Source: Caecitellus pseudoparvulus
Taxonomy: Eukaryota > Protista > Bigyra: Bicosoecida
Direction of reading: 5' to 3'
Assembly: GCA_965644315.1 (NCBI GenBank)
Contig: CBFFRQ010000089.1
Span: forward strand, 496,001-560,000
DNA: 64,000 nt
In this document: piece after piece, positions 1 through 64,000 of the stretch
How the letters are laid out: the number at the start of each line of letters is the position of its first letter
How positions within the stretch are numbered: position 1 is the stretch's first letter
Translations under genes and position numbers: made by a program
The notes under the pieces: model-generated
Seen by the model: only the letters and a program-made list of their open reading frames with translations
Database searches by the model: none
Told to the model about the DNA's origin: nothing

Positions 1-2
1 TC

Positions 3-3000
3 TTCACCCTGCCCGAGGGACAGGGTGGTGCCAAGGTCGTGGAGGTGCTGGCTGGCGGCCAGAGCTCTCTCGTGTCTGCGCTGCAGCCTGCGCCCGCCAG
101 CGCCTGGCCACCCGCTGCCTACTCCCAGTTCGTCTTCGACTACCTGCCCCCCAGGGTGGCGTCTGTGTCCCCCAACTGCGACACGTTCGGCTGCACCATC
201 ACCATCCGTGGCGAGAACTTTGGCAAGCGTGACTGCAACGCAGCTGGCCCCGTCACCCGCAACAGCACCGCCGACGACCCCGTGCAGGTGGCTGTGCGTG
301 TGCGGCAGGGTTCCGACGAGGCCCGCGGCCCAGATGACATGGAGTACAACTGTGTGCCCCAGTGCGCCGGCCACACCCACGACGAGTTCCAGTGCGTCCT
401 GGACCCCGGCATGGGGCGGGAGCTGGATGTGTATGTGCGCATCGGCAGCAAGGAGGCGCCCATCGACGCCAGCGCCGGCACGTACTCCTATGCGGCCCCC
501 ATCCTCACCTCCACAGTCAGCTCCTATGTCTCTGCCCGGGGCGCTGTGAACTTGACTTTCTACGGCAAGAGCATGGGCATTCCGGAGCGGTCTCCAGCCC
601 GCGTCTTCGTGGGTGGCAAGGAGTGCCTGAACGCCACCGTGGCCACCATCGACGCTGCCAACCGTGCCCAGAGCCTCAAGTGCCTGCGTCCCGAGACAGA
701 CACCATCGGTGCCAAGGAGGTGCGCTTCGAGCTGGCCTTCCAGCCAGAGCAGTCCGTGGCAGCCGCGGACGGTTTGCTGCAGTTCAATTGCCCTGATGGG
801 CACTACGGCCAGCCTGGCGAGCTCTGCGAGCCTTGCCCCATCGGTGGCGTGTGCGAACCCCATCGCGTGTCCTGCGTACAGTTCATCAACGACACTCGGT
901 ACGGCACGGAAGTGTGCACGCAGTACATGGCGCCGTACGCGCAGCCAGAGCACTGGCGCCTGACCCTGCCGACACCCAACCGTTTCTGCGATCAGCTGAA
1001 CCGCGGCAACCGCACGTACCCCAACAACGGCACATGCTTCTTCTTCGCCGGGTGCGACCCGCCCAACGCCTGCGCCGGGCGAAACTTGTGCACGGAGGGC
1101 TACAAAGGTGAGCGATGTGGGCAGTGTGTGCTGGGTTTCTTCCGCCTGGATGGTGAGTGCGTGAAGTGCCCCGACCTGGCAGGGCTGTACATCGCTTTGT
1201 TCGTCATCGGCATCCTCGTTATTTGCGCCGGCGGCTACTGGCTGAACAAGCAGAACATCAACCTCGCCTTCATCTCCATCGGCGTGGACTATCTGCAGGT
1301 GCTGGCGCTGTTCGCGCGCACCAAGATTGCCTGGCCTCCCGTCATCAAGAACCTCTTCCGCTTCATGTCCGTCTTCAACCTGAACATCGACTTGGCCGCG
1401 CCCGAGTGCCTGAACCCCGAGATGCAGTATGACGTCAAGTGGGCCGCCATCATGCTGCTGCCCGTCCTCATCGCTTCGGTGTTCTTCCTGGTGTACCTTG
1501 TGAACTACCTGTACAAGCGCTGCATCTTGAAGGTGGCAGCAGAGAAGCGCAACTCCCACATGCCGCAGTTGGTGGGCGTGTGCCTGACCATGTTCTACTT
1601 GCTGTACCTGTACCTCACCCGCACCACCTTTGACATCTTCAACTGCAGCCCCACCAACCCGGATGACGGCTTCCAGTACATGGAGGTGGTCTTCGAGAAG
1701 TGCTGGGAGAGTGACCTGCACAACCGCCTCTTCCCCGGTGCCATCGTTACCCTCATCGTGTATGTCATCGCGTACCCAGTCGGTGTTGGCTACGTCCTGT
1801 ACAGCAACAAGGACACAGTGAAGGTGGACCAGCTGCTGCGCGCGCAGTACCTGGGCGACGAAGCCAAGACCAGCACCCGCACCACGTACAGCTTCCGCAA
1901 GATGGCGGAGAAGCTGTACCGTAACTTCAAGCCTGGCAAGTGGTACTGGCAGGTCATCATTATCGCCCGCAAGTTCTTCATCGCCGTCACGTCCCTGCTC
2001 TTCCGCCGCACGCCTGCGTACCAGATGGCCATGATCGTCATGGTGCTGTTCTTCTCGTACGCCGCCCAGGTGAAGCAGCGCCCGTACATGTCCATGTCTG
2101 AGTACCGCGCCGAGGTGCTGTACCACGAGAAGAAGGTGCTGGAAGGCGACGCCCGGCACATGAAGCTGGACCAGGACATCAAGGACGCCAAGAAGAAGGC
2201 CCGCAAGGCAGACCGCTCCAAGGGCACCAACATGGACCGCATCCGCGCAAACAAGACCAAGGTGGCGGCGGCCTCCTTCGTCACTAACTACAACACGGTG
2301 GAGATGATCTTGCTCATGTGTGCCATTTTGGTGGCGCTGGCTGGCGTCATGTTCGACTCCCGGCGCTTCGCCGACGGCAAGAGCCCCGAGGGCAAGATCG
2401 CCCTCACCGCCCTGGTCATGATCATCATCATCGCCTCCCTCATCTACTTCATCTCCGTCTGCGTGTCGGAGATCATGGAGGCCGCCTTCCCGGACACCTT
2501 CGCCAAGACATGCAAGTGCTGCCGCGCCACCAAGTCCACCATCGAGCTGGAGGTGGAGGCAGGCATGATGAAGGGGCGCGGGGAGGCCATGGACATGGGC
2601 ACTGCTGTGAACCCCCTCATGATGCGCAAGAAGGACGGCAGCAAGGAAATCGACGAGGACATGCTCAGCCAGCTGAACGCCATCCTGCAGCAGGGCAAGG
2701 TGCCCAACCACCAGCAGTGGCAGGCCATCCGCACGCACGTGCTGGGCATGCGCACCACGGTGACGGACTTGAACCTGCAGGCCCGTGCTCTGAAGAAGGC
2801 CCAGACGCTGGCACAGGCCAAGAAGTCCTTGTCCAAGAACACCGCCTCCAAGCCCAAGAAGAAGGGCCGCAAGAAGTTCGCAGCCACTGCCAGCCGCGCC
2901 CAGGGCGACGGCGAGCAGACCACCAAGAAGCAGGCATGGGCGGACGCCATGAAGGGCGGAGCTGCCAAGGGGCTGGACTCCGACACCTCTGCCCTGCTGC

Positions 3001-3029
3001 GCCAGCAGATGGCGGCACGCCAGGGTTGA
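3..3029 (+). CDS. 5'-truncated large membrane protein: IPT/TIG-like Ig domains, Cys-rich EGF/TNFR-like region, multi-pass TM region, basic coiled-coil tail
   Basis: The frame is open from the window edge (FTLPEGQGG...) to TGA at 3027-3029, with strong GC3 bias. IPT-like segments are FDYLPPRVASVSP..TITIRGENFG and YSYAAPILTS..NLTFYGKSMG. Cys motifs include CPDGHYG..CEPCPIGGVC and CTEGYKGERCGQC..GFF...CVKCP. Multiple hydrophobic helices follow, with motifs typical of protist 7TM/TRP-like surface proteins (DYLQVL..F, WP..IKNLF, WYWQVIIIARKF). Confidence 0.8.
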   Translation, partial: FTLPEGQGGAKVVEVLAGGQSSLVSALQPAPASAWPPAAYSQFVFDYLPPRVASVSPNCDTFGCTITIRGENFGKRDCNAAGPVTRNSTADDPVQVAVRVRQGSDEARGPDDMEYNCVPQCAGHTHDEFQCVLDPGMGRELDVYVRIGSKEAPIDASAGTYSYAAPILTSTVSSYVSARGAVNLTFYGKSMGIPERSPARVFVGGKECLNATVATIDAANRAQSLKCLRPETDTIGAKEVRFELAFQPEQSVAAADGLLQFNCPDGHYGQPGELCEPCPIGGVCEPHRVSCVQFINDTRYGTEVCTQYMAPYAQPEHWRLTLPTPNRFCDQLNRGNRTYPNNGTCFFFAGCDPPNACAGRNLCTEGYKGERCGQCVLGFFRLDGECVKCPDLAGLYIALFVIGILVICAGGYWLNKQNINLAFISIGVDYLQVLALFARTKIAWPPVIKNLFRFMSVFNLNIDLAAPECLNPEMQYDVKWAAIMLLPVLIASVFFLVYLVNYLYKRCILKVAAEKRNSHMPQLVGVCLTMFYLLYLYLTRTTFDIFNCSPTNPDDGFQYMEVVFEKCWESDLHNRLFPGAIVTLIVYVIAYPVGVGYVLYSNKDTVKVDQLLRAQYLGDEAKTSTRTTYSFRKMAEKLYRNFKPGKWYWQVIIIARKFFIAVTSLLFRRTPAYQMAMIVMVLFFSYAAQVKQRPYMSMSEYRAEVLYHEKKVLEGDARHMKLDQDIKDAKKKARKADRSKGTNMDRIRANKTKVAAASFVTNYNTVEMILLMCAILVALAGVMFDSRRFADGKSPEGKIALTALVMIIIIASLIYFISVCVSEIMEAAFPDTFAKTCKCCRATKSTIELEVEAGMMKGRGEAMDMGTAVNPLMMRKKDGSKEIDEDMLSQLNAILQQGKVPNHQQWQAIRTHVLGMRTTVTDLNLQARALKKAQTLAQAKKSLSKNTASKPKKKGRKKFAATASRAQGDGEQTTKKQAWADAMKGGAAKGLDSDTSALLRQQMAARQG

Positions 3030-3444
3030 GGTGCCTGGCCGGGCTGAGGCAGTCTCGCCAGCGCCTGCATGTGTGCCCCCCATTGACGTTTTTCCTGCTT
3101 CTCATCGAGTCTGCTGCTCCCTGCAGCAGCCTCGCCTTCCTCGCTTTTCTGTGTGAGTGGCCTGTCTCTGGGCAGGATTGCCGCCGACTGCGCGCCATGT
3201 TCCTCTGCGTTCTTGCGCTTGCAGTTTGGCGGCCCAATGCACTGTTTCGCTCTGCTGCAGACGGCATGGGCTGTGTAGTTTGCAGTGCAAACTTGACTCA
3301 GCCAAGACAATTCAAGCTGCGTCCAGTAGAACGAAAGGAAGCTCGTTGTTCCTTGAGCCAAGCGTTGGTCCCTCGGCGTCGGGATCTTGCAGGGCACACA
3401 AGGATTGTTTTGGTGCGGATTTTGACAGAAGCCACCCCGCCGAC

Positions 3445-4755
3445 ATGCTTGCTGTGCCTGCGCGCCGGGCAGCTTCTCAGCTGGCGCGCAGTTTTTGCAC
3501 TACACCCAAGTACATGCGGGGTGTCGTTGTGGAGGGAGAGGGCGCCGGCGCCAAAGCTGTTGTGCAGGAGGGCTTGCCTGTGCCGGTGCCAGTGGCAGAC
3601 GAAGTACTGATCAAGGTGTCTGCATCTGGCATCAACCGACCTGACCTGCTACAGAAAGCCGGCCTGTACCCCGCCCCTCCCGGATCATCCCCACTCTTGG
3701 GTCTTGAAGTCGCGGGGCACCTGGCGTCAGGTGAGGACGCTGGAACTCCTGTGATGGCTCTGACAAATGGTGGCGGCTATGCTGAGTATTGTGTTGTACC
3801 ACGGGGGCAAGTCATGCCACTGGAGACTTCGTGGGAAATGCCCATGCACGTAGCTGCCGCCATTCCTGAAGCCCTGCTGACTGCATGGTACAACGTCCTG
3901 TACCTTGGCGGCCTTCGCCCCGGCGGGGCCATCCTCATCCACGGGGGCACGTCAGGCGTGGGCAGTGCTGCGACTCGCCTGGCAGCAGCGCAGGGCGCTC
4001 GCTGCATCATCACCACCGTCGGATCCCAGGCCAAGGCAGAGCTGTCGAAGGAGCTGGGCGCTCATCACACCGTGGTATACAGGGAGCAGCCTGACTGGGA
4101 CAAGGCCATCAAGGCAGATGCAGACGTGTGGCAGCGCGTCACAGGGAAGCATGTAGATGCCCAACACTCCACCTCAAGCGCAGGGCACAATCTGCAGCGG
4201 AGCTGTGGGCATGGCGTGAAGGAGGCTGTGGCGGACGGGCTGGGCCCAAGTGGCGCGGGAGCCTTCACCCCCCTGAGCAGCGAGGCTGCGCATGACCTGC
4301 CAGCTTTGCCGTGTGACGGTCTGGACTGCGTGCTGGACATGGTGGGGGGGGGGTACATCCCCAAGAGCATAGGCCTGTTGGGCACAGGCGGTAGGCATGT
4401 GTCCATCGCCTTCCAGCAGGGTTCCAAAGTGCCCAGCATGGACTTCATGCGGGTCATGCTCAAGCGCCTGCAGCTGACGGGGTCCACCCTTCGTTCCCGC
4501 TCGCCTGCGTTCAAGGCAAGCCTTGTGGCCGATGTGATGGCGGCCATCTCAGCGCACCGCCTCTTCCATGCGCCACCCGGCGTGCGCCAGGAGGAGGCCT
4601 GGGGCCTGTACAGTGGCAGTCAAGGGTGCAGACATTTGCAGGCAGCACCCTTGGCCCCTCTCTTGGCCCAGCGCTGGCCAATGGAGCAAGTGGAGGAGGC
4701 TCACGTAGCGTTGAAGGGGGGGGACATGCCCGGCAAGCATGTTCTAGAGTGGTGA
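3445..4755 (+). CDS. NADPH:quinone oxidoreductase (PIG3/zeta-crystallin type, MDR superfamily), probable mitochondrial presequence
   Basis: Motifs EVLIKVSASGINRPDLLQKAGLYPAPPG..LGLEVAG, GGGYAEY, AAAIPEA, ILIHGGTSGVG, MLKRLQLTGSTLR and GKHVL. The ATG at 3445 gives an Arg/Ser-rich N-terminus, MLAVPARRAASQLARSF. Confidence 0.9.
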   Translation: MLAVPARRAASQLARSFCTTPKYMRGVVVEGEGAGAKAVVQEGLPVPVPVADEVLIKVSASGINRPDLLQKAGLYPAPPGSSPLLGLEVAGHLASGEDAGTPVMALTNGGGYAEYCVVPRGQVMPLETSWEMPMHVAAAIPEALLTAWYNVLYLGGLRPGGAILIHGGTSGVGSAATRLAAAQGARCIITTVGSQAKAELSKELGAHHTVVYREQPDWDKAIKADADVWQRVTGKHVDAQHSTSSAGHNLQRSCGHGVKEAVADGLGPSGAGAFTPLSSEAAHDLPALPCDGLDCVLDMVGGGYIPKSIGLLGTGGRHVSIAFQQGSKVPSMDFMRVMLKRLQLTGSTLRSRSPAFKASLVADVMAAISAHRLFHAPPGVRQEEAWGLYSGSQGCRHLQAAPLAPLLAQRWPMEQVEEAHVALKGGDMPGKHVLEW

Positions 4756-5065
4756 AATCAGAGGAGGGTGCAGACGCACATGGCACTTACGGGCCTAAAT
4801 GGGCCGTCCAGGGCGGCATGCTGGTGGCAGCAGCGTAGGTACAGATGCTGTGCTTGCGTGAGGTGTGTGCAGTTTCTCCGATGGGCTGCAAGGTTACAAG
4901 CCACCCACAATACACATTGTGTCCCACACAGTCAGCGCACCCTTTTCTAAGGCAAGTGACTGAGTGCACTGCACATCGCTGTGCACGCGCATGCAGCGCG
5001 GTGGGCTGGAGTAGAGGGTGTGCAGGCGTTGAGACTAGCCGTCGCCGCGGCACCTCAGCGCCATC

Positions 5066-6015
5066 ATGGCGTCCACCGGCATGGGGCTGGACCTGAGTGA
5101 TGCGACGTCAGAGAAGCTCGTGGGCGTTTTCATCGGCTCCATCGCCACCTTCATGCTGATTTTCGTGGGCATCATGTGGAAACAAAGCAACGAAGTGGTC
5201 ATCGCCCGAAGGTGAGCCGCGAGGTTACATGAGCGTTTCACAGGCGCCCACCAGCTCGCTGCTGCCCAAAGAGCGACACGTCCAGTGGGCCTGTGCTTTC
5301 CTGGGTGTTCATTTTAGCCAGCTCGATGTGTGGGCCGTGGCTGTGTTTCGATGCCGGCTGCTGCGATCCTGCTGCTTCTGGCACTTCCCGCTCGCTCCCC
5401 ACGCAGAGCCATTTGGTGGGTTCGCATTTCGTATGCGATTCTGCTGGCTTGTGCGGCCCTGCAGATCTGCTTTGAAGCTGAGATTGCCCAGAGCTTGACG
5501 TTCCCGATGTATGGAGGCGCTCGCCCGACAGCCCACTTGCTGGTCATCTTTATGGGCTTCTTTGTGAACTCCCACCATTGCTTCCGGTGGCTCACGATCA
5601 TGGCACAGTGCGTCTTCATCATCTTCGACACATTCTCAGTGGCTCACATTGACTTGCAGCTGCAGTGCCGCTCAAACGGCACGTGCGAGTCCACCGATGG
5701 CTGGAGCGTGATGGACCTGACGGTCATCCAGGTCAGGCACTACGTCGCGTTGTGGTTTGAAATCTGGACGGTCCTCATCACAGCCTACCTCATGTTTGTC
5801 ATTGGTATCTGCTGGCCACGGTACCCAGTGCGCATGTTCTCCTCTTCCCAACCCTTGTCCGTGCTCCCAGGTGGCCGCACACAATACGGTAAGTGCACCT
5901 CGAATGCTCCCTGGCCTCCACCCAGCGCGCAGGCAGGCACCCTTCTCCCGCGCTCTTTCCTGCTGCTTGCACAGGGCGTATTCATGCTGCGAACGCCAAA
6001 CTGGACACAATCTGA
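5066..6015 (+). CDS. Small multi-pass membrane protein of unknown function; predicted exons 5066-5211, 5407-5888, 5975-6015
   Basis: ATG at 5066 (MASTGMGLDLSDATSEKLVGVFIGSIATFMLIFVGIMW). GTGAGC donor at 5212 with CAG acceptor at 5406, and GTAAGT donor at 5889 with CAG acceptor at 5974, join in frame to TGA at 6013-6015. About 5 hydrophobic segments. Confidence 0.6.
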
Positions 6016-6195
6016 GTGGGGCCTAGGGGACAAGCTCAATGCTCCACCACTCCTTGGGATTCCTGGAACGAAGGAATTCGCCCGCACTTTCATTTCCTCG
6101 GCGACTTGGTGGCTCGGTGTAGACTAATTGAATGCATTTTCTGACGCATGATATGCACTTGGCATCCCCTAGGCCCGAGGGAGTGCTTGGCGGCT

Positions 6196-6207
6196 CCAAT
6201 TTCCGCA
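6196..6207 (+). promoter_or_regulatory. Candidate 5'-proximal motif CCAATTTCCGCA (copy 1 of 4)
   Basis: Exact 12-mer two bases upstream of ATG 6210. Identical copies at 8634-8645 (-), 54302-54313 (+) and 59239-59250 (-). Confidence 0.45.
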
Positions 6208-6209
6208 CC

Positions 6210-7355
6210 ATGCAACGCAACAGGCGCGACAGTGGCATGCACAGTCCCATTGACGCCAGGAAGTTCCGCAGAGTACCTGTCGATAGGTTGGACAGGAAAG
6301 CAACGTGTTCGGCTAGTCCCCCAACTGCAGGAGTGCAGGCGGGGACGCAGGGTGACACGGTTGCTGGCGCCGAGTCACACCCTTCGCCGGGCCTGAGTAC
6401 GCTGCTGACGGAGCGGGAGCAGCAGCGGCTGCTTCACGACGACATCAACGTGGAGGCTTTAAAACATGAGGTCAAGATGAGCGGGTACTTTGCTGCTGCG
6501 GGGAAGCACCACGAGCGCGGGCTGGAGCACACCCGCACAATGTTGTCCATGGATGCCTGGCGCGAAGGTGACGGCCGCAGCACCGTCGACAGCGAAGCTC
6601 TGAGTCCAATTGCACAAGCACTGCGTGCAGCGGGGGGACAAGATGATGCAAGGGAGTCCTGGAAGCACCTCCGGGGGGCTGCTCAAAGTGGGGGCGGCGA
6701 AGAGGACTTTGTGTGGGGCACAGAGGAGGGCAGTGGCATGGCCTTTGCCTTGGCTCCCGAGTTCCGGGGCCCCGATTTCGACGAAGACTTCTACCACCTC
6801 TTTGCATCTGGGCAAGTGCTGGATCCCACTGACCTGGACGCCTGTTTGGCGGCATCGCACCTGAGCGCGGGCATGTTCCCACACTCAAGTGAGAGACGAG
6901 GCAGTCGCAGCACAGCGGCGTTTGCGTCTCCAGGCATGAACTTTCAAACAAAGGAGTACTCAAAGCGTAGGCTCCGACAGTACGGCAAGTGGTACGTGAA
7001 GGACCGGAGCAAGTGGACACCGCACTTCCATGCTGGGGGCAGTGGTGTTGATGCGCCTGAGTTGCTGGACCCAGCGGAGCGCAAACGGAAGGAGCTCTTG
7101 TTGCAGCAAGCCCAGCACATGCACGCGCGACTTCAGCAGCATGACATTGCATTCATCTTCAGAGACGCTGTGCGGAAGTCTGCTCAAGACTCAGGGGATG
7201 CCTTTGGCAAACGCATGCCACTTTGCCTGCAGGATTTGCCCGAGCAGCGGGAAGGACAGGAAGGCAGCAACGGCCTCTTGAAATTGAAGCGCACGGCACG
7301 GCGCCTGCGTGCTGCCAACGCCTTGCGCCAGGCAAAGCTTTCAAGCACAGGGTGA
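6210..7355 (+). CDS. Hypothetical protein (start may be 6132 or 6210)
   Basis: Uninterrupted ORF of about 380-407 codons filling the space between neighbours. Ordered-looking C-terminal motifs KRRLRQYGKWYVKD..KW and IAFIFRDAV...GKRMPLCL. No family recognised. Confidence 0.6.
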   Translation: MQRNRRDSGMHSPIDARKFRRVPVDRLDRKATCSASPPTAGVQAGTQGDTVAGAESHPSPGLSTLLTEREQQRLLHDDINVEALKHEVKMSGYFAAAGKHHERGLEHTRTMLSMDAWREGDGRSTVDSEALSPIAQALRAAGGQDDARESWKHLRGAAQSGGGEEDFVWGTEEGSGMAFALAPEFRGPDFDEDFYHLFASGQVLDPTDLDACLAASHLSAGMFPHSSERRGSRSTAAFASPGMNFQTKEYSKRRLRQYGKWYVKDRSKWTPHFHAGGSGVDAPELLDPAERKRKELLLQQAQHMHARLQQHDIAFIFRDAVRKSAQDSGDAFGKRMPLCLQDLPEQREGQEGSNGLLKLKRTARRLRAANALRQAKLSSTG

Positions 7356-7377
7356 CAGCGACACGGCTCTGAACGTG

Positions 7378-8817
7378 TCAGTATGGGGCGCCAGCGGACC
7401 GTGTCTTGCTGTGCTTGTGGCTGTGCTTGCGGCCTTGTTTGCGGGAGCGGCTGGACTTGCCACCGGCTGCCGCCTGGGCCAAACCCATCAGTGGCATGGC
7501 TGTGGCCTCTGTTGCAGCTTGCGGAGGAGGCGCTGCGCTCCAAGTCGCCAGGCTGCCATCTTCTGCACCCGACACAAAGAGCGGAGCGCCTGCACCAGCG
7601 GGTTGTGCCCGCGCCAGGCACCGCACATCGTCCGTGTGCCCGCCTGTCATGGCCTGCATGTGTCGCAATCCTGCATGCTGCACGTCAAAGGCATGCAACG
7701 CCCCAGAGTGGGACCCTGCCCACAAGCTCAGGGCCTGAGAAGCGGCGTCATACGTGCAGTCAATGAGAAAGGAGCAGTCTAGCCCGGCCTGCATGAATGT
7801 GAGGGAGAGGTTGGGGTGGTGTGTCATGCTTTCCCCTGAGCCCAGGTTCCACAACTGCAGGGAAACGGACTGCGTGGTGGCGTAGACACAGGAGCCCTGA
7901 GGCCCAAAGACGCCCATGGAGGAGACGCCCCCGTCCGCGGTGATGGAGCCGGACAACGCTTCAGCCTCCCCTGACACGGCCGTGTTGTACACGTTAATCA
8001 GGCCAGCCTCATCTGCCGAAAGCAGGGTGGATGTCAAGTGTGGGTGGAACAGCAGGTTGGTGATGCACTCTGAGTGGGACTCAGTGTACCCGCCCAGGAG
8101 CGGCCACTCCGCCGACGCCGACAGCTTGCGCACGTCGTAGAAGCGCACTTGGGTGCCTGAGCCCACTGCGAGCATGGAGCCACCACAGCCCACACCCAAG
8201 GCGGTAATGGGGGGTGTAATCATCTTTGACGAGCGAGCAGCCAACTCAGCTGCCTCTGTCAAGTGAGCGACCTCCCCAGCGGGCACGGGAGGCGCCGTTG
8301 TAGCAGACACAGCCCCCCCACTGCGCAGGTCCAGGCAAGCGATAGAGCCGTCCAATGCAGCAGAGTACAGTGTGGATGGGCTTGATGGGCTCCACTTCAC
8401 CGTCATTGCGCTGTCTCCATGCTTGTGCAGCTGTAAGTGCGTGGGGGGTGTGGTGTGGGAACCAGTGCTGTGCTCGTGCGTCGGGCACCCGTGCACTCAC
8501 GCCTGTGGGTGAGCACTTGACCTTCAGAGTCGCAGGATCATACACTAGTACTGTGCCAGCAGATGTGGACACTGCGACATCCGCTTGGCTGGATGCAGAG
8601 CTGTGGGCATACAAGGGGCAGGGCAAGGCGTGCTGCGGAAATTGGTGCGTCCGGAAAGCACCGCACAGCTTGCCTCGTACCAGGCAAGAACGTATTCGAG
8701 GCCGCCCACAGTAGAAGCCGAAGGGAAAACGCATGTTTTGTGTGCCACCAAGCTGAGCTCGGGCTCTGCTCCAGTCACAGTGGGAGCAGGCCCGGCGCTG
8801 GGATTGGCGGCTGCCAT
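7378..8817 (-). CDS. WDR89: WD40-repeat protein WDR89-like (two introns near the 5' end)
   Basis: The WDR89-type segment VRFYDVRK...LLGGYTESHSECITNLLFHPH...LLSADEAGLINVYN is present, plus GGHTDDVRC and LFVSGAEDGSLATW. ATG at 8817. GTACGA and GTGAGT donors with CAG acceptors restore the frame. Confidence 0.75.
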
Positions 8818-8912
8818 CACCTGTGTGTTAGTGAGCGCCCCTCACTCCCTCACAGCCGGGAGGCAGGGAGGGAGAAGGCAGGAACTTCGTTGCATTGGTC
8901 GGTATGGCGGGT

Positions 8913-11167
8913 TTAGGAAAAGTGCACCTCCACCCCCAAGGCTTGTGCAGCAGAGCGGGCAGCTTCCAGAGCAGCCTGAACGTCCGGCGTGGCTTGTGCT
9001 GCGTGGGTGCGCAGGCGGTGGTGGTCGTCCACGTCAGCATGCTTGCCCTCCAAGACGCCCCCTGCCTCGTCAGGCGGGGCCATGCTGACCAGGGGCAAGC
9101 CTGCCGCCCAAGCGTCATGCGCAGAGGGGGGCACGTACCCCCCCTCACAGCCCCTGGGCACGTACACACTGTACAGGTGGTCATCCACCCCCAGCGCATC
9201 CTGGGCCAGGAGGGTGTGCACGCCAGTCACGCGCCGCTGCACCAGGGGCGCTGGCCCCTCCGTGTCCCCTGGCTCGCTGGACCTGGCTGAGGCACCGCCA
9301 CCAGCCCCGCCTCGGCTGCTGCGCCGGGATCGTGAAGGGGACCGGGGGGACGCCGAGCGCCGTGAGGAGCGCGACGCAGGCCTAGGGGATGCCCCTGACT
9401 TGGACTCACCCCCGTCCTCCTCCTCGGCGGCAGGCGTGGGCGGTGGCGCAGGGCGCGCCGCCACCAGGCTCGCCAGCTGCGGCGGGGCGAGAGTCCCAGC
9501 CACCGCTTGCAGACCCTGCAGACCGACAGGGTTCCCTGCGATGCACAGCGCCGTCAGGGAAGTGCAGCCTCGAGAGAGCCACAGGGCGATGCCTGGCGTG
9601 TCGTCTGTGATGGCGGGTGCCTGAGCACCCTTTTTGCCTCCCCCGCCGCCCCCCTTCCCCTTGGGCTTGGCGCCCACTGCCTCCAGCATGCGCGGCGGCA
9701 GGGCATCCAGGGGCAAGGAGGGCATGTCCCCCGTCTCAGCCAGGGCGACCACCATGAGGTCCACGGCGGCGCGCTGTGCTGGTGCCTGCAGCTTCAGGTC
9801 CGGGAGGAACCAGGGGGTGAGGGGGGCTGCCGAGGCTGCGGAGCCCCCCTTGTCCTTCTTTGACCCGCCCTTCTTCTTCCCACTGCCTCCAGCAGCCTCA
9901 GCTGCCGCAGTGGCCGCCTCCTCTGCCACCTCAGCCGCTCGCTCCAGCAGGGCACTGCGGCTGGCATACTCGGCCTCACTCAGTGCGGCGGGGCCAGCTG
10001 CCCGGGCAATGTTCAGCACCCCCTCTGCGTCCCCGCCGCACTGTCCCACGTCCAGCTCCGCCAGGGGGGCGGGTGTATCCCGCACGCCGTGGGCCAGCGC
10101 GGTCAGGCCTTCCCCGCCCAGAGGGTTGTCAGACACGACTAGGGTTTGCAGGGTCGTGTTCGTGAGCAGAGCTGCACCCAGGCCTTCCCCCGCCTCGCGG
10201 CCCTGCAGGCCACAGCCGCGCAGGCTCAGGGCTTCCAGGGGCACTTGGGGCCAGAGCAGGGTCAGGAAGGGGGCCACGTCGCAGGTCTCGGTGGGGGGGC
10301 TGGGCGGCACCCCCTCGCCCTCCTCAGCGCCAGACACAGCACCTCCTTCCTCACGAGAGCCCTCACTGCAGCCTTCCTTCGCCTCCTCTGCCGCGCTGCC
10401 CTGAGCTGTGCTGGCTTCGTGCTCCACGGCTGCGCCCACAGCAGGCCTGCGCAGCGGGTTGTACTCCAGCGCGAGGGAGCGCACTGAACAGTCAGGCGCC
10501 GCCAGGCAGGTGGCAAGTGAGCGCACCATGTCTCCCGATAGCTGTGCATGCCACAGGTGGATGTGGCTGACGTCCCGCGCGTGGGGCAGCGTCAGGCGCA
10601 GCGCGGTGAAGGAGGCCAGGTCCACTGCCCAGCCCCGCACAGTGATGTCACCCGACGACTCCAAGTCGTACTTGTCGATGGTGACGAGGCGGCTGGCCCT
10701 GGTTGGCGTGCTGGCAGTGCGCTTACGCCCAGCGTGCTTGCGGTGGCGCATGGTGCGCACTGCAGGAGGCAGCGGCAGGGTGTGAGCGTGCCAATGCGAG
10801 GTCGCGCGTCGGCAGCCTCACGTCTCTCGGCTTCCTTCACTCTCGGCAGGATGTGTGGGTGTGGGACAATCTGCAAGGAAGATGCAGTGGTGTTAATGAT
10901 GAGTGTCGTGCCGAATCCAAGGCTCTCGGACACTGAATGCCTGCGGCAGGGCCACGCTCCGGCGTGGTGAAGCGATTTCCGCACCTTGAGCAGCTGGCAG
11001 GCAGTGAGAAAGTCCGGCCGGAAGGCGCCGGTGGTGGTCACAGGGGGGGCATCTTGATCAGGAAGGCGCTGGTCTGCACTCCAGTACCCGAACTCTGTCG
11101 GTTTGGTGGGCCCTTCGGAGACCGCGGCAGCCTTGCCCTTGCCCTTGGCCTTGCTGGAGCTGGGCAT
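8913..11167 (-). CDS. LRRC71: RNI-like leucine-rich repeat protein, LRRC71-like (introns in the 5' part)
   Basis: N-terminal TGAFRPDFLTACQLL, then ITVRGWAVD...LPHARDVSHIHLWHAQLS...VRSLALEYNPL, resembling LRRC71 (IRGW...INLW...LEGNPL). LRRs: LEALSLRGCGL, NTTLQTLVVSDNPLG, SLTALCIAGNPVG. Lys/Gly-rich insertions. Confidence 0.65.
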
Positions 11168-11456
11168 GCCTCCTTGCCAGTCCTGCAGACGGCTGCTGAA
11201 GTTGCGACAAGACAGGCGGCGTCACCATACCACGTGCACTGCGCACATGCTGCGCGCGCCTGCTTCTGTGGACACGTGTGGTTTTTGTCACAGCTGGCGC
11301 TCTGTCCCACCTGAGCACGGAGAGTGCGCGTGCCACTTCGCGGCTCCCGCCACATCCCCCACACCTGCACACCTTCTCGGGCGCGTGCTTCCACCGCGCC
11401 ATCCTGCCGCCGTGCTCCCGCCTAGTGGGAGAGGCTGCCGTTGTCCACCCGCCAGG

Positions 11457-14400
11457 ATGGCCAAGGGCGCCAAGCGTGGCTCGCCCGGCTCGGGGCCGCA
11501 CTGGCACCTGAGCAAGCGAGGCCTGCACGAGGGCTTGGACGGGCAGCTGTGGATTTACTGGTACCTGCAGGTGATCTTCGGCCTCCTCGTGGCGGTGTTT
11601 GGCGCCGTCGTCGCATACTTCACGTATGGAGCGGCGTGGTCCCCCATCGCCCTCGCTGCCACCAGCGCCGCCTTTGCCTTGGTTGTCTGGCTGTTCGAGC
11701 CGTGGGCAGTGAAGACGCTGCAGCGATCAGGAGTGGAGGTGCACGTGTACATCACCATGTGTTTCTACTACCTCGTCATGTCCTGCTTGACGGTCTTCTC
11801 TGGCTGGTGCCTGGTGCAGGTGAAGTCGGTGCGTGCTCGCGAGCCAGGTGCACTGCCGCAGCTATTTCCGCTGCTCCGCGGCGCCCTGAGAGGCGTCTGT
11901 GCAGCCCCCCAGGCACTGTGCGCCTGCGCGACGAATCACAGGGGGAGCAATTCTTCGAGGAGAACTGGATTATTCTACAGAACCTCGTCATTCCGTTCAC
12001 GACGCAGCTGGAGGCGAAGCGGCAGTTCGTGCAATTTCAGCAGATTCTGTCCGGGTGTGGCTTCTTCATGGTGCTGCTGGCGACGCCAGCCCTCAGCCGC
12101 ATGTGGCTGCACTTGGGTGGCCTGCAGGCCCTTGTGCGCCGGTCCTGGGGCATCATGCTGCCCCAGATGGCCCTGCTCTTCGCGCTGGCCAGCGCTGTCG
12201 CAGGGCTGACCATCGACGCTGTGCAGGTGGCGCTGTACGCGACGCCGCAAGGCAGCGACTCCCTCACCACCCTGGCCGTGGCCTCCATCATGGTGGTCAC
12301 CACCGTCCTGATTGCAGTCATCATGGCCCTGCGCTGGGGCTCCTACCACCTCACCTACACTCTCTCTGCCGCCCTCCTCGTCCCCTGGACACTCATCCTC
12401 CTCATCACCGGCAGCGTCATCGTGGCACAGTCAGAGGTGGCACCCGCCTACGTCAAGGAGCACTGGAGCGAGCTGCAGAACTTCGTCGGGCCCAAGTTCG
12501 CAGCAGGCGGCCCCAACAAGTATGCCCAGGCCGCCGCCCTGCGCATGGAGCAGGCAGGCACCCTCGCCCTCGTCACGGGCATGACGGCGTTGGTGTACAT
12601 CTTCACAGGCCTGCGCAGCGCCTGCTGGGCCCTCACACTGGGGCCCAACTCCCTGGAGGCCGCCATGGCACCTGCTTCAGACTCAGCCCTGGCTTCTCTA
12701 GGGGACAGCTGGCAGGGCAAGGGTGGGTATGGCTCGGTGGGTGGCGGGGAGGCAGCTGCTCCCGCGGCGACCTCCTCAGCCCCCCCTCGCACGTCAGATG
12801 GGGAGGCCCTGGCATCCTACCAGGGGCAGAAGCTCGCGGAGCTGGACGCAGAGGGCGGGCACATGGAGGGTGTGGAGATTGACGCGGAGTCTGTCACCAG
12901 TGAGGCTGCTGGGGCGAACGACACGTTCGAGGGGGTGGAGACGCCCCACCTGGGCCCACGCCAGCCCCCTGGGGAGGAGGACGGCACACCCCCCTTGAGT
13001 CGGTCCACCCTGGACGGCTCCACTCGCCGCACCAGTGTGAACACCTTCCGGTACGCCAAGCACTCGAGCGTGTTCGCGACGGCGCAGCCAGCGTCAGCTG
13101 GGGACTGGTGCCAGGCCACGACAGCGCAGTCCCTGCACACTCTGCGCATGGAGTGGAAGTGCTTCGCCGTCGTAGGGGCCATCTTCGTGGTGGTGTTGGG
13201 GGCCTTGGGCGGGGGCATGTACCAGCTGCAGGCTGACGCGCTGTGCGGAGCGCTGTCGCGGGACGGCGAGGCGCCTCACCACGTGTCCTTTTCAGCACGA
13301 GTGCCCGTGCAGCTCTTCCCCACGCTGAACATCATCAACAAGTACCCCCTGGGCACGGTGCAGGTGTTCTGGGACCTGGACGTCACGGACGGCATGGCCA
13401 ACATCACCGTGGAGCAGTGGGCTGTGGAGCAGCAGCACATGCTGACGCAGGAGAAGTTCGACCGCGCCCTCACCAGCATCGTGGACGAGGAGGGCGGCGA
13501 CGACTTCTTCGCAGACCACAACACGTACTACACGTACAACCTGGACATGAGCCCGGCAGCGCAGAACACCACATACGGCGCTGCGAAGGCGGACTGCGTC
13601 GCGACAGCCGTCATCATCACCATGCCTGCGCTGACCCTGCAGACCACCATGCGTGTGACGGGGGACCACGTCTTCACCAACCTCACTGGCACCCTGGACA
13701 CGTCCACCTTCCAGTCGTATCTGCGGGCAGCCCTGGTCACGTCGGTGGATGGGCCCATCTTGGTGCAGAATTTCTTCAGCAACCTGCAGGACCCCATCTT
13801 CAACACGCCGCCCCCCGCCACGCGGGCATTGAACCTCACCTCCCTCACCGGGGACATCCACGCTGAGCTGGTGCTGTCTGAGAACGGCGCCGACTTGGAG
13901 ACTGGCGGCAACATTCACACCGCCCTGCTCATGGGCGGCCACATCCAGCTGCCTGCCGGCATCAACCTGCACGGGGATGTGTCCCTGCTGTGCCATGGTG
14001 CGGGGCGCATCGCCGCCACGGGCATCATGACTGGCTCCAACTACTACATGCAGACGTTTGTGGGAGACATCATCATCGACCAGGGCGAGGGGTTCGTCCT
14101 GAACAACGTGGACATCCGCTCCACGTGGGGCCATGTCTACCTCAACAGCATGCTGTTCCTGGCCGCCAACCAGACCACGGTGCGCACACGCGCGGGCGTG
14201 TCTGGGGCGGCCGTGTACGGCAACTACCTGGACGTGCAGACGGACTTTGGGGAGATCAGCCTGGCGGAAGTGTTCATCGGCCTGGACACGCCTGAGGACA
14301 CGACCAACAAGGGCCTCTTCCCGCCCTCGGACATCACCGCGCCGTACCGCGAGCCGGGTGTGTTCTTGGCGTCCAACTACGGCAAGCTCACTCTCATCGG

Positions 14401-14728
14401 CTTGGGCGGCGGCCTCCTCGCCAGCTCTGAGCCTGGCACCCTGCCCTTCGCCAAGCGCATGGGGCTGACGCTGGAGACGGTGCACTCTGACATCCGCGTG
14501 CAGGTGAACGGGGGAGGATACACGGGGCCGTACCAGATCTCCACAGAGGATGGGGAGGTGGTGGTGGAGCTGGAGGGTATCCAGGGTCCCTCCAGTGGCT
14601 ACCTCGGCACGCCCAGCCTCAAGCCAGGCGAGGCGTCCGTGGGGCACCTCAACATCACCTCCACCAACGGTGATGTGGACTTCAGCCTCATGGTGAACCC
14701 CATGGGGGACTTGGGTGGACTGTTCTAG
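11457..14728 (+). CDS. Polytopic membrane protein: two tandem 4TM modules, cytosolic linker, ninth TM, C-terminal beta-rich (DUF4097/adhesin-like) ectodomain; intron 11829-11941
   Basis: ATG at 11457. A phase-0 intron GTGCGT(11829)...CACAG(11941) joins VKS|GEQFFEENW. The C-terminal half has repeated S/T-x-x-G-x-I/V units (TSVDGPILV, TSLTGDIHA, TFVGDIII, STWGHVYL, TDFGEISL, SNYGKLTL, STEDGEVVV, STNGDVDF) and N-glycosylation sequons. TAG stop. Confidence 0.75.
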
Positions 14729-14990
14729 GACTCTGTTGTTGGTCTGCCCCCCCCCACAATCCCATTCTCCTTGTTTCCCTCACCGCGCTTGCCTCAGATG
14801 CCCTCCCTCGCAAAATTGCCCCGCCGTACGTTCTCCCCGACTACGCTGCCCTGAAGATGCTCACAATCGCACAGCAGTGCACGGCATACCTCCCTTCAGC
14901 GACCGCGCGTGAGCGACGAGTTGGAGCGTGACGTACCACGCAAATTCCGCAGGGGCACAGGCACCCCTTCCACACAGCACAAGGGCAGCG

Positions 14991-15357
14991 ATGAGCGCCG
15001 GGAAGTCTGCAGTGCTGGCACTGTACCGCGACATGCTGCGCAATGCTCGCGGCTTCAAGGTGCGACAGGCGCTGAGTGGCGCGGCGCCGGCGCTCGCGTT
15101 GTGCTCTCGGCTGCTCAAGCTTGCGCCGCACTGCTACCCCATGCTCTTGCGCGCAGGACTACAATTTCAAGCATTACGCCATGCGGACGGTGAAGGCCAA
15201 GTTCAGAGCAGGCGCGAGCGCAGAGGGCGAGGCAGCGCAGGCACTGGTGGCTGAGGCGCAGGCTCAGGCAGCCATGCTGCAGCGCCAGGCGCTGATCAGC
15301 AACATGTACAGCAAGGCCACCAGCGTCATGCAGCACGCGGCAGGGGCGCGGGCGTGA
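14991..15357 (+). CDS. LYRM4: LYR-motif protein 4 / ISD11 (mitochondrial Fe-S cluster assembly); exons 14991-15059, 15157-15357
   Basis: The spliced product MSAGKSAVLALYRDMLRNARGFK|DYNFKHYAMRTVKAKFR...LQRQALISNMY matches the ISD11 pattern (LYR..LR....F..YNFR.YA.R...F; L.RQ..I..MY). Confidence 0.9.
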
Positions 15358-15392
15358 AATTGAGAACATAGCATTGCACCCCACACTGCACG

Positions 15393-16874
15393 TCAGTCTT
15401 CCTCATCAATCTCCTCATCCAGCTCGCCCAGCGCCGTCAGCCAGGAGCGCTTGGTGTCCTCGTCCAGGCACTCGAAGGTGAAGACGCGCTCTGGCTTGGG
15501 GTTGGTGGCGTTGTCCCGGGAGTACGCTGACTGCGTCTTGGACAGGATGGGCACCAGCTGGAACACCCGGGGCGTGTCCTTGCCAGCATCCACGGTGTAG
15601 TTGAGCGGGTCGATGAACATGTTCTTCTGGGGTGGCTTCACCCCCACATCCGCCATGCTCTTGTAGTAGGCCAGCTTGCCGCTGCGCAGGACCAGCCACC
15701 GGTCCCGCATGCCCACACTGCCGAACATGCGCGTGCCGCCGCCAGACTTCTTCACGAGGGAGGAGTAGTCGGTCAGCTGCTTCTTCCAGGTGGTGGGGGG
15801 GGGCTCGTAGTTGCCAGCATCAGGGGGGGCGGGGGGGGGGTCACACGTGGGCACGCCCCGCACGTCCTCTGGTGGGGGCGGCGGCGGCGCCGAGGACGAC
15901 ACATCGCCCGTGATGCTGTTCACGTAGAAGACCTCCTCGGGGTCCCCCTGCCCCACCTTCTCGATGATGCGCTCTGACGTGCGCAGGACGGGGCGCAAGG
16001 CAGCCTCGCATGCGACGGGGTTGGAGTACCGCTTGCTGCCACGGATGCCCAGGCAGCGGTCGTTGGCATCCGCCTGTGCCTTCTGCTGCTGCTCGTCCAG
16101 GATCTGCTTGCGCGTCATGAACACCCACGCCTCGTGCAGGTGCCGGCCGTCGAAGTCCTCGGGCTTGTCGTCGAACTCCCGCCGCTCAGAGCGCGCCTTG
16201 TTGAAGTAGTACACACAGGAGTGCTCGAAGTCCCACCGCAACACCCACTGTGGTGCGTACTCCACGCCGTCAGTGGCAAAGGCAGGTGGGCGCTCCCACA
16301 TCGTCTCCGCAGTCTCCATGTTCACGTAGTAGTGGCAGCGCTCCTTGGGGTCCCACTCCTCCACCCACTTGGGCCCCACATACGGCATTTCCTCATAGCG
16401 ACCATCGTCATTGGGCGCTGGGCGCCGGAAGCGCCGGGTGCGGTACCGCCTGTTCCACCAAAATGTGGTACCTGGAGCATCTGTCAATTCCATCCACCCA
16501 GGCTGCAGCTCCTGCTGCGCCACTGTGAGCGGGGCGGCGGCGTGGGGTGTAGCGGCTGGCATTCGCGAAACGCGCGGCGAAACCCCGAGGCGCTGCGCGG
16601 CTTCCCACGCACGCTTGTCGTCTTCCCGCAACAAGTCAAAGGAGATGGGGGGCAAGTTCCCGCTAAAGATTTCATACGCTGTGGGCCCAGCCACACCTCC
16701 GCCTTTCGGGCGGTGCAAGGCCTTGGTCATCACGGGCAAGTTCCCGCTGATGAGGTTCCAGGCTGGCAATCCATAGTCTTTGCGCAGCACGGCAGTCATG
16801 TTTACGTCCACGTCCTCTGCAGACTTGGGCGCCTTCTTCATCCCGGCGCCCACCCCCGTCGCTGCGGCAGCCAT
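15393..16874 (-). CDS. WW-domain (3-4 copies) plus C-terminal PH-domain protein
   Basis: WW-like units: PGWMELTDAPGTTFWWNR, WVEEWDPKERCHYYVNMETAETMWERPP, WVLRWDFEHSCVYYFN, and degenerate EVFYVNSITGDVSSSAP. PH domain: LVKKSGG...RDRWLVLRSGKLAYYK...RVFTFECLDEDTKRSWLTAL. Confidence 0.8.
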   Translation of the reverse strand: MAAAATGVGAGMKKAPKSAEDVDVNMTAVLRKDYGLPAWNLISGNLPVMTKALHRPKGGGVAGPTAYEIFSGNLPPISFDLLREDDKRAWEAAQRLGVSPRVSRMPAATPHAAAPLTVAQQELQPGWMELTDAPGTTFWWNRRYRTRRFRRPAPNDDGRYEEMPYVGPKWVEEWDPKERCHYYVNMETAETMWERPPAFATDGVEYAPQWVLRWDFEHSCVYYFNKARSERREFDDKPEDFDGRHLHEAWVFMTRKQILDEQQQKAQADANDRCLGIRGSKRYSNPVACEAALRPVLRTSERIIEKVGQGDPEEVFYVNSITGDVSSSAPPPPPPEDVRGVPTCDPPPAPPDAGNYEPPPTTWKKQLTDYSSLVKKSGGGTRMFGSVGMRDRWLVLRSGKLAYYKSMADVGVKPPQKNMFIDPLNYTVDAGKDTPRVFQLVPILSKTQSAYSRDNATNPKPERVFTFECLDEDTKRSWLTALGELDEEIDEED

Positions 16875-17470
16875 GTTGCTGTGACAGTGCAGTCGCTGCA
16901 GCTGCGCCCTCGTGCAGGCTACGCGAGCGGCAAGAGCGAAGGTGGTGCAAGGGCACAGCCGAGGGCCAGACCCAGCTGTGTGGCCTGCGAGTCTCGGGCG
17001 GGGTCCCGTTGCAGGTGCGCTTCAGCGCTGCCCTGCCGCAAGGTGCACTGCACTTGAGTTGCCTTCCCGCGGGCCACTGCTTGTTTCGCAGTCGTGCCTG
17101 TGAGAGCAACGAGTCAGAGGCGCATGCAGGGGGGTGCGACGGTGGGGCGGATGAGGTTTGCACGAGGTGTGCCGGCATTGGTGGAGTGAAGGGGGCGCTC
17201 GCAGGATTCTGAGGGGGGAGCATCGGCAAGCCTGCCACTCACACGCAAGCTGCTGCTCCCACTCCTCGCGAAACGACATCAGACTCCGCGTCAAAACGCA
17301 ACGCAGGCAATGAAGGGGACCATTCAGCACATTAAGACACCCTCCCACACCCAGCCTTCCCGCGACAGTCCCGGAAGCCCGCCTGCGTTTCCTGCACGGC
17401 CGGGCACGGCCGGCGTGGTGCCTGGCTCAGGGTCCAACCCATTTCCGCACCCCGCACCGCCCCGACAACC

Positions 17471-20400
17471 ATGGGCAATGCTGTGGCAGCCGGCACGGGC
17501 CCGGCGCTGGATATCGCTGCTGTGGTGCGCCACGAACTGCCACAGTTGGGCGAAGGCCCTCTGCGCACACTGTCCTCCAGCAAGTTCCTCAAATCGGTGC
17601 ATTGCGAGACAGGCGACGGCGCCGCTGCCCTGGTGAAGGTGTACGCGTTGCCACCCGATGCGGGGAGCAACGCAACTGCCTTCCGCACAATCGCCAGGCG
17701 TCTACTGGCCCTTCGTCGCCGCGTGGGCATTGCACACACTCCCCACGCCGTGCCGTACTCCCTCGTGTGCTTGGGCTCACGACACGCGACGGGGCTGCTG
17801 GTGCGCCAGTACTTCGCCACCACCCTCGCCTCGCGCCTGCACCAGCGCCCCTTCCTCACCCACATGGACCGCCTGTGGATCACATTTCAGTTGCTGGAGG
17901 CGCTGCGCCAGTGCCATGAAGCTGGCCTGCGGCACGGTGACCTGACGCCGGACAACATCGCCATGACTTCCTGGGACTGGCCCGTTCTGGTGGATTGGGC
18001 ACCCCACAAGCCGACATTCCTGCCTGTGGCGGACCCGACGAACTACTTGTATTTTTTTTCTGCGGCTGCAGACCGGCGCCGCTGTTGTGTTGCGCCGGAG
18101 CGCTTCACAGACGACCCCTCCCTGCTGACCGGCGCCGGAGGCAGCAGTAGCGGCGCCTACGCTGGCCACGCGGCGGGCAGCTTGCCCTCCACAGCAGCCT
18201 CGTCCCGTGCAGCCGCATCGCAGGCTGTGGAAATGGGCCAGGCCTCCAGGCAGGAGCGGGTTTCGGCGGCGGGCTCAGCCCCTGGGCACCGCGCCACCAT
18301 CACAAACACGACCAGTGAAACTGCAGACGAGGTACTGCTGCCCAGCATGGACGTGTATTCTTTGGGTTGCGTCCTGGGTGAGATGTGGTGCGGGGGACGG
18401 CCCCTCCTGGACCTCCCAGCGGCACTGCAGTACCACAAGGGGTGCATGGGGGGGCAAGGTAGCACCCCCCCCGCTCAGCCCTCCTCGCATCCATCCTCGC
18501 CCCTCCCAGCACTGCGAGACCCAGTACACGCTGTGGCGGCAAAGGTGGGCGTCATTTCCGCCCTGGAAGACCACGTCGTGGAGCCAGGCGGCCCTGATGG
18601 GCCCATGGCCCGCCTCATCGCACACATGGTGCAGGGGCAACCACACCGGCGGTGGACTGCGGCGGAGTACTTGAGCTTGCTGAAGGGAACGCTCTTTCCG
18701 CGGGCATTCCACCAGGCACTGCACCCGCTGTGCCACGCCTTCTTGGCGCCGGACATGTCCTCTGCTGACGCGCGCATGGCGCTGCTGCTGCGCATGTACC
18801 CACACCTGCTAGCCACAGTGCTGGGGTGCGTGGATCCCCATGGGCAGTACGTGCTGCACTGCATGGCCAGCGCTGTGGACAGCGCAGCAGGCGCCGAGCA
18901 AGGCATGGACCCTGCCTCCCTCCCTCATCACGCCCGGGTGGAGGTGGGGGTGGGGCAAGACGGCGGCCCCCCAGCGCCCACAGCAGTGCACATGCCCACT
19001 GCTGGCGCCTCTGCCACCCTGGACACCCTTGCGGCAGCCCAGTGGGAGTGGTGCATGCATGACGCGGCGCAGCCACCTGTGGCGCTGGACGTGTCGGCGT
19101 TTTACGCACCGTGGGTGCCCGGCGCCGCCACGTCAGAAGAGGTGCAAGCTTCCCTCGCCGAGTGGCAGGAGCTTGCAACACTGCACTGGGGCGAGGCGGG
19201 GCCAACAGAGCACCCGTTAGTGGACCGTCAGGCCTCAGACACCTCCACTGGCAGCGATTGGGAGATGGTCAAGACATACCCAGACATTTTGCAGGAGCAG
19301 CAGTCAGCTAGCCAGGAGCACCCGGCGCAGGAAGGGGCCACTCCGGCACCACCCACAACACCGGGTAGCGCCAAGGAGGCAAGCACCCTGGACACTTCCC
19401 CCATCCCTGCGCAGCATGCCAGCGCCATCCGCCTGTGCCTGCGTCTCATCACCTCCTGCCTACGGTCCGTCAGCTCGCCCGCCCTGCGTGTGGCTGGCAT
19501 TGCCCTGCTCGGGCGATTAGCCCTGCTGCCTGCCCCCGCCATTGCCGACTCAGACCGCCTGCAGAGGGTGATTCCGTACCTGGTGCCATGCCTGCGGGAC
19601 ACCAGCGCCCTGGTGCGAGCCCACGCCCTCAGCGCCATCACTGGCATCCTCGAGGAAGTTGTGGAGTTCCCCGCCACGGAGAGCCAGATCATGCCCATGT
19701 ACATCAAGCCTGCCGTGGAGCACCTGGAAGGCGATCCCTCGGGCGTCGTCAGGGCCACCCTGGCCGGGGCACTTCCCCGGCTGTCAGCCGTTGCTCAGCG
19801 ATTTCAAGACGTGACCCACTGGCGCGATACGGCGCCGGACGGCTCAAGTCACCCAGGCTTGGCCAGCCCCAGCCCAGACGCCCTGTCACCCAGCAACAGC
19901 ACCAGCACGCTGGACGCCGGTGGCAGCCATGCTGCAACACCAGTCGCTGGCGCTGAGCAGGGCTCTGAGGCAGGCCTGGAAGCCCTGGCCGCGTCAGGCG
20001 ACACGGCGACGTCCCTGCTCACGAGCCAAGTCCGCCTGTCTCTGCAAGGCACCATCATGCAGCTGGCGGGGCTCACATCGGCCGCGTCTGGTGTGCAGGC
20101 CACAGCACTGCAACTGGCCGTGCAGAGCCCCGCCATACGCGCTGCGGGGGTGGCCCTGGATCACAGCGCCATGGTGGCATCCATGGCGCAGTCACTGGCT
20201 GGGTCCCCCTCTTCTGGCGACGTGTTTGACGATGTGGGTGTCACGCCCGCCCTTCCGCGCCTGGTGCTGGACCTGGCAGACATCGCTCAGCGAGCGTGCC
20301 AGGACCTGCAGGCGCTGGCAGGCGAAGGGCCTGCCCAGCCCTGGCAGGTGCAGGACGCCCTGTCAGTGTGGCGAGGCTTCAGCAGCACACTGGCAGCCTC

Positions 20401-23400
20401 CGCGGCACAGGGCGGCGACCCGTCCCCCGTGCGACAAGCCATCTTGCAGCAGGTGCCAGCGCTGTGCAGCCTGCTGGGGGGCGACGCAGCGGAGTCCTTC
20501 CTCCTGCCCTTCCTGACGACGTTCCTCAACGACACGTCAGATTGGCAGACACACGTGGCGTTGTTCCAGTGCCTACCTGGTCTAGCCGCCCACCTGGGCC
20601 ACGGCACCGGGCAGGACCTGTTGCTGCCCATCTGCGTCACAGCTCTCGCAGACCCCCAGCCAGCCATCGCACATGCCGCCGCGACGGCCCTGGCCATCAT
20701 GGTCCGGGAGGGTCTCTTGGAGCCTTGTGACGTGCTGGAAGCGCTGGACCTCCGGGACACACCACAGTTCTCCCACACGCAGCCTGGGTCCCCGCCCGCC
20801 CCAGGCACGCCGTGGGCGTCCAGTGACGCCGCGCGGGCGCAAATGGAGTGGCAGCGCCTGCGCCTCCATGGCGCCAGCGCCACAGCTCCCAGTGTCACAG
20901 CCTTGCTGTTGCACCCCTCGCTGTGGCTGCGCCAGGGCATGGCACACCTCTTGGCCACACTGGCTGTGGCCCTGGGACCTGCCACGGCGTTCCTGAGCCT
21001 GGGCAGCGCCCTGCACCTGCCACTGCGCCCCGCACTGGATGGGGAAGCACGCTTCTGGGGTGTCTTCTCAGCCGTCTGCAAGGATTTGCAGCTGGTGGGC
21101 GTCGAGATGGGGGACGACGGTGCCACGACGGCGCCCCCAGCTTTGGCCCACGGCGAAGTGCCGCTGCAACAACACGCCCAAGCACGCCGACGCGGATGGA
21201 TGTGGCAGGCGTCCCCGGCGCAAGTGCAGGCGGGGATCGAGCGTGTGGCTGAGGCTCTGCAGGCAGCAGCCCTGCCACCCCTGCCACACGGTCTGTGGGC
21301 GCAGGCCACCTTGCACTTGCTGGATCGACAAACTTCTCCCCCGCCGGTGGGCACCGCTCAAGCACCCTTGCCTGTGCCAGGCGACGCTGCTGCCGTGGAC
21401 TTGAGGGAGCTGCTGCAGACACTCGTGTCGGGGGCGGTGACGCTGGACCCGTGCACAGCGCTCTCCCTGGCGTCAGCAAAGCTCGTGTCCCGCCACCGGG
21501 CAGCTGCCGCAGAGTGGTGGGCCCATGCCCCGCCCAAGACCAGCGCGGACTTCTTCAGCCACGCAACGTCCCCTGGGAGGGTGTTCCACGGCTTCACAGG
21601 CCTCGCGCCCCTCCGCATGTTCCAGCTCCTGCTCCTGCTGCCCTTCATGCAGCGCTGTGTGCGGGCCACCCTGTCCTCCTACCATGCGCGGGTGCGCCTG
21701 CAGGTGGCGGCGTCTGCAGCAGCCCACGAACAGGCTGCAGCAAACAGGCAACTGCGAACGCAGCTGGCTACAGCGGCGCAGCGCCACGGCGAGCCACAAC
21801 CGAGCCCGGGGTGGACTGTGGACGTCCCAGGGGCAGACGCTCTACCACCTCCCCTGCAACACGAGGTGTTTGCGGAGTGGTGTACCATGGAAGGCGACGC
21901 CGCAGGGCCCTTGCACACTGACGAGCTACCCCGCTCCTCGGCAGGCAACCTGGATCCGGAGGCTGCCCTGCAAGCGGTGCATGCGGCGTTGTGTGGACAG
22001 GTGCCGGTACCGCGGGATGACACCGCTGTGCCGGGGGCCTCACCACCCCCCCCTGTGCCCACTCCCTACTCCCCTGCCGAGCTGGCAAGCATGACGCCCC
22101 ACATGCTGTGCGTGCCTGACGGGCGGTACACCAGCATCTACCCGACCGTCCCGGCGCGGGTCGTGCCTGCGCTGGACTCCCTTCCCGGCGTGCCAGTCAC
22201 CATGGATTCCAGAGCTTGCCCGACGCTGTTCCTGAAGGCCCGGCCTCCGCGGCCCGCCCCCCCACGAGTTCACGTGCCCCTCCCAGTGGACATGTTGACG
22301 TGGGCTGGCAAGGACAGCACAGCAGCTGCAGCTCTGGCCGTGGTGACGCCCCCCTCAGCGGGGTGGACACCCCCCCCAGGCTCCCCCTTTGGAGACGCTG
22401 CAGGACTCACGGACACACTGTGGGGCTTTGCGCCTGCCGGATCAGAGGCACCCCGCCACGCCTTCTCCCCCAGCGGTGGCTGGATGGAGCACACTCTGGA
22501 CACGTACACAGCAAGTGGGCGCCGCGCCCGGCGCCTGCACCTTGCGTACGGGTTGCACACGGGGGGTGGCGGCAAGGTGCAGGCTAACTCCGGCGCCCCG
22601 ACAGCGCGCTTTTACTCAGCACAAGGCAGCAGCACAGCAGAGGACCCGACGCTGTTGTCCGACGATGAGGGAGGACTGTCTGGCTCTACACAGCGGCGGG
22701 GCCGGCCCGGCATGGAGATAATCTCTGGGCCAGGGCAGGGTGCAGGGCGACAGCGTGTCACGCCTGCCAGCCTGGCCTCTGCCTTTGCCGTCACAGCCCG
22801 CCAAGCCCTGCAGCACAGCGCCGGCAGCACAGCTCCCGCGCCCGCTGGTGTGGGGGGCTCTGGGCAGGCTGGGGGCATGGGGCCAGCTGCAGGCAGCGGG
22901 AGGCGAGACAGCATGTCCAGCGCAGCGGGCCGAATGCGCCGGGCGTCTGTGGCCCTGCAGCGGCCCCGAGGCAGTGGCACAGGCAGTTCCAGCCGGGGCG
23001 CACTGTGGGCAGCAGAAGTGGACTCCACCGCTGCCCACGCCCTGTTCCTGACTCCAGCTGAGGAGGCACTGGTCATGGGCCTGGCAGGGCAGGTGGCGCG
23101 GGGGCAGCCCGCGGCGACTGATGGCACCTGCATCGTGCAGGCAACGCTGCGGCTGGGAGGCGAGGGCGGCGACGCAGGCAGCTGCATCCGCGTGCCTCTG
23201 CCCTCCCTGCGCCATGCAGGCGGGCTGCTCGTGCAGTTCTCGGCGGAGACGGGGCGCCCCGCTGCCCTGCTCGCGCTGCCCCCCGCACGGTCAGGGCGGC
23301 AGGCCGCCATGGGGCAAGATGTGGACTTCATGCCGGGGCCCAGCCTCCGCGCCCTCGTGGGGCGGCTGCGGGCCGTCGCGCCGCCCCCCCTGCCGCCCCC

Positions 23401-25837
23401 CCTTGCCCCCCTGAAGCTGCTACACGGTGCCGGGTCCGGCGCTGAGGTGCCCAGCAGTGAACGGGGCTTCACCATCCTGGCTCACTCTGTGCGCAGCGCG
23501 ACACGGCACCGATCAGCGGCCGCTGGGCGCCGGGACAGTGTGGCTCGGTGGGAGGAAGACGAAGACTGGCTGGCCGTGCCGCGGGCAGCACCAAGCAACC
23601 CAGACCTCACCTCCCTCGCCTCCCACGCGGCTTTTGCCCGCAGCCAGCTGCTGAAGGAGGCGGCAGCCGAGGCTTCACACGCCACCTCACCCGCTGACGC
23701 AGCCACGTTTGAAGTGCCCCTGGCCACCCCTGCCACAGGCAGCGGGACACCCTACCCTCCTCCCACGGTGCGACAGGGGCTAGGCGACGGCACCGGATAT
23801 GAAGGGGGGGGGCAAGGCGCAGAGGCGCTGCCCATGTACGGCCTGTGTGGCAGCTTGCTCCCCACCGTCCCCCGGGCAGCGCAGGTGGGCGGCTCCTTGC
23901 TCAGCACCAGTGACAGTCCCCGTCTGCGTGCCGAGGTGCGGGGCAGCCGCCCACAGGGCTTGCTCTACGCAGGGGTGCAGGCTCACGAGGGCGCCACGTC
24001 CAGCGTGCTGGTGTCCCAGGACCACACCGTCGTGGCGACGGGGGGCGCGGCAGACGGCGTCATCCGACTGTGGACGACGGCAGACCTCACAAAGTCCTTC
24101 TACAGTGCCCAGCCGAAGGTCTTCCAGGCAACCAGCGGCGTGACGTCCCTGACACAGCTGGACAGCTCTGCCACCATCGCGGCGGGGACGCTGGACGGCA
24201 CGGTGTACGTGCTGGGGATGGAGGCAGGGGGGGGAGGCGCTGCCCGCCCCCCGCCTCCTCCTGCCACGGCCCTGGCCCAGCCTCAGTTGGTGGAGGCGGG
24301 GGCGTCCGAGCCTGCCCGCCGCCGCAGTGTGGGGGGGCGGTCAAGGGGGCACAGCATCATGGCAGAGCTGGCCCGGTCAGCGTCGTTGTCCTCTGACGCC
24401 CCCCCTGCCCTGCACTCCATCTGCACGATGGCGTACCCCGGAGAGGGCGGCATCGTCGCCATCCAGAGTTACACCACCTGCACCGGCTGCTTCATCGTGG
24501 CAGGCACCATGGCTGGCTTCGTCCACGCGTACGACTTGAGGCGCCGCGCCCCGGCCTGGACGCTGAGCTTGCCGCCTGTGCTGGGCTGCATCACGTGCCT
24601 TGCGACCTTTGCGGGGGAGGGGCACAACAAGGGCTTCTCAGCAGACACGTGTGCCGTGCTGGCTGGGACGTCCAAAGGCGTCGTGGTGGTGTGGGATGTG
24701 CGCTTGCTGCGGCCGGTGGCTGCGTGGGCGCATCCCTCCGGCAGCCCCATCACCGCGCTCAGCCCATACCTCACCCGTGCCCCCGACGCCACCCGCCGTG
24801 CGGCCTGGACCCTCGCGTTCGTGGAGGCTTGCATGGAGGGGGACGAGGTGCCGGCACCCCCCACGGCTCTGCAGTTGGCCTGCATTGCTGGGGTGCAGGG
24901 CTGGGGCGCCGGCTGCTTCAACTTGGAGAGTGGCCGCTGCATGCGGCAGCTGCGTGTGGTCACGCCGAGGGGTGAAGTAGACCCAGGGCAGGCCCTGTCA
25001 TCCCACGACCTCAGGTCGCTGCCCCTGTCGGCCTTCTGGACGCCCATGACGCAGGAGCAGCTGGGCATCCCATCGACACCCCTCACCAACCCTGCCCTGT
25101 GTGCCGATGGCAGCACCTTCACCTCCATCACCTGGCCCTTGCCCACCATGGAGACTGGCGCCGATGCGGCGGGGCCAGGCCGCACGTTCGTGCTGAACGG
25201 CACACGCGGCGCTGGGGGGGCTCGGGTCTCCTTGGAAGAGGGCTCCTACTTTGCAGGGCACACCGCCTTCCAGTGGGCGGCGCACAACGCCGCAGCCCAG
25301 GCAGCGCTGCGCCAAGCCGCCACCTCCAAGTTCCTGCAACCGCACGAAGCCCACGCCCAAGCGGACCTGCTGTGGGAAGGGCAGGACTGGTACGCCATGG
25401 ACCTGGCCCGCATGCCAGTGTGGGTGCTCACGACAGGCCTGGACGGGGTGGTGCGGTGCTGGGACCTGCCCCGCCCGAGAGCCAGCCACACCGTGTGCGG
25501 CATGGACGCCACCAGCCCCGTACAGGAGACGCATGTGTACGATGGGCACCCGTCCGTGTCCCAGCAGCCGTCATTTACGTTGCTGTGCCGCAGCACAGGG
25601 GGGCTGTCGCCACCACCCCTGCCTTGTGGGGATGCACCATCACCCACCTCGGTGTGGAACAGCTCAGGGCCCCTCGTGCCTGACCCTGCCGTGACTGAGA
25701 CGGAAGCAGACGAGGTTGGTGACCGGCTGGCCCCGACGCACCACGAGGGTGCTGTGCTGGGGCTGGCCTTTGTGGACGCTCCCACGCGCCTGGTGTTGAC
25801 GGCTGGTGGGGACGGCAGCCTGCGTCTCTGGCGCTGA
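17471..25837 (+). CDS. VPS15: VPS15/PIK3R4 (kinase-like domain, HEAT repeats, WD40), 2788 aa single ORF
   Basis: Myristoylation-type start MGNAVA. VPS15-specific motifs: SKFLKS, LVRQYF...L..RL..RPFL, WITFQLL.AL.QCH, HGD...N..MTSWDW..LVDWAPHKPT.LP..DP, RRRCCVAPERF and LQRVIPYL. Also LPFLTTFLND..W HEAT repeats and C-terminal WD40 repeats. Confidence 0.9.
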   Translation: MGNAVAAGTGPALDIAAVVRHELPQLGEGPLRTLSSSKFLKSVHCETGDGAAALVKVYALPPDAGSNATAFRTIARRLLALRRRVGIAHTPHAVPYSLVCLGSRHATGLLVRQYFATTLASRLHQRPFLTHMDRLWITFQLLEALRQCHEAGLRHGDLTPDNIAMTSWDWPVLVDWAPHKPTFLPVADPTNYLYFFSAAADRRRCCVAPERFTDDPSLLTGAGGSSSGAYAGHAAGSLPSTAASSRAAASQAVEMGQASRQERVSAAGSAPGHRATITNTTSETADEVLLPSMDVYSLGCVLGEMWCGGRPLLDLPAALQYHKGCMGGQGSTPPAQPSSHPSSPLPALRDPVHAVAAKVGVISALEDHVVEPGGPDGPMARLIAHMVQGQPHRRWTAAEYLSLLKGTLFPRAFHQALHPLCHAFLAPDMSSADARMALLLRMYPHLLATVLGCVDPHGQYVLHCMASAVDSAAGAEQGMDPASLPHHARVEVGVGQDGGPPAPTAVHMPTAGASATLDTLAAAQWEWCMHDAAQPPVALDVSAFYAPWVPGAATSEEVQASLAEWQELATLHWGEAGPTEHPLVDRQASDTSTGSDWEMVKTYPDILQEQQSASQEHPAQEGATPAPPTTPGSAKEASTLDTSPIPAQHASAIRLCLRLITSCLRSVSSPALRVAGIALLGRLALLPAPAIADSDRLQRVIPYLVPCLRDTSALVRAHALSAITGILEEVVEFPATESQIMPMYIKPAVEHLEGDPSGVVRATLAGALPRLSAVAQRFQDVTHWRDTAPDGSSHPGLASPSPDALSPSNSTSTLDAGGSHAATPVAGAEQGSEAGLEALAASGDTATSLLTSQVRLSLQGTIMQLAGLTSAASGVQATALQLAVQSPAIRAAGVALDHSAMVASMAQSLAGSPSSGDVFDDVGVTPALPRLVLDLADIAQRACQDLQALAGEGPAQPWQVQDALSVWRGFSSTLAASAAQGGDPSPVRQAILQQVPALCSLLGGDAAESFLLPFLTTFLNDTSDWQTHVALFQCLPGLAAHLGHGTGQDLLLPICVTALADPQPAIAHAAATALAIMVREGLLEPCDVLEALDLRDTPQFSHTQPGSPPAPGTPWASSDAARAQMEWQRLRLHGASATAPSVTALLLHPSLWLRQGMAHLLATLAVALGPATAFLSLGSALHLPLRPALDGEARFWGVFSAVCKDLQLVGVEMGDDGATTAPPALAHGEVPLQQHAQARRRGWMWQASPAQVQAGIERVAEALQAAALPPLPHGLWAQATLHLLDRQTSPPPVGTAQAPLPVPGDAAAVDLRELLQTLVSGAVTLDPCTALSLASAKLVSRHRAAAAEWWAHAPPKTSADFFSHATSPGRVFHGFTGLAPLRMFQLLLLLPFMQRCVRATLSSYHARVRLQVAASAAAHEQAAANRQLRTQLATAAQRHGEPQPSPGWTVDVPGADALPPPLQHEVFAEWCTMEGDAAGPLHTDELPRSSAGNLDPEAALQAVHAALCGQVPVPRDDTAVPGASPPPPVPTPYSPAELASMTPHMLCVPDGRYTSIYPTVPARVVPALDSLPGVPVTMDSRACPTLFLKARPPRPAPPRVHVPLPVDMLTWAGKDSTAAAALAVVTPPSAGWTPPPGSPFGDAAGLTDTLWGFAPAGSEAPRHAFSPSGGWMEHTLDTYTASGRRARRLHLAYGLHTGGGGKVQANSGAPTARFYSAQGSSTAEDPTLLSDDEGGLSGSTQRRGRPGMEIISGPGQGAGRQRVTPASLASAFAVTARQALQHSAGSTAPAPAGVGGSGQAGGMGPAAGSGRRDSMSSAAGRMRRASVALQRPRGSGTGSSSRGALWAAEVDSTAAHALFLTPAEEALVMGLAGQVARGQPAATDGTCIVQATLRLGGEGGDAGSCIRVPLPSLRHAGGLLVQFSAETGRPAALLALPPARSGRQAAMGQDVDFMPGPSLRALVGRLRAVAPPPLPPPLAPLKLLHGAGSGAEVPSSERGFTILAHSVRSATRHRSAAAGRRDSVARWEEDEDWLAVPRAAPSNPDLTSLASHAAFARSQLLKEAAAEASHATSPADAATFEVPLATPATGSGTPYPPPTVRQGLGDGTGYEGGGQGAEALPMYGLCGSLLPTVPRAAQVGGSLLSTSDSPRLRAEVRGSRPQGLLYAGVQAHEGATSSVLVSQDHTVVATGGAADGVIRLWTTADLTKSFYSAQPKVFQATSGVTSLTQLDSSATIAAGTLDGTVYVLGMEAGGGGAARPPPPPATALAQPQLVEAGASEPARRRSVGGRSRGHSIMAELARSASLSSDAPPALHSICTMAYPGEGGIVAIQSYTTCTGCFIVAGTMAGFVHAYDLRRRAPAWTLSLPPVLGCITCLATFAGEGHNKGFSADTCAVLAGTSKGVVVVWDVRLLRPVAAWAHPSGSPITALSPYLTRAPDATRRAAWTLAFVEACMEGDEVPAPPTALQLACIAGVQGWGAGCFNLESGRCMRQLRVVTPRGEVDPGQALSSHDLRSLPLSAFWTPMTQEQLGIPSTPLTNPALCADGSTFTSITWPLPTMETGADAAGPGRTFVLNGTRGAGGARVSLEEGSYFAGHTAFQWAAHNAAAQAALRQAATSKFLQPHEAHAQADLLWEGQDWYAMDLARMPVWVLTTGLDGVVRCWDLPRPRASHTVCGMDATSPVQETHVYDGHPSVSQQPSFTLLCRSTGGLSPPPLPCGDAPSPTSVWNSSGPLVPDPAVTETEADEVGDRLAPTHHEGAVLGLAFVDAPTRLVLTAGGDGSLRLWR

Positions 25838-26032
25838 TGCCCCCCACAGAGGAGGTCCGCACGGCAATGCAGGAAATCAGGCGTGCCGTAGGTTGAATGT
25901 GTGAATGGATTGGCAACCCTAAGGGGCTTGCACGGCACCGCGGACGGATCTACCCATGCCACGAGCGCCGCCAGCCCCGGCAGGCGACTTTGTACAACCA
26001 GGCAATGCAGCGGTGCAGGAAGGGGGGGACCT

Positions 26033-27331
26033 TTACTGGTCAACATCCTCCTCGACCTCCTTCTCGTCGCCCTGCTCGTCACTGGTCCACAGCGTCAAGT
26101 TGTCGCGGATCAACTGCATGATGAGGGTGGCATCCTTGTACTGCTCCTCCTTCAAGCTGTCCAGCTCGCTGATGGCATCGTCGAAGGCGTGCTTGGCCAG
26201 CGTGCAGGCATCCTGGGGCTGAGACAGGATCTCGTAGAAGAAGACGCTGTAGTTCAGCGCCAGACCCAGGCGAATGGGGTTGGTGGGAGGCAAGTCGGCA
26301 GCTGCCTTGGAGGCGCTCTCGTACTTCTCCTTGGCCTTCTCCGCCTGCGCAGGGTGCGACGAACGTGCGGGGTGGGGGGAGGGCGTTTCGCCGCAACGCC
26401 ACTCCAACGGCACCAGTCCCCATGCAGAACTCACCTTGGAGGCGCGGTCGCCCTCAGCGGCGAACTCTGCCAGGTACCGGTAGTAGTCACCGGCCATCTT
26501 CAGGTAGAACACCTGGCCCTCGGTGCTCTTGTCCTCAGGCACCAGGTACTTCTCCAGCACCTCCAGGAGCTCGTTGCAGATCTTCTCCAGCTCAGCCTCA
26601 ACCTGCAAGGGGAAGAACAGACCATGTTGTGCAGCATTGCGTGGAGACGCTGTTTGCAGCGCACCACCACCCGCTTCCAGTTGGTGCGAAGCTGGGTGGT
26701 GCACGATGCACTTCCGACGCAAGGGCGCTTGGCAAGCTCGCCAACAACGCACCTGCTTGCGGTAGCCGGCGATGGCCTCAACCTTGCTGTAAGAGGAGCA
26801 GAATGACATTGATGTGGGTCATTTTCCATGTCGCAGGCGGGTAGGCGCGACACAGCTGACGCTTCGGCAAGCAGCAGGAAACGGCGGCAGCACGCCAGCA
26901 TCGCCACGCCGCGTGGCCTCCAAGCGAGGCTGCGAGGCAGGCACGCCTTCACTCACGCAGAGTCCCCCTTCTCCTTCTCCTTGGTCTCGATGGAGGACAG
27001 CACGCGCCAAGAGGCACGGCGAGCGCCCACCACGTTCTTGTAAGCAACGCTCAGGAGGTTGCGCTCCTCAACGGAGAGCTGAACCTGCAGCTCTGCCAGC
27101 TGCTTGACGCTCTGTGCACAGGGGCAGGGGGTGGACAACAAGCGTGATGCCTGTCGCAAGAGCGCCTTGATGCAGAGCGGAGCAGCCGCCGCGGCGCGGA
27201 GCGGCCGCTACGGACTGGCACCTGGCGTGGTGGCCTGCACCAACTCTCACCTGCACCATGTCGTCATAGCGCTCAGCCTCCTCGGCCAGCTTGGCCATGT
27301 ACACCAGAGAGGCGCGGGAATCGGCAGCCAT
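26033..27331 (-). CDS. 14-3-3 protein; exons 27331-27251, 27111-26957, 26786-26753, 26602-26435, 26344-26033
   Basis: Signature motifs [76 protein letters not shown] and [14 protein letters not shown]. All four introns are GT-AG and preserve the frame. Confidence 0.95.
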
Positions 27332-27725
27332 GGTGGAAGTTGTGGGCTGCACAGGGAGCAGGGGCGCGGGGCACAGGTGTGGCCTTGTTGCACCGCGTGT
27401 GTGCGGAAACAGGGCACGGTTGCGAACAGGGGCACGGAGGGGCACGCAGCCACGCACAGTCAGGGGTTGAAGTCAGGGGCCGAAGGGAATACACATAAGT
27501 GTGTGCAATCGTCGGTGTGTAGTAGTGTGGCTCGCGGCGACATCTGCAGCCCCTCGCCCGGGGCGGTGCAAGCAGCCCCCCAACGCCCAAGCACTGCTGG
27601 TAAGCGCCAAGGCGAGCCTTGCACTTGCATTACATCGGGCTTGCCATGCACCGCGCACTCAACCGCACCACCTCCCACGTCCTGTTCACACCCGCCCAGC
27701 TTCTGGTGACCTCACCCCTCTATCA

Positions 27726-30700
27726 TCAAGCCTCGGCGGCGGCGGCGCCGGCATCGTCCCAGCCCTGCCCATCATCCTCCCAGTCGTCCTCCTCGTCCTC
27801 CCCATCCATGAGGCCAGCGCTGCGCTGCGCAGCGATGTGCTGGGACATGATTGAGGCGCAGAACAACATGACCATGCGGGGCTTCACCTCCACCAGGTCT
27901 TCCCAGGTACAGAACACGGACGTGCCGATCTTGCGTGCGGCAGAGATGAGGTACTTCACGTTCTGCTCCTTCTCCACGTCGCTGACGCCCTCCGTGACCA
28001 GGCCCCAGTTGATGACTGGGCGCACGGAGCTGACGAGGTGCAGCAGGTACACGCCGTTGGACAGGGAGCTGTCGCGGAAGCTGGAGATGGCGGCGGAGGC
28101 GTCCCCACAGCTCTCCACGACGCGCCCATTGGCCCAGGCGAGGATGTCGCTCTCCTCGGCGCCGAAGCCGTCGAAGGCGACTTGCGACAACACCTTGAAG
28201 GTGTGGAAGCGCATGAGCTGCCAGAGCAGAGACAGAATCTGCTTGGCGCGGCCATCCACAATGTCCAGGCCGCCCACGTTCACCAGGTGGAACTCCATGG
28301 CAGACGCCAACTTGATGATGTAGTTGCCGTTCTCCACGCGGCGGTACCGGTTGTCCTTCGGGTTCTTGTGTGCCCTGCGCCAGTTCACAATGCCCGGCTC
28401 CACAGCCTCCATGATGCGCAGCAGCACCGACCCGTCCCGCATGTCCGCCACTAGGTCGGTGATGGTGAGTCCCGGCACGGCCAGGGACCCAATCCACTGC
28501 CGCAGCATGCGCACCTCCCGAGTGCCTTCCTCGTCCAGGTCCTCTGCCATCTCCGCCAGCTCCTCCGCAACACTGCTGCCGGTGGACTCTGCATCGCTGC
28601 GCGTCAGGCACGGCGACGCCGCAAACAGCATGGCCACGAAGGCGATCTGCGTGCGGGGGATGCCGCCTGTGATGGCGCCGGACGAGAACCACGCTGGCAC
28701 GCCGACGCCAAAGGACGCAGAGAGGATCTCATTGGCCAGTGCCTCCACGTCAGCTTCCGATGCCGCCACTGCAGCGTCCTCCCCAGCAGGCAGCCCCTCG
28801 CTGTACTCAGACGCGACTTGGCGCAGGATGATGGAGAGTGCCACTGCATCCTTGAGCTCCTCCCCCCAGTCCTTCACCTCCCGGTGGGAGCCTGCCGCCT
28901 TGAGCTGGTAGTTCATCCACCGCAGCAACATGGCGGTGGGCTGCACGCCCGCCAAGTCCTTCACCTCCTCCCCGGGCTTCAACAGCACAACCAAGTCGTT
29001 GTTCTTGCGCACGTTGATGCTGGAGAGCAGCGTGTGGCGCCACAGGCTCCACACGGTATCAATGGTGGTCTCAGCATCCCCGCTCTCCACAGCGGTGGCG
29101 ACGGCAGGCACGACGCCCTCCTTGGGCAGGTCCACACCTCCGGCAGCCGCCGTGGACAGCACCAGTTGCAAGTTCTCCCGGGCAGGGTGCGTCACGGCAC
29201 CGGCATCGTCCGTGACCTCCTCCCCCGGTACAGCCTCCAGGTTCAGCACGCGCTCGTCCACGGAGTCTGGGCGCAAAGCGTTGAGTACCTTCGTCAGGAC
29301 GATGCCGTCGCGCAGGGCGGTCAGCAGGGCAGGGGGCTCCGCAGCCAGGTCCAGGGGGATGCCCGGCGCCTCCACACCTGCTGCCTCCAGGGTGGCGTTG
29401 ATGAAGGAAGAGAAAGTGAGCACCTCGTGGGGGTTGGCCGCCTCCACCGCCTCTGTGCCTGGCTCGTGCCACTGGCTCTCCCCGGTCTCGGAGTTGTACC
29501 AGAAGTAGCTGCCACTCTCCTCGTCCAGCACTTGGCTCCACGGGTTGGCTGCCTTGGACGCATCCTCGTCCCCCTCACCCTCCTCGTCGTCTGAGTCCAC
29601 ATCGCCCTCCGTGACCATGCCAGCGACACCCATGCCTGTCGGGTCGTTGAAGGTGCGCTGCCCGGTGACGGTGTTGTACCAGTACGCCCGCCCCGTCTCG
29701 GGGTCCTCCATCTTCTCCCAGTTCCCGTCGTCCCCACCCGTGACGACACCCGTGCCCTCCCCATGCTCTGCCACGTACGCCAGGTGTTCCTCCCAGCCGG
29801 GTGGCTGCGCCCACTGCGTGCGCCCCGTGGGGATGTGGGTGTAGAAGGCGTCGCCATCCTCGTCTTTCTCCTGCCGCCACTCGTACACACCCTCCTTTGC
29901 GTCCTTGACGTTCTTGGCCACCCACACGCGGTTGTGCAGCGCCCAGGCGGGCGGCTCTTCCCACTGTGTCGCGCCGTCCTTCCCTGCGTTGATGTAGAAG
30001 GTGTCCCCTTCATCATCCTGGGCGGCTGTGTACGGATACTTCACTGTGCCCACAGTTGTCACAGGGCGGTCCCACACGCTGTCGCCAGTGGTGGTGTTGG
30101 AGTAGAACATGTCCCCACTGTCGGCGTCTTTGTGCCCCTCCCACAAGTCCCCTGCCTCATCCACGATGGGCAGGTCTGACAAGTCCACATCTGCCAGGTC
30201 GTCCACGCCAGCACCCGAGGCGGCGCCGCCTGCCGACGCAGCAGCAGCTGCTGCCGCCTCCTCCTTGGCCTTGGCTGCAGCGGCCTCTGCCGCCGCCTTG
30301 GCCTTGGCTGCGGCCTCCTTCTTCGCCTTGAGTGCAGCGAGGCGGCCCAGGCGCCCCTTCGTGGCCGTGTCCACCTCCACTTCCTTGCCCTCCATGCCGT
30401 TCATGCGGGCTTTGCGGCCGCCCTTCAGCCACACCCGCTTCTCCTTGACAGCGCGCGCCTGCGCCTCCTGCTCCTCCCGCAGCTTCTTGGCCTTCAAGTA
30501 CTTGATGCGCTCCCGCCGCATGCGCTGGGCAGACTGGATGCGCACTGTGGCAGCCAGCACCTCCTCCTCCGTGCGGCCCAGCTCGCGGGCCTTGTTCTTC
30601 AGCACCTCCTTGCGGGCCTGGCGAATGCGGGCTGTCTCCAGCTTTGCCAAGTACATGCGCACGGTCTTCTGGATCTTGATGGCGGCGACGTTCTCCCGGG

Positions 30701-32538
30701 GCAGCACCGCCTGCAGAGCCTGCAGCCACGTGTCCACCTCTTCCACCGTCCGTGCCATGAACACGTACACGCGGCCAGACACCACCTTCAAGTGGAACTT
30801 CTTGCCCAATTTGCCAGTCTGGGGGTTGCGTGGCGCACCCACCGCGTAGAAAGACAGGAAAGGGATGGACGTGGGCAGCGTGCCAGCCTGGCGCTTCGCC
30901 TTGGACTCGAAGTAGTACAGTTGCCCGTCCTTGACGTTCAGGACGAAGTACCGTGTGCGGTACGCTGACATGAGGGAGTGCAGCATCTTGCTGTTCTTCT
31001 TCTTCAGCACGCCCTCCATGATCACGCCGTCGGCGTCCATGGTCAAGCCAGCGGGCAGCACCAGCTGCTGCATCTGCAGCCGCTGCACCGCCTCGGAGCG
31101 CTCCCGCAGCATTGCTCGCAGACGCCGGAAGGCCTTGAATGCACGCCACGCCGTCTGGATGCGCAGGATGGCCATGATGTGCCCCAGGTGCCGCTTGATG
31201 GTGCTGACCCACAGCGCCGCCTCCTCAGGCGTGTTGGCCAGCAGCTCCATGGTGCGCCCTGTGATAACTTTCACGTCGAAGCGGCGGCCCTCCTTCTTGT
31301 CCGTGTGGTGGTGCACTGCCAGGAACGTTTGGAAGCGCACCTTCTTGATGACGCCCTCCTGCATCGTGCGGGAGCCAGTCCAGAAAAACATGGCTTGGTA
31401 CGTCTGGCTCAACACATAGTACTTCTTGCGCCACCGCACCATGCGGTTGGCGCGCTTCTTGTGCAGCTCGCCCTCGATGATGACGCCTGAGGAAAAGTCC
31501 AGGCCAGCCACCTTGCCTGCCCCAGAGGAGGGGGGGGCGGGGGCCTTGGGCGGCGCGCCAGGCGCAGCAGGCGGCGCTGCAGCGCGCTTCTCATCAGCCG
31601 CCTTCTGGCACTCGGGGTGGCTGGCCACCCATTCTCGCAGGTGCTCTGCAACTTGAGTGTGCCCCTCTTCATTGGCGCTGTCCAGGGGGGTCTTGCCGTC
31701 CTTGGACACGAGCAGGGGGTTCCCCCCCAGCTTCAGCAACATCTTCACAGCATCCAAATGCCCACAGAAGCAAGCGTAGTGCATGGGGCTGTCGCCGTAC
31801 CCATCCTCCAAGTTCACAGACGCGCCATGGTTCAGCAGCCACTCGATGACGTGCACTTTGCCAGTGACACAGGACCGGTGCAGGGCTGTGAAGCCATCCT
31901 GTGCAAGGAGGAGACCAGCGGCGCCAGTGCCAAGCCGCGTTCACACACCAGCGACGCAGCCCGGCGCGGGGCCGCGGCACGCCTCCCACGCCAAGCAGAG
32001 CCTTGCATGCAAGAACAGGAGTGAGAGGCCCCACAGAGCAAGCGCGGGTGGGTCGCAGGTGCAAGCCACGCGTGCACATGTCGACGTGCAGGTGGTATCT
32101 GAAACCCCGCCGACTGCACTGGCGCGAAGAAGGAAGCACTCACGTTGTCGTGCGTGTCGATGTCTGCCCCTGTCTTCAGCAAGGCATCAAGTTCAGCCAA
32201 GTTCTCAGAGAAAGCAGCGTCACTCAGGCGCTGGCCGATCTGTGCACGCCAGGCAAGGAGCTCGGGCTCGTGTTGGCGCCGCAATGGAAATGGGCAGCAG
32301 CAGCTGCAGCCGCTCCAGCTTGCACTGCGACACAATGCTGCAGTACAAGACAGGCAATGGTGCCCTGACACACACACACAAGCTACTAATGGGCAGCTTG
32401 GCGCACTGGCGCAGCTGCATCCACCCACGCGATGCCAGGCCACGCGAGTTGGCATGGTGTGGTGCACTGCTTTGCTTCGGGGCACGAAATCCCGCGCTGA
32501 CTGACACGGCCAGGGGGCAAACGCACCTGCGTAGACAT
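27726..32538 (-). CDS. Multidomain fimbrin/plastin-like protein: ANK - PH - IQ - PH - IQ - IQ - coiled coil - 5xWW - 4xCH; exons 32538-32527, 32239-32144, 31898-27726
   Basis: ANK: DGFTALHRSC..G, YGDSPMHYAC..GH, DGKTPLDSA. PH1: EGELHKK...WRKKYYVL...EEAALW. PH2: EGVLKKK...YRTRYFVL...EEVDTW. IQ: IQTAWR, IQKTVR, IQSAQR. Five WW units. Fimbrin core: LRDGIVLTKVLN...DERVLN, LLRWMNYQL, EGTREVRMLRQWI, VENGNY, LVNVGGLDIVDG, LLWQLMR, ILAWAN, KYLISAARKIG, EDLVEVKPRM. Confidence 0.85.
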
Positions 32539-32866
32539 GGCCTAACGGGGAACTCCCTGGGGGTCTCTGCCACTACCTTGGCACTGCACCTGCTCAGGTG
32601 GCCACGGCGCTCGGCGTCAGCCGGGGGCGCGGGGTCAAGCTGAAACGTCGCTTGAACGCCTGCAGCGTGCTCCTGTGGAGCTCTGCTGGAGCATGCTGCA
32701 GCAGAGCAGTCCCACAGCGGGATGCAGATAGGCCCATTGTTTGTGTTTTGAGAACGGCCCGTCGGTCGCACTTGTCTCCGTGCATGGCTAGTGAGGCTCC
32801 CGCCTCCACTGCTCAGGTCCACTGGCCTTACAGCTGCACCCCACTTGCATGTGTGCATTGCGTCGC

Positions 32867-35800
32867 TCAGGACAGCTTCTGCGAGGAGTCTGACTTGTAC
32901 CCGCTCGTTTGCATGGGCAAGTAGTGCCCCGTGGACCACTTGCCGAGCAAGTTGTCGAACTGCTTGCTCAAGATGTTGCCGCTCTGGCCCAACGGGTTCA
33001 GGAAGCGGCTGCTCTGCAGGTCAGCCAAGTCGTACAGGCCGCGGTAGCTGGGGCCTGCAGATTGCACGAAGAGTGGCACGTCGTCATCTTCGTCCTCGTC
33101 ATCACCCTCGTCATCCTTGGGCTCGTCTCCGGACCGCAGCTGCGCAGCGTACGCCTGTGACGGCAGCTGGAACGCGCCGACGTTCACTGTGGACCAGTCT
33201 CCGCCATGCGCCACGCTGCGGTCAGCGAGGCACGCCAGGGGCGTCTGCCCCAAGATCGCGTGCGCAAACACAGCTGGGTGCACGCCTTTCCCCCAGTGCT
33301 GCACGGCAGCAGGCTTGTACACGACGCCGTCCTCCAAGGGCAGCTTGATGTCGCTGTCTGGGCTGCTCAGGCGGCCCTTCAACTGCGTCTCGAACTCAGC
33401 GGTGCGATCCAGAGCACGCGCAGCAAAGGCAGTGCAGGTAGCAAAGCCAAGCTTGGTGCAGGCGGGGTCGGTGGCGTTGCCAGCGTCGGAGTGCAGGGCG
33501 TTGTACAGGAAGCCAAACTGCACCCAGTGCTCGCCGCCTGCCTCCGCCGTCCCCAGCACTGTCAGCTCGGACACCAGATAGGCAAAGAGCACAGCCTCGC
33601 TGCTGCCGACACTCATGACTTGGTCCCATGCCAGCAGTTTCTGCTGCACTGAGCGCCCCCCCGCCGTCAGCTGTGACGCCTGCACCAGCGCGATGCCGCT
33701 GATGACATCTGCAGCAGCGTTGGACTTGTAGTCAGTTTGGATGGCCGCCATGCCGTCCAAGTCCAGCTTGAGCGTGGCGTTGTGTGGGTCGTTCTCGGAC
33801 ATGCTCACCACCATCTCGGTGATACGCTTGGCGCGGTAGCCGACAGACAGCGCATTCCAGCCCAGGTTATGCGGCGTGATGAAGTAGTGCGCATCGTAGG
33901 AGGGAGGGGTGACTTTGTTGTTAGCGGTGACAATGTAGCCTTTGGAGGGGTTCACAGAGGCAGGCAAGGCATCAAAGGGAATGCGTCCCTGCCACTCGTA
34001 CTCAGGCAGGCCTGTGCCAGGCACTGGGTACGCGCCGCTGTGCGAAGGGTGTCGGTGCGGCACCCACCCTGGCAGCTGGTACGCGATGTCTCCCGTCGTG
34101 GCGTCGGCAAAGATGAAGTTCTGGGACGGCGCGCCGTACAGGCGCAGGGCATTCCGCCACGCAGTGTAGTTGGCAGAGAAGTCCAGGCCCATGAAAGCAG
34201 ACATGGTGGTGTCTTGGATAGACAGGTCGGTGGACACCCAGCGCAGGGACATGGTGGCCCCGGCGGCCAGCGTGGCGTTGATGACGTCGTTGTCAGTGAC
34301 GACATTGCCGTAGTGGCTGCTGCGCACGTTGATGTGCACGTCCGCCTTGCCCTTCACCTTGATGACCTGGGGCGTCACTGCGTACGGCGTCCAGGTGCCA
34401 TTGAACCAGTACGACTGCCCACCTGAGGCGGTGTCGTTCATGACGTACAGGTCCTGCACATCAGCACCGGTATTTGTGACGGCCCACGAAATGCGGCTGT
34501 TGTGGCCGATCACAACGCCAGGCAGAATGGGGAAGGATGCGCCAATGATGTCAAAGGCTTCCTCCCCAGACGGGTTGGGGCCCGCAATGTGCAGGTGGTT
34601 CACGATCCAGATGCTGGGGGCGGACAGGGACAAGTGCGGGTCGTTGGCCATGAGGGGCTTGCCGTTCACTGTGCGGTTGCCATGCACCACCCAGTTGTTG
34701 CTGGCCTGGGCACGGGGGCCACCCCAGGATGCCTTGCCCGAAAACAGCGCCCCCTCCACGGTCAGTGCTTTGGGAGACAGCAGGTGCGATGCCAATGGCG
34801 CGACATCGCCCGTGAGCAAGGACCAGATGTACGCGCCGGCGAAGCGCAGGTGGGGCATGGCCCCCGCAAGGCCTGCCCCAGAGCCACAAGGCGTCTTCAC
34901 AGGACGCGCCCGCAACGCCTGCGAAATGCGCTCTGACAGGGTTGCTTGGGCAGCTGCGGGGGTCGGAGGAGCCTCCGGCACTCCGGGGGCGCCTGGCACG
35001 CCTGCCGCTGTGCGCTCTGCTGCGAGCTCCCGAAGAATGCGCGCTGCTTCCTCGTCCGCTTGCTTACCAGGGGCGGGCGTGGATGCGCCCTTCAGTGCGG
35101 CAGGGGGGATGGGCAGCAAGTCGCCCTCGTCCAGCACGGTGGGGAAGCGGTCAGTCTGGTACCACGGCATGAGCTGCTCGATGCGGGAGGTGGTGAGGTT
35201 GCGCCCCACCAGGAGATAGTGGCGGGTTTTCTCCCTGCTCCAGTTCTCGGACAGGTCGAAAGACATGAGCTTTGCCCACACCATGCTGTCTGCGCGGGTG
35301 AAGTGTGAGGGCTTCACGCCAAGCAACTTCATCTCGAACGGGAGGGCGGCCTTGGCACTGTCGATGTACGCGTTCACCCCAGCGAGGTACCCGTCCACCA
35401 TCTCTGCCGCAACAGGGGTGGTATCCAGGAGCTTGGCGGCGGCTTCAGCTGCTGGCAGCACGCCCAGCGTGCGCATGAACTTGTCAATCTTCAGGCCACC
35501 TTCGCCGACAGCCTCCGACAGTGTGCCGCGGCCCACTCGGCGCTGGAAGTCCATCTGCCACAGGCGGTACTGTGCGTGGGCGACGCCCTGCGCGAACACA
35601 GCGTCGTGGAGGTTGTCGGCGGTGATGTGGAACATGCCGCTGTCCTCCCGGTGAATGGTGGCGCCGCTGCGCATGCCGGGCAGCTTCAGCTCCCCTGCCA
35701 AGTCCGGCAAGGTGGTGGCGTACAGGTCTGCCGTGATGATGGCCAGGGACCACATGGCCACTGTGGAGAGCGCAAGGAGGCCGAAGACGACCCAGAAGGC

Positions 35801-36238
35801 AACCCGGGCCACGATCGTGCACGGAGTCGGCTCGTCTTGGCAGTTGCACCAGGTGCAGCACGTCCGGCCGCCGGAACTGACGCTGGAAGCAGGTGCATAA
35901 GGGTTGCCGGGGATCAGGGCGTGCGTCCCGCCGATGTCGGGCGTCTCAGCCAGCGCGCTGTCAGTGTGCGCTGCATAGCCATCCGATGTTGCTCCTGCCT
36001 TGCTCCCGGGGGTGTAGCAAACGTAGTCGCCAGGGCGCGCCCTGCAGATGAGGAAGGACCAGACGCCGGACAGGAAGGTGAGCAGCAGAGTTACGCCACC
36101 CAGAACGCCCAACAAGATGGCCAGCCCCTGGCACAAGTCTGAGGTGTGGAAAGGGCACGTGCTGCGGATATTGCTCAAGCAAGCTTCCTTTGCCCTGACA
36201 CCACGCACGGCTTTGCTGTTCCCACCCTGCTGCTGCAT
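32867..36238 (-). CDS. Penicillin acylase / acyl-homoserine-lactone acylase family Ntn-hydrolase (peptidase S45) with N-terminal membrane anchors
   Basis: Alpha-subunit motifs: IHREDSGMFHITA...AVFAQGVAHAQYRLWQMDFQRRVGRGTLSE and DKFMRTLG. The beta subunit starts SNNWVVHG...GKPLMANDPHL, with the nucleophile Ser codon at 34700-34702. Also NTGADVQDLY, NPSKGYIVTANN, YRAKRI, GPSYR..YDL and GQSG. The start at 36238 and a possible short first intron are uncertain. Confidence 0.9.
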   Translation of the reverse strand: MQQQGGNSKAVRGVRAKEACLSNIRSTCPFHTSDLCQGLAILLGVLGGVTLLLTFLSGVWSFLICRARPGDYVCYTPGSKAGATSDGYAAHTDSALAETPDIGGTHALIPGNPYAPASSVSSGGRTCCTWCNCQDEPTPCTIVARVAFWVVFGLLALSTVAMWSLAIITADLYATTLPDLAGELKLPGMRSGATIHREDSGMFHITADNLHDAVFAQGVAHAQYRLWQMDFQRRVGRGTLSEAVGEGGLKIDKFMRTLGVLPAAEAAAKLLDTTPVAAEMVDGYLAGVNAYIDSAKAALPFEMKLLGVKPSHFTRADSMVWAKLMSFDLSENWSREKTRHYLLVGRNLTTSRIEQLMPWYQTDRFPTVLDEGDLLPIPPAALKGASTPAPGKQADEEAARILRELAAERTAAGVPGAPGVPEAPPTPAAAQATLSERISQALRARPVKTPCGSGAGLAGAMPHLRFAGAYIWSLLTGDVAPLASHLLSPKALTVEGALFSGKASWGGPRAQASNNWVVHGNRTVNGKPLMANDPHLSLSAPSIWIVNHLHIAGPNPSGEEAFDIIGASFPILPGVVIGHNSRISWAVTNTGADVQDLYVMNDTASGGQSYWFNGTWTPYAVTPQVIKVKGKADVHINVRSSHYGNVVTDNDVINATLAAGATMSLRWVSTDLSIQDTTMSAFMGLDFSANYTAWRNALRLYGAPSQNFIFADATTGDIAYQLPGWVPHRHPSHSGAYPVPGTGLPEYEWQGRIPFDALPASVNPSKGYIVTANNKVTPPSYDAHYFITPHNLGWNALSVGYRAKRITEMVVSMSENDPHNATLKLDLDGMAAIQTDYKSNAAADVISGIALVQASQLTAGGRSVQQKLLAWDQVMSVGSSEAVLFAYLVSELTVLGTAEAGGEHWVQFGFLYNALHSDAGNATDPACTKLGFATCTAFAARALDRTAEFETQLKGRLSSPDSDIKLPLEDGVVYKPAAVQHWGKGVHPAVFAHAILGQTPLACLADRSVAHGGDWSTVNVGAFQLPSQAYAAQLRSGDEPKDDEGDDEDEDDDVPLFVQSAGPSYRGLYDLADLQSSRFLNPLGQSGNILSKQFDNLLGKWSTGHYLPMQTSGYKSDSSQKLS

Positions 36239-36501
36239 AACCAGTCGCGGCACAGGAAATGGTGAAGATGATGAGGAGAAGCACGAACTGGGCCCGGTGG
36301 GTGTACCAGCCGCACTTGGGCGCCGTGTCATGCACAGACGCCATTCCCGGCAAAGAGCGGAGCCGTGCCTGAGATTCTCAGCCAGTGTAAGTGCACCCGA
36401 CTGCCGGACGGCATGGCAGTGCGCGCGCATGCCAATCGAGGTCATGTACCGGGGTGAGGGCTGCATTAGAAGTGTCCGCCGCGCCGGGCTGGCTCCCCTC
36501 C

Positions 36502-39179
36502 TCACGCCTGACGCGCTCGCAGCTTGTCGTAGAAGCCTGTGAAGTCAAACTGCAGCAGCAGGAAGCGGAACGCCTCCAGCTCCTGCCCGCCCATTTCCAG
36601 AACACCCAACAGCTCAATCATGCGCTGGCGGTAGCCCTGCAGGCACTCTCCCAGTGTCTCCTCGAACTCCTCGGCCATGTCCATGAGTTCGTCCGAAACA
36701 TCGGCGCCGTCCTCCCGCTGAGAACTCACAACCAGGCGCAGGGCACTGGTGTAAAGCTGCTCCTGCTCCGCGATGAACATGAGCACCTCCTCCAGCAGCG
36801 CGTTGATGTAGGGGCCGATGAACGACGTGCGGCCCTCCAGGCACGCCCGCGCCAGGATGCGCTTCAGGTACTGCTCGTGGGCTTGCACAAGCCCGGCCAA
36901 GTCCAAGCCATGGGCTGGCGATCCACCCTCTCCCGCCCCCGCCAAGTCGGGGTGCTCCAGGCCCGATGCCGCTGCCGCCAGCACAGCTGCTGCTGCCGTT
37001 GGTGTACCTGCGGCAGCACCTCGGCGCGTTGGCTGCGGGGACGTGGGGACTGGCCCCCACCCATCCCCTGCTGTGTCGGCGGGGGCAGGGGCGACGCTGG
37101 TTTCCGCTGCAGGTGGCTGCAGCACCTCGACCAGCTTGCCCCACGCAGTCTCCAGCACCTCGAACATGACATAAGACGACAGGCTCTGCACAAAGGCTTG
37201 CATGTCGGCACGCATGAGGTGGCAGCGGTGCAGGATGCCAGACAGCTCCGGGAAGGTGCTGAGGGTGTGGCTGGCTGTGGCGTTGCGGCACCATGTCGCT
37301 GCGAGGGCATGCTCCACCCGCTTCAGTCGCCAGAGAAACTTGAAGATGCGGGTGTACACAGCCAGGGCCGATGGCGTGACGACAGAGGCAAGGGGCTGGT
37401 CCAAAGTGTACGTGAGGCTGAAGATGTCCCAGCCCGTGTCGCCGTCGTGGGCCGTGTGCAGCTTCACTCCCAGGCGGTCCAGCACATCGGCTTCCTGTTG
37501 CACGGCATTGGAGGACCGCACAGCACCCTCCAGCACGCCCAGCAGGTGGTGCGTTGAAGTGCTCACCTCCGCAGCTGGGCGGTTCAGGAGCGGCGTCAGG
37601 TCAGAAATGAGCTGTGAGACAAAGTCACCCGCTCCCAGCAGCAGGAAAGACTTGAGGGCAGCCAAGTGCGTCATGAGGCTGTGCCGCTTGAACACGAGGT
37701 GCATGGTGTGGGAGTTGGCAGGAATGACGGCACGCTGCAGCATGCTGCGCAGAGACCACTCAGCTTCCAGCCCTGCTGCAGCCAGGGCACTAGCACGGAG
37801 GGAGGCAGTGCTTGGGTCGTGGCCCACTTCGCCCAGCATGCGGCTGGCGCGGGTCTCGTATGCCCACTCGCCGTCGCCACAGTGCTTGGAGATGAAGTGC
37901 ACGCTGCGGCCCAGCAACAGCACCGCCTGAGCTGTGGGGCCGTCCATGAAGCTGGGCACTTGGCTGGGCACCACCACGTACTCCACCGTCTGGCCAGCCC
38001 TCCCTGTCACCTCTTGCCGGGCCAGGAACAGGTCCTCCCCCGGGTCCACGACCTCCCCAACCACACACCAGTGTTGCAGAGCGCGGTAGAAGGGCACAGA
38101 CGCTGCACGCAACAAGCGTGCTGCCTGTGCCGCCACGTCGGGGTCCCCACTCTGCGTGTGGCGGTACAGGGAGCTGAGCAGGGCACCCCCCTTCATGCCT
38201 GCGGCATCCTCCAGCATGACTACCAGCTGCCGCAGAGCGCGGCGAGGACCGCGCAGCCACACGTGCAGACGGCGCAACGTCACACTGCCATCGCCCCGGT
38301 GCTGGGCCTCCAGCGCCGCCACCAGTCGGTGGTACTCCCCAGCTTCCACCTGCACTGCGGAACACAGGGCAGATGCAATGGCAGAGCCAGCAGCCGTGGC
38401 GTGCGCTTCTGCAGCACCCAGCTGCTCCTGCAAGCGCCGGAACAGCCAGCCACACTCGCCCACCGCCATAACCAAGCGTGCCGTTGGACCTGGCAGGCCC
38501 CCTGTCGCTGGCGTGGGCACATAGGCGCCTCGTGCCTCATCCCACGCAACCAAGGCACCGTCCACGCCCTGAAGCACTGCCAGCAGATCGCGCACGAGAA
38601 GGCTTTCTGAAGCAGGGGTCAACTGGAAGGCTTGCTGACGCTCTGATTCAGTGGCTGGGTGTGTCGCATGGCTGCTCTGCATCACGGATGCCGCTGGAGC
38701 TGCTGCCTGCTGAGCAGGTGCAGGCGGGTGTGCCCCAGGGAGAGACGGCGGCGCGGGGACTGGCGCTGCTTGGAGGCTCAAGGCAAATGATGACGAGTCG
38801 TGATCTTGAGATAACAAAAACATAGTGCCAACGAAGCTCCTGCGGCGACCCAACAAGCCGGCGGCGGCGTGCTGTGGCGAGGCCTGTACTGTGGCGTTTC
38901 AAACGGCACCACGCACCTTGCTCCACGAAACGCTGGCGCAGCGGACAAAAAACGGCGCTGCACGGCAGAGGTGGACCTGCTCGTGTGTCCCAGTTTGCTT
39001 GCTTCCGCGATGCAGCGCTGCATGAGGGCCCCGATGTCCTCCTGCTGCGACAGCCTTGCAGCAGGCAGCGTGGCCAGCAAGGTCAGCCAGAAGTGCTCCT
39101 GGGCGCCATCCCACGCCGTCACAAAGCGACGGGCCAACTGCCGCAGGAGGCTGGTGATCAAAGGGCCCTGATCAGACAT
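36502..39179 (-). CDS. TUBGCP3: Gamma-tubulin complex component 3 (Spc98/GCP3); at least one intron near the 5' end (boundaries not resolved)
   Basis: ESLLVRDLLAVLQGVDG, GECGWLF, EYHRLVAALE, TLRRLHVW, KGGALLS..Y..TQSGDP, HLAALKSFLLLGAGDF, LEGAVRSSNA, GWDIFSLTY, Y.RIFKFLWRLKRVE, YVMFEVLE.AW and C-terminal LQFDFTGFY. Confidence 0.85.
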
Positions 39180-39629
39180 GACCACTGCACAGGCTGGGTG
39201 CCGGGGCCGCAACTCGAGAGGCAGAGCAGCCCACGAGTTGGGGGATGGTCAGGCACAAACGGGCTCGAGGTAGGCAGCAGGCGCTCCGAAGGGGGGGGGG
39301 CACAAGCACATGCTCGGCCAGCAGTGGAGCTGCAGTGTCCTGACAAGAGTGCTGTTCACGCACTTTTGCCGCAAATTCACTCCACCGTCGGCACTCGCTC
39401 GAGCTGCCTTCACCCCCTCTGCCACACCAGCAAGTTCCGCACTCTTCATCCAGCCCAGCCTGGACTGCCGTCGTTGCCCTTTTGTTCGGGCCCAGCACGA
39501 AGGAATTTCATCATGTTGGGGAATACACGTGTGTGCCGGGCCCTCTTGCCCATGGGCCACCTGCGCCTCACACGCACAAACACACACCACTTCGCAGTGA
39601 GCCGTGCCAGGGCTGCTGCTTCAGCGGCC

Positions 39630-42600
39630 ATGCAACGTCACTCAGCGGTACGTGGTTGTTCATGCGGTGTCAGCAGGCATTTATTGGCTTTTCCCGACGG
39701 TCACATGGCGCTGCAGCTGTCGTTGGGGCGTTCCGTGATGCCTGTGCTGCCCCGCAGCCACGGCGTGTTTCGGCGTCGCGGTGGAAGTGTTGCACCGTGT
39801 TTGTGCCTGCCGTGGTCCCCTGCCCAGTATACCAGCGCGCGCCCCCTCACCTGCCCCTGCCTCTGCGCACGTGCCATGTGTGCTGTGCCTGGCTTGCCTC
39901 CAGTTAGGCAAGGCGGCAGTTGCCGCGGCTGGGCTTCCGCAGGTGCAGAGGCGAAACTCCGCTTGGCACACGCACACGCCCTCACTGCTCCCCCACTCGC
40001 GCCGCCACTCCGCAGGGCGCCAGCACCTGGCGCACCGCCGCGAGGAGTATGGCTTCATCCACGGATGGCGCTGCGCACCCCTCTGAGGCATTCCTGTCAG
40101 GCACCAACAGCGTGTACATGGAGGAGATGTACCGTCTGTGGCGCAGTGACCCCAAGGCTGTGCACGCCAGCTGGAACGCGTACTTCAAGAACGTGGACGC
40201 CGGTCTGGGCCCTGGGCAGGCCTACACGCCTCCCCCCACGCTGCAGCCGGGTGTCAAGTCCGTGCCGGCGGCAGCGCCCGCTGCCGGGGCAGGTGGCGCC
40301 TCCTACGACAAGATCCGTGTCATGCACATGCTGCGGGCATTCCAAGTGCGGGGGCACGAGGAGGCAAACCTGGACCCCTTGGGCATCGCCGGCCGGGACA
40401 CTGTGCCAGAGCTGGACCCTGCCCACTATGGCTTCTCCGAAGCTGACCTGGACAAGACCTTGGACACCACCGGCTTCGCTGGCATCAAGGGCTTCATGGG
40501 CGTGGACGACTCCGCCACGCTGCGCGAGCTGCTGGGCAAGCTGCGCACAACGTACTGCGGCACGGTGGGCTGGCAGTACATGCACATCACCAGCCGGGAG
40601 AAGTGCAACTGGCTGCGGGAGCGCATCGAGCTGGCAGCGCCCCACACGTACCCTGCCGAGACCAAGAAGCTGATCTTGGATCGCCTCGCGTACGCTGACC
40701 AGTTTGAGCACTTCCTGGCCAACAAGTACGCCACTGCCAAGCGCTTTGGGCTGGAGGGCGTGGAGAGCCTCATCCCGGGCATCAAGGCACTCATCGACCG
40801 CTCAACACAGCACGGCGTGCGGAATGTGGTTGTGGGCATGCCCCACCGCGGGCGCCTGAACGTCCTCACCAACGTCATCCGCAAGCCAGCCGAGGTCATC
40901 TTCAAGGAGTTCGCAGGCACCAACGTGGATGTGGAGGAGTACCACAGCAGCCTGGCCTCTGGCAGCTGGCAGTGGACGGGGGATGTCAAGTACCACCTTG
41001 GCACGAGCTACGACCGCACGTACCCTGATGGGCGCGCGGTGCACCTGTCCCTGGTGGCCAATCCGTCTCACTTGGAGACTGTGAACCCCGTCGTGGTGGG
41101 CAAGGCCCGTGCCAAGATGGACTTGGAGGGCGACGCCTCTGGCAAGCACACGCTGCCCCTCCTCATGCACGGTGATGCGGCCTTCGCCGGGCAGGGGGTG
41201 GTGTACGAGACCTTGCAGATGGCGCGTCTGCCTGGCTACCAGAGCGGCGGCACCGTGCACATCATCGCCAACAACCAGGTGGGCTTCACGACTGACTCGT
41301 CTGACGCCCGCTCCACGCGGTACGCCAGTGACCTGGGCAAGGCCTTCGAGGTGCCGGTGTTCCACGTGAACGCGGATGACCCCGAGGCTGTGCAGCGTGC
41401 CTTCGAGATCGCTGCAGACTACCGTGCCGCCTTCAACGAAGACGTCATCATCGACCTCATTGGATACCGCCGCCATGGGCACAACGAGATGGACCAGCCG
41501 CGTTTCACACAGCCCGCCATGTACAAGGTCATCGACAAGCACCCCTCTGCCCTGAAGCAGTACGGGCAGAAGCTCGTGGACGACGGCACGGTCACGCAGG
41601 AGGAGCTGGACAGCATGATCAAGGCCGTGAACACCAACTACAGCGAGGCCTTCGAGGCGTCCAAGACGTACGAGAGCAAGGACACGGACTGGCTGTCCAC
41701 GCGGTGGAAGGGCTTCTTCCGCCCCAACCAGGTGTCCAAGGTGCGCTACACGGGCGTGGAGCCAGCAGAGCTGCAGACTGTGGCCAAGGGCTTGACTGCC
41801 CTGCCTGAGGACTTCCAGCTGCACTCCCAGCTCAAGAAGATCCTGAAGGTCAAGGCTGACGCGCTGGAGGCAGGCACTGGCATTGACTGGGCCACGGCAG
41901 AGGCGCTGGCCTTCGGCACCCTCCTGCGTGAGGGCAAGAACGTGCGCCTGTCTGGGCAAGACGTGCGCCGAGGCACCTTCTCGCACCGCCACGCGACCAT
42001 GTTCGACCAGAAGACGGGGGCTCCCTACACGCCTCTGAACCACCTGCACGAGCAAGACGGCAAGGAGCAGGGCCAGGCCCACGTGTACAACTCCTTCCTC
42101 TCGGAGTACGGCGTGCTGGGCTTCGAGACGGGGTACTCCTTGGAGGACCCCAACCAGCTGGTGCTGTGGGAGGCGCAGTTCGGCGACTTCGTCAACGGCG
42201 CCCAGATCATCATCGACCAGTACATTTCCTCCGGCGAGGCCAAGTGGCGCAGGCAATGCGGCTTGACCATGCTGCTGCCCCACGGCTACGACGGCCAGGG
42301 GCCGGAGCACTCCTCCTCCCGCTTCGAGCGCTTCCTGCAGGCCATGGACACGGACGAGGACGAAGTGCCCGCCGACATGTCTGAGGACGCCCGCCTGCAG
42401 ATCCAGCACGCCAACATGCAGGTGGTGAACTGCTCCACCCCCGCCAACTACTTCCACGTGCTGCGCCGGCAGATCCACCGCGACTTCCGCAAGCCCCTCG
42501 TGGTGGTGTCGCCCAAGGCCCTCCTGCGCCTGCGCAAGTGCACCAGCAGCATCGCGGACTTCGAGACTGGCACCAAGTTCTGCCGTGTCATCCCTGACGA

Positions 42601-43012
42601 CGCCCCCACCGCGCCGTCCCACGCCAAGGCCCCCGCCGACAAGGTGCGCAAGCTGCTGCTGTGCACGGGCAAGGTGTACTACGACCTGGAGAAGCACCGC
42701 GAGGAGGCGGGCGTGGAGGACGTCGCCATCTCCCGCGTGGAGCAGCTGGCCCCCTTCCCCTTCGACCTCGTCGCCAAGGAGTGCGCCAAGTACCCCAACG
42801 CCGAGGTGGTGTGGGTGCAGGAGGAGCCGCGCAACATGGGTGCCTGGAGCTTTGTGCAGCCCCGCATTGAGGCCGCCACGCTCAAGAGCGGCGACTGCAT
42901 CGAGCGCCGCCCGCTGTACGTCGGCCGTCGCCCGGCAGCTGCCCCCGCCACTGGCCTGGCGCAGGTGCATGAGGCGGAGCAGGCCAAGCTGATGGAGGAG
43001 GCCTTTGCGTGA
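39630..43012 (+). CDS. OGDH: Mitochondrial 2-oxoglutarate dehydrogenase E1 (5' presequence exons uncertain; main exon from about 40016)
   Basis: FLSGTNSVYMEEMY..W..DP..VH.SW, AFQVRGH..ANLDPLG, KRFGLEGVES, GMPHRGRLNVL, GDVKYHLG, ANPSHLE, the ThDP motif HGDAAFAGQG...NNQVGFTT, RLSGQDV.RGTFSHRH, WEAQFGDF, LLPHGYDGQGPEHSS and WVQEEPRNMGAW. Confidence 0.95.
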
Positions 43013-43066
43013 GGCGGCGGGCCGCACGTGTAATGCACACCCACAAAGTGCGGCAGCATGCATTGC

Positions 43067-45736
43067 TCAAGTGCGGGGCTTTGCTTGCTCTCGAAACAGC
43101 ACCAAGCCCACTCGCAGGCAGCCATGTGGGAGGGGGAGCTGCCAGACTTGCAGGGCGAGCAGCAAGCCGCCGTCAATGACGCCAAATCCAAACTTGCTGA
43201 CTTTGTCGCTTACAATGGACAGCAAGTCACGGGCAGACCAAAACTGCAGGGACCACACATGGCTCAAAAGTTCTGGCAGGCAGTGAGGCGGGAGGCCGCG
43301 AATCTCACCGCGAAGCAGACCGCTGGCCGCGTCTTGGGCTGATGCGCCCAGGTGCCCTGCTGCGCCCAAGTTGGAGAGAATTTTCACAAGCGGCTTCTTT
43401 GGGTCAACACAAGTCTCATTGGGTGGCCCTGGCTGCGACTGCCATTGCCGGGGGGGCGGCGCCCCTTCGCAAATCGCCTCGAGGAAGGTAGCAGGGCAGC
43501 GAGGCGCTGTCCCTGGCATCGAAGCCGCTGAGTTGGTCGAGATGATAAGCTTCGAAAGGGCACGTCCAGCCACTGCCTCTGGCAGCTGACCTGCGTACTG
43601 CAGCAGCATGCGGACGTGGGCTGTAAGGCGCCGCTCGGCCGCCACATCAAGCGAGGTCAGCCCTTCGAAATTGCGGTGGAGCACAGCACGCTTGTGCTGG
43701 TCCACAGGGATGGCATCCAGGACTAGCTGTAGCATGGCAGTAGGCGAGGGTCCAGAGCAGCTGGTCCGGGCAGCGACGTGCAAGGCTGACTCGCGCGGCT
43801 CGTCGCCGTTGGGCATCGGGACCGCGCCAGCCTGCAGCAACACTTCAACGCAAGTCAAAGCCTTGTGCTTGATGGCAGTGACAAGTAATGAGTCTTCCGT
43901 GTAGCGGTGCTGCAAGTTTGCTGAGCCGGGCCCATGCACCCTCAGCAGCCCCTCCAGAACCTGCGAATGGTTGCCCTCCACAGCCAGCTGCAGCGGCAGG
44001 CACCCCCTCTCATCCCACACGTCTGCCGCCGCGCCCTTGCTCAGTAACGCCTGACAAGCATCCCAGTGGCCGTGCAGCGCAGCGATGTGCAGTGCCGTAC
44101 GGCCAATTAAGTCGTAGGAGCGTGTGGGAGCCAGGACTACTTGCTGGTCGACCAACTCAGCAACGCTCCTCCCAGCACCTTCAAACACGTCACATGCCAC
44201 GTGAATGCAATTGGAACAGCCCGCTCTTGCTGCGTACATGAGCATGGACATGCCTTGTAAGTCACACGCGTTGGCAATGAGCGATTGTCGGCTGCAAGCC
44301 ACCTCCAGGACCTGCTTGAGGCAGCTGGCCGCGCCACTTCTGGCGGCAACATGCAGCGGCGTCATTTGGCCATCACTGAGAGCAGTGGGGTCAGCTCCAC
44401 CCTCGAGAAGCAGCCGCACGACATGCGGGAAGCCAGCTTGGCATGCCAGGTGCAGTAGTGTCCACTTGTGCTTCGTGAAAGCAGTGCCCACTGGGAAGCC
44501 GTCCCGCAGCGCTCGGGACACAAAGCTGCCGTGGCCAGCCAGGCAGAGAACCACCATGAGCCGGTGCATGCTGCTAGGAGGCAGTGATGCTGGCCAGAGC
44601 ATGTCAGCAAGCTGGAGGGTGTCCGCTGTGCTTGGTGGCGGCGTGCAGACTGGCTGATGCACCGGCTCCGCCTCAACAAGCTCCTCCTCGCGACCGAGCG
44701 CTTCCTGCCAACCTGCCGCCACCTCAGACTGCACTTCGCGTCCTTCCCCATCACATGCACGCAAGTGGAGTCGGGCAACTTCCTCAAACGGGAACCGCCC
44801 ACCTCTCGCTGCCTGTGCTGGAGACGCGCCAGCGGCCACCAAAGCCTGCGCACAGGCACGGTCACCCCGCTGGGCAGCTGCGTGCAAGGGGCTCCAGCCA
44901 TCTGGACGGCATCGTGTGGGGTCAGCTCCAGCGTCGATCAGGGCCTGGACCATGGTCGCGCTTCCCTGCTCCACAGCCAGCAAGAGCGGAGTGGTGCGTG
45001 GCTTGGATGCTGCACGCAGCCCGCCATGCGCCGATCGGCCGCCAGCCACTGGGACCTCTGGAATGGCCCCAGCAGTCAACAGAATCTTAAGAGTTGCCTC
45101 TGGAGCAGCGCCCCGGATCGCCGCTAGGATGGCGGCGTCTTCCGTGTGTGCCACACAGGCGTTGGCGTCTGCACCGGCAGCGAGCAAGGCTCGCATCACC
45201 TCCACGTGGCCGTGCTTGGCCGCGGACATGAGGGCGGTCCAGCCATTGGCCCGGGCACAGTCAGGGGGGACATCCGAGTCGAGCAGGGCCTGCACGGCGC
45301 GGAGCATGCCCAGGGAGGCAGCTTCAACCATGGGAGGTGTTTGTCGCTGGCCGAAATCCAACGGCTCGCGCCCGCCGCAGCCTGCCTCAAGGCAGGCCAA
45401 CACAGTGTCTTCAGAGCCGCTCCCAAACGCCAGAGCAAGAGGGCTCCAGTCCGCTTTGCCTTTCAGCACGCCCACTGTGCTATGTGCCTCACGCTCCACG
45501 CGGACCGCGCTGAGAGCTGAACCACATCGTTGCAGCGCTTGCCCAGCCAAGCACACCACTGTGGCCCGTCCTTGAGCAGCAGCTCTCAGCAGTGCCTCTT
45601 TCGCCGCAGCCCGTGTGCCAGGCGGCAGCTCGCTTCCCTCACCGCCTACTTCAAGCAAGCTCTGCAGTGCTGCCTCATCCCCTGCCGCGACTGCGAGCTG
45701 TGCGAGCTCAAAATCCGCACACGCCTTGTCTGCCAT
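43067..45736 (-). CDS. Multi-ankyrin-repeat protein of unknown function
   Basis: Many ANK units: NGWTALMSAAKHGHVEVMRALL, TTPLLLAVEQG, DGWSPLHAAAQRG, KWTLLHLACQAG, MTPLHVAARSG, GRTALHIAALHGH, GCLPLQLAVEGNH, ESALHVAA, EGLTSLDVAA. Both ends are uncertain. Confidence 0.8.
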   Translation of the reverse strand: MADKACADFELAQLAVAAGDEAALQSLLEVGGEGSELPPGTRAAAKEALLRAAAQGRATVVCLAGQALQRCGSALSAVRVEREAHSTVGVLKGKADWSPLALAFGSGSEDTVLACLEAGCGGREPLDFGQRQTPPMVEAASLGMLRAVQALLDSDVPPDCARANGWTALMSAAKHGHVEVMRALLAAGADANACVAHTEDAAILAAIRGAAPEATLKILLTAGAIPEVPVAGGRSAHGGLRAASKPRTTPLLLAVEQGSATMVQALIDAGADPTRCRPDGWSPLHAAAQRGDRACAQALVAAGASPAQAARGGRFPFEEVARLHLRACDGEGREVQSEVAAGWQEALGREEELVEAEPVHQPVCTPPPSTADTLQLADMLWPASLPPSSMHRLMVVLCLAGHGSFVSRALRDGFPVGTAFTKHKWTLLHLACQAGFPHVVRLLLEGGADPTALSDGQMTPLHVAARSGAASCLKQVLEVACSRQSLIANACDLQGMSMLMYAARAGCSNCIHVACDVFEGAGRSVAELVDQQVVLAPTRSYDLIGRTALHIAALHGHWDACQALLSKGAAADVWDERGCLPLQLAVEGNHSQVLEGLLRVHGPGSANLQHRYTEDSLLVTAIKHKALTCVEVLLQAGAVPMPNGDEPRESALHVAARTSCSGPSPTAMLQLVLDAIPVDQHKRAVLHRNFEGLTSLDVAAERRLTAHVRMLLQYAGQLPEAVAGRALSKLIISTNSAASMPGTAPRCPATFLEAICEGAPPPRQWQSQPGPPNETCVDPKKPLVKILSNLGAAGHLGASAQDAASGLLRGEIRGLPPHCLPELLSHVWSLQFWSARDLLSIVSDKVSKFGFGVIDGGLLLALQVWQLPLPHGCLRVGLVLFREQAKPRT

Positions 45737-45858
45737 TCTACCGCACGTGACACACTCCACACGTCAATAATTTCTTTGCACCCCGGCCGCACATCGGGCG
45801 TCTTTCGAGGGTTGCCGTTCCCCGTTGGTGGCGAAGATTGTGGCTGAGCGAGCGCACC
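45737..45858. promoter_or_regulatory. Very short (about 122 bp) putative bidirectional promoter between the ankyrin gene and the TAF13-like gene
   Basis: Head-to-head ATGs at 45736 (-) and 45859 (+). Contains CACGTG and CACGTC cores and an AT-rich patch (CAATAATTTCTTTG). Confidence 0.45.
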
Positions 45859-47257
45859 ATGGACGCGACATTCAGAGACCTCATCACAACCGTGGATGAG
45901 GCGCAGGAGGCAGGCGTCGTCGGCGAAGCGCGGCACCGGGCCCCCAAGACGGTGAAGGCCAAGACCTCTGAATATGAGCCCAACAAGTGCCTCTCGGTTC
46001 GGGTGCCGTATGTCCGAGTCGTGCGGGACCCCATGCCAGCAGCTGTGGCGTCCACTCGTGCGTGAGCTGCAGTGCGGAAGTTGGCGGCGCCGTGCACGCA
46101 GCGCTCCCCCTCTCTCCCCACCCCCAGTGAAGACAGCCATGCACATGGGAGGCGATGTGGCGGAGTCGGACATTCTTTCAGATAGCGTCGGCACCGTGAA
46201 GCGTATGCTGGAGGCCACCCTGCACCGTGTCATGGGAGCGGCCCTCAACACCAGTGCCAGGCGAGGTGGGGCTTTGGGCGAGGATGCCGTGACGCTGACC
46301 TGCGCCCACGACCCACAGCTGATGAACCAGGTCACTGTCATGTGCACGAAGTACCACGAGCTGGCCGCGATGCGGAACTGGCGCAACAACCGCGTCAAGC
46401 AGCTCACAGGGCAGGCAGGGGAGTACATCCAGTCCTTGCGGCGGGATGCTGCGCCAGAGCGCCCCCTGCCGCCCTTCCTGCACCCAGACGCCACGACAGT
46501 GGACCCCGCTAGCAGCCTGCAAGCCATTGACCTGCACAGCAAGCTGTCTGCGGCCGTGCGCAAAGCCCGTGTGGATGACTCGCTCAAGGACATTGACCGC
46601 TCCCGCGGCGGCAAGACGAACGAGGGCAAGCAGTCCTTCAAGGAGCTGCGCGCCGAGACGAATCTGAAGGAGGCAATTCTGCAGACAGACCACCTGCATG
46701 CAGTCCCGCTGCTGCGTGTGGGCGGCACGGGGGGCAACCGTGCGCTGTGGGGCTCTCGGGAACCCGTCCGGCGCCCCGAGGGGAGCAAGGACGCGCCGCC
46801 TGGCTTGGCGGGGTCGCGCTCCTGCCGCCAGCGGGAGGAAGAGGAGGAGGAGGGCATGCGCTTCACAGACCAGCCGGCCTTGGATGCACAGGTGGCCCAG
46901 CTGCTGTTCGACTTGGACAGGGAGGATGCCAAGACCATCGCGCAGCGCAAGGCGGGTCGCGCCCGCCGAGCCTCGAGCGGCCGTGGGGGCAAGCAAGGCG
47001 CTGGGGAGGAGGGTGATTCAGATGACGGGGCCGGGGGCGGTGAGGACTCTGGGGACGATGATGACTACCGCCCGGATGCGGGTGTGGGGGGTGACGACGA
47101 TGAGGACCATGACTTCAGTGCCGACGAGGGGGCACCCACCTTGCAGGATGTCAGCAGGCGAGGCAAAGGCAAGAAGAAAGGCGGCAAGGTGGGCGGCTCC
47201 AAGCGCCGGTCCAGTGCCGGTGCGGGAGGGGGCGTGGCGAAAGCGCCCCGGAGGTGA
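45859..47257 (+). CDS. Putative nuclear protein with a divergent TAF13/Spt3-like histone fold; intron 46058-46127
   Basis: A phase-1 intron GTGCGT...CCCAG gives STLKTAMHMGGDVAESDILSDSVGTVKRMLEATLHRVMGAALNTSARRGGALGEDAVTLTCAHDPQLMNQVTVM, which parallels the TFIID-18kDa pattern. The C-terminus is acidic and then has NLS-like RRGKGKKKGGK. Confidence 0.55.
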
Positions 47258-47295
47258 CGGGGGCGCCTGTGGGCGCAGCCAACCCCGCGTTGCAT

Positions 47296-48231
47296 TCACT
47301 GCTTCTTCTTCGCGTCGGCATACTCGGTGTCGAGGCCGTGCGCCTCGCCAGCCCCGTAGGCCCAGTCGTCCCCATGCGCAGCGATGATGGCCTTGGTGGC
47401 GGTCGACGCGGGTGGGGCTGGCTGCCCAGGCACCCAGTGTGTCCCAAACACCTCATCTGCGATCATGAGCAGGCCAAAGTTGCAGTCTGTGAAGTTGTGG
47501 TGGGCCTGGTGCTGCTCGCCCTGTGCAAACCCGCCGCCATAGCCGCTATGGGCGCCACTGCCCGTCAGCATGCCCCAGGCGACGGGGATGAGGTAGGGCA
47601 GGATGGGGAACCCGACCAGAGCCCAGGGCAGCTGGATGGACACCGTGAACAGCACCTGCTCCACCCAGCTGATGTAGGAAGCTGACAGCGCCGCCTGGGG
47701 GGCCAGGTGGTGGTTCAGGTGGTAGTGCTGCCAGAAGTTAATGGGCCCTGCCCGCACATGCAGCAAGCGGTGGCTCCAGTACCACAAGAAGTCAGACACC
47801 AGCAGGCACACGATGGCCACTGGCAAGCCCAAGTACCAGTGCTCAGACCACCACTCAGGGTTGTAGTTGCGGCTCCAGTGCGGTGCAATGAAGATGAGGG
47901 ATGTGATGGGCCACACCACAAGCTCATTCCACAGCACGCAGGGCACCATGGTTAGCTGGGACTCCCAGAAGGGCACCAGCGGATGGCGGGTTGGGAGCTT
48001 GCGCTGAGCAAGCTCCTTGGCCTTGTACGCTTGGTAGTCGTGGTACATGTACATGGAGAAGCCAATCCAGCTGAAGGTGAACATGACAGCCCACGGGGCC
48101 AGGAAAACCCAGAAGTAGTTGGAGGGCGCTGGTGCAGTGAGGGCCTGGAACAAGAAGCTGTCGCGCAGAAGCGCTGGCACGCTCGCATTCAAGTACCCAT
48201 GCAAGACTTGGGCTGGCGGCAACAGCTCCAT
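47296..48231 (-). CDS. Fatty acid hydroxylase / sterol desaturase family di-iron enzyme
   Basis: His boxes DFLWYWSHRLLH, HYHLNHH, AHSGY and QHQAHH followed by NFG..ADEVFGT. Several TM segments. Confidence 0.85.
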   Translation of the reverse strand: MELLPPAQVLHGYLNASVPALLRDSFLFQALTAPAPSNYFWVFLAPWAVMFTFSWIGFSMYMYHDYQAYKAKELAQRKLPTRHPLVPFWESQLTMVPCVLWNELVVWPITSLIFIAPHWSRNYNPEWWSEHWYLGLPVAIVCLLVSDFLWYWSHRLLHVRAGPINFWQHYHLNHHLAPQAALSASYISWVEQVLFTVSIQLPWALVGFPILPYLIPVAWGMLTGSGAHSGYGGGFAQGEQHQAHHNFTDCNFGLLMIADEVFGTHWVPGQPAPPASTATKAIIAAHGDDWAYGAGEAHGLDTEYADAKKKQ

Positions 48232-48430
48232 GGCGACTGTGACTGCCTGACAGGCAGGTGTGGGGAGGAAGTGAGTGCGTGTTGAAACAGCTCTGAAACG
48301 CAGGCCACCCCAGCGCGCATCAAGGGGACGCTGGGCGTAATGTGCAGACACTTGCGTAAGCAGACGTCTGTCAGACAGTACACGCCACGTGTATTTTTGA
48401 CAGGCTGGTGTCAAAGTTCGAGAGGTTGCC

Positions 48431-50633
48431 TCACAGGCCCTCGGGAAGATGCAGGGGCAGGGCTGGCGCAGCAGAGCCGAAGTGCTCCACAGCCTTAGTC
48501 ACGCGTGCAGCGACAGCCTCCTTCGTGATGCCCAGCTCAGCGTACACCTGATGAGCAGGTGCTGACAGGCCAAAGGTGCGCAGGCCGATGCTGGTGTGGG
48601 CGTAACGCTCCCACCCGGTGATGGCAGAGGCCTCCACAGACACAACTGGCGTGCCCACGGGCAACACACTGGCCTTGTACTCTGCTGTCTGCTCCTCGAA
48701 CACCTCCAGGCAGGGGGCGGAGACCACAGACACGCTGGTGCCCTCCAGGGACTTGGCTGCTTCGATGGCCAAGGACACCTCTGAGCCGGTGGCAATGATG
48801 ATGGCGGCGGCGGCGGTGCCCTCGGGTGCCGTGGAGAAGACAGTGTAGGCGCCAGCCGTGGCACTGGCGCGGGTGGAGCCCTCCAGCTGGGGCAGGTTCT
48901 GGCGAGACAGGCAGATGATGCTGGGCTTGTCAGCCGCTGACAGGGCCAGCTCGTATGCAGCGCTGGTCTCGTTGCCGTCGGCAGGGCGCAGGACCAGTGC
49001 GTTGGGCATGGCTCGCAGCATGGTCACCATCTCCACTGGCTGGTGAGTGGGCCCGTCCTCCCCCAGCCCGATGCTGTCGTGGGTGGCAACGTACACAACG
49101 CGCAAGTGGGACAGGGCGCCCACACGCGTCGCGCCGGCAGCGTACCCGACGAAGTTCAGGAACGTGGCAATGTACGGCAGGACGCCACCGTAGGCTGCCA
49201 TGCCGTTCGCCAACGCCGCCATGCCGTGCTCTCGCACGCCGAAACGCAGGTAGCGGTTGGCATAGGAGCCTGCCTGGAAGTCGCCGCTGACCTTGAGGAG
49301 GGTCTTGTTGGAAGGAGTGAGGTCCGCCGAGCCGCCCATGAGCTCAGGCAGTGCCTCTGCTAGGGCGTTGAGCACCTTGCCAGAGCATGACCGGGTGGCT
49401 TCGTCGCCCTTGCCTGAAAAGTCGGGCAGGAGATCCTGCCAGCCTGCAGGCAGCTCCCCCGCAATGCGGCGCGTGAGCTCCGCACCCTCAGTGGGGAAGG
49501 CAGCCGTGTACGCCGCCAGGGCCTCTTGCCAGGCAGCAGCCTTGGCCTCACCACGAGTACCAACCTCCTTGTAGTACGCCGCCACACCATCTGGCACGGA
49601 GAAGGACGCGGCGGGGTCCATGCCAAAGGCAGTCTTCAGCGCCGCCAGCTCTTCCGCTGACAGGGGAGATCCATGGGCGGAGGCCTTGCCTGCCTTGGAG
49701 GAACCAAACCCGATGGTGGTGGTGACCTTGATGATGCTGGGCTTGTCCGTGACGCCTTGTGCAGTCTTGATGGCTGCCTCGATCGCTTCAACGTTGGCGT
49801 CACCCTCGGGCACCTCCAGGGTGTGCCAGCCGTAGGCGGCGTAGCGGGCCAGGACGTCCTCAGTGAAGGAGAGGTCCGTGGACCCATCAATGGTGATGCT
49901 GTTGTCGTCGTAGAGGACGATGAGGTTGCCCAGGCCCAAGTGCCCTGCCAGGGAGCTGGCCTCGCTGGACACGCCCTCCTGCAGGCAGCCATCCCCGCAC
50001 AGCACGTACACGAAGTTGTTCAGCAGCTCGTGGCCGGGCTTGTTGTACACTGCAGCCAGATGCTTGGACGCGACAGCCATGCCCACTCCGTTGGAAATGC
50101 CCTGGCCCAAGGGGCCTGTGGACACCTCGATGGCGGGGTGCAGGACATTCTCCGGGTGGCCGGCAGTGACGCTGTGCAGCTGGCGGAATGCCTTCAGCTG
50201 GTCCATGGTGATGTCATACCCTGTCAAGTGCAGCATGCTGTACAGCAGCGCACAGGCGTGCCCGTTGGACAGGATGAAGCGGTCCCGATTGAACCAGGTG
50301 GGTGCTGAAGGCGCGTAGTTCATGATCTTGCTCCACAGCACGTGTGCCATGGGCGCACAGCCCATCGGCGCTCCTGCGCACGGGAGAGCACCACTCGTCA
50401 GCGTGCTGTTTCAGCCTGAGCAGTGCCTGGCCACGACACGCAGCGCGCGAGGGAGCCCGAGTGCCAGGCTGCCAGCGCGGAAATAGAGCCTGGGCCAGAC
50501 CTCAGCGCACTACAGGGACTCTACCGCACTACGCACCTGGGTGGCCGCTGTTTGCGGTGGACACCATGTCACATGACAGCACGCGGACAGTGTTGATGCA
50601 CTCCTGCTCAGTTGCGCCGGCAGCAGCAGCCAT
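48431..50633 (-). CDS. TKT: Transketolase; intron 50536-50374
   Basis: INTVRVLSCDMV..ANSGHPG|APMG.APMA, NRDRFILSNGHAC, EVSTGPLGQG, GDGCLQEG, YDDN.ITIDG, GGSADL.PSN, FGVREHGM and THDSIGLGEDGPTHQP. Confidence 0.95.
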
Positions 50634-51291
50634 GGTGGAGACTGGGAAGCAGAGAGCGGGACGAGGGAATCTGCAGAATACGCGCAGGGCTCGAAGAGCA
50701 ACTGAGAGGCACAGGTGGAGGCAGCCAGCAGATGAAATAGTTTTGGGAGTCGAAAGTGTTTGTGGTGGGGCTTTGAGCCATGTTGCACGTACGGCCCTTG
50801 CCTCAGGCCCGTCGTGCTTCTGCTTCTGAGCCGAGAGGCACCTCTTGACACGCCAGCTGGCAACAGAAGTGCCCTCATCCCCACCCCTCCCGACAAGGCT
50901 TTCCGTGAAAGATGCAAAGAACGGGGGGGGGTGTTTCTGCTCCTCTGCCTGCGCGGGTGGACTGAATACCTTCCCACAGCATCTCTTGATGTGTTGTGAT
51001 GCAAGCAGACAGACAGACGGCGGTTCTTTGCTGTGCGGGCTTGCAGCGCTGCGACAAATTTCACCGTCTCCCGCGACAGGCACAAGTGGCAAGCCACCTG
51101 GGCATCTCCTCCACTTCCATTTCAGCTGCTGCTGGCAAGGGCCTCAGGCGTCCTTGCCAACTCCCAGCACGTGCTGGTGTGCGGGCTCAAGGGGCCTGGA
51201 GGGAGCCAAGACCTCCCGCGTGCACCCAGGCCCCTCCGAGCCTCACCTGTCCGTCGTGCCACCTGCCTGGGCCAAGCAGACCAAAAGAGAC

Positions 51292-54168
51292 ATGGGCGAA
51301 ATGCCTGCAGCATCCACCACCTGCTCCCTGTTCTCGCATGGCGGCGTCATCGTCGCCACGGTCGTTGCCATTGTTGTTATGGTCAGCCTCCGGTCTGCAG
51401 CAGCTGGGACAGGGGCTGTCATTGTGGCGCCCGTGGACCTCGCTGTCCGCCGTGTGGACGGAATCCTGACTGTTGGCTTCACATTCCTGCTCATGTGCAC
51501 AGCTTACCTCCCAGGCGCAGCCCTCGCCTCGCTCAAAGCCGCGTTCACGGCAGGCGCCTCACCCGTCGCAGCGACGCGGCGCCCGGGCTCTTGCTGGTGT
51601 GGGCAGGGCTGCTCTGTGAGCATGGCTGATGCCGTGGCATCGTTCCAAGTGCAGCCAACGTCTCTGCATGCGTGGCTTAGGGGCAAAGTGGTGCGCCCTG
51701 ACAGTGCCATGCTCCTGGCCTTGCTCCGAACGTACTGGGGATCGGTGGGCGCCCTCGCTTTCGCTGCAGCTTTGCTCAAGCTGCTCCCAGCCTTCGACCC
51801 CAAGTCTGAGACAGAGCTGGCCATTGACGTGTCATTGCTGGGTGCAGCCTCTCGCCCCTTGAACCTGACCTCGCCCCTGCTGCTGCATGCCCTGGACCAC
51901 ATGCTGTGGGAAATGCAGGGCTCGCCTGCCCTGCTGCCGCCGGCGGAGCCTGGGCGAAGGTGCCGCTGCCCGTCCCTGCGCGCCGTCCTGCTGACCCTAG
52001 GCCACGGTGCCTTTGCATCGGGAGTGCTCCTGCTCATGTTCTTGGTGCGGTTCGTGCTGTTCTTGAGCGGCGTCGTGCCGTTCACATTTGCCCCCATGCT
52101 GCTATCCTTCCGCTTCATTGAAGCCTTCCTCCTTACCACATTCTACTTGGGGCGCCGCTCCACAGTCATGAGGGCCTTGCTCAGTGTGGCTCTCCCCCTC
52201 GGCTTGGTCTGCCTCGCCTTCATGTACACCGCGGGCACCCTGGGCACCGCCGCGGTCAGCGGTGCATACGTTGGGCAGGGTGCGCTGATGCTCATCATCA
52301 TCGCCAACGCCATGCTGCTGCCCACTGTGGTGTACGTGCTGCACCTGTCAGCTGGTGCACAGCGAGCTGTCACCCTGCTGGGCTTCCTGCGGTACATGTC
52401 CCACGAGGTTCGCGTGCCCGCGAACGTCGGCATGCTTGCTGTTGATGAGGCCTTGATGCTGATGGAGCCAGGCGTCACCGACATGGAGCCAGGGGCGAGT
52501 GCCTTGCCTGCCCCCGGCCCCCCTTCACTGCGAAGTCGTGGATTCTCCTCTACCTTGCACTCTGCGAGCAGCAAGGCAGGCAAGCCGGACTTGGGCCCTG
52601 TGCGCACCGTCACTGCAGAGAGTGCCCTCAGCCCCCGCCGCAGGCCTTCCGACCAATCCGCTCCGCTGGAGGCGCTGCCGCTGGACACTGTGAAAGAGTG
52701 CAGGAACGCCTTAGTGGAGGCAAGGGACGCCTTGGCCCACATGCAAGTGGTGCTGACGCGCACCCTGGACCTGGCCAGTCTGGACGTCGGCCGCCTCCGC
52801 CTTGCCTTGCGACCAGTCTTCTTGCCCCGCCTTTGGCGACGGCTACGGGTGGCTGCGACACCTGTCTTCCAAACAGCGGAAGTGACGCTGGACATGCCAC
52901 CTCTGCCGGAGGAGTGGCAAAATGTCTGGGTGGTGGGGGACGGCCTCCGCATCCAGCAGGCGGTGTTGGGCATCCTGGTGAACGCGGCTCACCACGCAGC
53001 TGCGCACGGCTCCGCCTCATGCCACCTGCGACTTCTTGAGGTTGCCGCTGGGCAGCGCCAGCTCTTTGATCCCTCCGCGCCCCCCCCGGCTGAGATCGCG
53101 CAGCAAGCCAGTAGCCGCAGGCTCGCCTTGGTCGGCGCAGCAGCCACCGCGTTGGATGACTCCGAGGTGGTTTCAGCGTCTCGCGAACTGGTGCTGGAAG
53201 TGGAAGTGTCAGATGACGGCAGAGGCATGACGCCACAGGAACAGCTGAATGTGTTTGTCCCCTTTTCCCGCCTGCACAGTGGGGAGGAGGGCACTGGACT
53301 GGGCTTGAACATTGCCAAGAAGGCCATGCAGGCCCACGGAGGCGACGTGCTGGTGTTCAGCGAAGGCTTGGGCCGTGGCAGCACCTTTACACTGCATGCG
53401 CTGGTTGGCTTGCACCACGTCGATGCGCCTGATGTGGAGCGCAGCACCACCTCAACCACCTCCGGAGCCTCCCGTCACGAAGGGGACGAGATCGAGTGGG
53501 ATGTGGGGCAGATGGTGTGGCGGCCCACCCTGGGGCTGTCTTCGCGGGCCTCGGGTGACGTCTCTGTGGATGGCGTGGACAGAGGGGACTCCGGCTCCCC
53601 CCGATGGACGGGGCCTGGCCAGGCCGGCAAACCGGTGCAGACTGCTCCCCCGCCCCCGACCACGGTGCCAGAGACAGGGCCCCTCACCATCCACTCCTCC
53701 CAGTGGAGCGGGCAAGGGACAAGCAGTGTAGCTCAGGCGCCATCCGTCCGCCCAAGTGGTGCCAGCACGGTGGACCCTCAATCCTCGAGAGCTGCGCCGA
53801 GCCATCACGTGCTTGTCGTGGACGACGACGTGCCCACACGGCGCATGCTGGCCCGACTCCTCGCAAGGGTGCCAACGGTGGCCAGTGTTGTCACAGCCAA
53901 GGATGGTAGAGAGGCAGTGGAGCTTTGGATGGCCGCGCAGAGTGGACCGGCTCCCTTCACCCACATCACCTTGGACAACCAAATGCCGATCTTGACCGGC
54001 GTACAGTGCGCCATAGAACTCAGAAGCCTCGGTTGTAAGGCGCGCATCGTGGGGGTGAGTGGAAACGTCATTGGCCGAGACCGCCAGGAGTTCCTCGGGG
54101 CGGGTGTGGACGTGGTGCTGGGCAAGCCAGCCCACCGAACGGCTCTGCTCGAAGCTCTGAAACTTTGA
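51292..54168 (+). CDS. Membrane-bound hybrid histidine kinase (TM sensor, HisKA, HATPase_c, receiver)
   Basis: H-box FLRYMSHEVRVP (His at 52402-52404), N-box RIQQAVLGILVNA, G1 VSDDGRGM, F-box VFVPFSRL, G2 GTGLGL and SEGLGRGSTF. Receiver: VLVVDDD...ITLDNQMP (Asp at 53974-53976)...GVSGN...LGKP. Confidence 0.9.
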   Translation: MGEMPAASTTCSLFSHGGVIVATVVAIVVMVSLRSAAAGTGAVIVAPVDLAVRRVDGILTVGFTFLLMCTAYLPGAALASLKAAFTAGASPVAATRRPGSCWCGQGCSVSMADAVASFQVQPTSLHAWLRGKVVRPDSAMLLALLRTYWGSVGALAFAAALLKLLPAFDPKSETELAIDVSLLGAASRPLNLTSPLLLHALDHMLWEMQGSPALLPPAEPGRRCRCPSLRAVLLTLGHGAFASGVLLLMFLVRFVLFLSGVVPFTFAPMLLSFRFIEAFLLTTFYLGRRSTVMRALLSVALPLGLVCLAFMYTAGTLGTAAVSGAYVGQGALMLIIIANAMLLPTVVYVLHLSAGAQRAVTLLGFLRYMSHEVRVPANVGMLAVDEALMLMEPGVTDMEPGASALPAPGPPSLRSRGFSSTLHSASSKAGKPDLGPVRTVTAESALSPRRRPSDQSAPLEALPLDTVKECRNALVEARDALAHMQVVLTRTLDLASLDVGRLRLALRPVFLPRLWRRLRVAATPVFQTAEVTLDMPPLPEEWQNVWVVGDGLRIQQAVLGILVNAAHHAAAHGSASCHLRLLEVAAGQRQLFDPSAPPPAEIAQQASSRRLALVGAAATALDDSEVVSASRELVLEVEVSDDGRGMTPQEQLNVFVPFSRLHSGEEGTGLGLNIAKKAMQAHGGDVLVFSEGLGRGSTFTLHALVGLHHVDAPDVERSTTSTTSGASRHEGDEIEWDVGQMVWRPTLGLSSRASGDVSVDGVDRGDSGSPRWTGPGQAGKPVQTAPPPPTTVPETGPLTIHSSQWSGQGTSSVAQAPSVRPSGASTVDPQSSRAAPSHHVLVVDDDVPTRRMLARLLARVPTVASVVTAKDGREAVELWMAAQSGPAPFTHITLDNQMPILTGVQCAIELRSLGCKARIVGVSGNVIGRDRQEFLGAGVDVVLGKPAHRTALLEALKL

Positions 54169-54301
54169 AGCTGAGGCCTGTGAGCAAATCATTGCACACC
54201 CCTCCACGCTGTGCTCGCGATATTTCAATGGAATTCATGGCCAAATAGCCGGCCCCTCAGCTTCACAGCTGCCGTGGAGTGCCTTGCGAGGGATTCCTGT
54301 G

Positions 54302-54313
54302 CCAATTTCCGCA
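54302..54313 (+). promoter_or_regulatory. Candidate 5'-proximal motif CCAATTTCCGCA upstream of the M3 peptidase
   Basis: Exact 12-mer in the short intergenic gap, about 60 nt before ATG 54375. Confidence 0.45.
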
Positions 54314-54374
54314 CGAACCCCACCTTGCAGCCAGTGCCTGTAGCACACCGACACCCCCTGCCCCATCGCTCGGT

Positions 54375-57044
54375 ATGGATGGAGCAATTCTTGGGGGGGC
54401 TCCAGGGCGCATGCAGTCCATGCCTGTGGATGGCAGTGACCCCGAGCGGGGTCGCTTGACTGAGCCAGCACCCCAGGGCAGCAAGCAGCAAGCTCGCACC
54501 AGGTGCTACCTGATCGGCGGCTCCAGTGCCCTGGTCCTCCTCATTGGCTTGGGTATCCTGGCCGCAGTGCTGCTGCCGCACTCTCCACCTGAAGAACGGC
54601 GGCATTCGGACTCGTCAGCTGCGCAGAGTTGGGCTAGCTTTGACGCGGTGACCGCTTCGCCAGCCGCCTTCAACCAATGGTGCCACCAGCAGCTGAAAAT
54701 TGCCGCAGATGCCCACATTGCTGCCAAGCAGCACCCACAGACCCCCTTGTCGCTGTTGAATGATGCAGACATCGCGTTGGGCAACGCCAACAGCATGGCG
54801 AGTGTCATGGCCAACGCCCACCCCAGCGCAGACATTCGCACAGCCGCTGAAGCTTGCACGACGCTGCTGCAGAACTACACGACCCAAGCGTCCTTCGATA
54901 CGACCATGGCGAACACCCTGCTGAATCTGCTGCAAGAAGGCCTCTTTGATCAAGCAGGGGATTGGCATGATGCCGTGAACAACACCGCAGCGCTAGCACT
55001 GCGCTACGTGCAGGATGGGGTCACAGCGTTCCGCACGCAGGGGGTGCTGCCTCCAGCGAACGGCGGCGGCACGGGTAGTGAGAGCAATCCGCCTCCTACC
55101 GAGGCTTTGAAGCAGATGTCTGCGGAAATGCTGCAGCTGGGCCTTGACTTCGAGCGGGCGGTGGCTGAGGATGTTCGGAGCCTGCGCATTCCAGCCTTGG
55201 ATGTGGCCAGCACATGCGCCGGGCTGCCACAAGACTTCCTCGATGGGCGCACGGCACAAAGCCTTGGACTGCCCACTGACCCGGGCGCGGGCCAAAGCCC
55301 GCAGGATGTCGTGCTGGACACGACATACCCGTCGTACTTCCCCGTCATTAAGTACGCCACAGACCGCAGCTTGAGGCGGGACATGGCCACCATCTTCAAC
55401 CAACGAGGCCTTCCAGACAACATCCCACGCCTTGCACGACTCTTGCAGCTGAGGTGGCAGTACGCACGGGAGCTGGGTTTTGACAACTGGGCACAGTTGC
55501 AGCTGCAGGACAAGATGCAAGGAAACCCAGCCAATACCACCGCGTTCCTGCAGCGAGTAGCAACTGCACTGGACAGTGCCGCCAACGACGATAAGACAGC
55601 TCTGCAGGGACTGCTCAATGCCGACTTGCATGCAAACACGACAGGGGCAGACAAGTCTCCAGAGCTTCAAGCGTACGACTCGTCGTTCTACCTAAACAGG
55701 CTGCAGCAGGACAGGTACCAAGTAGACCCAAAGCAGGTTCGGCAGTACTTCACCTTTGCAAAGGCTCGCGAGGGCGTCCTGTCCACTGCGTCAGCCATCT
55801 TTGGGGTGCATTTCCAAGTCGTCGCGCCCGTCTGGGGCGTGAACTATGGTCGTGGGAACGAAAGCCAAGCAGAGTTCGACACGTGGGCAGCGAGGGTGGC
55901 TGCGGCCAACGGCGGCGTGCAGCGATGGCATGAGTCTGTAGAAGTGCTGAATGTGTACTCCACCCGCCCATCAGCATTGGCCAGTAGCTGGCCAGAAGTG
56001 CGACCGCACGATGTTTCCATCGCTGGCGCCCCCACCCTGGATGGGGCTTGTCAGGGCTACGTTTCCAGCTGGGATGGGGATGCTGCTGGCGAGGCAGATA
56101 CAACAGCTGCCCTTGAGCCAGCCATGGGGGGTTCCGCGTGGAGTGTCGCTGCCGAAGGAGCCCCCGGCGCTGCCAACCCCCCCGCGTGCTACATGGGCAG
56201 CGGGGAGCTGCTGGGGCGCATTTACTTGGACATGTGGCCACGAGAAGGCAAGTATCAGCACGCTGCACAGTTTGACTTGCGTGCTGGTGTGGCAGGGGTC
56301 CAGGCCCCTGAGGGAACGCTACTCACAAACTTCCCACGCTTCGGGAGCATGGAGCACTCTCAAGTTGTGACCTTCTTCCATGAGTTCGGCCACCTTATGC
56401 ACCACGTTGTAGGTGGCACCAACAGCGTGCTGCAGGCGTACTCTGGAGTGGCCACAGAGTGGGACTTTGTCGAGGCTCCCTCTCAAATGCTGGAAGCGTG
56501 GGCTTGGAGCGCTGAAGTTCTGCAAGCATTCGCCTCCAACAGCGATGGTGATGCAATCCCCGAGGGTTTAGTGGACGCGATGGTCCTGGCTTCGGGAGTT
56601 GGGCGCGGCATTTCCAACAAGCAGCAAGTGTTCTACGCTCAGCTGTCCCTCGGCCTGCACATGGCAGACCCCACCGCCTTCCAGGATGACTTGGACGGCA
56701 CAGCTGGCAATGCCACCATTCTCACCTTCCTCAAGGATGTCCAAGCAGCATGGTCCCCTTACCCGTACCTTGACGGTACTGATTTTGCAGCATCATTTGG
56801 GCACCTCATCGGCTACGGCGCCATTTATTCCACCTACCTGTGGAGTAACGTCATCGCCAGGGACATGCTCAGTGTCTTCACCACGTCGCCCTTCGGGCTA
56901 CTTGATACGCTGTCTGCTGGGCAGTACACAAACCGCATTATTGCATCTGGGGGGCGGGGCGATGCGGCATCACTGCTGGACGACTTCCTTGGGCGGCCTG
57001 TCAACTTTGAGCCCTTTGCCAAGTGGGTGTCCAACACAGCATGA
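54375..57044 (+). CDS. M3A family zinc oligopeptidase (thimet oligopeptidase-like) with an N-terminal signal anchor
   Basis: TFFHEFGHLMHH (HExxH at 56379-56393), EWDFVEAPSQMLE.W, LGRIYLDMWPREGKY.HAA, FAASFGHL.GY...Y..YLWS and FLGRP. Hydrophobic stretch YLIGGSSALVLLIGLGILAAVLL near the N-terminus. The start could be 54411 or 54420. Confidence 0.9.
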   Translation: MDGAILGGAPGRMQSMPVDGSDPERGRLTEPAPQGSKQQARTRCYLIGGSSALVLLIGLGILAAVLLPHSPPEERRHSDSSAAQSWASFDAVTASPAAFNQWCHQQLKIAADAHIAAKQHPQTPLSLLNDADIALGNANSMASVMANAHPSADIRTAAEACTTLLQNYTTQASFDTTMANTLLNLLQEGLFDQAGDWHDAVNNTAALALRYVQDGVTAFRTQGVLPPANGGGTGSESNPPPTEALKQMSAEMLQLGLDFERAVAEDVRSLRIPALDVASTCAGLPQDFLDGRTAQSLGLPTDPGAGQSPQDVVLDTTYPSYFPVIKYATDRSLRRDMATIFNQRGLPDNIPRLARLLQLRWQYARELGFDNWAQLQLQDKMQGNPANTTAFLQRVATALDSAANDDKTALQGLLNADLHANTTGADKSPELQAYDSSFYLNRLQQDRYQVDPKQVRQYFTFAKAREGVLSTASAIFGVHFQVVAPVWGVNYGRGNESQAEFDTWAARVAAANGGVQRWHESVEVLNVYSTRPSALASSWPEVRPHDVSIAGAPTLDGACQGYVSSWDGDAAGEADTTAALEPAMGGSAWSVAAEGAPGAANPPACYMGSGELLGRIYLDMWPREGKYQHAAQFDLRAGVAGVQAPEGTLLTNFPRFGSMEHSQVVTFFHEFGHLMHHVVGGTNSVLQAYSGVATEWDFVEAPSQMLEAWAWSAEVLQAFASNSDGDAIPEGLVDAMVLASGVGRGISNKQQVFYAQLSLGLHMADPTAFQDDLDGTAGNATILTFLKDVQAAWSPYPYLDGTDFAASFGHLIGYGAIYSTYLWSNVIARDMLSVFTTSPFGLLDTLSAGQYTNRIIASGGRGDAASLLDDFLGRPVNFEPFAKWVSNTA

Positions 57045-57071
57045 AGGGCACGAGCGTGACCCGCAGTGTGC

Positions 57072-59412
57072 TCAATGCAGCCCCCCTTCCCATGCAGGGC
57101 TGTTGTCGCCACTGGCAAGTGACGCACCTTCTTCTCCGTCAAGTGACTCTGATTGTGCAGCGGGTGGGGTCAGGCCGCCCGGCTGGTGTCCGGTGATGCT
57201 GGCGACCCACGATGCTGCGTCGTGAGGAATGGCAGAAATGGGCACTTGGACCTTGACTGGCTGAGGTGTGGCTTGGCTTGCAGCCCCTGGAGAGGGCAGT
57301 GCAGTCGATGCTGCCGCTTGACCCACAACGACAGACGGGTGGTCAGTGCCGTGACCTGCCAACCAGGACAAGGCCCGACCGTACAGGCGTCGCTTATGGT
57401 GCTGCCACATATCTGGTGTAAAGGCAAGCGTGTGAAAGTGGGACGGCGGCACCAGCCGGGCTTCATATCCGTACTTGACATGTGTAGCGTCCACGGGAGT
57501 TAGATGCAGGATATTGCCTGGCAGCAGCAGCACCAGCTCCTCCTCAGTTTCAGATGCCGCTAGAGTCAGGGCTTTCCCCACGGTGGGCCGGGCTGTGCTT
57601 GATTTGGGTGTCAGCTGGGTCGTGGTTGGCGTTCGAATTCTGACGTTGGTCGCTCCCACACCTTCCAGTGAAGCGGACGCCTCCGCATAGCCCTTGGCCA
57701 ACTCCCCGGTCAAAGAGGACCCGTGCGAAGTCGCTCGCTGGTGAACAGCCACCAGGTCGGTGTCGGACGACGAAAGTATAGCCTCTGGCTGGTGCTGTTG
57801 CACTCCCAGAACGAGCACGTCCTCTGCACTTGCTGCCGGCTGCGGCGCGCCAGGTGGGCGGCGGTGGATGAGGTCTCGCGCAATCTGAACGTACACCCCA
57901 GCATCGTCGTCTTCGGCGACGTCGCCACCCTGTGCTTCCTCTGCTGCGACTGCAGCAGCTTCATCGCCTGCGGTGGATGCTTCATGCGCACTTCCCCTCA
58001 AGGATTCGACCAATCGCCCCAGCAACGCGCTTGACACGTCCCGGGCTGCGCCTAGGCCACTGGCAACGTGCTCCACTGCCGTAGCTGTAGCCTGCCCGAC
58101 GGCTGAGGCGCGCACGTCCACAATGAGATCTTGCCACCAAGCAGACCTGCTAGCGTGCACTTCACTGCGCAGCCGCCTGACCATGTGCAGCGATACCCTG
58201 GGCACAAAATCTGCGCCCATGACGGTTGTGGTGATATGCGGCTGGAAAAATGACACCACCTGCTGGCTGGCGACAGGAGGGCAGCCAAAAGCAAAGCAGT
58301 GCAGTGGGTATGGCTGTAGCCGCCACCTGGACGGTGCTGCTGCATCGTCGTGACTGCCGAGGGGCTGCCGTCGCACCTTCACGAAGTCAGACTCGGCCGC
58401 GGCAGGACTTGGCGGAGTGGGAGGCGGAGGAGACAGCGGAGCCCCAATACCAAAGCCGCACCTCTGGCATGCTTCAGGGGCGAAGGACAGGCTGTGAAAG
58501 AGTCGCATGGTGAGGAGGGCAGCCACGCCCCCGCCAAGGGAGTGCCCCACCACCACAACTCTGTACGAAGGGTGTTTCGACACCAAGTCACCCAGGAGCC
58601 TGGCCAGCCCAAGCAACCGAGGCGCGCCACTGGAGTCAGGCTGATCTGCTGCCGTGGAGGCCGAGGTGGTCCCAAGGGAGGCAGCGTCCCCCATCAACGC
58701 CCCCGCCGCCTGAGCCATGCCCGAATGCGCCAGGCCAGACAAGAAGGGGACATTGCCCGCAGCCGCGTCGGTGAGGATGTCGGTCACGCTGTGAGTCCCT
58801 CGCAATGCAAGGACGATAGCTTCATATTCATGGTCAAGAGCCACGATGTACGCTGCAAGGGTGGGGAGGGAATGAGGGCAGGCATCGTGGAGTGAAGGAG
58901 GGCCGCTCACACACCTGGACGCAGGGGCTGACTGGACAGCTTGGCAGCGATGACATCCGAAATGGGAATGCCAGACAGCATGGAAAACTTGCCGAGGGAC
59001 TTGGCGTACGCTGCAGAAGACACTTTCAGCCAGTGCAGCAGCTCGACTGCTTCGGGCTTTGGAAGAGCCAGCAGCGGCTCCTGCGTCGCTGCCAAGGTGG
59101 GAGAGTCAAACTTGAGCCGGTACCGCGTGTAAAAGGCCAGTTCTGCAACGTTGATCGAACCAAGCATGCTGGCCGCATCCAGGAGGGACTTTGCCAGGAC
59201 AAACACGGAGGCCTGCGGCAAAGCGCAGAGCAGCAGCATGCGGAAATTGGTAGCCAACGCCAGCGCAGAAGTGGCCCCACCTCTTTGATTTCATCGTCCA
59301 TGCCCGCAATGCCGTCATCCCCCCCCGAGCTCTCAGCGCTAGGTAAGTGGGCTCCATCTCCAGTGCCACCAACTTCTCGTACAACACTCTCAGGGTCCTC
59401 CGTGACCTCCAT
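57072..59412 (-). CDS. Class 3 lipase (DAG-lipase-like); introns 59280-59213 and 58914-58853
   Basis: AYIVALDH...IVLALRGTHSVTDILTD, AHSGMAQAA, VVVVGHSLGGGVAALL (GxSxG), CFAFGCPP, GADFVPRVS, LPGNILHL and MWQHH. The GT-AG introns restore the frame. Confidence 0.85.
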
Positions 59413-59634
59413 GTCTTGCGCTGCCCCGGCCCGCAAAACCCCAGGCAAGCGCTGCTGTAAAGCTGTGCGGTAAGAGCTAGAGTGGTGTACTGATGCACTG
59501 TGCTGTGGGAGTGGTGATTTGGCGCAGAGTAGCGTATGGCTCGCTCCCCACCCCCATGCTATACCTTTCTGCCAGGCCTGCATTTCGGCTGTAGCTCAGC
59601 TTGGCCGCAGAGCAGTTGTGACCGGAATGGACAC

Positions 59635-62112
59635 TCATGGAATATTCTGCCACAGCACAGCCACCTTATCACTGCCACCAGTGAACACCCACGGTTGCGT
59701 AGGGTGCCAGACAGCTGCCAAGACACCCAGCTCGTCGTTGCCTGGCGCATGAGCTCGCAACACCTTCACTGGCACCAGCAGCGGGTTCTGCAAGAAGTCA
59801 TCGTACACGCGAGCATGGAAGACATGTACGTTGCCGTCATCGGCCGCAGACATCATGAGGGGGTAGCGAGGATGGAAGCCCACCCGCCGCACGCCTGCAG
59901 TGTGGTACCGAAGGCTCTTGTACGGCTCGTCTCCCACCTCCGTGTCGAACCAGATGACACGCCTGTCGTACGTGCCAACGAGGAGGTGGTCCCCCGTGGG
60001 ATGGATGCTCATGGATGAGATCCACTTTGCCGCCGAGGTGAGCTTCTGCACCTGGCGCTGCTCCACCAGATGATACACTCGCACAGTGCGCTGAGATGCC
60101 ACGTAGAACAGCGGCTTGCTGGGGTGGAATGCCACAGTCTGGATCAGGCCGTGCGCCTTGCGGAAGGGCTTGGTGCTGACGCGGCGTGAGAGTTGGTGCA
60201 CCACGACACTGGCGAGGCCCGCCTTGGGCATGACGGCAGCGAGGTAGTCACCCTTGCCGTGCCATGCCAAACGCCGCACAACACCATGGCACTCCACGCG
60301 CACCTTCATGCCACTGCCGCCGGCGCCTCGCAGCGCGGCCGCATTTGTGAGACCCTCCTGGCGCCACAGCGACAGGCTGCTCACACCATCAATCTTGGGC
60401 AGGTCAGGCCGCTCGTCAGCCTCAGCCGCCACACCAGCGTCTGGCTCCATGCCTTCCGGCAGGGCGGTGGCCTCGGGGTCCGCACGCGCACCCACCAGGG
60501 CATCAAACGTTGCCTCCAGCTGGCTGTCTGCCACTGGCGTACCTGTGGCGATGAAAATGACCTGCGTCTGCACCGCCGCAGCCACGATGCCGAGGGCAGG
60601 GTTTGGGTTCCACTTGACGTCGTGAACGATGCCACGCACGTACCAGCAGCGAGCGCAGCGCGCGGTGGCCACCTCCCACATGCGCACAGTCTTGTCGTCG
60701 CTGCCCGTCACGAGCCACTTGCCGTCAGGGGACACATCCATGCACCGGATGCGACCCCGGTGCCCAGCAAACCGCACCGCACGCGTGGTGGGGAAGGGGC
60801 GCAGCTCGGACGGGTCGGGCAGCTTGGGCAGGAGGGAGTCGGGATCCACTCGCAGCTTGGCCTTCATGGCACGAGGGAAGAGGTACAGGTCCAAGCACCG
60901 CTCAAAGCGATCCTTCACAGCGTTAGCGTAGCCTGGCACGTGGCGCAGGGCGCTGTACTTCACTGGCTCGAAGTCCAGGGGGCGGCGGTGCAAGGGCGTG
61001 TCCAGCCACATCGCCCGTTCCTCGTCCGTGAAGAGGTACTCCGCGGGGGGATTGTACGATGCCGCGTGGCCAGGCAGGCGGGTCTTGGGTGCGGGGATGT
61101 GTGGCACGGCAGAGGCAGAGGTGGCATCCAGCACGTTGCCGTCTTCGCCCCACAGCAGGTACATGGGCCGCTTGTCCTCCTCCACGCGGGGCTTCTGAGC
61201 TTTCCACGTGCCTGCTCGCATGAGGCGAGCGATGGCGTTCACGCGCTTCATCTCCCACTTGCTTGGGACGAAGCGGCGCTTAGGTTCAGGGTCGTGGGAG
61301 AGGGGCGTGGCTTCAGGGGCTGGCTCTGGCACCTGCACGTCCTCTGAGAACTCAGGGTGGGCATAAGTGCCGGCGCGGATGTTCTGGATCAGCTGCACGT
61401 CTCGCTTGGTGAGAGTGTACTTCTCCCCTGTCTTGTCATCTGTGATTGTCCACAGGAAGTCAGCGTCCTCCTGGCTGCGCAAGAAAGCATCCACAGCGTC
61501 TTCTCCACCCGCCTTCATCAGCTGGGAGCCATCCACTCGGTATCCAACATGGTCATAGCCGTCATACCACTCCAATGGCACATTGCCAATGGTGTTCCCA
61601 GCAGCCTCGTCGTCGCTCTCCAAGTCGTCCGTGTGTGCTGCCAGCTGTGCTGCTGTCGCTCCAGACGCGCCGTGCCCGGCTCGCACGATGGGGCCGCCTG
61701 AGGAGCCACTCCCAGTCTCAACACCTCCGTCTGATGCGAATTCCTCGTCCTCCTCGTCCTCCTCGTCCTCCTCGTCCTCCTCGTCCTCACTTCCTTCACT
61801 GGTGCCTGAGGCTGACTCAAATTCCGCAGCAACCCCTTCCTCCGCGTCTGCTTGGGCTTGCCGCATGGCCACTCGCAAAAAAGCGGCGTTCGTTTCCACA
61901 TCGACATCGTCAGCTTCTACGTCGGCGTCCTCCACGAGTCCCCGTCGCTCGCCTTCCTCCAGCATGCCGCCTTCGTCGTCGGACAGATCCAAAGCAGCCG
62001 CTGGAACACTGGTCTCCGCTGCTTGCACCTCAGCCCGCGCGCCTCCGCGCCGCTTGCGCTGCCCAGCACGCCCTGAGGCGGGTGCCTTCCTCGAACGAGT
62101 CCTCACTGGCAT
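59635..62112 (-). CDS. BOP1: Ribosome biogenesis protein BOP1/Erb1
   Basis: NTIGNVPLEWYD.YDHVGY..DG, PEPKRRFVPSKWE, HIPAPK..LPGHA.SYNPP.EYL, LRHVPGY...VKDRFERCLDLYL.PR, LLPKLPDP.ELRPFP, WD40 repeats, VYDDFLQNPLLVPVK.L and WHPTQPW. Confidence 0.95.
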   Translation of the reverse strand: MPVRTRSRKAPASGRAGQRKRRGGARAEVQAAETSVPAAALDLSDDEGGMLEEGERRGLVEDADVEADDVDVETNAAFLRVAMRQAQADAEEGVAAEFESASGTSEGSEDEEDEEDEEDEEDEEFASDGGVETGSGSSGGPIVRAGHGASGATAAQLAAHTDDLESDDEAAGNTIGNVPLEWYDGYDHVGYRVDGSQLMKAGGEDAVDAFLRSQEDADFLWTITDDKTGEKYTLTKRDVQLIQNIRAGTYAHPEFSEDVQVPEPAPEATPLSHDPEPKRRFVPSKWEMKRVNAIARLMRAGTWKAQKPRVEEDKRPMYLLWGEDGNVLDATSASAVPHIPAPKTRLPGHAASYNPPAEYLFTDEERAMWLDTPLHRRPLDFEPVKYSALRHVPGYANAVKDRFERCLDLYLFPRAMKAKLRVDPDSLLPKLPDPSELRPFPTTRAVRFAGHRGRIRCMDVSPDGKWLVTGSDDKTVRMWEVATARCARCWYVRGIVHDVKWNPNPALGIVAAAVQTQVIFIATGTPVADSQLEATFDALVGARADPEATALPEGMEPDAGVAAEADERPDLPKIDGVSSLSLWRQEGLTNAAALRGAGGSGMKVRVECHGVVRRLAWHGKGDYLAAVMPKAGLASVVVHQLSRRVSTKPFRKAHGLIQTVAFHPSKPLFYVASQRTVRVYHLVEQRQVQKLTSAAKWISSMSIHPTGDHLLVGTYDRRVIWFDTEVGDEPYKSLRYHTAGVRRVGFHPRYPLMMSAADDGNVHVFHARVYDDFLQNPLLVPVKVLRAHAPGNDELGVLAAVWHPTQPWVFTGGSDKVAVLWQNIP
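61742..61788 (-). repeat. 9-bp tandem repeat (about 5 copies) encoding EDEEDEEDEEDEEDEE in the BOP1 N-terminus
   Basis: (tcctcgtcc)n is read directly on the + strand. Confidence 0.9.
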
Positions 62113-62669
62113 GTTGTTGAGGCAGGTGCGAATCTTCACGGCCTCTGCGGCCACGCGAGTCCAACGAGCTCCACGTGCTATGCACCGCCACGGCACACGG
62201 TACAGGCCAGGCGGTCCTGATCGCAGAGACACCGACAGCAAAGTCAGCTCTCGGCAGCCCTCGTGCTCCACCGTGCGCAGGTTGTTTAGTTTGTTTGAGA
62301 AGTGCAGGCAGTCGTCAGATGCGCAGGGCCTCACAAGTGCTAGGGCACACCAAGTGGATTGCCACCCGCCGCAACCTTGCACAGCAAACAGCACTCGCCC
62401 AAACTTGATCAGTCATGGGGTTCTCACAGAGTCCCATTCTCGCGCTCGGGATGGGGATCCTCACCCCACGATAGGCATGGCGGCCAGCCTGCTGCCACAC
62501 ACCCGAGCGCCAACCATGGGGGGCGCTTCCAACAACAAGGAGTTGCTGGTGCAAAGCAACACCTACAAATTCCTATCTACCAGTGTTCACATTACCCCCT
62601 GCATGCCCAAGGCATTCTGCAAGGCTGCGCACTTCAGTGCGGAACTTCGACTCCCCAACAGCATCAAGC

Positions 62670-63522
62670 ATGTCTGAGGCCAAGGTCGCCAGCCTGTCCA
62701 TGGACACCGTGAAGGAGGTTGCTAGCAACATTGCCACTCAGATGGGCGTTGCTGACGCGCTCGAGGAGACCCCCGATGAGGTCCTGGCTCTGCTGGTGGC
62801 TGCTGGCTCCGGCAAGTTCACACACGAAACCCGAGTGGACCGCCGCTTCCCCAACATGAACCAGGTGCGTGCTCCTTCGAAAGTGGTCACTTGCAGGGCT
62901 ATGCACAAGTACTGGCCACCCCTTCCTCGCAGTACCACTCCTGCTGGTGAGACAGTGCCGCCTGCACATGTGCCGGCGTGATGTGGGTGCGGAATTGCCC
63001 AGCTCCTCATTACATCCGCCGCTTGCTCGCACCACAGGACCTCTGCCAACGAGTACCAGCTGTGCGTTAAGGCCACTGGTGACAAGACGAACCGACGCTG
63101 CCAGCAGCGGTACCGTGACACCCTCTCCACGTGCCCCGCCTACATGGTGAGTGAGCTCGCGTTCCCATGGCAGGCGGCAGGCCTGTCACACGAGCATCAC
63201 GCCTTGGCCGCGGGCAGGCGAGATCTGCATGCTCGCGCCATGCAGCACAGTCAACCTGCCATCTGGATCACTCGTGGTATACCTTACTCCTCTTTTCGCA
63301 GCTGGAGGGCTGGCAGGAGAACATCGACGAGGGTGCGTGCTGACCTGGCCTTGACTGTGCCTTGACTGCGCTCTGGCGCAGCAGCTGCACTCACACACCC
63401 CTTCCTTCCCGTCGGGCCGAGCAGGTGTCTACGTCGGCGTGAGCGACGAACCTCTGTACCCCGAGGAGGAGGAGGAGGAGGAGGAGGAGGAGGAGGAGGC
63501 CGAGGCTGAGGAGGAGGAGTGA
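62670..63522 (+). CDS. COX6B: Cytochrome c oxidase subunit 6B (COX12); exons 62670-62864, 62933-62946, 63038-63146, 63302-63332, 63425-63522
   Basis: The spliced product ...VDRRFPNMNQ|YHSCW|TSANEYQLCVKATGDKTNRRCQQRYRDTLSTCPAYM|LEGWQENIDEG|VYVG... contains D.RFPN.NQ, CX9C, CX10C and W.E..DEG as in COX6B. The ORF track missed it because of the introns. Confidence 0.85.
63463..63519 (+). repeat. (GAG)n microsatellite encoding a poly-Glu C-terminal tail of COX6B
   Basis: About 12 consecutive GAG, then GCC GAG GCT and (GAG)4, then TGA, in frame with the last predicted exon. Confidence 0.85.
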
Positions 63523-63591
63523 TCTGCCACAGCTGCCGTCAAGCTGCAATGCATTGAACAGAAAGCCCGCTGCCTCGGGCAGCACAAACCC

Positions 63592-64000
63592 TTACTCCTC
63601 ATCTGGGTCTGCTGTAATTCGGAGCAGGATGGTGGGTGATCGCAGCAGCTTCAGAAGCACGTGAAATAGCCGGGCTTCGTCCCGCAGGTGCCCCGGGTAG
63701 CTCTCCGTGCGCGACACTGCTACGCCCTCCACCAGCTCTTGCAGCGCGTCACATTGAGGCATGTCTGAGTAAATGGCGTCTTCCACGCGTGGTGCCAGCG
63801 AAGTCCGCGCCATACGCCCCACAGTTAGCACGATGGTCAAGTACATGGCCAAGATGCCGCTGGCGCCCAGCGCCTGCGTGATGATCTGCGGAGGCAGCTC
63901 ATCAGATACGAGGGAAAACTGGAGCCCGAGACCCGAAACATCTGCCCCAGCACGAGGCGGCATGAGGCCTGAAGAGGGGTCCACGACTTGGCCATCCTCG
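63592..64000 (-). CDS. PIEZO: Piezo mechanosensitive channel, C-terminal end (gene continues beyond the window)
   Basis: VSDELPP...GILAMYLTIVLTVGRMAR...IYSDMP..D.L..L.EG....R......DE..LF..L.KLLRSP..L..IT parallels the Piezo inner helix and CTD (GI.GLY..IVL.IG.F.R...EELP...LIFLYRSPE). Confidence 0.85.
   Translation of the reverse strand, partial: EDGQVVDPSSGLMPPRAGADVSGLGLQFSLVSDELPPQIITQALGASGILAMYLTIVLTVGRMARTSLAPRVEDAIYSDMPQCDALQELVEGVAVSRTESYPGHLRDEARLFHVLLKLLRSPTILLRITADPDEE

What the first reader, a model, noticed from the sequence alone, without database searches (positions are those of the whole stretch)
27726..32538. Fimbrin/plastin core with its EF-hand headpiece replaced by ANK-PH-IQ-PH-IQ-IQ-5xWW: a possible membrane-targeted, calmodulin-gated actin bundler
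Seen: one continuous exon (31898-27726) carries ankyrin repeats, two PH domains (~31480-31210 and ~31025-30710), three IQ motifs, a Lys/Ala coiled coil, five WW domains (~30145-29460) and a complete four-CH fimbrin core (~29435-27830). Because the junctions are intron-free and in frame, this is not a gene-model merge. Established: canonical fimbrins/plastins consist of an N-terminal headpiece (EF-hands in animals and fungi) plus ABD1 and ABD2. Inference: Ca2+ control is outsourced to calmodulin through the IQ motifs, the basic PH domains recruit the bundler to phosphoinositide membranes, and the WW array scaffolds Pro-rich partners, for example at a feeding or phagocytic apparatus. I do not know this architecture from described proteins.
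Basis: partly seen in the sequence, partly recalled or inferred. Interest (0 to 1): 0.8.

Follow-up and report, generated by a model that had tools for sequence, protein, structure and literature searches.

The report
Fimbrin-derived membrane–actin linker of stramenopiles
This marine protist gene joins the actin-bundling core of fimbrin to ankyrin, lipid-binding PH, calmodulin-binding IQ and WW modules; it belongs to an old family of non-photosynthetic stramenopiles for which no description was found, and because one of its two actin-binding sites looks remodelled it more likely anchors actin to membranes than bundles it.

Summary
The gene is a 3-exon, 1,426-aa ORF: ANK-PH-IQ-PH-IQ-IQ-5xWW plus a four-CH fimbrin core (PDB E 7e-79; AlphaFold pTM 0.91, fimbrin horseshoe). 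It is no assembly or gene-model artefact: an independent contig spans it, strain differences are 31 synonymous to 2 non-synonymous, and complete transcript-derived orthologues exist. About 25 clusters share the layout and domain order (Cafeteria, Cantina, labyrinthulid-like, uncultured). Five share its intron position, and their cores form one group apart from canonical fimbrins (SH-aLRT 97). The genome also keeps a canonical EF-hand fimbrin. The 'bundler' reading needs changing. The mapped ABD1 actin-contact positions are lost family-wide (F191-equivalent aromatic 4/24 against 73/75 canonical; N213 0/24 against 65/75), and ABD1 diverges about 1.7-fold faster, whereas ABD2 is kept. PH2 has an invariant phosphoinositide motif. 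IQ1 and IQ2 directly follow the PH domains, far from the core, and core-less paralogues exist. Best reading: a phosphoinositide-targeted scaffold holding F-actin mainly through ABD2. Function is untested.

The parts
32527..32538 (-). Exon 1 (4 codons, start ATG at 32538)
   Evidence: GT donor at 32526, in phase; orthologue P0003 starts at an equivalent place
32240..32526 (-). Intron 1 (287 nt, GT..AG)
   Evidence: inferred, no RNA read across it
32144..32239 (-). Exon 2 (32 codons; first ankyrin helix pair)
   Evidence: 53% identical to N-terminus of transcript-derived P0003, E 2e-9
31899..32143 (-). Intron 2 (245 nt, GT..AG), position conserved across the family
   Evidence: an AG acceptor lies directly before the same codon in L005, L008, L009 (Cafeteria), L010, L104
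27726..31898 (-). Exon 3, 1,390 codons plus stop, all domain junctions in one frame
   Evidence: GC3 0.85; 31 synonymous against 2 non-synonymous strain differences
31629..31898 (-). Ankyrin repeats (continued from exon 2)
   Evidence: Pfam Ank E 1e-16
31191..31487 (-). PH1, very basic (20 K/R against 9 D/E); Lys at the position of the usual beta-2 Arg
31110..31172 (-). IQ1, in one continuous helix with the PH1 C-terminal helix
   Evidence: AlphaFold helix 95-147; family consensus is a canonical IQ
30702..31028 (-). PH2 with invariant phosphoinositide-type signature (beta-1 Lys, beta-2 RxR, beta-3 Tyr)
   Evidence: Pfam PH E 1e-21; invariant columns; fold
30627..30689 (-). IQ2, directly after PH2
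   Evidence: Pfam IQ
30492..30554 (-). IQ3 (IQ-like, variable in the family)
30231..30371 (-). Lys/Ala-rich helical linker
   Evidence: sequence; not conserved in sequence
29457..30149 (-). Five WW domains in an acidic region (52 D/E against 15 K/R)
   Evidence: Pfam WW E 8e-24; 2-6 WW in orthologues
28605..29435 (-). ABD1 (CH1 29435-29028, CH2 29003-28605): fimbrin fold kept, actin-contact surface remodelled (His at the F191-equivalent, 29189-29187; loop 29138-29115 lacks the VVNIG-type motif; insertion before helix 3)
27819..28532 (-). ABD2 (CH3 28532-28194, CH4 28166-27819): actin-binding loop and helix-3 motif conserved; auto-inhibitory R594-equivalent kept
27729..27818 (-). Acidic C-terminal tail
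   Evidence: similar acidic tails in family consensus

Best explanation
An ancient fimbrin paralogue of Bigyra-type stramenopiles, fused to an ANK-(PH-IQ)x2-IQ-WWn scaffold, that links F-actin to a phosphoinositide-marked membrane. Shown: the architecture, folds, family and residue pattern. Inferred steps: (1) the basic PH pair, above all PH2, binds PIP2/PIP3-type lipids; (2) calmodulin or a related light chain on the IQ helices stiffens or switches this membrane anchor; (3) the WW array and ankyrin repeats collect Pro-rich and other partners; (4) the core binds one filament through ABD2/CH3, while ABD1 stays folded against CH4 as a structural or inhibitory cap and binds actin weakly or not at all. 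Bundling is left to the canonical EF-hand fimbrin of the same cell. A cortical or feeding-site location is a guess from the lifestyle of the named carriers.
For: Core is fimbrin by sequence and fold. In PLS3, ABD1 contacts actin through loop 184-189, helix 190-194, N213 and H225 (bioRxiv 10.1101/2021.12.01.470822), and F191A lowers bundling but keeps filament binding (PMC9478642). Family against canonical at those places: aromatic at F191 4/24 v 73/75, N213 0/24 v 65/75, H225 0/24 v 57/75; the preceding loop is 7-61 residues (median about 33) v 16-21. The CH3 equivalents stay (aromatic 18/24; L478-equivalent Leu/Ile/Val in 22/24; EN 22/24). Tree distances: ABD1 2.21 in the family v 1.30 in canonical fimbrins; ABD2 1.55 v 1.61. 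The most divergent members match the family profiles only weakly in CH1/CH2. PH2 motif invariant. Canonical paralogue present. Core-less paralogues of the N-terminal module are in the same genome.
Against: No binding data. Tandem-CH/actin interfaces are plastic: only 2 of 9 filamin A contact residues are kept in plastin ABD2 (PMC7244493), so residue loss does not prove loss of binding. ABD1 still folds with high confidence and keeps DER/EN-type motifs. CH2, which does not touch actin, diverged as much as CH1, so part of the signal may be general change rather than a targeted loss. CH3 also departs from canonical at 5 of 44 conserved positions. Many PH domains with basic motifs bind lipids weakly (own knowledge).
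Confidence: 0.55

Rival explanations
1. One reading: a monomeric two-site actin bundler, recruited to phosphoinositide membranes by the PH domains and switched by Ca2+/calmodulin on the IQ motifs.
For: All four CH domains are kept in order over the family, with a fimbrin horseshoe fold (TM 0.84 to 1pxy_B). R594-equivalent kept in 18/24. CH-actin interfaces tolerate sequence change.
Against: Family-wide loss of the ABD1 contact residues and faster ABD1 evolution. IQs are far from the core and tied to the PH domains. A canonical bundler is already present.
Confidence: 0.25
2. A dimeric cross-linker: each chain binds actin through ABD2 only, and the IQ and Lys/Ala helices dimerise, giving a long-spaced alpha-actinin/filamin-like cross-link at the membrane.
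For: Long predicted helices after PH2 and a Lys/Ala-rich helical linker; ABD2 intact.
Against: The linker is not conserved in sequence or length. Lys/Ala-rich helices can be single alpha-helices (own knowledge). No dimer prediction was run.
Confidence: 0.1
3. An IQGAP-like signalling scaffold in which the whole core has become a protein-interaction module and actin binding is minor.
For: The N-terminal module exists without a core in this genome and in Cafeteria. CH2 has 8 new family-specific conserved positions. Some members are divergent in all four CH domains (P0016, P0083).
Against: The CH3 actin-binding loop and helix-3 motif are conserved in most members, and ABD2 diverges no faster than in canonical fimbrins.
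Confidence: 0.09
4. Assembly chimera or merged gene model.
For: A merged model does exist for Cafeteria, but with the upstream myosin gene, not inside this protein.
Against: An independent 40.6-kb contig spans the locus (record 25). One exon. Complete transcript-derived orthologues P0003 and P0192. About 25 clusters with the same layout.
Confidence: 0.01

Closest known systems
Fimbrin/plastin (AtFim1 1PXY, S. pombe Fim1 1RT8, human PLS3 7R94; PMC9478642, PMC10533516)
   Same: Four CH domains as ABD1+ABD2 in the closed horseshoe; 29-31% structural-alignment identity over the core, 43% in ABD2 to 3BYH; CH3 actin-binding loop and CH4 R594-equivalent kept.
   Different: No EF-hand headpiece; about 860-residue ANK-PH-IQ-PH-IQ-IQ-WW5 extension; ABD1 contact residues remodelled; separate group in the tree; coexists with a canonical fimbrin.
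Dictyostelium IqgD and other fimbrin-related multidomain proteins (PMC13628810, PMC13299636)
   Same: Fimbrin-type CH domains recruited into a larger scaffold by domain fusion; cited role in phagocytosis.
   Different: IqgD has only the ABD1 duplex, fused to GRD-RGCt-CT. Here all four CH domains are present, ABD2 is the conserved half, and the partners are ANK, PH, IQ and WW. Different lineage, so presumably an independent fusion (not tested).
Animal IQGAPs (CH-WW-IQ scaffold; PMC13299636 and own knowledge)
   Same: Actin-binding CH plus WW plus IQ motifs in one scaffold.
   Different: IQGAP has a single type-3 CH at the N-terminus, one WW and a RasGAP-related domain; no PH or ankyrin. None of the GAP parts are found here.
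ERM proteins, beta-spectrin, anillin (own knowledge)
   Same: Functional analogy: a lipid-binding module plus one F-actin site linking cortex and membrane.
   Different: No sequence relationship beyond generic PH/CH folds; not tested as members.

Membership tests
Fimbrin/plastin | Four CH domains in two tandem ABDs of fimbrin type | tested here: met
Fimbrin/plastin | Closed horseshoe core with CH1 against CH4 | tested here: met
   AlphaFold pLDDT 92.9, pTM 0.91; Foldseek 1pxy_B E 3e-23, TM 0.84; a prediction, with canonical fimbrins in the alignment
Fimbrin/plastin | N-terminal EF-hand headpiece | tested here: not met
   No EF-hand Pfam hit; WW5 abuts CH1; the canonical paralogue has two EF-hand loops
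Fimbrin/plastin | Conserved ABD1 actin-contact surface (PLS3 F191, N213, H225, loop 184-189) | tested here: not met
   4/24, 0/24, 0/24 against 73/75, 65/75, 57/75; residues
Fimbrin/plastin | Conserved ABD2/CH3 actin-binding loop (PLS3 474-483) and helix 3 | tested here: met
Fimbrin/plastin | Nests among canonical fimbrins in a core tree | tested here: inconclusive
   The family is one side of a branch (SH-aLRT 97, quick tree, unrooted); ABD2 alone needs 2 changes; canonical rows are unnamed metagenomic sequences
Fimbrin/plastin | Bundles F-actin as a monomer | not testable with these tools
   needs co-sedimentation or EM
IQGAP / IqgD | GRD-RGCt-CT region | tested here: not met
   no RasGAP-type hit
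Phosphoinositide-binding PH domains | beta-1 Lys, beta-2 (K/R)xR, beta-3 Tyr signature | tested here: met
   PH2 invariant in 18/18; PH1 has Lys in place of the second Arg in 15/15; motif definition from own knowledge
Phosphoinositide-binding PH domains | Measured lipid binding | not testable with these tools
   needs liposome assay
IQ calmodulin-binding motif | [IL]QxxxRGxxxR consensus | tested here: inconclusive
   IQ2 passes Pfam; this protein lacks the Gly in all three; family IQ1 is canonical in most members

The most novel reading that the evidence does not exclude
A fimbrin in which ABD1 has been turned from a second actin site into a dedicated regulatory cap. Release of the cap at a phosphoinositide- and calmodulin-marked membrane would expose ABD2, which in human plastin binds actin with nanomolar affinity and nucleates filaments when freed. 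The protein would then be a membrane-triggered actin anchor or nucleator of phagotrophic Bigyra: a natural version of the split-domain experiment on plastin allostery.
Probability: 0.17. Interest if true: 0.8.

Novelty: new variant of a known kind. Interest (0 to 1): 0.58.

Why it matters
Fimbrins are described as having a fixed headpiece-plus-four-CH layout (PMC10533516). This family shows the whole core reused in a lipid-, calmodulin- and partner-binding scaffold, kept across lineages as distant as Cafeteria, Cantina and labyrinthulid-like protists. These include abundant marine bacterivores whose actin machinery is almost unstudied (own knowledge), so it is a concrete candidate for a lineage-specific membrane-cortex linker, testable in Cafeteria cultures. 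The asymmetric change (ABD1 remodelled, ABD2 kept) also gives a natural test of current, partly conflicting models of which plastin ABD binds first and how ABD1 inhibits ABD2.

Tried and rejected
Misassembly or gene merge: rejected. Tail of a giant myosin: considered because of the 5,311-aa Cafeteria model KAA0175887.1. Rejected, because another strain's annotation splits the two genes by about 4 kb, a second species has them about 2 kb apart with other ORFs between, the best match of that myosin in this genome is on another contig, and complete transcripts start at the ankyrin repeats. Occurrence in dinoflagellates or chytrids: the 'Symbiodinium sp. KB8' protein is 99.9% identical to the Cafeteria protein, so a contaminant. 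The 'Batrachochytrium' entry is the best family match of the Aplanochytrium fragment and is probably a contaminant too (inference). ESM Atlas by features and by structure gave only generic ankyrin, PH or fimbrin clusters below 0.9. The core-only word search returned one fragment and was uninformative. Literature searches combining fimbrin with WW/stramenopile, Cafeteria, labyrinthulids or PH/IQ/ankyrin found nothing on this protein. The source organism of TSA GECG01 could not be identified. RNA contigs were too short to show the introns. The spliced model was examined exon by exon by reference; the joined protein was not built or searched.
Full report
Observation. The minus-strand frame 31898-27726 is open for 1,390 codons. 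Pfam finds ankyrin repeats, two PH domains, an IQ motif, WW domains and four CH domains. Family-built HMMs and a motif scan resolve five WW and three IQ-type motifs. The four-CH part matches Arabidopsis fimbrin at E 7e-79, S. pombe fimbrin at 2e-69 and human PLS3 at 2e-64, while alpha-actinin/spectrin ABDs reach 5e-11 at best. An AlphaFold model of the core (pLDDT 92.9, pTM 0.91) superposes on the closed fimbrin core (1pxy_B, TM 0.84). A model of the N-terminal module shows two PH folds; the first runs in one helix into IQ1 and the second is followed at once by the IQ2 helix. Two short upstream exons (32538-32527, 32239-32144) with GT-AG introns give 1,426 aa. Exon 2 is 53% identical to the N-terminus of a transcript-derived orthologue. 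The exons were handled separately; the joined protein was not searched.

It is a real gene. A 40.6-kb contig from another study spans the whole locus with only scattered substitutions (record 25). Of 33 coding differences in the four runs, 31 are synonymous. Contigs from a metatranscriptome and a probable RNA run bridge the WW5-CH1 junction (records 5 and 13). DNA in those libraries cannot be excluded, and no RNA contig crosses an intron.

It is a family. A search with the PH-IQ-PH-IQ region returned 19 clusters, this one included, all with CH and WW domains. A profile search added more distant members. Domain order is the same in all full-length members, with 2-6 WW domains; several models lack the first domains, probably because their first exons were not called. 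Named carriers are Cafeteria roenbergensis (KAA0159361.1, KAA0164179.1), Cantina marsupialis (transcript, 1,194 aa, full architecture), an EukProt transcript GECG01008975.1 (complete ORF, 1,406 aa), and an N-terminal fragment from Aplanochytrium stocchinoi. This points to Bigyra (Opalozoa and Sagenista; classification from own knowledge). No oomycete, ochrophyte or genuine non-stramenopile name came up, but only 30 clusters were looked up and most have no name, so the range is not settled. The second intron sits at the same codon in five other loci, Cafeteria included. In a tree of 22 family cores and 40 canonical fimbrin cores from metagenomes, the family is one side of a branch with SH-aLRT 97 (quick, unrooted; P0016 and P0083 left out as long branches). 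ABD2 alone does not fully recover this. The genome holds a second, canonical fimbrin with two EF-hand loops (G000:C96), so this gene is an extra paralogue and not a replacement.

The two actin-binding halves differ. In human plastin, CH1 contacts actin through loop 184-189, the start of helix 190-206, N213 and H225 (bioRxiv 10.1101/2021.12.01.470822). F191A lowers bundling but leaves filament binding intact (PMC9478642). In 75 canonical cores the F191 position is aromatic in 73, N213 is kept in 65 and H225 in 57. In 24 family cores the numbers are 4, 0 and 0. The loop before helix 3 grows from 16-21 to a median of about 33 residues, and a near-invariant Gly becomes Asp or Glu in 22 of 24. This protein has His at the F191 position. 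In CH3 the matching aromatic, the EN motif and the 474-483 loop (PMC7244493) are kept. Mean identity to canonical fimbrins is about 27% for CH1 and CH2 and 36-38% for CH3 and CH4, whereas canonical fimbrins are 44-53% alike in all four. Tree distances in ABD1 are 1.7 times those of canonical fimbrins; in ABD2 they are about equal. The CH4 residue needed for auto-inhibition (R594) is kept in 18 of 24. Caution: CH-actin interfaces are plastic, CH2 changed as much as CH1, and ABD1 still folds, so loss of ABD1 binding is likely but not shown.

The N-terminal module. PH2 has the beta-1 Lys, beta-2 RxR and beta-3 Tyr typical of phosphoinositide-binding PH domains, invariant in 18 of 18 sequences. 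PH1 is as basic but has Lys for the second Arg. The IQ motifs are about 350 residues from CH1, behind a Lys/Ala linker and the acidic WW array. In plastins the calcium switch is a helix right next to CH1 (PMC10533516), so the IQ motifs are not placed to copy it; control of the membrane anchor is the simpler reading. The module also occurs without a fimbrin core: three paralogues in this genome (ANK-PH-IQ-PH-WW3 on C32, PH-IQ-WW3 on C90, ANK-PH-IQ on C61) and Cafeteria KAA0166289.1. The WW triplets of the C32 and C90 genes are closest to this protein (41-43% identity), which suggests duplication with loss of the core in this lineage.

How it most likely works. The PH pair docks on phosphoinositide-rich membrane. 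Calmodulin or a light chain on the IQ helices stiffens or switches the anchor. Ankyrin and WW domains gather partners. The core holds one filament through ABD2, with ABD1 as a cap (0.55). Rivals are a true monomeric bundler (0.25), a dimeric ABD2 cross-linker (0.10) and a scaffold with little actin binding (0.09). All functional steps are inferred.

Comparison and novelty. By descent the core is fimbrin. The protein fails two defining features of canonical fimbrins (headpiece, ABD1 surface), so it is best called fimbrin-derived. The nearest precedent for such a fusion is Dictyostelium IqgD, which took ABD1 only and joined it to an IQGAP tail (PMC13628810, PMC13299636). Animal IQGAPs combine CH, WW and IQ in a different layout. 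Databases label the members 'plastin-1', 'FIM5', 'Calmodulin' or hypothetical. No paper on the family was found in the open-access library, which lacks most subscription papers. The scan's notes hold no other fimbrin entry and one note on a core-less ANK-PH-IQ-WW scaffold in this genome. Verdict: a real, conserved, apparently undescribed variant of a known kind, built wholly from known domains, with a testable functional shift. Interest 0.58.

Noticed in passing
L004/L005 1-3883 and L009 1-5740 (Cafeteria): A myosin-IQ-RCC1 gene lies directly upstream, same strand, in two divergent species. In one Cafeteria strain the two are merged into a 5,311-aa model (KAA0175887.1). The best match in this genome is unlinked (G000:C30). 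It may be leftover synteny or a functional actomyosin pair.
   Followed up: partly
window 27331-26033; L004/L005 10298-11122; L011 14555-15631: A 14-3-3 gene is the downstream neighbour here and in two other species (opposite orientation in L004/L005); the penicillin-amidase gene upstream is shared with L011.
   Followed up: partly
L101 2798-4990 (+), L103 5220-3319 (-), L102 2803-7773 (+): Three core-less paralogues of the N-terminal module in this genome (ANK-PH-IQ-PH-WW3; PH-IQ-WW3; ANK-PH-IQ with a long low-complexity tail), each with relatives in other assemblies.
   Followed up: partly
L002 686-3099 (G000:C96): Canonical EF-hand fimbrin with an insertion of about 35 residues in CH4; a full-length transcript-like copy is L014.
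   Followed up: partly
P0024, P0063 (NCBI 'Symbiodinium sp. KB8'); P0083 (NCBI 'Batrachochytrium salamandrivorans' GCA_021556665.1): Public entries that look like stramenopile contamination: P0024 is 99.9% identical to Cafeteria; P0063 shares a 90% cluster with a protein 99% identical to the L101 paralogue; P0083 is the best family match of the Aplanochytrium fragment.
   Followed up: partly
window 16874-15393 (-): A separate 493-aa WW-PH protein 11 kb downstream (Pfam WW and PH); relation to this family not tested.
   Followed up: no
P0052/P0190 (ENA contigs): Family members whose ORF ends after CH2, without ABD2; probably an intron or truncation, not checked.
   Followed up: no
L041, L091: Canonical-type fimbrins with a 315-341-residue N-terminal extension that contains EF-hand motifs, grouping together in the tree.
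   Followed up: no
G000 whole genome: At least 94 matches to RCC1-like repeats on many contigs, several in very long open frames.
   Followed up: no
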